Shown: piece after piece, positions 1-32,761 of the stretch
Layout of the letters: every line of letters begins with the position of its first letter
How positions within the stretch are numbered: position 1 is the stretch's first letter
Virus record (IMG/VR): IMGVR_UViG_3300017778_005394
Location: 1-32,761 of that record
Length of the DNA stretch: 32,761 nucleotides
Direction: 5' to 3' (one strand)
From: a virus
Lineage: Duplodnaviria > Caudoviricetes
Notes under the pieces: generated by a model
Seen by the model: only the letters and a program-made list of their open reading frames with translations
Told to the model about the DNA's origin: nothing
The model's database searches: none
Made by a program: the position numbers and the translations under genes

Positions 1-278
1 CCCGGATAAGTGATGGCATCATACACAGTGTCTGTGTCAGGCAACTTGAAAACAACCGCTGGCTCTAATTGATAGTTGGCACGCTCGGCTGTGGGTTCAA
101 CCACATAGTCAGCATCGGTGGGATTGATACCTGGGCCAATTCTACGACCAATATATCCCTGGGTTTTTTTAAATGAAGGTTCTTGTACCAGTTGATCAAG
201 AGTGCTGGCCAAAAACTGTCGATTGGTTGAGGTTTGAAAAATCTCTGGTAAGAAATCTACTGTTCTGATTCTAGCCAT
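1..278 (-). CDS. 5' part of a large baseplate/virion structural protein (gp7-like position), truncated by the window edge
   Basis: Manual translation from ATG at 278 gives MARIRTVDFLPEIFQTSTNRQFLASTLDQLVQEP..., open to position 1. The ATG overlaps the TAA of the gp6-like gene (TAATG coupling). Not in the ORF track. Confidence 0.75.
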   Translation of the reverse strand, partial: MARIRTVDFLPEIFQTSTNRQFLASTLDQLVQEPSFKKTQGYIGRRIGPGINPTDADYVVEPTAERANYQLEPAVVFKLPDTDTVYDAITYP

Positions 279-3200
279 TAATATGATCCTCCGCCAGATG
301 AGCCACTACCATATGATCCTCCGCCAGATGAGCCACTACCAGATGAGCCACTACCAGATGAGCCACTACCACCTGGCATTGCACTGTTTGCCATTAATGT
401 TCCGTTTGGCATATAATGATAACCTGCAGGGGCAGATCTGCCGCTACTAGACGAGTTACCACCGCCGCGGTCAGCGTAGGTAACTCCGCTGCCAGACGCT
501 GTTCTAAGGTTGGTACTTGTCAATGCATCAATAACTTCGATGTTTGCCACTGTGGCAGCGTTGACGAAGATCTCATTTGGTGCTGATCTAATTTCATATA
601 AGTCACCAAAACTCTTTTGTGGGTTTACTGGAACCAGCACCACTGAACTCACAATAGTTCCAATTTGCGAATGGATATACGCTGCAAGTTCAGAGAAGTA
701 GAATGTATCACCAAAGTCCCATTTATCAATAGTAAAATAAGTGTTGAGACTGGCCACAACAAGATTCTTAATTTCACTGACACTGGCCGTGCTGTTGGAT
801 GCTCTGATTACTTTGATAGTGGCACGTAGTTCAGCTGTGGCTTTGGCTCCAAACAAAGGTTTGAATACCACAGAATTTAAAATTAGATTATCTGAAATCA
901 TTTTGTAATCTTGCAACTTTTGAAATTCTGTAGTGAGCTCGTCAATTGTAGGCACCATAGGTTCAACCACAGTGCCAGTTGAATCTTTGATCCAGTTTTG
1001 ATAGGCAGTGTAGTAACCTTGTGTAACAACATACACATCAATGATATTTGTGATTGATGGATCAATTCTATTAGTCAATAAACTGTTGTGGCGATACTGA
1101 TAGTACAGATCCTGTCGGCCTGTTCTTGCCAAGAATTCAGTGGATTGTGTGAGTGTACGAGTACCATCAAATGCAATAGTCAATACATAAAATCCCTTAT
1201 CATCATAGGCGTAAAATACCTGACCATCAAGATATTGATCAGAATTTGATGTAATTTCTGACAATGTTCCGTATTGATAATTCACATATCCTTTTTCAGT
1301 CAGCAGGTATCGCTGTAAATTATCAAAGTCCACAGTGGCTTCTAAGAATACCAATGACCCACTTTGACCTGTGGTGGGATTTGGTCCCACTATTTCTTCA
1401 AAGAAATCTGGATTATCAGCTGCACCATCAGAATCTGAGTCTTGAAAGCTCACAATGACCTGGAAATCGTCAACATAACCATCGCTTTGTTCAGGCTGGC
1501 CAATAATTTGCATAGTGGTGTCGCCGGTCAAGGGTAAATTGCTAGCGGGCTGACTATTGGTTTTTAATACACGAATAAAGTCTTTGATTACCGTGCCTGT
1601 TCGTGAATCATAAATGCTGGCACCAGATTCAAAAAAGAAGCGGGTCTGCAGTACTGACGCAAAATAATATGTCAACTCACGTGCGGTCACAGAATATTGT
1701 GTGCCATCGGTTATAAATTCAATTAGCCAGCTTGCATCGCTGTAAACGCCAGCGGTGCTCTGTTGACTGGCTAAACTAAACGCTCCGGTGACATTGAGAT
1801 TTGTTTGCGTAATTATGTACCAGGTTGAAGTTAGATTATTATAACCAAGACCAAAATTACGATATAAACGAATTGATTCAATCATGTTTTGAACTATGGT
1901 CGAAGGCAAATCCGTCAGAAACAACGGTATGACTTGTGTGGCAATAGCTCCAGTTGGTACAAAATTATTGAGGGCCACTGGTCCAGCACCGTTGGTGAGA
2001 TTACCTTTGCCTTGATTGGTGCCATCTAGTATAACCCCGGTCACGGTGGCCCAGATAAAAAGTTTGTCAGTGTCGGCTGTGGGTATGCCTGCAACTAAAT
2101 GATTGAATTGATCAAAATAGTATCCATCAGGTGGAACAAACTTTACTAGAGAGTTGGGTACAATGTACTTTGTATTGCTGCTGGAAAACGAGCCCACTGG
2201 AAAAGGAGCAAACGGAGATGCAATATTTTTAAAATATCCAGTGGATAAGTTTGTCAGTGAAGTGCTTTGATTCCATGAAATATTCAATGTGACAAGATTT
2301 GGCCTTATGAAATTAGCATAGTAAAATTGCAGCATACCAGGTTCTAGTAGAATTGGCTGAACTTTATTTGTGACTGCGTCAGATATATCGTTGGTAGTGA
2401 ACCATGAGAACTGAAATGTGGGCAGCGTATTATCTTTATAGAGACCACCATCACTGCCAAACACATTGGTACTGGCATACTTGTTGGTGGTATCGACTAA
2501 TTCAAGATATCGAGAAGTTCCAATTGCACTGCGAGCCAGGGCCTTGGATTTGATAATTGAGTTGTACAAGGTGAACGGAAACAGATTGTAATCTTCGCCG
2601 TTGACCATACGATTCTGTGTGTAATAACGAGCAGGCGCACGTTGCTTGATCTCATCAATAGATTCTCGCACCTGTGCATTGCTTACTGGTGTTTGTAGAT
2701 TTACAGTAAATGTCAGTGTTTCAATTCGACCAGTACGGCTCACATAGCTGATTGGTAAAACAATGCTCTGCATTTCCTCGGGGTTGATGATGTATTCAAG
2801 TCCGTTTGATGATCTAACATAGGCGCGGAATAGTCCCACCGGAATAGCAGAGAACACTCCATCACCAAATGTCAGAGAAATCTGATCATTGCTACGACTC
2901 TGTGTTGAATAAATTTTACGCAGTCCGGTTGTGCTCTGTTCGGCAGCAGCAGTATAAACTGATTCAGTGTACAACCATTCAGACTGAACTGTGCCAATGT
3001 CATCAAGTTGGAACAACCAACGGTCTTCGTTGTTGATACCATCAATGTTGATGGCAACTACACGATTGCTGACTTTTTCTGCTAGATTAAAATCTGCAGA
3101 CTGCAACGATCCTTGTTTGAACAAAAAGAAAAATCCAGTGTTGTTGGAACCAAAGCCCAGTTGATCGTTACGATACAAGATGTTAAACGCACCATTGGGC

Positions 3201-3892
3201 AGGGGAGCAGGTTCATACAAATATGTTCGACCCGAAGATGTAGCATTGACTGCTTCAAACGGCATGTTAACTCCGTCCACTGTGGCAGTGTAAGGAATCA
3301 CAGGCAAATACCCTTGTACTAGATTCAACGTATATTCGTCTGTTTTAACGTTGATGATTGTTTGATTGCTTCCGGGATTACCGTAGCGTTGACTGTTGAT
3401 CAACGCTGCATTGACAATAGAAGTAAACTGCTCAAACCAGTCTGTGTTTGTGGGATCATTCCAGTTCACAGTGATATTGGCCAAATCTACGCCGTTGTAA
3501 TCTGTGATGTTTTCCGTGGTAGACACTGCAGTGACTTTGACCAGGCCTTGTGCTGCGGTATTGCGTTTGGCAGTGTAACTGACCAAACCGGCTAGCCGAT
3601 TGACAGAATCACGACGCTCGGCTGTGTCTATATAGTTTTCACGGGCATTTAAGTCGGATCGGAAAGCTAACGCTTGTCCCATGAAAGCAATGACATCTAG
3701 CAGTGCAATAAACTCCGAACTTTCAATATAATCATTAAAAGTTTCAGGATAATACAAACGCAAGTAGTCTACGAAACTCTTGCGTAGAGTCTCAAAATCG
3801 TAGCTTTGGAAGTCAGCTTCGCGATAGGTCTGATAGATCTGTTTCCAGTCCTCGACCCCAAAAATAACTGTTTGTCTGGTAGTTTTAGCCAT
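278..3892 (-). CDS. Baseplate wedge subunit, T4 gp6-like
   Basis: 1204 aa. Has an N-terminal DF..L..L...Y...FNDY.ESS...L.D segment and the ESIDEIKQRAP..Y.TQNRMVNGEDY motif of gp6/baseplate-J proteins. Adjacent to the gp25-like gene. Confidence 0.88.
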   Translation of the reverse strand: MAKTTRQTVIFGVEDWKQIYQTYREADFQSYDFETLRKSFVDYLRLYYPETFNDYIESSEFIALLDVIAFMGQALAFRSDLNARENYIDTAERRDSVNRLAGLVSYTAKRNTAAQGLVKVTAVSTTENITDYNGVDLANITVNWNDPTNTDWFEQFTSIVNAALINSQRYGNPGSNQTIINVKTDEYTLNLVQGYLPVIPYTATVDGVNMPFEAVNATSSGRTYLYEPAPLPNGAFNILYRNDQLGFGSNNTGFFFLFKQGSLQSADFNLAEKVSNRVVAINIDGINNEDRWLFQLDDIGTVQSEWLYTESVYTAAAEQSTTGLRKIYSTQSRSNDQISLTFGDGVFSAIPVGLFRAYVRSSNGLEYIINPEEMQSIVLPISYVSRTGRIETLTFTVNLQTPVSNAQVRESIDEIKQRAPARYYTQNRMVNGEDYNLFPFTLYNSIIKSKALARSAIGTSRYLELVDTTNKYASTNVFGSDGGLYKDNTLPTFQFSWFTTNDISDAVTNKVQPILLEPGMLQFYYANFIRPNLVTLNISWNQSTSLTNLSTGYFKNIASPFAPFPVGSFSSSNTKYIVPNSLVKFVPPDGYYFDQFNHLVAGIPTADTDKLFIWATVTGVILDGTNQGKGNLTNGAGPVALNNFVPTGAIATQVIPLFLTDLPSTIVQNMIESIRLYRNFGLGYNNLTSTWYIITQTNLNVTGAFSLASQQSTAGVYSDASWLIEFITDGTQYSVTARELTYYFASVLQTRFFFESGASIYDSRTGTVIKDFIRVLKTNSQPASNLPLTGDTTMQIIGQPEQSDGYVDDFQVIVSFQDSDSDGAADNPDFFEEIVGPNPTTGQSGSLVFLEATVDFDNLQRYLLTEKGYVNYQYGTLSEITSNSDQYLDGQVFYAYDDKGFYVLTIAFDGTRTLTQSTEFLARTGRQDLYYQYRHNSLLTNRIDPSITNIIDVYVVTQGYYTAYQNWIKDSTGTVVEPMVPTIDELTTEFQKLQDYKMISDNLILNSVVFKPLFGAKATAELRATIKVIRASNSTASVSEIKNLVVASLNTYFTIDKWDFGDTFYFSELAAYIHSQIGTIVSSVVLVPVNPQKSFGDLYEIRSAPNEIFVNAATVANIEVIDALTSTNLRTASGSGVTYADRGGGNSSSSGRSAPAGYHYMPNGTLMANSAMPGGSGSSGSGSSGSGSSGGGSYGSGSSGGGSY
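281..370. repeat. Coding tandem repeat encoding the Gly/Ser tail of the gp6-like protein
   Basis: ATATGATCCTCCGCCAGATGAGCCACTACC x2 (281-340), then AGATGAGCCACTACC x2 (341-370). Confidence 0.95.
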
Positions 3893-3909
3893 AGTAATAT
3901 ATTATTATG

Positions 3910-3917
3910 TATTTATG
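3910..3917 (-). promoter_or_regulatory. Putative T4-type late promoter (CATAAATA)
   Basis: Near-match to TATAAATA about 20 nt upstream of the gp6-like start. The same core recurs before other structural genes. Confidence 0.6.
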
Positions 3918-3935
3918 GCCCGGAAAACCGCGCAG

Positions 3936-4310
3936 TTATATGTAACTAGCCCGGCGTGTTTCTTGATCAAAGAATATAGAGAGTATTTCGGCGTTGGAGC
4001 TGGACACTATTTGTATTTGCAGTTCAAATAAGATACCATTTTCCTGCGGATAGGTGTAGACATTGGCCACAGTGAGCCTGGGATCGCCGCCGGCCACACG
4101 TTGTATTTCATTTTTCATGGCGATTTCGGTTTCAAGAGTCTGTGGTTCAAACAAGAAATCAAAGATTGCACTACCATACGCAGGTCTACCCACTAGCTCA
4201 CCTTGGCGTATGTTAAAGGCGTTGAGAAGATCACGCTTGATGAGATCCCGATCTACCAAGGTAAACTTTTTGAATTGGTTAATGGTGTTATAGCCAATGA
4301 ATGTTGTCAT
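3936..4310 (-). CDS. Baseplate wedge subunit, gp25-like
   Basis: 124 aa with the DLIKRDLLN.F....GE....P.YGS.I...LFEP and DPR motifs of the GPW/gp25 family. Confidence 0.9.
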   Translation of the reverse strand: MTTFIGYNTINQFKKFTLVDRDLIKRDLLNAFNIRQGELVGRPAYGSAIFDFLFEPQTLETEIAMKNEIQRVAGGDPRLTVANVYTYPQENGILFELQIQIVSSSNAEILSIFFDQETRRASYI

Positions 4311-4318
4311 AATTTTAT

Positions 4319-5911
4319 TTACCGATATTGCGAGGAGGGTTTGCCATCATCTTTGGGCCTTGGATAACCTATCTCAGCCAACCCCGAGAGTCCACGTCGT
4401 AGTCTTTCACGATTGATTCTATCCCAAACTATTGTATCATTACCAGTATAGATCAACTTTTCATCAGATGTACTACTTGAAAGAGCAGCACCAACAGAAC
4501 CGCCAAGACTCTGTAGGTTGCCGTCAAAACTTGGTAGAAAGCTCCCAACCCCTTGGGTGAGGTTAGTTAGAGATTCCTGTCCATAATCTATCACAGGTAC
4601 TTTGGCATCACCAATAAATGCCACCACTGATTGATTCAACACTTTGCGGTTCACAGTGTTTGTTACACCAGTGGCCACTTGCTCACCTGATGCGCCAGCA
4701 GGTAATTTAAAATCTGTAAAATTTACTGCAGTGAGGCCCTGCTTGGCCAAGTTGTTGATTGCATCAACAGAGCCAGCTGGTGCTGTTCCTTTGCTCCAGG
4801 CAGCAGTCAATGCAGCTCCGACCTTTCCGGCTGATTGTACCAGGCCACCTATTGCATCCTTGGCAGTACTGGCGGTGATAACTCCGGCTTTCTCCAACGA
4901 TTTATATCCGGTTTCCATTATGTTAGATTGCACTGACAGTTGCTTGGTGGAGTCGCCTACTAGAGAAGTCAAATTACTAACACCTCCTTTGCCAGTCCAA
5001 ACACCGCTAACATTCAACACGTCTTTGATTTTGCGATTTGAAGCAATGAGTGCTGGTGTGGTGCTGCCACCTGATACATTGACTCGTTGAGCTTCGTCAA
5101 TGTCAGCCTGTGTTACTTGTGCATTCTTGGTGTACTGTGCTAGTGTTCCGGGTTTTAAATATCCTGTTTGTTCCAACTGTGCCGGGTTAATGCCATACTG
5201 TCCTATGCCTTTGTCTAGGCTATAATCAGAAACTGATTGTTTGGTACTAGCTGCTGCCTGCCCCAAGAGACCTTGTACTTGTGTGCTGCTTAGTGCACCT
5301 ATTTCTTTGACCGATCCAACTCCAACTTTGACAAAATCAGCAACATTCATGGGGTTCTTGATGGGTATACCAGTGAGCTTTGACGCGGCTCCTAGGGCAC
5401 TGGTTATTCCCCCAGTTGCGCCTCCAGTGAACCGTGTCACTGCTCCTAGGGCACTGCTTATACCGCCGCCTATACCACTGGATAATCCACTTAGGCCACT
5501 GGCCAATTGTGAAACATTGAGTTGGCTGGCTGCTTTGAGCAACCCTCCAGCAAATTGTTTGGCAGCATCCAATGTTTGCCCGGATTTTAAACCAGTAAGG
5601 CTTCCGGTACTGGCCTGCTGATCAAAAATTGCTCGTGCCTGCGCTTCGGTGGTGCCGGTGGGTGCATTGACTGTAAAATTTTCCCCACCAAAATTAAAAG
5701 TAAACTTAGATCCTGATCCCGTGGCTGCACTGGTTGCGGGAGTATATTGTGAATAAGGGCTGCTGAAAGATTTACCATCATCCACGGGTCTTGGGAGGCC
5801 TATCTGAGTTAGACCTGGTAATCCTTGTTCCAGTCGTAGCTTATTGACCCGATTCCAGACTATGGGGTCGTCTCCGGTGTAAACCAATTTGTTATCAGCT
5901 GTATCTGCCAT
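4319..5911 (-). CDS. Putative baseplate-associated protein with duplicated terminal module and possible lysozyme-like core
   Basis: 530 aa, between the gp5-like and gp25-like genes. Contains GIGQYGINPAQLEQTGYLKPG...WTGKGG, and a 40-aa module repeated at both termini. Confidence 0.6.
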   Translation of the reverse strand: MADTADNKLVYTGDDPIVWNRVNKLRLEQGLPGLTQIGLPRPVDDGKSFSSPYSQYTPATSAATGSGSKFTFNFGGENFTVNAPTGTTEAQARAIFDQQASTGSLTGLKSGQTLDAAKQFAGGLLKAASQLNVSQLASGLSGLSSGIGGGISSALGAVTRFTGGATGGITSALGAASKLTGIPIKNPMNVADFVKVGVGSVKEIGALSSTQVQGLLGQAAASTKQSVSDYSLDKGIGQYGINPAQLEQTGYLKPGTLAQYTKNAQVTQADIDEAQRVNVSGGSTTPALIASNRKIKDVLNVSGVWTGKGGVSNLTSLVGDSTKQLSVQSNIMETGYKSLEKAGVITASTAKDAIGGLVQSAGKVGAALTAAWSKGTAPAGSVDAINNLAKQGLTAVNFTDFKLPAGASGEQVATGVTNTVNRKVLNQSVVAFIGDAKVPVIDYGQESLTNLTQGVGSFLPSFDGNLQSLGGSVGAALSSSTSDEKLIYTGNDTIVWDRINRERLRRGLSGLAEIGYPRPKDDGKPSSQYR

Positions 5912-5913
5912 GG

Positions 5914-7419
5914 CTAGTTCTTTGTAATGGAAACGTTTTCTGGTATCGGCACAGCAGCAGGTGGAGGACTGACGCCTTCGCCAATAGTCACTGCAACAGC
6001 CACTCCTTTGTTATGATAAGGCCAAGGCTCGTGTGTGGGAGCTCGTGTCACAACACTTTGTAATTTATTGATTTCCACTTGCCAACCAGTTGACACATCA
6101 AACTTTGTGTCGTCCATGGTGTACTTTGTCATGATTTTAGCCGGTGACACATCGTCTGCACCGCCGCCGTTGAGATCAATGCGGCCACCTTTGAGTTTCA
6201 ATGCTCCACCGCCATCAAAACTACCTCCTGCACCTTTGAGTGCTAGAGATCCATCAGCTCGTATGCCCAATTGAGCTTTGCTGTACAGTGTGGTTTTTCC
6301 TTGACTAAATGTGGTAATGGTTTGATCGCTTTCCACCCCAACATTTATTTTTGCTTTGATATTGATCTTCTCTCCGGCAAACATGTTGATGTCTTTGTCA
6401 GCATGTAAATTAATAGTGCCCTGTGTTCTAATGTTCACAGAGTTTGTGCTGAACACATCCACAGTGCCTTCTACGCCCAGTTCGATCCAAGTCAGCCCAT
6501 TGGCATGCACAATATAAAAGAAGTTGCCATCGTCACTCATGGTGATCTGATGTCCTTTGCTGGTGCGCAGGCGAATCATGGCATTTTGATTCTCTAGGTC
6601 ACCATCGTCCATGACAACGGTATGTCCACCTTGACGTGCAATCACCGTTACATCTGCTGGACTGAGTTTGTTCGCCATCAAGGCTTTGCGAATTTCATTT
6701 GGGCCAACTCCGCTTTGATATACCGGTCGACCTGGCGTTGAAATTCCATATACTGCGCTGGGGCTTTCACGCTGTGAACTACTATTAGTTGGACCACGTT
6801 CAGGATCTTTGTCAAGTCCTTGTTGGAAAAATGTGCCGGCTATCACAGCATGAATAGGTTTAGGCGAATCAAAGAATCTAGGATTGCTGATGATTGAATT
6901 GCTCTTGGCGTTGATTTCTGTCACTGGCTGCTGCGGTGATGTTTCAGTGTATTTGGCCTGTGTTTTGTTGCCAGGAATATATTGTCCTTTGGGGGCAGAA
7001 CCTATAGCCGGAATCATATGACTCACGCCAGGCTCAGGGATACATCCAAGATAGTAGCCCTGCGACGGATCGCCTGCTACAAAAAAGCACATCACTCTTA
7101 CCCCAATGTCAGGTGGTGTGAACCACATCCCATAGGTGTGTTGATTGCTGGTGTAGGTACCATTGCCGGCAGCGCCACCGTTGGGTTTTTGTGTTATCCC
7201 ATAGAATGGCGGCAAGTATCGCACTGTGCGCCAGAGTTTGCTGTTGGTTTTATCACCGCCTGAAAATTGTTCAATATAAACCTGTAAGCGGCCCGAACGA
7301 ATGCTGTCAACATTATTCATTACCTCGCCAACATAAGGTCCCATCTCCGCTGGCACGCCACCGCGATCAAATTTATATCCCTTGGGTCTGCCATGTGTGG
7401 TGTAAACGTTATCTGCCAT
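5914..7419 (-). CDS. Baseplate central spike, gp5/VgrG-like
   Basis: OB-fold-type D..RSGRLQVYI and YGMWF.PPDIG..V...F motifs, followed by RTSKGHQITMSD and beta-helix-like repeats. Confidence 0.82.
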   Translation of the reverse strand: MADNVYTTHGRPKGYKFDRGGVPAEMGPYVGEVMNNVDSIRSGRLQVYIEQFSGGDKTNSKLWRTVRYLPPFYGITQKPNGGAAGNGTYTSNQHTYGMWFTPPDIGVRVMCFFVAGDPSQGYYLGCIPEPGVSHMIPAIGSAPKGQYIPGNKTQAKYTETSPQQPVTEINAKSNSIISNPRFFDSPKPIHAVIAGTFFQQGLDKDPERGPTNSSSQRESPSAVYGISTPGRPVYQSGVGPNEIRKALMANKLSPADVTVIARQGGHTVVMDDGDLENQNAMIRLRTSKGHQITMSDDGNFFYIVHANGLTWIELGVEGTVDVFSTNSVNIRTQGTINLHADKDINMFAGEKINIKAKINVGVESDQTITTFSQGKTTLYSKAQLGIRADGSLALKGAGGSFDGGGALKLKGGRIDLNGGGADDVSPAKIMTKYTMDDTKFDVSTGWQVEINKLQSVVTRAPTHEPWPYHNKGVAVAVTIGEGVSPPPAAVPIPENVSITKN

Positions 7420-7439
7420 GTTATCCTCTATGCATTATA

Positions 7440-8417
7440 CTAAAAGCCAAAAAATCTAGAATCTGGGGTGTTGTCTTGTGCAGTGACCCGTACGTTGGTA
7501 GGTGCCACTATGTCTTTTAAAGGAAACGTCTGACTGGCTATGGTAGCTTTTCTTGCATCCTGTGCCGAGGCTACTTTTTTATTGGTTGGATTGACCCGAG
7601 GCGTATTGTTATTGGGAGTCAATCCAAAACTTTGGCTACCAAGGTCAGCAGCTCTAACTGGGGAGTCTACAACTTGTGAGGTTTTTGGCCTTGGGAAAAT
7701 ATAAAGACATCCCTCTAGAGTTTGTTCAAATTTCCCTTGACGGAACTCGCTAGTTATTTCTGTGGCGTAAAATACATAACTCTGTTGTGTGGCACCACGG
7801 TTAGCAGTGCTGAACTGTTCAGGTAATGCGTTTGTTTGGTCCACTGCCTCTTCAGCATTGGCTTGTGTTGTTGCAGCAGTGTCTGGACTAGGGCTGGAAC
7901 TAACACCAATAGCAGGTGTGTTGCTGTTAGACACAGCGACCACTGGATCTGGTTGTGTGGCAGTGGTGGTGGCAGCGTCTGGACTGGTAAAAGTCTGTGT
8001 GGGCGGTGCTGGATTTGTAACGCCAGCATCGCCTGATTGTTTGACTTCTTCGCCGGCACTTTGTGTGTTGTTTTGTGTGGCGCCGATTCTCACGGCCTTG
8101 TTTGCTAGACTTTTTGCAATTGCCGTGTTATTTTGTGTATCAATAACCAAGTCAATTAATGCCTCTAGGCTTCGAGCCAACTTGGGATCAAAATCATTTC
8201 CTGTACTGTTGTCTACTTGAACATTGCGCACTTGCAGTGAAAGTGCTGCCAATTGCGTGCCAAGTGATTCCAGAGGGCCTAGGGCTGCGGCGGCTCGTGG
8301 TTGATCACCGCTGAGTACATCTTCGCGCAAAGTATTGTATTGGTCATTAATCTTGCCCAATTCGTCTACTAGAGCATTGCGTTTATCTCTCAATGCTCGG
8401 TTTTCTTTTATCGCCAT
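7440..8417 (-). CDS. Protein carrying an apparent C-terminal segment of the baseplate hub
   Basis: 325 aa: a coiled-coil N-terminus, a low-complexity linker, and YVFYATEITSEFRQGKFEQTLEG, which resembles the final beta-strands of hub (gp27/gpD-like) proteins. Confidence 0.55.
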   Translation of the reverse strand: MAIKENRALRDKRNALVDELGKINDQYNTLREDVLSGDQPRAAAALGPLESLGTQLAALSLQVRNVQVDNSTGNDFDPKLARSLEALIDLVIDTQNNTAIAKSLANKAVRIGATQNNTQSAGEEVKQSGDAGVTNPAPPTQTFTSPDAATTTATQPDPVVAVSNSNTPAIGVSSSPSPDTAATTQANAEEAVDQTNALPEQFSTANRGATQQSYVFYATEITSEFRQGKFEQTLEGCLYIFPRPKTSQVVDSPVRAADLGSQSFGLTPNNNTPRVNPTNKKVASAQDARKATIASQTFPLKDIVAPTNVRVTAQDNTPDSRFFGF

Positions 8418-8419
8418 GA

Positions 8420-10963
8420 TTAAATTCTGCCAATATTAGAAATAAAATTTGGGTCCATTAGCCCAGTGCCATCAATGTCATAATCAACTGGACGCTGCCA
8501 GACGATTTCAAACAAGATTTCTTGTGATTCAAGATTTATTGTGCCATCAGGATTAAATGCACTGAAACTAAATGTGCGTGGGTCGTTGCCACGGAATATC
8601 TCACCCTGTGCTATCCAAGCCGGATCACCAAGAATTTTTATTTTGACTTTGCCAATGTCACCTGGGCTGTAAAGATAATCTGCGGCGTTGGCTGCTGGTT
8701 CGTTGGATTTACCTTGTGCACCTTGTGAACTTTGCCCACTGGCGGGTTGATAAACAAACCTTGGTATGTCAGTGAGATTACTGGTAACCTGTGTTGCTAG
8801 TTGCTCAGCTGATCCACTCACCACTGTATAATAGAGATTGTCAAAATTTTGTTGATAGTCCAACACTGCGGTATTCTGTCCAGTGAACCAATAGGGGTAG
8901 CTTTTATGCACACCACGAAACCGTGTACGTGGAAACCAAGCACTTATCAAGGATTTTACTTCGTAGATGCTGACCATGAAAGTAAATCTGTAAGGATAAT
9001 CACCACGCTTGGGATCTATCTGGGTACCAATGGGTTCAGCTTTGACTGATATTTTAAACCAAGCAAAATTCTTTATAGGAGTGCCGTTGGGTTTTTCCTG
9101 TTGTGTTTCTTCATCAACAATTTTAAGTTGCTGGTCTATGATATAACTGCTGTTACGCACAGTCATTTCAATGGCTTGAATTATGCTTTGCCCGGGACGT
9201 ATTCCAAAATTTCTCTGTGACGGAGTCATCTGATTCAAAGCACTATCTAATTTTCTAGCCCCTGCACTGTTGTCCATGGGAGTAAAGTCAATGGCCAAAT
9301 CCCCAGGTTTCTTTATTGTGGCATTGGCAATACTGTTGTTGGCAAATTCAATCACAAATTCGTCAGGCTTGGTGTAGATGCCTTGTTTTACCAAGTTGGC
9401 CTGAAATTCATTCATGGCCTGCATTAACCCCCGTGCTTTGGTATTGGTACCTTGTGGAGCTGACGCTGCAGTGCCTGGCGCATCTATTGACGGTGCGGCA
9501 TTGACTGTGGTGTTTGTTTTACTGGGATCATCGCCCTTTAATGGAAAACCACTGGCGCCGGTTCCTGGCGATCGTGGACTGGTTGAAGTTTTTTTGCCGC
9601 CGCTGGCCTGACTGGTGGTATTATTCCTGACACCCTCGGAGTTGCTGGTGGTTATTTTTTGTCCTCCCAGCATTTCACTCACTGTACTACCAGTAATTTC
9701 TACATCATAAGGAATTGTTTGTCTGAGCCTAAACAAGTAAGGTATAGCAGCCCCGTTTATTTCATAGGTGCTCAATTTGTTGCTGACGGAGAATTTAATA
9801 TCTGTTATACCGAACGGAATGTATTTGATTACAATAGAGTACGGATCTGTTTTTGACCCACCACTGTCACTCTTGCCCACCAACACTGGGTTTCCATCTG
9901 CATCGTATCCACGAAACCGTACCACCAAACAATAGATAGCCGAACTAAATGCCTGTAGTCCTGCATACGCCTGTACCGCGTCTTTGAGATTATCAATTAA
10001 ACTTATTCCATTGGGTTCAATTACTGTCATTTTAAGGTTGGTGCTGGCACTGGCCATACCAGTGCCTTTGCCGGGCAACACATTTTTTATTGACAGACTG
10101 TCAATATAGTAATCAAGCGTGAAATAAGGATTCCTACTTCGTACTGTAGAAGTTTGACCATTGACTGTGGCTGTAATGTCACTTACATTTTGTGCACCAC
10201 CGCTTTGTATCAACAGTTGCCCACCATCAATCCCAGTATCACCAGCGGCAATATTTTCATTACGTCCGCTTTGAATTAATTTTCTATAGTCATCAGTGTT
10301 CAACAAATACAAAGAAATCTGATAGGTGTAACTGGCATAGTCATCTAGTACATTTGGTTGTGGTTCAATATTTTCTTGGAAGCTGAGTTCAATGTCCTGT
10401 CGTGTGGCATTTTTTGTGGGACTGGCATCATCATTGCCTTGTCCCACACCTGGGCCGTAACTGGATGTTGGTTTTGCATCGTTGCCTTGATTGGCCTGCT
10501 GAGTATTGGGATCCAACAGTTGAGATCCTTGGCCGGGTGGGTTATTGACTGCCTGTGTTGCTGTGATAGGTTTGGTTTCACTGGCCAAGCCTGCATCTGC
10601 AGAAGTGTCATTGGTTTTGGGTTTGTCGGCAGTGCTGCCTGAGTCGGGGAGATCATTGCGATTGATTCTGCCGTCGGGCTCCAGCACTTGTGTGGGTTGT
10701 GGTGGATTTGTAACACTTGCCTCACCTGATTGTTTGACTTCTTCGCCGGCACTTTGAGCTTTGTTTTGTTGGCGTAGTTGTGCTTCTATGGATCTAGCTT
10801 GTTCCTGTAATGCTGCTTTTTCGCTAGGCAGGAGATTAGGCAGCGATCTAATAGCGTCATTTGCAGCCCCTAATGGGTCAAATCCATAATAAATCTTGCC
10901 TGTGGCATCATTAATGACTTTCCAACCGCCTGTACCTGAATCCTGTTCAAATGTAAAAGCCAT
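8420..10963 (-). CDS. Baseplate hub protein, gp27/gpD-like (N-terminal and main part)
   Basis: 847 aa with NVLDDYASYTY, VIEPNG and KIKILGDPAWI motifs. Lies between the gp53-like and gp5-like genes. Confidence 0.65.
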   Translation of the reverse strand: MAFTFEQDSGTGGWKVINDATGKIYYGFDPLGAANDAIRSLPNLLPSEKAALQEQARSIEAQLRQQNKAQSAGEEVKQSGEASVTNPPQPTQVLEPDGRINRNDLPDSGSTADKPKTNDTSADAGLASETKPITATQAVNNPPGQGSQLLDPNTQQANQGNDAKPTSSYGPGVGQGNDDASPTKNATRQDIELSFQENIEPQPNVLDDYASYTYQISLYLLNTDDYRKLIQSGRNENIAAGDTGIDGGQLLIQSGGAQNVSDITATVNGQTSTVRSRNPYFTLDYYIDSLSIKNVLPGKGTGMASASTNLKMTVIEPNGISLIDNLKDAVQAYAGLQAFSSAIYCLVVRFRGYDADGNPVLVGKSDSGGSKTDPYSIVIKYIPFGITDIKFSVSNKLSTYEINGAAIPYLFRLRQTIPYDVEITGSTVSEMLGGQKITTSNSEGVRNNTTSQASGGKKTSTSPRSPGTGASGFPLKGDDPSKTNTTVNAAPSIDAPGTAASAPQGTNTKARGLMQAMNEFQANLVKQGIYTKPDEFVIEFANNSIANATIKKPGDLAIDFTPMDNSAGARKLDSALNQMTPSQRNFGIRPGQSIIQAIEMTVRNSSYIIDQQLKIVDEETQQEKPNGTPIKNFAWFKISVKAEPIGTQIDPKRGDYPYRFTFMVSIYEVKSLISAWFPRTRFRGVHKSYPYWFTGQNTAVLDYQQNFDNLYYTVVSGSAEQLATQVTSNLTDIPRFVYQPASGQSSQGAQGKSNEPAANAADYLYSPGDIGKVKIKILGDPAWIAQGEIFRGNDPRTFSFSAFNPDGTINLESQEILFEIVWQRPVDYDIDGTGLMDPNFISNIGRI

Positions 10964-10966
10964 ATG

Positions 10967-11266
10967 TTAGAACCCCAGCACTGAACGCAGCGTTGTAATC
11001 TTTGGAAGATAAATTTCCACACCAACTTTGAAATCCAAGGGCGGCGCTGCAAGTGTGTTGGGGTTGCGTTGATAGAACACCCACCACAATGAAGGAGTTT
11101 CATACAAGTCATAGGCCAACAAGTCTGGCCTATATTCGTACACTGTGTTGATCCTCATCAGCAAATCATCGCTCTCTTTGGGTATGGGACGATTGATCAT
11201 GAGATCAAGATAGTATTGTGTATATCCTGTGTTGTAATATGGGCTCGTAGCTGAATATGTTGGCAT
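10967..11266 (-). CDS. Baseplate wedge protein, gp53/LysM-like
   Basis: 99 aa with the YRPDLLAYDLY....LWWVF...N motif. Confidence 0.8.
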   Translation of the reverse strand: MPTYSATSPYYNTGYTQYYLDLMINRPIPKESDDLLMRINTVYEYRPDLLAYDLYETPSLWWVFYQRNPNTLAAPPLDFKVGVEIYLPKITTLRSVLGF

Positions 11267-13380
11267 TACCAGAATCCTCCGCGCAATAGCTTACCTTGTG
11301 CAAATTCTCTTACACTGAACTGTTTGCTCATCTGACTACGGCTCTGTATTGGTATCAATGTCAATTGTATTTCCATATGTGTTGGCACGTAAGTTGAATT
11401 GTTGCCACCTAACTCAGTTGAATTTCCAGCAGTGTCAAATGAGGACATTGCCTTGGCCTGCGGCAATGCGCCTTTGGGCGTAAAAATAGTTTTTAATCTA
11501 GATATCGCCGAATAAATTGGCGATGTGCTAGTGGGTGTATTGCTTTGACGATCTCTGCGAGTAATCAAATTGGTGTTGGTGACAGTTACACTGCCTGCTC
11601 GTATGTAGTCAACATCTGCTGGGAGATTGTAATTAAAACTCTCCAAAACACAGGGATGCAAATGGTATTGATATTGTCCATGCCCTGACAGGTATAGGAT
11701 CGGTGGCGGTGTGCCAGCCTGTGCATCTTGTCCATAAAACATCTTTGTGGCACTCTTGAAAAAATGTATCACAGCCAACAGGTAATTGGCTTCGTTGGTA
11801 TCTTGTGCTGTAAATGTTGCGGTGATTGATATTTCACCAGGACTGGAGTTTTTATAAAACAACCCACGCATATTGCTGTGAGTCATGTCATACTTGTCAT
11901 AGTTGGCTCGGTAACTGGTCTGTATTGCCGGAGTGTAGGGAAATATCACTCCGTTGGTAATGTTCAATGGGTAAAGTATCTCACCAGGTGCTGCCACTTT
12001 GTATAGGTACTGTGCCTGCTGCGACAAAGCAAGTCTGACTCGCCAATCTTTGTCGTTGAATCCTGACTTCTGTTCACGCAAGGCCTGTTGGTTACGAGCC
12101 TCGTCTTTTAGCTGTTGCTGATTGGCAGCAAACAGATTATTGGGATCAGTGTTTATGAATTCTGGGTTGGTGCCAAAGCCTTGAACGTAACCTGTACCGC
12201 CGTCTGCTGGAGATACCGGACCAGTGTTGATTTGATCAACACTGGGCTCAGGTCTGTCACCATAGGGGTTGGTAAAAGGGTTTTCTTGTGAAGTGGCTGC
12301 AGTTCGCAGCGAGCCACCAATCACAGACTCTTTGTCTCGTTGTTCGTTTTCGTCAGCTATACCACTGAGTGGATCGTCAGCAGGTACACCTTGTTGGAAT
12401 TGATTAACTCCGGTGAATTGTGTTGACACTCCCAAGGCATTGGTATCAGCAACTGGGTCAGGCTCGTTTACAAAAACGCCCGGTGTTGCCAACGCTCTTG
12501 CAGCAGCACCTGGATCTACGCTCACTGGTTGATCGGGCGCATCACGTGTGATAGTTTCAATAATGCCGCGAGATCTATAACCAACAACCTGACCGTCGGA
12601 GTTGAAAACTGCACCAGACTGGCTTTCTGGAGCTTGCTCAAGTGGTGCATTGTCAGCAAAGTTATAAGAGGGAACAAACTGTGCTGGAGAAGTTAGTATG
12701 TTCCCCGTGAATTCCGGAGGCGACTGCGCTATCTCACTTGTTGGCACTTGTTGCCTTGCCCGAGCTTCGTTTACTGCTTGGTTGATAGCATCGTCTTCGG
12801 TGGGTGCCAGCGGCCTCACCTCAAACTCAGGTGTGGGTACTGCGCCGGTTCGGTTGGACTGAGGAACAAATCCAGCGTTGGGATCTACATTGCTGTTGTT
12901 GGCTGTTTTTTCTGACGTAGTTGGCAGTGGCTGGTCTGGGGAAGTGTTTGATGTATTGGGATTTAAAATCTTTTGTGCTGCACGCCCACCTTCCAAAGAC
13001 CCATCGGTGACCGGTTGTCCACTGTCAAGTTTGTTAAAATTGTCACCAAGCTGATTTTTTCTGGCCTCTAACTTGGCAACATCTTCAGGGCTGAGACTTA
13101 TTTTTCCTGTGTTGGCCTGGGCCAGGGTCGCGTCCACTGAAGCAAGTTCAGATTCCACTTGCGCTTGTTGCTTTGCTACCAGCGCACGACGTTCTGGGCC
13201 AGTGAGATTGTTGTTGGGGCTTGACAAGTCTGTGACTGAGCCGCCAGCTGGCGCTGTGGCCGAGTCCGAGGTTGATCTACCACGACGCGGAGGATTTGGT
13301 ATCCCTTGCGCTGTATTAAACGCTTCAAATTCTGCTTGGCTTACAAACTTAGTCTGGCCGTTTTCACTGATAAAAGGCAT
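11266..13380 (-). CDS. Tail-tube initiator/baseplate protein (gp48/gp54-like) with long disordered N-terminal extension
   Basis: The C-terminal ~260 aa contain GVIFPYTP, THSN, ITATFTAQ, PPPIL.L and F.YNLP.DVDY. The N-terminal ~430 aa are P/Q/N/A-rich. Confidence 0.65.
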   Translation of the reverse strand: MPFISENGQTKFVSQAEFEAFNTAQGIPNPPRRGRSTSDSATAPAGGSVTDLSSPNNNLTGPERRALVAKQQAQVESELASVDATLAQANTGKISLSPEDVAKLEARKNQLGDNFNKLDSGQPVTDGSLEGGRAAQKILNPNTSNTSPDQPLPTTSEKTANNSNVDPNAGFVPQSNRTGAVPTPEFEVRPLAPTEDDAINQAVNEARARQQVPTSEIAQSPPEFTGNILTSPAQFVPSYNFADNAPLEQAPESQSGAVFNSDGQVVGYRSRGIIETITRDAPDQPVSVDPGAAARALATPGVFVNEPDPVADTNALGVSTQFTGVNQFQQGVPADDPLSGIADENEQRDKESVIGGSLRTAATSQENPFTNPYGDRPEPSVDQINTGPVSPADGGTGYVQGFGTNPEFINTDPNNLFAANQQQLKDEARNQQALREQKSGFNDKDWRVRLALSQQAQYLYKVAAPGEILYPLNITNGVIFPYTPAIQTSYRANYDKYDMTHSNMRGLFYKNSSPGEISITATFTAQDTNEANYLLAVIHFFKSATKMFYGQDAQAGTPPPILYLSGHGQYQYHLHPCVLESFNYNLPADVDYIRAGSVTVTNTNLITRRDRQSNTPTSTSPIYSAISRLKTIFTPKGALPQAKAMSSFDTAGNSTELGGNNSTYVPTHMEIQLTLIPIQSRSQMSKQFSVREFAQGKLLRGGFW

Positions 13381-13397
13381 AGTTGTTCCTGTTTGTG

Positions 13398-13403
13398 TAT
13401 TTA
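13398..13403 (-). promoter_or_regulatory. Putative late promoter core (TAAATA) for the baseplate operon
   Basis: TAAATA on the minus strand about 18 nt upstream of the 13380 start. Confidence 0.55.
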
Positions 13404-13436
13404 ATCAAAAAATAAACGGCTATGTTTAAGAAATGG

Positions 13437-13464
13437 TTGACTTTTGTTGTAAAAATGCTACAAT
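13437..13464 (+). promoter_or_regulatory. Putative sigma70-type promoter for the late sigma gene
   Basis: TTGACT (13437-42), a 16-nt spacer containing TG, and TACAAT (13459-64). AGGAG RBS at 13477-81. Confidence 0.6.
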
Positions 13465-13488
13465 AAGTACACAATTAGGAGAACATCT

Positions 13489-14382
13489 GTGTCTGTAACT
13501 ATCCCACGTACGGCGCCCCGCGTCAACTATCTAAACAATCGCGACATACTCAAAGAAATACATTTTTCAAAAAACACTTACTGCTCGTTTGTTGATCCGG
13601 CAACTGATCATCAGTTTGATATGATCCTGCCCAGTGTGACAAAAATCAATCAAAAGACTGTGGCCGAAGCTCGTCGCAATCGTGCAGATCGCATCAAACG
13701 TGACACCGGTACAATAGTTGATCCAAAAAAAATACCCAACACTGATTTGGTTTTTAGAATCACAACCTGGGATCATGTGCCCAAAGCTCCCAAAAAAATC
13801 ACCAAGGCAGCAGCAAAGAAAGCCAGCCTGGAAGAACTGTTTGAAATCGTAGACGAGCCTACGGCCGATGATCTAGTAGACGAGCCAGTGTTGGACATGG
13901 CCTATATACGTGTTAATTTTCCTCCGTTCTGGCACTACAGAATTGACGGGAACAAACAACCATTTGTTGTGGGCAAGTCGCACTGGCGAGGTGATCTGGC
14001 CACAGGCGAGTTCTGCAAAGAACACGGGCAAATGACCAAGAAGCTGGCCTTGATGTTTATGAAACTGTGTGAACGTTATGCCACCCGTAGTAACTGGCGT
14101 GGTTATACCTACAACGAAGAAATGCGTGGCCAAGCCTTGTTACAACTCAGTCAGATTGGCCTACAGTTTGATGAGTCAAAGTCACAGAATCCTTTTGCCT
14201 ACTACACTGCTGCCATTACCAACAGCTTTACTCGTATCTTGAACATTGAAAAGAAAATGCAAAACATACGTGATGACATCTTAGAGATGAACGGATTGAA
14301 TCCAAGTTGGACTAGACAAAATTCCGGCAAAAGTCCCGGAGCAGTGATGTCCATTCCGGTTGCAATGCCACAGGACGACTAG
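13489..14382 (+). CDS. Late-transcription sigma factor, T4 gp55-like
   Basis: NYLNN, NWRGYTYNEEM and FDE.KS.NPFAYYT....NSF motifs. Lies directly upstream of gp47/gp46 as in T4-like phages. Confidence 0.85.
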   Translation: MSVTIPRTAPRVNYLNNRDILKEIHFSKNTYCSFVDPATDHQFDMILPSVTKINQKTVAEARRNRADRIKRDTGTIVDPKKIPNTDLVFRITTWDHVPKAPKKITKAAAKKASLEELFEIVDEPTADDLVDEPVLDMAYIRVNFPPFWHYRIDGNKQPFVVGKSHWRGDLATGEFCKEHGQMTKKLALMFMKLCERYATRSNWRGYTYNEEMRGQALLQLSQIGLQFDESKSQNPFAYYTAAITNSFTRILNIEKKMQNIRDDILEMNGLNPSWTRQNSGKSPGAVMSIPVAMPQDD

Positions 14383-14388
14383 TATAAT
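14360..14388 (+). promoter_or_regulatory. Putative sigma70-type promoter upstream of the gp47-like gene
   Basis: TTGCAA (14360-65), 17-nt spacer, TATAAT (14383-88). Confidence 0.55.
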
Positions 14389-14396
14389 GTTGTCAT

Positions 14397-15413
14397 ATGG
14401 CCAACTTATTTAAAAAAGCAGTAGTATTCACTGACATCCACTTTGGACTAAAGTCAAACAGTCAAACCCACAATGATGACTGTTTGGCTTTTGTCAAGTG
14501 GGCAACCAAACTAGCAAAGGAAAACAACTGTGAAACAGCTATGTTTCTTGGAGATTGGCATAATCACCGCGCTAGTATCAATATTGTCACTCTTAACTAT
14601 AGTCTCCGTGCTCTGGAACATCTCAACGACAACTTCGATCGTGTGTTTTTCATTCCTGGCAATCATGACTTATATTATCGTGACCGACGTGATGTCCAAA
14701 GTGTTGAGTGGGCTAAACATTTACCGAATGTGGTCATTTGTAATGATTGGTTACACAGCGGTGATGTTATTGTGGCCCCTTGGTTAGTAGGCGAAGACTA
14801 CAAACGCATACCAAAATTATCAGCCAAGTACATGTTTGGACATTTTGAACTACCGCATTTTAAAATGAATGCCATGGTAGAAATGCCGGATCATGGAGAT
14901 ATCAAACGTGAAGACTTTGGTGGCATTGGACATGTGTTCTCTGGCCACTTCCACAAACGTCAGACTTATAAAAATATCACCTACATTGGCAACTGCTTTC
15001 CGCACAACTTTGCCGACAATTATGATGACGAGCGCGGTGCAATGATCATTGACTGGGGCAAAGAACCTGTGTATCATGCTTGGCCTGATCAACCTCGGTA
15101 TCGTGTGTTGAGACTGTCAGATGTCATTGACAATGCGCCAACAGTATTGGCCAAGAATATGCATGTTAGAGTTGAGCTTGACATAGACATCAGCTATGAA
15201 GAAGCAAACTTTATCAAAGAAACATTTATCAAAGACTATCACCTGCGTGAGATGGCGTTAATTCCCAACAAGAGTGCTGCCATAGATGTTGACATGGCAC
15301 CAGGAGAAATAAGATTTGAGTCAGTGGATCAAATTGTCACAGATCAACTCACCAACATTGAATCTGAATTCTATGATTCTAAACTACTGTTAAAAATATA
15401 TCAAGAACTATAA
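14397..15413 (+). CDS. Recombination endonuclease subunit, gp47/Mre11/SbcD-like
   Basis: Metallophosphoesterase motifs DIHFG, GDW, GNHD and SGHFH. Confidence 0.93.
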   Translation: MANLFKKAVVFTDIHFGLKSNSQTHNDDCLAFVKWATKLAKENNCETAMFLGDWHNHRASINIVTLNYSLRALEHLNDNFDRVFFIPGNHDLYYRDRRDVQSVEWAKHLPNVVICNDWLHSGDVIVAPWLVGEDYKRIPKLSAKYMFGHFELPHFKMNAMVEMPDHGDIKREDFGGIGHVFSGHFHKRQTYKNITYIGNCFPHNFADNYDDERGAMIIDWGKEPVYHAWPDQPRYRVLRLSDVIDNAPTVLAKNMHVRVELDIDISYEEANFIKETFIKDYHLREMALIPNKSAAIDVDMAPGEIRFESVDQIVTDQLTNIESEFYDSKLLLKIYQEL

Positions 15414-15414
15414 C

Positions 15415-16182
15415 ATGGTCGTATACAGCAATTCTTGTAGCTTTGGTGCTCCACAAGAACATCCCACTTACGCCGACTATGTCAGTGAGCATTTCAAAGC
15501 GTCAGTGGTCAATCACGGGCTGATGAATAGCTGCAATCAACGCATCATACGCACTACCTTGCGAGATTTGTTAGAATTAAAAAAACAACATCATGACATC
15601 ACGGCATTGGTTGGATTATCTTTTATTTCAAGAGTCGAACTCTGGCAGTCAGACCTGCCAGCTCAAAGAAACGATGGACATTTTCATTCCATCTGTGTTG
15701 ATCATCAAAAAATTGACTGGAGTCTCAAGGGCCTAATTGATACCCGTGTACCCAACATACATCTCATGACTGATCCTGCAGTGCGAGATTACTACAAAAA
15801 CTGGCTGATACACTATTCACCCGAAGCTGAGATTTCAAATCTATTGACGAACTTATTGATGCTATCAGGGTGGGCAAAACAACACAACATAAATTTGTTG
15901 ATATTTTCAAACGTTGATGTGCTGCCTGCTGCAGATGCTGTGGGATACGATTCCCCTTTCCTGTCCACATTGGTAGAAGAAATACGCCAGGATCCTAGTT
16001 TCGTTGATCCTTGGCAATTTAGTTTTGGCACGTATGTGCTGGCACATGGGTTTCATCCCAAGGACTACCAGTTATATCGCCAACACGGGCACCCTGGACA
16101 ATTGGCACACGAATTTTTTTCTAAATTTTTAATAGATAAGTTAGAAAAAAATAGTTCTTGTGTCACATATACTGTACAATAA
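15415..16182 (+). CDS. Hypothetical protein, possibly SGNH-hydrolase-like
   Basis: 255 aa with N-terminal NSCSF, N.G....N.RI.RT and C-terminal GHPG..AH, reminiscent of SGNH blocks. Confidence 0.5.
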   Translation: MVVYSNSCSFGAPQEHPTYADYVSEHFKASVVNHGLMNSCNQRIIRTTLRDLLELKKQHHDITALVGLSFISRVELWQSDLPAQRNDGHFHSICVDHQKIDWSLKGLIDTRVPNIHLMTDPAVRDYYKNWLIHYSPEAEISNLLTNLLMLSGWAKQHNINLLIFSNVDVLPAADAVGYDSPFLSTLVEEIRQDPSFVDPWQFSFGTYVLAHGFHPKDYQLYRQHGHPGQLAHEFFSKFLIDKLEKNSSCVTYTVQ

Positions 16183-16204
16183 CTGTTATAATAAGGAACC
16201 ACAG

Positions 16205-17968
16205 TTGATTAACATAAAGAATTTAACCGTTAAAAACTTCATGAGTGTGGGCAATGCCACGCAAGCGGTTGACTTTGATCGTCGTGATCTCACCTTGGTG
16301 CTGGGAGAAAATCTTGATCTGGGTGGTGACGGGTCCAGAAACGGTACCGGTAAAACCACTATCATCAATGCCTTGAGTTTTGCCTTGTATGGGCAGGCAC
16401 TGACCAACATTCGCAAAGACAATCTCATCAACAAAACCAACGGTAAAAACATGTTGGTGAGTTTGGACTTTGATCTTGATGGCAAGACCTATCGTGTTGA
16501 ACGTGGTCGCAAGCCCAATATCCTAAAATTTTATGTTGACAACGAACAGACCACTGCTGATGATGAAGCACAAGGTGATTCGCGAGAAACCCAGGACGTC
16601 ATAGAGCGGCTGCTGGGACTGAGTCATGATATGTTTCGTCATGTTGTGGCATTGAATACTTACACTGAACCGTTTTTAAGTCTCAAGGCCAATGATCAAC
16701 GTGTGATCATTGAACAGTTGCTGGGCATTACATTGCTGAGTGAACGTGCTGATCGCATCAAAGAACTCAACAAACAAACCAAAGATGCTATCCAGCAAGA
16801 AGAATTTAGAATACGTGCTGTACAAGAAGCCAATAAACGCATTGAAGAACAAATTGCTGCGGCTCAACGCAGACAAACACTCTGGCAAAAGAAACGCGAC
16901 GAGGACATTGCTGCATTTCAGCTAGCCTACGATGAACTTGGTAAAGTTGACATCGAAGCCGAATTACAAGCGCATCAAGCACTCACTGAATACAACATCA
17001 AGAAAAAAGCCATAGCCGATCTCACAGCCTGGATCAAACGCTGTGAATTAGATGAAGCCAGGGAAAAGAAAGAAATTGCCAAGATAGAGTTGGAAATTGC
17101 CAGCCTTGAACAACACACTTGCCACAGTTGTGGGCAGGCATTTCATGACAGCAAACACGAACAAGTATTAGAAGCCAAAAGAAAAGCATTGTCTGAGGCT
17201 GCAATGCAGGCCCTGTCTACAAACGGTCAATGGATGGAACATACTGACACATTGCAAGAGTTGGGAGAGCTAGGCACTCAGCCCCGTGTGTTTTATGATC
17301 AAGAATCCGACGCCTATGAACATCGTTCAAGCATGGCACATGTGTTGAGTCAGCTCATGTCCAAACAAAACGAAGTTGATCCTTATGTTGATCAAATTGC
17401 TGACATGACTGCACAGGCAGTACAGACCGTTGAGTATGACGCATTGAACGAACTCACCCGGTTGCAGGATCATCAAGAATTTTTGTTGAAGTTGTTGACG
17501 CAGAAGGATTCATTCATACGCAAGAAGATCATTGAACAAAATCTCAGCTATCTCAATGCTAGACTCACACACTATCTTGACAGGATTGGGTTACCGCATA
17601 CAGTGGTGTTTCAAAACGATCTCACTGTGCAAATTGAAGAACTAGGACGTGAACTTGACTTTGATAATTTAAGTCGTGGTGAACGCAATCGTCTCATACT
17701 CAGTATGAGTTGGGCATTCCGTGATGTCTGGGAAAGTTTGTATCGTCCTATCAACTTGTTGTTTATTGATGAGATGATTGACTCAGGCATGGACACTCAA
17801 GGTGTTGAAAGCAGTCTTGCATTGCTGAAGAAGATGAGTCGTGAACGCAATAAAAGTATTTGGTTGGTGTCGCATCGTGATGAACTTGCCGGACGAGTTG
17901 AGAACATTCTCAAGGTTGTCAAAAGCAACGGTTTTACAGAATATAACACGGACGTTGAAACAGTATGA
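16205..17968 (+). CDS. Recombination ATPase subunit, gp46/Rad50/SbcC-like
   Basis: Walker A NGTGKTT, coiled coil with CHSC zinc hook, signature LSRGE, Walker B LLFIDE and SH. The start is placed at TTG 16205, after AAGGA and an extended -10 TGtTATAAT (16184-92). Confidence 0.93.
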   Translation: MINIKNLTVKNFMSVGNATQAVDFDRRDLTLVLGENLDLGGDGSRNGTGKTTIINALSFALYGQALTNIRKDNLINKTNGKNMLVSLDFDLDGKTYRVERGRKPNILKFYVDNEQTTADDEAQGDSRETQDVIERLLGLSHDMFRHVVALNTYTEPFLSLKANDQRVIIEQLLGITLLSERADRIKELNKQTKDAIQQEEFRIRAVQEANKRIEEQIAAAQRRQTLWQKKRDEDIAAFQLAYDELGKVDIEAELQAHQALTEYNIKKKAIADLTAWIKRCELDEAREKKEIAKIELEIASLEQHTCHSCGQAFHDSKHEQVLEAKRKALSEAAMQALSTNGQWMEHTDTLQELGELGTQPRVFYDQESDAYEHRSSMAHVLSQLMSKQNEVDPYVDQIADMTAQAVQTVEYDALNELTRLQDHQEFLLKLLTQKDSFIRKKIIEQNLSYLNARLTHYLDRIGLPHTVVFQNDLTVQIEELGRELDFDNLSRGERNRLILSMSWAFRDVWESLYRPINLLFIDEMIDSGMDTQGVESSLALLKKMSRERNKSIWLVSHRDELAGRVENILKVVKSNGFTEYNTDVETV

Positions 17969-18975
17969 GTCTAGCACTTTGGCACTGGCATATTGAAATA
18001 TCCAGCAAGTGTACATTGCGGTGCCCTCGTTGCGCTCGGCAAGAAGTACCTGATGGATTTAAAAATACCGAACTGAGTTTAGAATTCTTCTGGCAAAATT
18101 TCCCTGAATCATTCATTCAGCACCATGTAGAAAAACTTACATTCTGTGGCGATGATGGTGATCCCATCTATGCACATGATTTGCTGGAAGTTATCAAATA
18201 TTTCAAGAATACCAAACCCACTATTGAAATTGTGATTGTCACCAATGGTAGTTACAAAGATCCAGACTGGTGGCAAGAGCTGGGAAGATTGTTGGATATC
18301 CAGGACAGCGTACATTTCAGCATTGATGGATACAACGATGCATCCAACAATCAATATCGTGTCAACAGCAACTACCACAGCATCATAGCCGGCGTCCAGG
18401 CACTGCGAGCAGCAAGCAAATGTCAAATTGTCTGGGCCGCAATTGCGTTTTCATTCAACGAGCAGCATTTGGAACAGATGAAAGATCAAGCCCAACAGTT
18501 GGGCATGGATCGGTTTCAGTTGACACGCAGCACCAAGTTCTATAAAATCTACCCCAGTTACGGACCTGTGGACACCCTGCAGCCCCGGGACGAATTGATC
18601 AGCAATACCTTGCGTTTTGAACGTGAGGTCACTGATTTTACAGGCCGTAGCACTGCGATTTGGTCCGTTAATCGCAAACTTTACACAGACAGTCAAGTAC
18701 AAAATAATGTGAGACCTCTGTGCTCAATTGGCAATAAAGGCCTCTATATCAGCGCACAGGGTAACTTTTACCCTTGCTGTTGGGTGGCCAATCGCTATGA
18801 ACACAACCAACCCTGGCAGCGGTTGGGGCAAAAATACAATCTGCACACACAGGATTTACAGCAAGTTCTCGCTGACAATTTCTGGCAAAATGAGTTCCAG
18901 ACCTATGGTTGGATTGAATGTCAAACCAAATGTGCTGCTGCTGTGGTCACAGAAGAATATGCAACTCAGTGGTAA
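17965..18975 (+). CDS. Radical SAM protein with C-terminal SPASM/twitch-like cysteines
   Basis: CTLRCPRC (CxxxCxxC), GDP, TNG and FSIDG motifs, plus C-terminal C...G..YPCCW...CQTKC. Confidence 0.88.
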   Translation: MSLALWHWHIEISSKCTLRCPRCARQEVPDGFKNTELSLEFFWQNFPESFIQHHVEKLTFCGDDGDPIYAHDLLEVIKYFKNTKPTIEIVIVTNGSYKDPDWWQELGRLLDIQDSVHFSIDGYNDASNNQYRVNSNYHSIIAGVQALRAASKCQIVWAAIAFSFNEQHLEQMKDQAQQLGMDRFQLTRSTKFYKIYPSYGPVDTLQPRDELISNTLRFEREVTDFTGRSTAIWSVNRKLYTDSQVQNNVRPLCSIGNKGLYISAQGNFYPCCWVANRYEHNQPWQRLGQKYNLHTQDLQQVLADNFWQNEFQTYGWIECQTKCAAAVVTEEYATQW

Positions 18976-18993
18976 AGGGATAAATTATGCTGT

Positions 18994-19428
18994 ATGTCAT
19001 GGCTATTTGAATCTCTTGTAGTAGAATCGCTTCCTGAAGATTGTGCAGGATTTGTGTATTTGATCACAAACAACACAACCGGCAGGAAGTATATTGGTAA
19101 AAAACTGGCAAGATTTAAACGAACAACTTATCGAGTGGTTAAACTTAAAAACGGTAACAAAAAGCGCAAGAAAATCAGAGGTACAATAGATTCAGACTGG
19201 CAAACATATTATGGCTCATCACCCGAACTCTCCAAAGACATAGAACAACTAGGCATAGAAAACTTCTCCCGCGAAATATTGTATTATTGCAAAACCAAAT
19301 CGGAATGCAGTTATATAGAGGCTCGTGAACAATTCTCAAGACGTGTGCTGGAATCAGATGACTACTATAATGGTCATATTCAAGTTCGCGTCCATGGCTC
19401 GCATATCAAAGGCAAACTAAGCAACTAA
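18994..19428 (+). CDS. Short GIY-YIG family nuclease
   Basis: GFVYLITN...GRKYIGKK, Y.GSS, REIL, a catalytic-type E and YYN. Only 144 aa. Confidence 0.85.
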   Translation: MSWLFESLVVESLPEDCAGFVYLITNNTTGRKYIGKKLARFKRTTYRVVKLKNGNKKRKKIRGTIDSDWQTYYGSSPELSKDIEQLGIENFSREILYYCKTKSECSYIEAREQFSRRVLESDDYYNGHIQVRVHGSHIKGKLSN

Positions 19429-19790
19429 GGCTAGCACAGGCCAACATCGTGTGCCCTAGACCTGGATCTCAGATCACAGGGACGGAAGACTCACCGCGCT
19501 AGTGAGCACTCAACTACTACCCGAAAGGATGAAGATCGCAAACGCCGCGATTTAGTTGTTTGAAAAGGACAAAAGGCAAAAAAGACGCTTGAGCGATCAA
19601 GCACGTTTGTTGGCAAGGACTAGCATCTTGTTGATAAACCGCCGTTGTAATAAAGACGGGGATGGAGGTACCGGACAACCGCCTCTGCTAAACACCCTAA
19701 TGCTAGTGACTGTGATACTCGGATGATGTCGCATTTTTCTTTGCCCGCCCTGGGCAAAGAGTGACTGCTTTATCTGGATGATATCTTTAA
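19429..19790 (+). ncRNA. Candidate highly structured non-coding RNA (family not recognised)
   Basis: No ORF of 60 aa or more. Contains about 10 stems, GNRA tetraloops (GAAA, GCGA), G-U pairs favouring the + strand, and an 8-bp loop-distal pseudoknot. Boundaries are approximate. Confidence 0.65.
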
Positions 19791-19827
19791 AGACAGTACA
19801 TTGATGAACGCAGTGAAATCAATAGAA

Positions 19828-20865
19828 CTACGAAGTAGTTCTCAAAGCATGATGATTAGGCTCCAACAATGTATGTAACTTTTGAGTATTGTCAGGAAAT
19901 GATTCAAGTTGCCAATTACGAATGTTAAGGTTGTGTTGATAAATCAAACGATGTTGAATGATTGCCTCTTGTAACAGAGTCAATGGACGCAATGGGTAAT
20001 ACCATCCCTTGACTGTGGCGATCACAATGTGATCTAGCTCATAACAAAATTTTAAGATTTGCTGTTGTATTTGTTGCCATTGTTGATATACCACTCTCCA
20101 ATGTACCATCTGGGTTTCTATTAGAGATTCATCAATGTACTGTAGACATCTCCTCACTACAGATTCCCCATCATGCCACAGTTCTTCGCAGTTGATCCAA
20201 AGATGTGGATTGGAGAAGTCTATCATCTCATTGTTGGGATTGAACTTGTCAACTTGCAGATTCAATGCCAGCATTTCTCTTTGATCCCAGATTGGATCTG
20301 TGCTGCGTATCTTATTGGCAAAGAACCATTGGTGAACTGCTATGAACATGTCATCGTGGTAGTCTATGCTTTGACCAACATTGGTTTGATACTTGGCTCG
20401 ATTCAGGGCCAGTGAATGATAAGTCAAGTTAGGCGTAGTCGGTGACAGATAGATCATAGGCACATTGGATGTACTGCAAGATTGGATTATCTGGGCATAG
20501 TCAATGTCACAGGTGGTCAACAGATACTGCCAGATTTGAGGATCCTGCATACGTTGTTCTGTGAACCCCAGTGCCAGTGCGACTATTTCTGGTGGCATGG
20601 GCGCAGGATAAAAAGAGTGAAAAGTTTTGGTGTTTGTTTGTTGTAAGTCTGCTAGAGCCGACAAAAATTCGCTGTGTCCAGTTGGATGATTTTTTAAATG
20701 CTGATGTGCATTGTTGTTGTCAATGGGAGAGTCTGTCAACGATATCCATGCCTGCTGCTCAACATTGTAGACTTTGTGATGTCCGGTGAGCCAATGCAAA
20801 CTCCAGTCTAAAAATGTAGCCCCCACAGGTGCTGAACTGGTAACACATACTACTTTAGATGTCAT
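19828..20865 (-). CDS. Hypothetical protein, possibly sulfotransferase/P-loop-like fold
   Basis: Long ORF, probably starting at ATG 20865 (MTSKVVCVTSSAPVGATFLDWSL), which loosely resembles a PAPS-binding loop. Confidence 0.5.
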   Translation of the reverse strand: MTSKVVCVTSSAPVGATFLDWSLHWLTGHHKVYNVEQQAWISLTDSPIDNNNAHQHLKNHPTGHSEFLSALADLQQTNTKTFHSFYPAPMPPEIVALALGFTEQRMQDPQIWQYLLTTCDIDYAQIIQSCSTSNVPMIYLSPTTPNLTYHSLALNRAKYQTNVGQSIDYHDDMFIAVHQWFFANKIRSTDPIWDQREMLALNLQVDKFNPNNEMIDFSNPHLWINCEELWHDGESVVRRCLQYIDESLIETQMVHWRVVYQQWQQIQQQILKFCYELDHIVIATVKGWYYPLRPLTLLQEAIIQHRLIYQHNLNIRNWQLESFPDNTQKLHTLLEPNHHALRTTS

Positions 20866-21187
20866 CTGGCCAATCTCTAAACAGTGCGTGTTGTATATTG
20901 CCTGATACGAACTGATTGAAGCTACGATGCTTGTCTTCAAGCTCACCTTTGAGTGGTGCTACTCGGCGAAAAGCTTCATCCATCTGTGCCATGCCCGTGA
21001 ATTCCATGATGATCATCCACTCGGGCATGTCAGAGATTGATCTAAATCCCATCTTGCAACGTGTAATTCTATAACTTTCCATCTTGTTTTCTTCCACAAG
21101 ATGATCAAAGAAGCTGCGCATGTTGGTGACCCACTCAAGATCAGAGATGTCGCCTTGTTTGTCGGCCCATATAGTGTATAAGTCCAT
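20855..21187 (-). CDS. Small protein resembling the DUF6614 family
   Basis: 110 aa with the pattern MDLYTIW...RITRCKMGF...EF..MAQMDEAF...H...LFRDWPD, recognised from memory. Confidence 0.55.
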   Translation of the reverse strand: MDLYTIWADKQGDISDLEWVTNMRSFFDHLVEENKMESYRITRCKMGFRSISDMPEWMIIMEFTGMAQMDEAFRRVAPLKGELEDKHRSFNQFVSGNIQHALFRDWPDDI

Positions 21188-21627
21188 TATGTCATTGGTC
21201 CCAAAATTTCAAATCCATCTATTTGGCTCTTGTACAGATGTGCCTGCTCAAGATACAAATAATCAAAACCTCGTGCCCGATAGATGGCACATTCGGTTTT
21301 CATTGTTTCAATACCCAGCCTCAGTTCGGGACGATGATATGTCCAAGCAAACTGATCGCACAGGGCATTGCAATCATCAAACCTGCGTATCAAACTCCAG
21401 GCCACTAACTTATTGTCGTCATAGTAGCCAATGATGTCGGACCCTGGATCACGATACCGACTTGGAAACATCGGCATCACAGATCCAAACTTTTTGTAAA
21501 TGCAATAGGTTCTGTAGATGTCATCTAACTGCTGACATATTTCGGGGGTGGGTTTGAGATATTGCCACGCCACTGATTCAGTGTAGTTGGTCTCGTCAAG
21601 ATTGATCCTGGCAAATTGATAAGTCAC
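21187..21627 (-). CDS. GNAT-fold protein resembling the C-terminal domain of arginyl/leucyl-tRNA-protein transferase (ATE/Bpt)
   Basis: YY...KLVAWS...Y..P.L.LG......E....R.RG..YLYL parallels the ATE_C consensus. Confidence 0.55.
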   Translation of the reverse strand: MTYQFARINLDETNYTESVAWQYLKPTPEICQQLDDIYRTYCIYKKFGSVMPMFPSRYRDPGSDIIGYYDDNKLVAWSLIRRFDDCNALCDQFAWTYHRPELRLGIETMKTECAIYRARGFDYLYLEQAHLYKSQIDGFEILGPMT

Positions 21628-22127
21628 AGTCTAGGGTCCTGGCGATGTGCAAACAAGCCTTGTAGATAATCTTCGGGCCAGTTTTGATAGTAGCCCTTGT
21701 GAGCCAACTGTTGTGCTGCTGCTTCTAGTTTTGTTTTGTCTTGCAAGAATATCAGTGCGTATTGCCCTTGGTTCATTGCAACACCGTTGATGATTTCTGG
21801 CGAGTCAGGATGATCAGTTAGGGCCAACATATTCTTGTTGTCAAGATAATTGACCTGTACCATCCGAGCACAGTTTTCCATATGGCCAGCACTGACTGTT
21901 TTGGGATCATAAACAAGAGCCACAACCTCGCGTCCTTGCATGCCCCAGCGCCAGTGATTTACCAAATCAAAGTAGGGATCGTTACCTGGCACAATGGCAA
22001 TGGTGTTGGCTAACCTGGCCTGACGAGCATACGGGCACGGCGCCCAGTTGTTGAGTGCAGGGTTGGGCTTTTCAACAAAGTCCGTGATCCACTGCTCAAT
22101 GTCCAGTTTGGCTTGTTCAAAATCCAT
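21624..22127 (-). CDS. DUF1415-like hypothetical protein
   Basis: W...FV......L....CPYA N-terminal motif and an internal HP. Confidence 0.5.
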   Translation of the reverse strand: MDFEQAKLDIEQWITDFVEKPNPALNNWAPCPYARQARLANTIAIVPGNDPYFDLVNHWRWGMQGREVVALVYDPKTVSAGHMENCARMVQVNYLDNKNMLALTDHPDSPEIINGVAMNQGQYALIFLQDKTKLEAAAQQLAHKGYYQNWPEDYLQGLFAHRQDPRL

Positions 22128-22315
22128 TAGAAGAATGGTAAATTTGTTTTCTTGGTGGTTTCAAGATTGTCTTTGATCAATTCATTGATCTGGACTCGTT
22201 CTTCCCAGCTCAAATTTAAAATTTGTTCGTAAGTCATCCCACCACGCATATACCAGCTCATCCTAACTGCTTCTCGCCGTATATCCGCGGCCTCTGTGTC
22301 CATGGTAGTGATCAT
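22127..22315 (-). CDS. Small baseplate/tail assembly protein (gp51-like); probably the frameshifted extension of the upstream gene
   Basis: WYMRGGMTYEQILNLSWEER motif. Its frame stays open upstream to the slippery site at 22357-22363. Confidence 0.65.
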   Translation of the reverse strand: MITTMDTEAADIRREAVRMSWYMRGGMTYEQILNLSWEERVQINELIKDNLETTKKTNLPFF

Positions 22316-22341
22316 TGCCTCAATTTCTTCCGGACCGGAAG

Positions 22342-23184
22342 TTAAGAGGCGTTGCCGAAAAAATTAGATTGGTTTAATGTAAATGATTGCTGATACTCAT
22401 GTTCGCAACTGCCACATTTAATGGTCAGTGGCTTAAAATCACTGTCCTTGCGCAGATCTATAATATGATCTCTAATCTCTTGAAATACTTTACGATCGCA
22501 GTTTCTTAAAAAATCTTCAATGTGAGATTTTTCAGTGACCATGACGTTGGGTGTTTTGATCGTGCTGATGGACATCCCCAACATTCTCACAGTTAGATCT
22601 GTGATCTGTGTCATGGCACCCTTTAGAATTTCTATTTTTTCTTCCTCGGGGACATTGGCATCATTAAGATTCTGAATTGTTTTTTGATCCTGGAACTGTG
22701 CTGACGTAGTGGTATGCAACTGTTGATAGCTAATTGGTGCAAAGTATATTTCAAGATCACCCTGACTCACTGTTTGATCATAATTGGGCATGCGCAAGTT
22801 CTGCAGGATGGTTCTAAGATCAATGGTGTATTCATCCTCATGCTGACAGTCCGGGCAGGCAGTGCTGAGTTCTAACTCATGTCCATAGCTGGCTATTCTA
22901 ATGGCAGTCAGTATGGTGTCAACATCCACTACCGGGCAATGCCAGGCATTTTTAATGCTTGGGCAACAGCTCTGTATAACTGAAACCACAGCCTGGCCAT
23001 TGAACAGTGCATCAGGAGTGCGATAAGTTATTTCATCAATTGCAGTCATGGGCAGCACAGGTAGCTCATGATTTTCGGGCATTGTCAGCGATCCCGGTGG
23101 CCAAAATTGTCCATCACTGGGTAACTGTACGTAAATGGCTGGCTGCCGAAAGTAGTGATTTAAAGGGTTAGTTGGTTGGGTCAT
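22342..23184 (-). CDS. Baseplate hub assembly chaperone, gp26-like
   Basis: NPL..YFRQP, LPS.G, MTA.DE, D.D..L.AIRIASYG and two CxxC pairs (CPDC, CGSC). The start is 23184 or 23196. Confidence 0.75.
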   Translation of the reverse strand: MTQPTNPLNHYFRQPAIYVQLPSDGQFWPPGSLTMPENHELPVLPMTAIDEITYRTPDALFNGQAVVSVIQSCCPSIKNAWHCPVVDVDTILTAIRIASYGHELELSTACPDCQHEDEYTIDLRTILQNLRMPNYDQTVSQGDLEIYFAPISYQQLHTTTSAQFQDQKTIQNLNDANVPEEEKIEILKGAMTQITDLTVRMLGMSISTIKTPNVMVTEKSHIEDFLRNCDRKVFQEIRDHIIDLRKDSDFKPLTIKCGSCEHEYQQSFTLNQSNFFGNAS

Positions 23185-23193
23185 TTTTATGTC

Positions 23194-23219
23194 CATAAAT
23201 ATAAGATAAAGTACTTATA
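23194..23219. promoter_or_regulatory. Divergent pair of putative late promoters
   Basis: CATAAATA on + (23194-23201) facing the tape-measure gene, and TATAAGTA on - (23212-23219) facing the gp26-like gene. Confidence 0.5.
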
Positions 23220-23234
23220 TTTCACGAGAGCACC

Positions 23235-25763
23235 ATGGCAGATTATACTGAACAAGAACGAATAGAGTTGGCCCGACAAGTAGCTGAGGAGATGCGTCTC
23301 TACGGGCAGATGCACGCCAGTACTGCTGCACAGGTTCGCGACGCCAGCGTTGGAGTAAAAGATTTCACTGCAAAGACCACCAGCGCAGCCAGTATGGTGG
23401 GGAAGTCATTTCAAGATTTAGCCAAATCAACCTACGCTGGCAAGCAAGGTTTGTCGGAATTCAACGGAGTAATTGAATCCACAACTACTGCCATGGGAAT
23501 TATGCTTGCAATGCTGGGCGGCCCAATTTGGGGAACAATTGCTCTTGGGTTAGTAGCATTTGGCAAAGCTCTGGGCATGGCCAACAAAATGTCTCAACAG
23601 ACATTTGAAGCCTACAAACAACTAGCAGATGTTGGCGGGGCAGCCGGTGCATCGTTGCAAGGATTAAGAAATCAAGCCAGGGACTTTGATTACACCCTAG
23701 GCGAGGGCGACGAAGGACTCAAAGACTTTGTTGCAATGATTGCCAAGAACAGCCAAACCCTGGCATACTTCAAAGGCACAGTGGCTCAGGGCACCGCTGC
23801 CGCAGCCGGAATTGGGGATGCATTTAGTCAGTACCGAGATCCGCTGTTAAAACTCGGACTCTCCACCGAAGATCAAAATCAATCCATCTTAAACTATATC
23901 AACTATAGTTCAAGACTTGGCATGAGCCAAGGCAAGACCTTTGATCAACTGGCAGCCAGTGCTAGAAAATATATTGTAGAAACCGAAGCATTGTCTGCAT
24001 TATCTGGAAAAAGCCGCGAGGAAATTGAACAACAACGACGATCGGCACTGAGCGAACAGCAGTATCGTGCTAAAATTGAAGAAATGAGGGCCAACAAGGA
24101 CTTTGAAGGTGTTGAACGCCTGACCAAATTCAATGCCGCACTTACAGCGGCGGGGCCGGCCGGGGAAGAGGTTGCCAAGGGAATGAGACAGCTGGCAGTG
24201 AGTGGGTTACAAACTGCCGAAGCACAGGCCTTGAATCGACTGACCAACGGTGAAGCTTTGAGAATACAGCAACTGGTCAATCAAGGGAAGATCAGCGAAG
24301 CAGATGCAGTGACTCAATTACAAAAGGCAGTGGGAGCAGGGCTGCCAACCTGGAACACACTAGCGCAGCAAAATGTTGATCTAACCGGCACCATTGGCAA
24401 GATGTCTAACATGTATGATTTTCAAGCAGGTGCTGCTGGTGATTATGGCAAGGCACTGACTGCTTCAAGAAACGCAGTTAATGCTACTATACACTCAAAA
24501 GAAGCAGAACTCAATAGCAATGTCAATACAATTAGAAATCAAAAAGAGGCCGCAAAGAGTCTACAAGGCGTGATTGAAAAGTTTATTAATGTAGCCACTG
24601 GCCTGACCAATGGATTGTCCAAACTTTGGAAATCTATTTCCGGCACAATGCTTGATATTTCTGATGTTGCTGAAGATATAATTGACTATATCAAGTATAA
24701 TATCCTAAAAATGGATAAGCCCACATACGACAAAGATCTCGCAGCGACCCTAACACAGCAACAAGAATCAATGAAAAATTCGCTTGCTGATTTTAAGAAA
24801 ACAGGAAAGATGAATATCTCTGGGGAGGATGAGGCTCTAAGGTATCAAGGCAAAGAAGGCAAAGCATTATACGAACAAGATAAACTTGCACAGTTGGCTA
24901 AATTAAAAGAGCAAGAACGAATCAACGAAGCCAAGCGCGGGCTTGAAGATCAAAAAGCAGCACGCCGCAAGAGTCTTCGAGAAAAGTTTTACGGTGACAC
25001 AGAAGCAGCACCTGCACCTGCCGGGGGAGGAACTCCGCCAGCAAAAGTGCCAGCAGCAACAGCCGCAGCGGCGCCGGGTGCCCCGGCACGAAAGGGTTAT
25101 ACTGCACACAGCAATCAGAGTCTAGCGGCCTTGGGTTTGACTCTAACAGGCAAAGGTGGGGAGAAGGGAGATCGGCAAGCAGAAGGTGCGCAAGTATCCG
25201 ACAAATTAATTGAGTTGGCTCAAAAAATTAAATCCAACATACCTGGATTCACTGGATTCACTGGGTTCAATGACAACTTTCATCGAGAGGAAATACCTAA
25301 CAGTGGACATGCCCAAGGATTGTCAGTAGATTTTGTTCTTAACAAGAGACCCACTCGTGAAGAAGGTCAAAAATTAGTTAATATGTTAAAAAGCATGGGA
25401 GCCAGCGTTGCTAAAGATGAATACAATGATCCCAGCAGCCAGGCAACAGGCCCGCATTTTCACGCCAGTGTACCTGAGGGCAGATATGGCGGAATTTTTG
25501 AAGGGCCACGCACTGGCTATGCTGCAGTGATGCATGGTCGTGAAGCAATATTGCCCTTGCCCAACGGCCAAAGCATTCCAATTGCTATTGATACTGAAAA
25601 AATTATTGAAAGTTTTTCTGAAGCGTTAAAACGCACATCATCTTCTAGCACAAGTTCATCTGACCGTGGGACCGATCTTCTTTCAGCACTGCTTGACATG
25701 GTGAGTCTGCAGCGTGATCAAAACGATTTGGTCAGTAAATTACTGCAAGTACAACGGGCCTAA
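23235..25763 (+). CDS. Tape-measure-like tail protein with C-terminal putative zinc peptidoglycan peptidase
   Basis: Ala/Gln-rich helical body with an early hydrophobic stretch. HAQGLSVD...GPHFH resembles the M15 H-x6-D/HxH motif, and GGI..GP..GY...MHG.EAILPL is a phage tail motif. Confidence 0.65.
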   Translation: MADYTEQERIELARQVAEEMRLYGQMHASTAAQVRDASVGVKDFTAKTTSAASMVGKSFQDLAKSTYAGKQGLSEFNGVIESTTTAMGIMLAMLGGPIWGTIALGLVAFGKALGMANKMSQQTFEAYKQLADVGGAAGASLQGLRNQARDFDYTLGEGDEGLKDFVAMIAKNSQTLAYFKGTVAQGTAAAAGIGDAFSQYRDPLLKLGLSTEDQNQSILNYINYSSRLGMSQGKTFDQLAASARKYIVETEALSALSGKSREEIEQQRRSALSEQQYRAKIEEMRANKDFEGVERLTKFNAALTAAGPAGEEVAKGMRQLAVSGLQTAEAQALNRLTNGEALRIQQLVNQGKISEADAVTQLQKAVGAGLPTWNTLAQQNVDLTGTIGKMSNMYDFQAGAAGDYGKALTASRNAVNATIHSKEAELNSNVNTIRNQKEAAKSLQGVIEKFINVATGLTNGLSKLWKSISGTMLDISDVAEDIIDYIKYNILKMDKPTYDKDLAATLTQQQESMKNSLADFKKTGKMNISGEDEALRYQGKEGKALYEQDKLAQLAKLKEQERINEAKRGLEDQKAARRKSLREKFYGDTEAAPAPAGGGTPPAKVPAATAAAAPGAPARKGYTAHSNQSLAALGLTLTGKGGEKGDRQAEGAQVSDKLIELAQKIKSNIPGFTGFTGFNDNFHREEIPNSGHAQGLSVDFVLNKRPTREEGQKLVNMLKSMGASVAKDEYNDPSSQATGPHFHASVPEGRYGGIFEGPRTGYAAVMHGREAILPLPNGQSIPIAIDTEKIIESFSEALKRTSSSSTSSSDRGTDLLSALLDMVSLQRDQNDLVSKLLQVQRA

Positions 25764-25779
25764 CGGTAAATACTACATT

Positions 25780-27540
25780 ATGACGTGGAAAAAATTCTTC
25801 AAAGTAGCTGACACAACTGGTCAGATGAGTCCAATTAGTGGCGCATTGACCAATGGCAATTCCAACTATGCTGCGCAGACTGAGTTTGCTTTTCGCAACT
25901 ATGCCAGCAGATTACCCGAAGTGTACACTGGTCACCCCAATCGCATTGAGCGTTATAATCAATATGAAAACATGGATTCTGACAGTGAAATCAATGCATG
26001 TTTGGATATCATCAGTGAATTTTCCACACAGCTCAACGAACACAACGACACACCATTTGAAATAAAATTCAAAGATAAACCCACAGATCACGAAGTAGAA
26101 ATTATCAAAAAACAGTTGCAGCAATGGGTCAAGCTCAATAAGTTAGATCAACGTATCTTTAAACTGTTCCGTAATTCCATCAAATACGGTGATCAAGTGT
26201 TTGTGAGAGATCCAGAAACGTTTGAAATGTACTGGGTTGAGATGACCAAAGTGTCACGGGTAATTGTCAATGAAAGCGAAGGCAAACGTCCCGAGCAATA
26301 TATTATCAGGGATATTAATCCTAACTTTCAAAGCATGACCATTGCGCAAAAGACTGCGCAAGATTACATGGTGAATCCGCCCACCGGTGGATCACAAACA
26401 AACTTATCTTACACACAGCCCAATCAAGGTGGAGCTGGTGGTGGTGGCAGCAGATTTAGCCGGGCCATGAATGAAAGTTGTTTGGATGCCAAGCACATTG
26501 TACACATCAGCTTGAACGAAGGCTTAGATCCGTTTTGGCCATTTGGGCAGAGTGTGTTGGAAAACATTTTCAAAGTTTTCAAACAAAAAGAATTACTGGA
26601 AGACTCGATCTTGATCTATCGTGTGCAACGTGCACCAGAACGTAGAATCTTCAAGATTGATGTGGGCAACATGCCATCGCACATGGCCATGGCCTTTGTG
26701 GAACGGGTAAAAAACGAAATGCATCAGCGCAGGATTCCCACAGTACAAGGTGGCGGCGGCAACATGATGGATTCCAGTTATAATCCACTCAGTGTTGGCG
26801 AAGATTACTTCTTCCCACAGACTGCTGACGGTCGTGGATCCACAGTCGATACTTTGCCTGGCGGTCAAAACCTAGGCGAAATTGACGATTTAAAATACTT
26901 CAACAACAAGATGGCCCGCGGTCTATGTGTGCCCAGCAGCTATTTGCCCACAGGGCCGGATGACTCAGATCGTGCAATGAACGACGGTAAAGTAGGTACT
27001 GCACTGATTCAAGAGTACAGATTTAATCAATATTGCGAACGGTTACAGGCGCTGATCTGCCAGAAACTTGACGACGAATTCAAGATGTTTTTGACCTGGC
27101 GCGGATTTAACATTGACAGTGGCTTGTTTGACATCAAGTTTAATCCACCGCAGAATTTTGCCAGTTATCGCCAGAGTGAGTTGGACACAGTACGTATCAG
27201 TGCGTTTACATCAGTGGAGCCGCTGCCGTACCTAAGCAAACGTTTTCTTATGAAACGCTATCTTGGGCTCACCGAAGAAGAGATTTCAGAAAATGCAAAA
27301 CTCTGGAAAGAAGAACGCAGCAAGCCTGAACTTGAAACATCGCAGGGGCAAGATTTGCGCAGTATTGGAGTTACTCCAGCAGGCATGGAATCTGACATTA
27401 CCACTGGTGAAGAACTAGCAGGTATTGATCAACCGGGTGGGGCACCAGGCGAAGCCGGGGGTATACCTACCACAGCCGGAGCACCAATGTCAGCAGCAGC
27501 CCCAGGTGGAGCACCAGCAACTCCGGGCGGCAGCGTATAA
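25780..27540 (+). CDS. Portal protein, T4 gp20-like
   Basis: LLEDSILIYRVQRAPERRIFKIDVGNMP, EDYFFP, TLPGGQNLGEIDD and YF..K motifs. Start placed at ATG 25780, after TAAATA (25767-72). Confidence 0.95.
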   Translation: MTWKKFFKVADTTGQMSPISGALTNGNSNYAAQTEFAFRNYASRLPEVYTGHPNRIERYNQYENMDSDSEINACLDIISEFSTQLNEHNDTPFEIKFKDKPTDHEVEIIKKQLQQWVKLNKLDQRIFKLFRNSIKYGDQVFVRDPETFEMYWVEMTKVSRVIVNESEGKRPEQYIIRDINPNFQSMTIAQKTAQDYMVNPPTGGSQTNLSYTQPNQGGAGGGGSRFSRAMNESCLDAKHIVHISLNEGLDPFWPFGQSVLENIFKVFKQKELLEDSILIYRVQRAPERRIFKIDVGNMPSHMAMAFVERVKNEMHQRRIPTVQGGGGNMMDSSYNPLSVGEDYFFPQTADGRGSTVDTLPGGQNLGEIDDLKYFNNKMARGLCVPSSYLPTGPDDSDRAMNDGKVGTALIQEYRFNQYCERLQALICQKLDDEFKMFLTWRGFNIDSGLFDIKFNPPQNFASYRQSELDTVRISAFTSVEPLPYLSKRFLMKRYLGLTEEEISENAKLWKEERSKPELETSQGQDLRSIGVTPAGMESDITTGEELAGIDQPGGAPGEAGGIPTTAGAPMSAAAPGGAPATPGGSV

Positions 27541-27543
27541 ATA
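27536..27543 (+). promoter_or_regulatory. T4-type late promoter TATAAATA
   Basis: Exact consensus overlapping the portal stop codon, 4 nt before the next ATG. Confidence 0.7.
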
Positions 27544-27547
27544 CAGT

Positions 27548-27766
27548 ATGATCCTTAACGAGTTATATCAGCGTTCGCCAGAAGCTTTCCAAGACATTGC
27601 ACAAGACAACAGTGCTCCTCGTCTTGGAAACCTGCGCAAAACTCGTTTGACCCTCAAGCAACTCAATAAGCTGAGAAAAATGAATGATTTGAGAAAATAT
27701 GAATTTGAACAAAGTCTCAAAGATATTCGTGCTCAATATGCTCCTCCAGCACAACCAATGATGTAA
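27548..27766 (+). CDS. Small basic head-module protein
   Basis: 72 aa from ATG 27548 (MILNELY...RKTRLTLKQLNKLRKM...QY), between the portal and scaffold genes. Confidence 0.7.
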   Translation: MILNELYQRSPEAFQDIAQDNSAPRLGNLRKTRLTLKQLNKLRKMNDLRKYEFEQSLKDIRAQYAPPAQPMM

Positions 27767-27907
27767 TTTAAAAATTTTGTAAAAATTACAATTTTTTTAC
27801 AAAAAACCACCATAACCCGGTTATATTCTAATTCTTTTGTAAATATATCTATACATTTGCCCGTAATGGGGACAAATGAAACCTAACCCCATGAGGAGCT
27901 AATACAA

Positions 27908-28738
27908 ATGAGTAAAAATTTCGAACAACTGATTGAATTTGTGATCAACGACGAGGAAGATAAAGCCCGTGAATTATTTCATGACATTGTAGTGGCAAAA
28001 TCACGCCAGATCTACGAAGAAATGATGGATGACGAAGAAGTAGTCGAATCAGCCGAAGACGACGAAGAAATGATGGAAGCTGACGCAGCCGACGAAGAAG
28101 AAGAAGTCGAAGAGTCCATGGGCGGCGACGCTGCAGACGACTTAATTGACGATGTTGAAATGGAAGAAGAAGGTATGTCCATGGAAGGCGAAGGCGACGA
28201 CATGAGTGACGAAGGTGGCGCTGATGTTGAAAACAAGCTAATGGATATTGAAGATAAGCTGGATGAACTTATGTCTGAATTTGAAGCTCTCATGAGTGGT
28301 GACGACATGGGTGGTGACGATATGGGCGACGACATGGGCATGGATGACATGGGCGACGAAGAAACTCTTGACGTTGAACTTGACAGCGAAGACGGCATGG
28401 GCGACGACATGGGCATGGATGACATGGGCGACGAAGAAGAAGACATGATGGAAGCTGTCAGTCTCAAAGCAGCACCAAAGCCAACCACTTCAGAAGAAGG
28501 TGGCATCAATAAGAAAGCTGTGTATGCAGCAAATAGTGGTGCAGCAGGAATGGCAGCAAGGCCAGTTTCAGCAACTGGAACAGAAGCAAAAGGTCGTCCA
28601 GCTCCTACAACCAAGGATCTAATCAGTGACGTACAAAATGCTCCTGCTCGTTCAGGGATCAAACTAAGCCCAGCTACCAAGCCACACCTGGCACAAGCCA
28701 CTGGTGTTAATACCAAAAGCCCGGTTGGCAAGGCTTAA
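27908..28738 (+). CDS. Highly acidic prohead core/scaffold-like protein
   Basis: D/E/M/G-rich 276 aa with a basic C-terminus, GAGGAG RBS, upstream of the prohead protease. Confidence 0.65.
   Translation: MSKNFEQLIEFVINDEEDKARELFHDIVVAKSRQIYEEMMDDEEVVESAEDDEEMMEADAADEEEEVEESMGGDAADDLIDDVEMEEEGMSMEGEGDDMSDEGGADVENKLMDIEDKLDELMSEFEALMSGDDMGGDDMGDDMGMDDMGDEETLDVELDSEDGMGDDMGMDDMGDEEEDMMEAVSLKAAPKPTTSEEGGINKKAVYAANSGAAGMAARPVSATGTEAKGRPAPTTKDLISDVQNAPARSGIKLSPATKPHLAQATGVNTKSPVGKA
28322..28438. repeat. 42-bp exact direct repeat encoding MGDDMGMDDMGDEE
   Basis: 28322-28363 is identical to 28397-28438. Confidence 0.9.
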
Positions 28739-28744
28739 TAAATT

Positions 28745-29383
28745 GTGAGCAAATACCTTAGAGAACATCTAAACTTTAACCAGGCCCAAATTGAGCTGAT
28801 CAATGAAGACGCTCCAGATGGGTCTGGCAAAAGTCTCTACATGAAGGGTATCTGCATCCAAGGTAATCAGCGCAACGCCAATGAAAGAGTTTATCCAACA
28901 CGTGAAATTGCTCGTGCAGTCGGTACAATCAACGAGCAAATTAAGAATGGACAAAGCGTGTTGGGCGAAGTTGATCATCCAGATGATTTAAAAGTTAACT
29001 TAGATCGCGTGAGTCACATGATTCAAAACATGTGGATGGATGGCGATGACGGATACGGAAAATTAAAGATATTACCCACACCCATGGGACAACTGGTTAA
29101 AACTATGTTGGACGCAGGTGTGAAATTAGGCGTTAGCAGCCGCGGAAGCGGAAATGTTAACGATCACACAGGACATGTCAGTGATTTTGAAATTGTCACT
29201 GTTGATGTAGTTGCCCAACCCAGCGCACCCAATGCATACCCCACGGCAGTCTATGAAGGTCTCATGAATATGAAGTACGGACATAGAGTGTTGGAGATTG
29301 CAAAAGAAGCTGGGTCGGACGACAAAGTACAGAGATATTTGAAACAGGAAATCAAACGCCTGATCAAAGATCTCAAGATTTAG
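28745..29383 (+). CDS. Prohead protease, T4 gp21-like
   Basis: N.N.RVY, LGEVDHP, VSH, LGVSSRGSG and DVVAQPSAPNA motifs. Confidence 0.95.
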   Translation: MSKYLREHLNFNQAQIELINEDAPDGSGKSLYMKGICIQGNQRNANERVYPTREIARAVGTINEQIKNGQSVLGEVDHPDDLKVNLDRVSHMIQNMWMDGDDGYGKLKILPTPMGQLVKTMLDAGVKLGVSSRGSGNVNDHTGHVSDFEIVTVDVVAQPSAPNAYPTAVYEGLMNMKYGHRVLEIAKEAGSDDKVQRYLKQEIKRLIKDLKI

Positions 29384-29395
29384 GAGAATCTACTA

Positions 29396-30481
29396 ATGTT
29401 AGATGCCATCAAACCATTACTAGATAGCGGCCTGATCAATGAAGATGTCAGCAAAGAACTCAACGAAGCTTGGGAATCAAAGCTGTCAGAAGCCAAAGAA
29501 CAGGTACGTGCAGAACTCCGCGAGGAATTTGCACAACGCTATGAACACGATAAATCCGTGATGGTTGAAGCCCTAGATCGCATGGTAACCGAAGGTCTAC
29601 AAACAGAGATCGCTGCTGTGTCTGCTGAAAAGCAAGCACTGGCAGAGGATCGTGTCAAGTTCCAAGGCAAGATGAAGGAGTCAGCTACAAAGTTCAACAA
29701 CTTTATGGTGACAAAACTTGCTGAAGAAATTGGTGAACTGCGTAAAGACCGCAAGACTCACAACGAAAGCCTAGAAAAACTAGAAAACTTCGTTGTTCGT
29801 GCTCTTGCAAATGAAATCACCGAGTTTGCACAGGACAAGAAGAAAGTTGTGGAAACACAAGTTCGCTTGGTTCGTGACGCTCGTGTGAAGCTTGAATCAC
29901 TCAAAACAAGATTTGTCAAAGAATCTTCAGAGAAAATGACTCAGGCCATTACCAAGCATCTCAAGGCCGAACTACACCAATTGCGTGAAGACATCAAACT
30001 TGCTCGTGAGAACAATTTTGGTCGTCGTATTTTTGAAGCCTACGCAGCAGAATTTGGAGCAACTCATCTCAATGAGAACGCTGAAGTACGTAAGTTAAAC
30101 AGTGTAATCGCCGAGAAGAATTCCAAGCTCGCCAAGGCAGTACAGATTGCTGAACAGGCCCGTGTGGTCGTCGAAAGCAAAAATAGAGAGATTCGTCGTA
30201 TTCAGGAAAGCAACGAACGTGAAAGCGTTATGAGCGACCTGCTTGCTCCTCTCAACAAAGAGAAACAAGAAATTATGAAGAATCTGCTTGAAAGCGTACA
30301 GACACCTCGTCTGAAAAATGCTTTTGAAAAATATCTACCAGCGGTACTTGAAAACCGTTCTGTAAAAACTCAAAAGGTAATTACAGAAAGTGTTAGCGAA
30401 GTAACTGGTAATAAGCAAGTTTCAGCTCAAGATGACAATCGCAGCAATGTAATTGACATCAAGAGACTGGCTGGGCTATAA
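29396..30481 (+). CDS. Prohead core scaffold protein, gp22-like
   Basis: Coiled-coil 361 aa between the protease and major capsid genes, with AGGAG RBS. Confidence 0.8.
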   Translation: MLDAIKPLLDSGLINEDVSKELNEAWESKLSEAKEQVRAELREEFAQRYEHDKSVMVEALDRMVTEGLQTEIAAVSAEKQALAEDRVKFQGKMKESATKFNNFMVTKLAEEIGELRKDRKTHNESLEKLENFVVRALANEITEFAQDKKKVVETQVRLVRDARVKLESLKTRFVKESSEKMTQAITKHLKAELHQLREDIKLARENNFGRRIFEAYAAEFGATHLNENAEVRKLNSVIAEKNSKLAKAVQIAEQARVVVESKNREIRRIQESNERESVMSDLLAPLNKEKQEIMKNLLESVQTPRLKNAFEKYLPAVLENRSVKTQKVITESVSEVTGNKQVSAQDDNRSNVIDIKRLAGL

Positions 30482-30500
30482 GAAATATAAGGAGACTTAA

Positions 30501-31712
30501 ATGTCACAAGAATTACTCGAAAGCCGCTGGGACGAAACCAAAGACGCTCTCATGGAAGGCCTCAAAGGTTCACGTCGTAGCACAATGGGTGTTATTCTCG
30601 AAAACACTCGTAGGTATTTGAAAGAAAATGCAACTGCCGGCAGCACAGCCGCTGGTAACGTTGCAACACTGAATCGCGTCATTCTGCCGGTTATCCGTCG
30701 TGTGATGCCAACAGTTATTGCCAACGAACTGGTTGGCGTTCAGCCAATGACCGGTCCAGTTGGTCAGATTCACACTCTGCGTGTTCGCTATGCAAGCTCA
30801 ATGACTGACGGTTCTGCTGCTGCAACCTCAACAGTTGCTGGCGACGAAGCACTGTCACCATTCAAGATTGCAACAGCTTACTCTTCAGCAACCACAGTAT
30901 CTAGCGGTGTTCCTGGTGCAACCCAGTCACGTTACACTGGTGCTGACACTTCGGTTATGGAAGGTTCTGGTGGTCGTAACATCAGCGTTCAAATCTTGAA
31001 GCAAGCCGTTGAAGCTAAAACACGTAAGTTGCAAGCTCGCTGGACTTTTGAAGCAGCTCAAGACGCACAAGCAATGCACGGCATTGATGTAGAAGCAGAA
31101 ATCATGGCAGCTTTGGCTCAAGAAATTACAGCTGAAATTGACCAAGAAATTCTGTTGAGCCTGCGCACTCTTGCTGCAACTGAGTTTACATACAACCAAG
31201 CTACTGTATCTGGTACAGCTACATTCGTTGGTGACGAACACGCCGCTTTGGCAGTTCTGATCAACCGTGTTGCTAACTTGATCGCTCAGCGTACACGTCG
31301 TGGCGCTGGTAACTGGGCTGTTGTTTCTTCAGCAGCATTGACTGTTCTGCAGTCAGCAACAACTTCAGCTTTTGCACGTACCACTGAAGGTACATTTGAA
31401 GCACCTACCAACACCAAGTTTGTTGGTACACTGAACGGCGCAATGCGTGTGTTTGTTGACAGCTATGCTGCTGACACTACACCTGTGCTGGTTGGTTACA
31501 AAGGTTCTTCAGAAGCAGATGCAGCAGCATTCTACTGCCCATACATTCCTTTAATGTCAAGCGGTGTTGTTCTGGATCCAACAACATTCGAACCAGTCGT
31601 GTCATTTATGACTCGTTATGGTTACATCGAACTTACTAACACAGCAAGCAGCTTCGGTAACGCAGCTGACTATCTGGGTGAGATCGCTGTTTCGAACCTG
31701 TCGTTCTCCTAA
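30501..31712 (+). CDS. Major capsid protein, T4 gp23-like
   Basis: VGVQPMTGPVGQI, KTRKLQARWT.E.AQD....HG.D.E.E, FYCPYIPL and F.P....MTRYG motifs. Confidence 0.97.
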   Translation: MSQELLESRWDETKDALMEGLKGSRRSTMGVILENTRRYLKENATAGSTAAGNVATLNRVILPVIRRVMPTVIANELVGVQPMTGPVGQIHTLRVRYASSMTDGSAAATSTVAGDEALSPFKIATAYSSATTVSSGVPGATQSRYTGADTSVMEGSGGRNISVQILKQAVEAKTRKLQARWTFEAAQDAQAMHGIDVEAEIMAALAQEITAEIDQEILLSLRTLAATEFTYNQATVSGTATFVGDEHAALAVLINRVANLIAQRTRRGAGNWAVVSSAALTVLQSATTSAFARTTEGTFEAPTNTKFVGTLNGAMRVFVDSYAADTTPVLVGYKGSSEADAAAFYCPYIPLMSSGVVLDPTTFEPVVSFMTRYGYIELTNTASSFGNAADYLGEIAVSNLSFS

Positions 31713-31731
31713 TCAGAGAGCAATCCAAATC

Positions 31732-31757
31732 AAAAAAGCCCCGCAAGGGGCTTTTTT
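31732..31757. terminator. Bidirectional intrinsic terminator
   Basis: AAAAAA-GCCCC-GCAA-GGGGC-TTTTTT between the convergent capsid gene and the 31763 ORF. Confidence 0.92.
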
Positions 31758-31762
31758 GTTGA

Positions 31763-32635
31763 CTACGTTATAGAAATGCTTTTGACTGTTTGATGTTGAT
31801 CAATCATTTGCATGATGACATCGCGTGGTTGATGTTGACGTAGTTTGGCCACTGTGATAGCACCCAGTGCCAGCCTTGGGTCATGTTTCTTATAACCTAA
31901 GTTTGAAAACATCTCTGCGTTTTGATCAAAATATTCCCAGATCTGATCTTCAACTTGATCAAAGTATTCTTTGGCATGAGTAGTGAATCTCACAGTGAAA
32001 TCAAAAGAGAACCAATGTTGTGGTTTAAATGCATCATGTGAGATATAACGATCATTGTCGTGCCACAAATTATACAACGGCTTACCAATCTCACAATAGT
32101 TTAATCTAAGATCACCCCATTCTTCACCAAGGGTAAAATGTTTAAAGTCTGTGTTTTGTATGGGTTGTCTTTTGGGCTTGTCTCTCCAAGTCATTACAAA
32201 TCTTGGAATACCATCAAGGCTTTCGTAACGATGTATCCAAATGTTTAGATCTCCCAAGGCCTGCTGTACTTCTGGAGGAGAGTTGGAGTAAAACTCATTT
32301 GATGTTTGTTGATCATACAATCCATGATAACGCTCAAAGATATTGTGCAAGTAGTTGAGTTCATCTTGAGAGATGCTGGAAGATTCGGGTACAACAATCA
32401 AACCTGGACTGTGTGCATTGATGATTTCACACAATTGCTGTATTTGTTTGGCAGTGGTTTCTTGATTCCAAATAGTATTTGGAAAATTATAAAATCGTTG
32501 AGAATCGTCCCAGGGCTGATTGTGTTGTATAAACGTATTGACTTCTTGGAGCCAGCGATGAGCTATTGGGATATCTACTAGATCAAAATACAACTCATAA
32601 TCACTGTTGTGATTTGTTAATGTAAGAGTAATCAT
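31763..32635 (-). CDS. Hypothetical protein
   Basis: 290-aa ORF with LNYLH..FE, LN..IH..E and L.Y..IGK segments. No function recognised. Confidence 0.7.
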   Translation of the reverse strand: MITLTLTNHNSDYELYFDLVDIPIAHRWLQEVNTFIQHNQPWDDSQRFYNFPNTIWNQETTAKQIQQLCEIINAHSPGLIVVPESSSISQDELNYLHNIFERYHGLYDQQTSNEFYSNSPPEVQQALGDLNIWIHRYESLDGIPRFVMTWRDKPKRQPIQNTDFKHFTLGEEWGDLRLNYCEIGKPLYNLWHDNDRYISHDAFKPQHWFSFDFTVRFTTHAKEYFDQVEDQIWEYFDQNAEMFSNLGYKKHDPRLALGAITVAKLRQHQPRDVIMQMIDQHQTVKSISIT

Positions 32636-32672
32636 AGGTATAGTTATTGTACTATAAAAATATCAAAATGTC

Positions 32673-32680
32673 TATAAATA
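32673..32680 (+). promoter_or_regulatory. T4-type late promoter TATAAATA
   Basis: Exact consensus followed by a structured leader and an AAGGAG RBS (32755-60) for a gene beyond the window. Confidence 0.7.
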
Positions 32681-32761
32681 TACTGTCCGCAATAATGCGG
32701 CTTATGCGGTATTAACCCACCGCGTAGTGGTTAGAACCCACATCGGACTTCTTTAAGGAGA

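Follow-up and report, generated by a model that had tools for sequence, protein, structure and literature searches.

Directly behind the gene of a small GIY-YIG nuclease in a freshwater giant phage lies a conserved, non-coding element of ~355 nt with three pseudoknots, in which a heptamer recurs ~55 nt downstream as a direct repeat, and the two copies have changed in concert. Two hairpins form a conserved tail behind the second copy, the element is single-copy in each of two near-complete genomes, and RNA and nuclease each occur without the other in relatives. The element may be a cis-acting RNA that primes phage DNA replication in the manner of ColE1 RNA II, a reading that we hold to be nearly evenly balanced, leaning slightly to doubt. 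If it is true, an orphan Rfam motif from 2010 would turn out to be a new kind of initiator RNA that phages have in common with bacterial islands and that carries a changeable 7-nt address. The heptamer pair is a sharp, directly testable self-targeting signature in an RNA that was only partly catalogued before, and the locus illustrates that a structured RNA beside a nuclease gene need not mean an RNA-guided system.

Genome setting

The window (the whole stretch of 32,761 nt that was analysed) is part of a large T4-like phage genome, with profile matches to gp55, gp47, gp46, portal, major capsid and baseplate genes. The closest cultured matches of the baseplate hub are in RaK2/GAP32-like jumbo phages, at ~27-32% identity. 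The locus is the meeting point of the plus-strand gp55-gp47-gp46 operon with a minus-strand block (Table 1). A first-pass annotation, made from the sequence alone, had reported a minimal GIY-YIG ORF of 144 aa followed by an ORF-free gap, and both are present in the ORF list as described: no ORF is found from the nuclease gene to 19828, where an opposite-strand ORF ends, and the ORFs on both sides of the gap are complete. The nuclease-RNA block lies between two insertion hotspots. The inserts around gp46 are a radical SAM gene and a DUF6071-like gene (17965-18975 and 15415-16182). A further RNA, Rfam freshwater-2 (RF02980, 54.1 bits), is found at 32685-32761 on the plus strand, truncated by the end of the window.

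Table 1. Features of the locus and its surroundings (positions in the window)
Positions	Strand	Feature	Basis
13489-17968	+	Upstream operon context: late sigma gp55, gp47 (SbcD-like), gp46 (SbcC-like)	ORF list, profiles
18994-19428	+	Gene of the 144-aa single-domain GIY-YIG nuclease; residues 40-66 modelled as a basic beta-hairpin	Profiles, structure model
19410-19414	+	AGGCA box within the final nuclease codons, directly 5' of the RNA	Sequence inspection
19429-19561	+	5' domain: RF01718 plus 5' pseudoknot (19429-31 with 19440-42)	Rfam, covariation
19562-19760	+	Uncatalogued 3' two-thirds: P7, long P8, two pseudoknots, P10, core, last hairpin	Covariation
19667-19683	+	Near-invariant core of the RNA	
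19717-19727	+	ACTC box and heptamer copy 1 (19721-27), unpaired in the covariation model; putative DNA-pairing loop	
19738-19760	+	Last hairpin of the RNA body	
19772-19782	+	ATCT box and heptamer copy 2 (19776-82), same as copy 1; putative DNA target site	
19800-19842		Conserved tail	Locus comparison, pair counts
19800-19823		Tail hairpin with GA-rich internal motif	
19824-19842		Perfect C-GAA-G triloop hairpin; probable DNA-type hairpin, predicted minus-strand terminator	
19828-23196	-	Converging block: variable ORFs, gp51-like gene, baseplate hub	ORF list, profiles, locus comparison

Extent and fold of the RNA

The first-pass annotation missed that the 5' third of the RNA (133 nt) is already catalogued: it matches Rfam RF01718, the Polynucleobacter-1 motif, at 118.8 bits (gathering score 37) over model positions 1-141, which is the whole model, and a match to a described Rfam family had been named beforehand as telling against the proposed nuclease-RNA system. 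Weinberg et al. 2010 (PMC2864571) gives the motif a freshwater origin, which agrees with the setting here. The family spans only the first 133 of ~355 conserved nt, and its model lacks the three pseudoknots, the heptamer pair and the tail; conservation extends past the match to ~19845. No paper on the function of RF01718 was found, and nothing on this RNA beyond Weinberg 2010, in a literature search that covered subscription journals thinly. Rfam gives no further match in the gap at E up to 10, the 3' two-thirds included. Resemblances to RNase P and group I introns, picked up by eye, were dropped when no Rfam match appeared at that threshold. The suggestion of a ribozyme or intron derivative likewise finds nothing to rest on: group I/II introns, RNase P and known ribozymes have no covariance-model match in the gap, and the flanking ORFs are whole and uninterrupted.

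For the comparative analysis, 103 full-length HMM matches were reduced to 77 non-redundant type-A sequences, of which 63 were aligned; the 14 left out are at least 385 nt long and carry long insertions. An unbiased column scan was followed by a hand-built model of 79 pairs, in which 91.6% of cells are paired and 59 of the 79 pairs show double changes. None of 500 shuffles is as good, and slid controls reach 34-44%, a comparison biased in favour of the model, which was derived from the same 63 sequences. Three pseudoknots covary (19429-31/19440-42, 19621-26/19700-05 and 19644-48/19675-79), so that the large pseudoknotted RNA proposed earlier holds across homologues; the fold of the gap as a single sequence is modest (z -2.19, with 4 of 100 shuffles equally good).

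Most of the stems first read from the one sequence are also kept: GCACA/TGTGC, CC/GG and GAGGT/GCCTC are paired in 99%, ATCGC/GCGAT in 96% (for four pairs), CAACTA/TAGTTG in 95%, CTCAC/GTGAG in 93% and CCTG-GATC in 86%. TTTGCCC/GGGCAAA is paired in 90%, with double changes in only one of its seven pairs, and GCTTGA/TCAAGC, which varies in length, in 76%. The exception is CCGT/ACGG, which was rejected: its outer pairs form in no more than 52% and 63% of sequences, and the partner of 19659-62 is 19694-97.

Because G-U cells (243) outnumber A-C cells (83), the body reads as plus-strand RNA. Contigs from lake metatranscriptomes span 19398-19723 and 19453-19660 without a mismatch, which could be DNA carry-over; they show neither ends, strand nor level of a transcript, and the parts that they leave uncovered are uninformative. 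Transcription of the element as a discrete RNA is likely.

Two further RNA types, B and C, have the same 3' architecture as type A, yet fall mostly outside Rfam (8 of 20 loci matched). A blastn search of the RNA against annotated phages and plasmids returns no match, and neither the phage RNA nor an island RNA (see below) has a match among plasmids. The core pattern has 121 matches in bacterial genomes, of which only three are real by HMM and the others chance; none of 151 genomes sampled from one bacterial family gives an RF01718 match, in a search run without a positive control. More distant large structured elements, with the same 17-nt core as this RNA, occur in jumbo phage contigs at ~4000 in loci L114 and L150, where there is no adjacent GIY-YIG gene and no clear heptamer pair. 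In locus L083 the RNA lacks heptamer copy 1 and the last hairpin (~4020-4045), by natural deletion or assembly error.

A heptamer pair that changes in concert

The identity of 19721-27 and 19776-82 is the strongest non-pairing signal in the column scan. In fixed columns of the type-A alignment the two heptamers have 0 mismatches at all seven positions in 63 of 63 sequences, while the heptamer itself takes nine forms; on a tree built without the heptamer columns, at least 37 parallel changes are counted (15+2+11+9). The neighbouring boxes are fixed: ACTC and ATCT, 5' of the first and second copy, are invariantly different from each other, and at the eighth position the copies mostly disagree. 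When the best pair is sought in each core, a procedure that favours matches, the copies agree in 128 of 138 type-A and type-B cores. Among the ten others, five have a variant box and were matched by eye, L069 shows a single G/A difference, L083 is without copy 1, two are distant elements on which no call is made, and one is a chance match. All six type-C loci match as well, with a different heptamer.

No conserved complementary third site is found within 1.5 kb in 103 loci. Two copies that covary in identity and have no complement in the strand are the pattern expected of an RNA loop that pairs with the template strand under copy 2, and we consider such RNA-DNA pairing through the heptamer, judged from the comparison of homologues, to be probable. 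The rare differences between copies are all G upstream and A downstream (L069, and five positions in three related island RNAs), a direction that fits an rG-dT wobble; these exceptions are few and come partly from related RNAs, with the island register set by eye.

A variable guide beside the conserved scaffold had been suggested as something to look for. No guide-like segment with a target was found within the loci or in two whole genomes, and across 78 loci the variable 3' segment of the RNA matches its own locus no better than other loci. A 16-nt perfect inverted match (19793-19808 with 20128-20143 on the minus strand) was considered as guide and target and rejected: it occurs in 1 of 78 loci, joins the variable 3' segment to the neighbouring minus-strand gene, and is absent from a relative that is 98% identical.

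The tail behind copy 2

The tail is present in 100 of 103 loci. Its last hairpin has 588 Watson-Crick pairs against 4 G-T and 2 A-C, and the loop is of the form C-GNA-G in 62 of 100. Loops of the C-GNA-G type are stable in single-stranded DNA, and from the pair counts the tail appears to consist of DNA-type hairpins.

Relatives in bacterial integrase islands

In a bacterial assembly, an RF01718 match lies between a DUF6641 gene and a tyrosine recombinase. Searching with the DUF6641-type protein adds 18 more loci, from 13 of 401 genomes; Rfam matched two of the 19 loci. Four of these loci have exact heptamer pairs of other sequence and three have a related pair. All seven end in a similar tail, and a SegE-type gene is absent from the stretches of them that were analysed. 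One island has a weak, unrelated HIRAN/GIY-YIG ORF (E 0.0013). The remaining loci have other ORFs in the slot or are unreadable.

One well-matched pair of islands differs in what occupies the slot. Four flanking genes are homologous (25-55% identity) between L410 and the RNA-bearing L409, and in place of the RNA L410 has a 197-aa Rep-like protein (PF23343; predicted structure resembling REP_ORF2-G2P, TM 0.67/0.88). Pfam gave the island Rep-like ORFs no name. A second HUH-like ORF (L404/L413), a guess by eye, has no blastp match to the first.

Two other island features were noted. A 527-aa ORF upstream of DUF6641 (L416 8106-9689; also L393 and L394) has family A polymerase-like motifs by eye; it has no Pfam match, and its nearest named Atlas cluster, DNA_pol_A at 0.76, is a lead only. 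In L392, L395, L399 and L405 a further island RNA type follows an ORF of 110-140 aa on the same strand, which belongs to no Pfam family.

A possible primer RNA

In the proposed mechanism, the first heptamer of the RNA would pair with the template DNA strand under the second. This pairing would hold an R-loop that primes phage DNA replication, and the tail hairpins would form in the single strand that it displaces, where they would serve to load replication proteins. That the same anatomy recurs with other heptamers in the DUF6641/integrase islands, and that a Rep-like gene can stand in the slot of the RNA, both suggest a primer. The element points into the long co-oriented arm near the main switch in gene orientation (genomes G009, G010 and Serratia phage BF), no more than ~10 kb from it in the two near-complete genomes. 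Base skews in three genomes follow the gene strand and give no independent replication signal. Seven base pairs is short for such pairing, which counts against the primer reading. So do the lack of a plasmid match, the slots of Atu_ph07 and Vibrio phage 2.275.O without a large gap, the loss of copy 1 in L083 and the location of the annotated PA5oct ncRNAs (below). An RNase HI family gene was found in one of four genomes and in none of G009, G010 and PA5oct, so that in those phages the primer model needs a host enzyme or another one.

The closest known parallel is the RNA II of ColE1, likewise a long folded non-coding RNA that hybridizes with its own template and replaces an initiator protein (PMC5043065 and PMC6312765); the likeness is one of presumed function. 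According to PMC5043065, the hybrid of RNA II with its template persists, RNase H trims the RNA, and Pol I uses it as primer, while the displaced strand loads the helicase. The two differ in that the element has no sequence, structure or Rfam homology to RNA II and no plasmid match, resides in jumbo phages and integrase islands, is pseudoknotted, and has a heptamer that is freely variable and mixed. No equivalent of the antisense RNA I was identified. Masukata and Tomizawa are said to have found in 1990 that a short upstream stretch of RNA II pairs with the template under an identical downstream stretch. The phage element has, on comparative grounds, the same feature: an upstream RNA stretch equals a downstream DNA stretch, and the two change in concert.

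A more general form of the primer reading is possible, and we hold it with real reservation: that the RNA family of RaK2-like jumbo phages and integrase islands consists of protein-free initiators with a programmable 7-nt loop, each RNA docking on its own template beside a fixed box, and is a second type of RNA-primer origin, interchangeable with an HUH Rep gene. The boldest version would have the small nuclease next to the RNA, whichever of the three folds it has, process the R-loop. The literature search turned up no paper that describes an RNA-based origin for these phages (290-490 kb), and the available text of the Minerva preprint names neither the RNA motif nor a nuclease. In a PA5oct RNA-seq study (PMC7318152), the four annotated ncRNAs lie elsewhere than the equivalent gap.

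The R-loop might also form through the heptamer and serve something other than priming, such as recombination entry by gp46/47, clamp loading for late transcription, or termination between the converging operons. The covariation applies to such a role equally well, the element closes the gp55-gp47-gp46 operon at a point of convergence, and the tail hairpin scores as a minus-strand terminator; we think it unlikely, since it explains neither why a Rep-like gene stands in the slot of one island nor why the tail recurs in islands where no gp46/gp55 context is seen.

Rather less likely again is that no hybrid forms and that a third party reads the heptamers, either a protein dimer or an antisense RNA from the converging operon, with the element a structural or regulatory ncRNA. 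Direct repeats ~55 nt apart with fixed boxes would suit a dimer, and converging transcription is present. No residue of the nuclease tracks the heptamer (best mutual information 0.35 of 1 bit), and the GIY-YIG protein is the only candidate reader that was checked. However, 0 mismatches over at least 37 changes and G-to-A exceptions fit base pairing better than the tolerance of a protein, and an antisense RNA would not need copy 2.

It is improbable that the whole element is folded single-stranded DNA (a single-strand origin or packaging signal) whose heptamers pair by strand slippage: the tail does resemble DNA hairpins, and the evidence of transcription comes from contigs open to DNA carry-over, but the body favours G-U over A-C by 3:1, its pseudoknots and junction motifs are typical of RNA, and Weinberg et al. 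list the 5' part as a probable RNA (PMC2864571).

The adjacent nuclease

The protein belongs to PF19835, SegE_GIY-YIG (116.3 bits in Pfam, cut-off 25), and to phrog_447 (E 7.5e-38 in PHROG), whose family label 'NAD synthetase' is a mislabel without support here. Only GIY-YIG families match it, by profiles and by structure, and neither RuvC nor HNH does. A single-sequence structure model (pLDDT 39) is not usable; an alignment-based model reaches pLDDT 84, and its best structural match is the catalytic domain of I-TevI (1ln0; Z 8.1, rmsd 2.4, 78 residues aligned), ahead of UvrC (Z 5.6) and T4 EndoII (Z 4.9). Foldseek finds no match at E up to 0.001, with I-TevI ranked top, and a search of PDB sequences gives nothing below E 0.67.

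Y22, Y33, G35, E109, E112 and N126 are invariant in 31 sequences, as are R111 and R132, and position 43 is R in this phage and K in at least 90% of relatives. The GIY-YIG catalytic set we take to be two Tyr, Arg, Glu and Asn, numbered here by analogy with I-TevI. The gene is conserved, with second-position differences of 0.18 against 0.51 at third positions. The protein is 142-146 aa long throughout, and its gene is single-copy and fixed in position between gp46 and the hub block. A homing endonuclease would have an appended DNA-recognition domain and a sporadic, mobile distribution, neither of which is found among proteins of this length; the GIY-YIG domain is that of I-TevI and the Seg homing genes, but it stands without the appended domain and is single-copy and syntenic. 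The family is large: 8000 of 8000 scored candidates matched, as do 499 annotated phage records.

The very basic insertion singled out in the first-pass annotation is real and is modelled as a long beta-hairpin. The same insert, with 9-12 K/R, is carried by homologues whose genes have no RNA beside them, and the phage Melnitz (51% identity) has the same hairpin; because these RNA-free homologues carry it, the insert does not point to RNA binding.

Some GIY-YIG enzymes, Slx1 among them, are junction resolvases. By analogy the protein is likely to be a resolvase, an independent branched-DNA nuclease of the gp46/gp47 recombination cluster rather than an RNA-guided enzyme, and this would suggest a job for a widespread protein that now bears the 'NAD synthetase' label.

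How closely nuclease and RNA are linked

Linkage was assessed from both sides. Starting from the protein, there are 80 loci, 72 of them with enough downstream DNA (redundant loci included); an RNA of type A, B or C follows within 250 nt in 61, after an inserted ORF in ten, and by eye only in one. Starting from the RNA, the gene is upstream in 65 of 71 loci; with duplicates and one chance match removed, it is adjacent in 52 of 66, separated in nine and absent within 4 kb in five. For comparison, gp46 and the GIY-YIG gene are adjacent in 9 of 59 loci, and the RNA and the gp51-like gene in 14 of 64. The linkage is real and tighter than synteny alone, and it is not obligate. One reason for it may be the AGGCA box, which lies within the final nuclease codons and is found no more than 60 nt upstream of 57 of the 103 type-A RNAs, against a background of ~1 per kb. 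Tandem repeats containing AGGCAC stand 5' of the RNA copies without a GIY-YIG gene in L090 and L137.

Each partner occurs without the other. The RNA is found without the nuclease in L090, L137 and L155 (partial contigs) and in the bacterial islands; the five RNA loci without the gene have no close homologue anywhere on their contigs, which are 5-26% complete (one weak match at 32%). Conversely, five annotated phage homologues of the nuclease (40-51% identity) have other ORFs closely downstream and no RNA match. RNA types A and B also switch ~10 times on the nuclease tree, against 25 with shuffled labels.

These patterns bear on the original proposal of a nuclease-RNA system. Its adjacency stands (52 of 66 loci), while the RNA-guided or ribonucleoprotein reading, and with it the idea of an inseparable pair, is not supported in view of type switching and of independent occurrence, which had likewise been named beforehand as telling against the proposal. 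In the version weighed here, the GIY-YIG protein would be a compact RNA-guided or RNA-regulated nuclease that binds the RNA and, perhaps by means of its heptamer loop, nicks or cuts the DNA next to the ATCT box. Adjacency persists despite insertion hotspots at both flanks, the search places an RNA behind the gene in 71 of 72 protein-first loci and inspection by eye adds one more, the protein is basic, intact and conserved, and the ATCT box 5' of the heptamer resembles a target-adjacent motif. Against this stand the RNAs without a nuclease, the nucleases without an RNA (Melnitz, with the same basic hairpin, among them) and the swapping of types A and B among close nuclease relatives; in addition, no mobile-element ends or guide-target match were seen, and there is one copy per genome. 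An RNA-guided nuclease is improbable. It is conceivable that the protein and the RNA touch each other or interact functionally at this locus, and the independent-nuclease reading does not fully explain their tight adjacency.

OMEGA systems (IscB/TnpB with omegaRNA, HEARO) combine a RuvC or HNH nuclease with an RNA in obligate pairing, and have a variable guide with a target. Like them, the locus places a structured RNA several hundred nt long immediately next to the gene of a compact nuclease. It differs in the GIY-YIG fold and in partners that are not obligate; no transposon context or flank-derived guide is seen, and the variable 7-mer matches in cis only. As for a retron or DRT-type combination of reverse transcriptase and ncRNA, PF00078 is found in 0 of 4 genomes (control found in 3 of 14; divergent reverse transcriptases could escape).

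A gene slot filled by different nucleases

In relatives, other nucleases are found where the GIY-YIG gene would be. A PF19835 gene is present in none of BF, PA5oct, Atu_ph07 and XacN1 (a positive control was found). In BF and PA5oct an EndoVII-like or PD-(D/E)xK gene occupies the nuclease slot, together with a gap poor in ORFs, and BF has a second, better EndoVII elsewhere in its genome. No PD-(D/E)xK_15, EndoVII or RusA is found in the near-complete genomes G009 and G010, where the GIY-YIG gene is present. In L137 and L155, a PD-(D/E)xK gene takes the place of GIY-YIG upstream of the RNA. The GIY-YIG protein thus appears to fill a slot for a branched-DNA nuclease beside gp46/47, in which other folds replace it in relatives.

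Atu_ph07 and Vibrio phage 2.275.O have no large gap in this slot. The gap of BF (L208 10061-10865; ~174.4-175.2 kb of the record) is 800 nt long. It opens with a 13-nt direct repeat, and a late hairpin in it is surrounded by a 7-mer repeat that has an ATCT box. The corresponding gap of PA5oct is at ~76.5-77.2 kb. The repeats in both phages were picked out by eye, in gaps where 6-7-mers often recur by chance. In L131, a different GIY-YIG gene of homing type (148-855, 235 aa) lies between the small nuclease gene and a type-B RNA.

Follow-up and report, generated by a model that had tools for sequence, protein, structure and literature searches.

The stretch of DNA analysed here (the window, 32,761 nt) is a fragment of a large T4-related phage that encodes a major capsid protein, a late sigma factor, gp46/gp47 and a baseplate hub. 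It contains a G-U-rich stem whose loop forms a pseudoknot; both are real, and they are the core of a folded RNA gene of ca. 400 nt that belongs to large tailed phages. The element combines a conserved fold with two repeats that stay identical to each other, differ elsewhere by one-way wobble changes and are followed by hairpins; it is independent of the nuclease gene beside it and has dispersed copies in cultured phages. From these comparisons we consider it somewhat probable that the element is an RNA-primed replication origin of the ColE1/T4 type, with the RNA serving as the primer.

The site lies within a 399-nt intergenic gap, between a GIY-YIG gene (18994-19428, + strand) and a convergent ORF. 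The first-pass annotation had described there a 13-bp stem in which GTTTGTTGGCAAG (19605-19617) pairs with CTTGTTGATAAAC (19627-19639) using four G-U pairs, and these coordinates proved exact. Its loop, ACTAGCAT, had been given as the exact reverse complement of ATGCTAGT (19700-19707), which it is, and each of the two 8-mers occurs once in the window; the loop, G-ACTAGCAT (19618-19626), has nine nucleotides, one more than claimed, and the conserved part of this first pseudoknot is 6-7 bp, the eighth pair being specific to the window. A stem of at least 12 bp together with an 8-nt loop complement appeared in none of 1500 dinucleotide shuffles of the intergenic region (the stem alone in 11). Of the two hairpins drawn between the 8-mers, the one with GAGG/CCTC is conserved as drawn, and the other gives way to a second pseudoknot plus a helix (19659-19661 with 19695-19697). 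All the parts are on the + strand: a small hairpin with a GCGA (GNRA) loop, read from the sequence (19587-19602), the stem with the loop that is the 5' strand of pseudoknot 1 (19605-19639), the 5' strand of pseudoknot 2, GTTGT (19644-19648), whose partner ACAAC is at 19675-19679, a conserved core (19659-19697) with the helix just mentioned, the GAGG/CCTC helix (19665-19668 with 19682-19685) and the near-invariant GGTAC.GG.C.ACCGCC, and finally the 3' strand of pseudoknot 1 (19700-19707).

We examined covariation in an alignment of 64 homologues of family A, from which members with long inserts were excluded. The stem was paired in 87.2% of cases with two-sided changes at 13/13 pairs, and pseudoknot 1 in 98.2% with compensatory changes at 6/6 pairs. 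Pseudoknot 2 was paired in 99.4% (it is also exact in 50/53 family-B sequences) and the two core helices in 98-100%, while the slid controls gave 38-47%; shuffle controls take no account of relatedness among the sequences and hence do not amount to probabilities. The G-U pairs had been taken as a sign of a + strand RNA and the energies agree: folding of the stem is worth -12.9 kcal/mol in + RNA, against -6.2 in - RNA and -3.4 in DNA. Along the same lines, G-U outnumbers A-C by 104 to 10 among 617 cells (10 stem positions in the 64 homologues), which indicates that folding takes place in the + strand. For the gap as a whole, too, the + strand folds better than its shuffles (z -3.25, against -1.71 for the - strand), and GNRA loops are found 64 times versus 7 for their reverse complements. 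The earlier suggestion of a folded + strand RNA with tertiary structure is therefore borne out by two covarying pseudoknots, the G-U bias, the strand bias of GNRA loops and an Rfam match of the 5' third.

This match (19429-19561, + strand) covers the whole Polynucleobacter-1 model (RF01718), with 118.8 bits against a gathering threshold of 37, and takes up the first 133 nt of the element. Of 20 homologous loci examined, 6 also matched RF01718. The model ends 44 nt before the stem and lacks both pseudoknots, the repeats and the hairpins; 3' of 19561, including the stem and pseudoknot site (19605-19707), Rfam gave nothing significant. Moreover, families B and C, as well as the cultured copies described below, keep the 3' core under other 5' domains. 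In family-B loci (e.g. L045:1930-2130) the alternative 5' domain has recurrent G-UGARA-NA-C loops that, we presume, fit the T-loop motif. Elsewhere in the window, the cis-regulatory RNA freshwater-2 of Rfam was found at 32674-32761 (+ strand, 54.1 bits), cut by the window end; it stands directly behind the late-promoter-like sequence TATAAATA and ends in AAGGAGA. The Polynucleobacter-1 motif was published with no function given in the accessible text (Weinberg et al., 2010; PMC2864571). We found the full element described nowhere in the literature, in a coverage that lay largely outside subscription papers and was partial for the sources seen (including PMC2864571, PMC10690425, PMC7318152, PMC6102473, PMC5043065, PMC3016281, PMC4412123 and PMC13282480), and fragments of it may be among the unnamed candidates of one of them (mean 67 nt; PMC10690425, as far as its accessible part goes).

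Homologues were collected in two ways. The GIY-YIG protein as query gave 80 viral loci, and a search with the core pattern at least 120 more; the 173 full-length copies were reduced to 130 non-redundant ones. Of the GIY-YIG loci, 72 extend 450 nt or more downstream; 71 of these have the RNA core or the repeat module, in some cases with another gene intervening, and the remaining one, truncated by the end of the locus, has the Rfam domain. Blastn searches of annotated phages with the elements of the window, family B and family C produced no useful match, and a pattern scan of bacterial genomes returned mostly chance matches (2/120 loci were real).

The gene upstream in the window codes for a SegE-type stand-alone GIY-YIG nuclease of 144 aa (Pfam PF19835, E 1e-33; PHROG 447). 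It precedes the RNA core in 72/80 loci, and in 60/68 informative loci of the second set. It is swapped for a PD-(D/E)XK gene in L110, L121 and L144 (two of the three scanned), and L091 and L101 lack it nearby. Among cyanophages the protein family is common, and in two annotated phages checked there is no room for the RNA behind the gene of this family, nor any match to our model. Thus, the GIY-YIG gene is a usual but replaceable neighbor and the element is independent of it. Other genes nearby are a DUF6071-like and a radical SAM/SPASM gene (15415-16182 and 17965-18975, + strand) inserted in the gp47-gp46-GIY-YIG run, and a cassette on the - strand (20855-22127) with DUF6614, a weakly ATE_C-like protein and an unknown protein.

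The most telling feature, a pair of repeats behind the pseudoknot, was absent from the first-pass annotation. The first sign came from mutual information, which revealed alignment columns that covary by identity and not by complementarity. These belong to two repeats recognized by comparison of the homologues, both on the + strand: unit 1 (19706-19729, GTGACTG ... ACTC-GGATGAT-GT, 7-mer at 19721-19727), which starts on the last bases of the 3' strand of pseudoknot 1, and unit 2 (19761-19784, GTGACTG ... ATCT-GGATGAT-AT, 7-mer at 19776-19782). We predict that they are a guide and its DNA anchor, respectively. Between them are a U-tract and an 8-bp hairpin (19734-19759, from folding and covariation). 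The 7-mer has 13 different forms and is the same in both units in 125/126 loci (the 130 minus L192, without the module, L083, with a deletion between repeats, and L020 and L158, which were mis-anchored), where chance identity at the three variable positions would be 0.49, 0.50 and 0.62. On trees built from the scaffold alone, the 7-mer changed 33 times in family A, always jointly in both units, and the figures for family B were 23 versus 24. A separate scan for a rarer variant, in which identity was not required, covered at least 120 of an estimated ca. 1200 loci, mostly of a third scaffold family, and 110/120 had identical 7-mers; once 7 loci without the flanking motif and then the duplicates were removed, identity at the variable positions was 100/100, 100/100 and 96/100. 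The flanks of the repeats are fixed (ACTC and ATCT), with a spacing of 47-60 nt (mode 55). As to L083 (core +25 nt), its deletion takes the pseudoknot partner, unit 1 and the hairpin and leaves a single repeat; this reflects either slippage between the repeats in nature or an error of assembly.

Where the two units differ, they mostly do so in one direction, with G/T in unit 1 opposite A/C in unit 2. This holds for position +7 (94 vs. 0), position +8 (20 vs. 3) and the TGAC segment (8 vs. 0, 12 vs. 0, 67 vs. 7 and 50 vs. 0); the opposite direction prevails at the first base of the TGAC segment (13 vs. 3) and at position -6 (40 vs. 8), and three middle positions of the repeat differ invariantly between the units. 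Such one-way differences, in which G-T and U-G wobbles are tolerated, suggest pairing between unit 1 and the complement of unit 2. The energy of this duplex, calculated with RNA parameters as a stand-in for an RNA-DNA hybrid, was better than that of the reverse arrangement in 114/126 loci (mean -22.0 vs. -17.4 kcal/mol, and -15.0 for cross-locus pairs). Within 2.5 kb the 7-mer has no complement that returns at a constant position, and none is internal, which points to the other DNA strand as the partner. It is thus very likely, as far as sequence comparison can tell, that the pairing partner of unit 1 is the template DNA strand at unit 2. Two further candidates were considered and set aside: an antisense transcript as partner of the 7-mer is unlikely, since the downstream gene is co-directional in some loci, and ribosome hopping between matched codons is at odds with a match of 7-9 nt and with a stop codon that some variants lack.

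In lake metatranscriptomes exact contigs cover 19050-19723 at low depth, among them contigs over 19398-19723 (the data are unstranded, could include DNA and give no gene ranking). RNA-library contigs of related strains extend past unit 2 (193 nt in X1), so a sharp end is not seen in that clade. These contigs showed neither a joint between the repeats nor a pile-up of ends, at a depth of 5-15 and with rare forms dropped by contig assembly; stretches that lack coverage are uninformative. One fragment of X1, a single molecule, ends inside repeat 1. In another part of the window, contigs from two RNA runs skip 230 nt (29756-29987) inside the 361-aa gene preceding the capsid gene; the intervening letters are not known, so another strain may be the source.

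A way to place the element among cultured phages was the late sigma factor, whose best matches were in PA5oct-like phages, Atu_ph07 and Rak2-like phages. In PA5oct and the Rak2-like phages, gp46 and a resolvase-type gene are followed at the same place by a long stretch in which no ORF is convincing, and then comes the baseplate hub; the syntenic gap of Atu_ph07 gave no match. The gap of ph0011 matches 73 records at 310 places, with 4-6 places per record among the 60 records listed. Five cultured Rak2-like genomes contain 24 copies (4-5 per genome), all on one strand, 44-116 kb apart and away from the genome ends, and the five GAP32 sites share no common neighbor gene (four were read directly and the syntenic one was taken from CBB). 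Pseudoknot 2 is complementary in 24/24 copies, in three forms with similar flanks, and the loop complement just before unit 1, the hairpin and the repeat pair are also present. The loop complement (6-9 nt, 24/24) was picked automatically; chance contributes to this count, and individual picks may be incorrect. Within one genome the repeats vary from copy to copy, but the two units of a copy agree in cis (the AYC and the first base in 24/24 each, the R position in 23/24, with G/A in the remaining copy); the base immediately preceding the repeat matches in only 16/24. Phage Munch, for example, has three repeat forms among its copies. The family-A covariance model gave E values of only 0.05-0.43 (not significant) against the Rak2-like copies and the Rak2 profile did not match the window, so the homology rests on gene order and structure and not on a significant sequence score. 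These dispersed co-oriented copies, with copy-specific and cis-matched repeats in cultured Rak2-like jumbo phages, are described here for the first time. The ph0011 copies (L486-L489) have a patchwork of identity, the 116k copy having a distinct 5' part and a repeat module nearly identical to those of the 198k and 314k copies, which suggests gene conversion or recombination.

The copies of PA5oct share ca. 125 nt at 83-84%. The one at 246 kb, a paralog of the syntenic element, is ncRNA004 (246116-246734, + strand; PMC7318152, Table 1), published as an RNA-seq feature with 0.02-0.08% of the phage reads and, in the part of the paper available, with no structure, family or function given (Lood et al., 2020). 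It is a + strand transcript without an ORF in which we could recognize by eye the pseudoknot, the core, the hairpin and a CATAAG repeat; the second repeat ends at base 246734, exactly the annotated end of the RNA, a coincidence noticed after the fact and depending on one manual annotation. The syntenic copy of PA5oct (L492, 75.8-77.1 kb) far exceeds its paralogs in length and has no repeat pair that we could locate; several tiny ORFs annotated there are probably spurious. Two near-complete lake genomes had one detectable copy each. A full element is also found, without a nuclease gene, in an island of a bacterial assembly (L561:1-11250, G012 contig C23), together with genes for an IHF-like protein, DUF6876, DUF6641, a Fic/MazE pair, two short tyrosine recombinases and an AAA protein that we take to resemble a clamp-loader subunit; this island is possibly a phage satellite.

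If the element is an origin, its parts could work as follows. The host RNA polymerase would transcribe it, the double pseudoknot would present unit 1 and the inter-repeat hairpin would place it beside the bubble at unit 2. Unit 1 would then invade the template at unit 2 and hold the RNA-DNA hybrid open, and from the persistent hybrid the phage DNA polymerase would gain a 3' end, located at unit 2 or close to it, either directly or after the action of RNase H. The displaced + strand could fold into the hairpins found downstream and so load a helicase or primase. In the window these are two abutting hairpins (19800-19842, + strand), the second with a C-GAA-G triloop, predicted from their fold and recurrence to act as single-strand DNA signals. 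In single-stranded DNA, loops of the C-GNA-G type have unusual stability. In 73/122 loci a perfect C-GNA-G triloop hairpin lies within 170 nt of unit 2 (the same loop on the opposite strand was counted 14 times), and the 30 nt following unit 2 are 68% AT.

Several observations argue for this origin. The identity of the 7-mers and the one-way wobble point to guide-template pairing, Rak2-like genomes carry 4-5 dispersed same-strand copies much as T4 has several origins, the annotated end of ncRNA004 is the last base of repeat 2, the bacterial island has a full copy without the nuclease gene, and ColE1 offers the precedent of a primer RNA that interacts with its template. It is weakened by others: there is no switch of GC skew at the element in G001, G002 or GAP32, where the skew follows gene direction, the lake genomes have a single copy and RNase H (PF00075) is present in only 2/5 genomes, being absent from the two lake phages.

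The same R-loop of guide and template might instead serve another DNA transaction, such as a transcription stop, a recombination hot spot or the start of packaging or resolution, a possibility that we judge unlikely. It would explain repeat identity and wobble direction equally well, as well as the end of ncRNA004 at repeat 2. The neighbor at the syntenic site is often a junction-cutting nuclease (GIY-YIG, PD-(D/E)XK, RusA-like or EndoVII) and the patchwork of the paralogs suggests recombination, but among the GAP32 copies the non-syntenic ones lack a nuclease immediately upstream. For a terminator, a 400-nt RNA with a double pseudoknot far exceeds what is required, and the copies are not located at genome ends. 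That the repeats are two binding sites, in DNA or RNA, for one phage protein with the RNA as a scaffold appears improbable. Their fixed flanks and narrow range of spacing could be read in this way, but the copies within one genome differ and match only in cis, and a protein would force neither purine identity through ca. 56 concerted changes nor a one-way wobble bias.

A ribozyme or a template-jumping RNA that cuts, splices or copies between the repeats is a slightly poorer candidate still. The double pseudoknot is compact, the core near-invariant and identical short repeats are typical of template realignment, as in telomerase. On the other hand, the first-pass suggestion of a ribozyme found no support: up to E = 10 Rfam gave neither a ribozyme nor an intron, and no gene is interrupted by the element. 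Besides, no internal guide complementary to the 7-mer was found, and the reverse transcriptase profile PF00078, which a divergent or host enzyme could escape, had no match in five genomes or fragments (two of them near-complete). Beyond RF01718, Rfam returned only alpha_tmRNA (E 2.7) and mir-146 (E 8.3), and nothing significant for RNase P, tmRNA, group I/II introns, C/D box or TIGR-like RNAs. A search for tRNA and tmRNA was negative. The role of RNP scaffold, also proposed at first, is possible; the most evident partner would be the GIY-YIG gene next to it, which some loci lack or have replaced. Finally, that the element is the guide RNA of the GIY-YIG domain, in an RNA-guided nuclease, is hardly credible, since, in spite of the frequent position of the gene directly upstream, the lack of a DNA-binding tail in the protein and a pseudoknot directly before the guide that recalls TnpB RNA, the linkage is not obligate (the RNA also stands beside a PD-(D/E)XK gene or no nuclease, and the two annotated phages with the family have neither room for the RNA nor a model match), PF19835 was found by profile search in 0/5 cultured element-bearing genomes (the control genomes were negative as well) and the target would be the phage itself.

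If the preferred reading, an RNA-primed origin, is true, the element would supply an origin for these jumbo phages, for which none was found in the literature covered or in the accessible part of a 2026 review, and would give a function to a motif that has been unexplained since 2010. It would also bear on the question, posed as open in the accessible text of PMC3016281, of which sequence rules govern origin R-loops. More speculatively, and with little confidence, we can envisage a self-guided RNA family across the jumbo-phage lineage and parasitic islands, a programmable origin without an initiator protein, with a swappable guide that sets where the DNA is opened and possibly RNA-catalysed steps. 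Since cultured E. coli phages of the genus Asteriusvirus carry the element (the records listed include phage Sharanji on K-12 MG1655), the origin idea is directly testable.

Among known systems, the guide RNAs of TnpB and IscB and the bridge RNAs have a structured scaffold followed by a DNA-pairing guide, as the element does. They differ in that the element has no linked effector or transposon ends and its target is fixed in cis, 55 nt away. The ColE1 pre-primer RNA II is similar in having an RNA segment that interacts with the template strand (accessible parts of PMC5043065 and PMC4412123); specifically, a run of rG in the primer RNA has to interact with a run of dC on the template (PMC4412123). 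Nevertheless, RNA II has no sequence or Rfam similarity to the element, its anchor is a G/C run whereas that of the element is a mixed, covarying, two-part repeat of ca. 24 nt, and the element has a phage setting, several copies and no antisense control RNA that we could see. T4, a relative of the phage studied here, has at least five origins of the R-loop type according to the accessible text of PMC3016281, and its oriF and oriG are likewise among several dispersed origins, primed by R-loops beside an AT-rich stretch. They consist, in the same source, of ca. 100 bp with a promoter and an unwinding element, have little sequence in common and form R-loops without a specific sequence, in contrast to the conserved RNA fold of 400-650 nt and the sequence-matched anchor of the element. 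Our best reading is that the element would work like ColE1 RNA II and the R-loop origins of T4 while belonging to neither.
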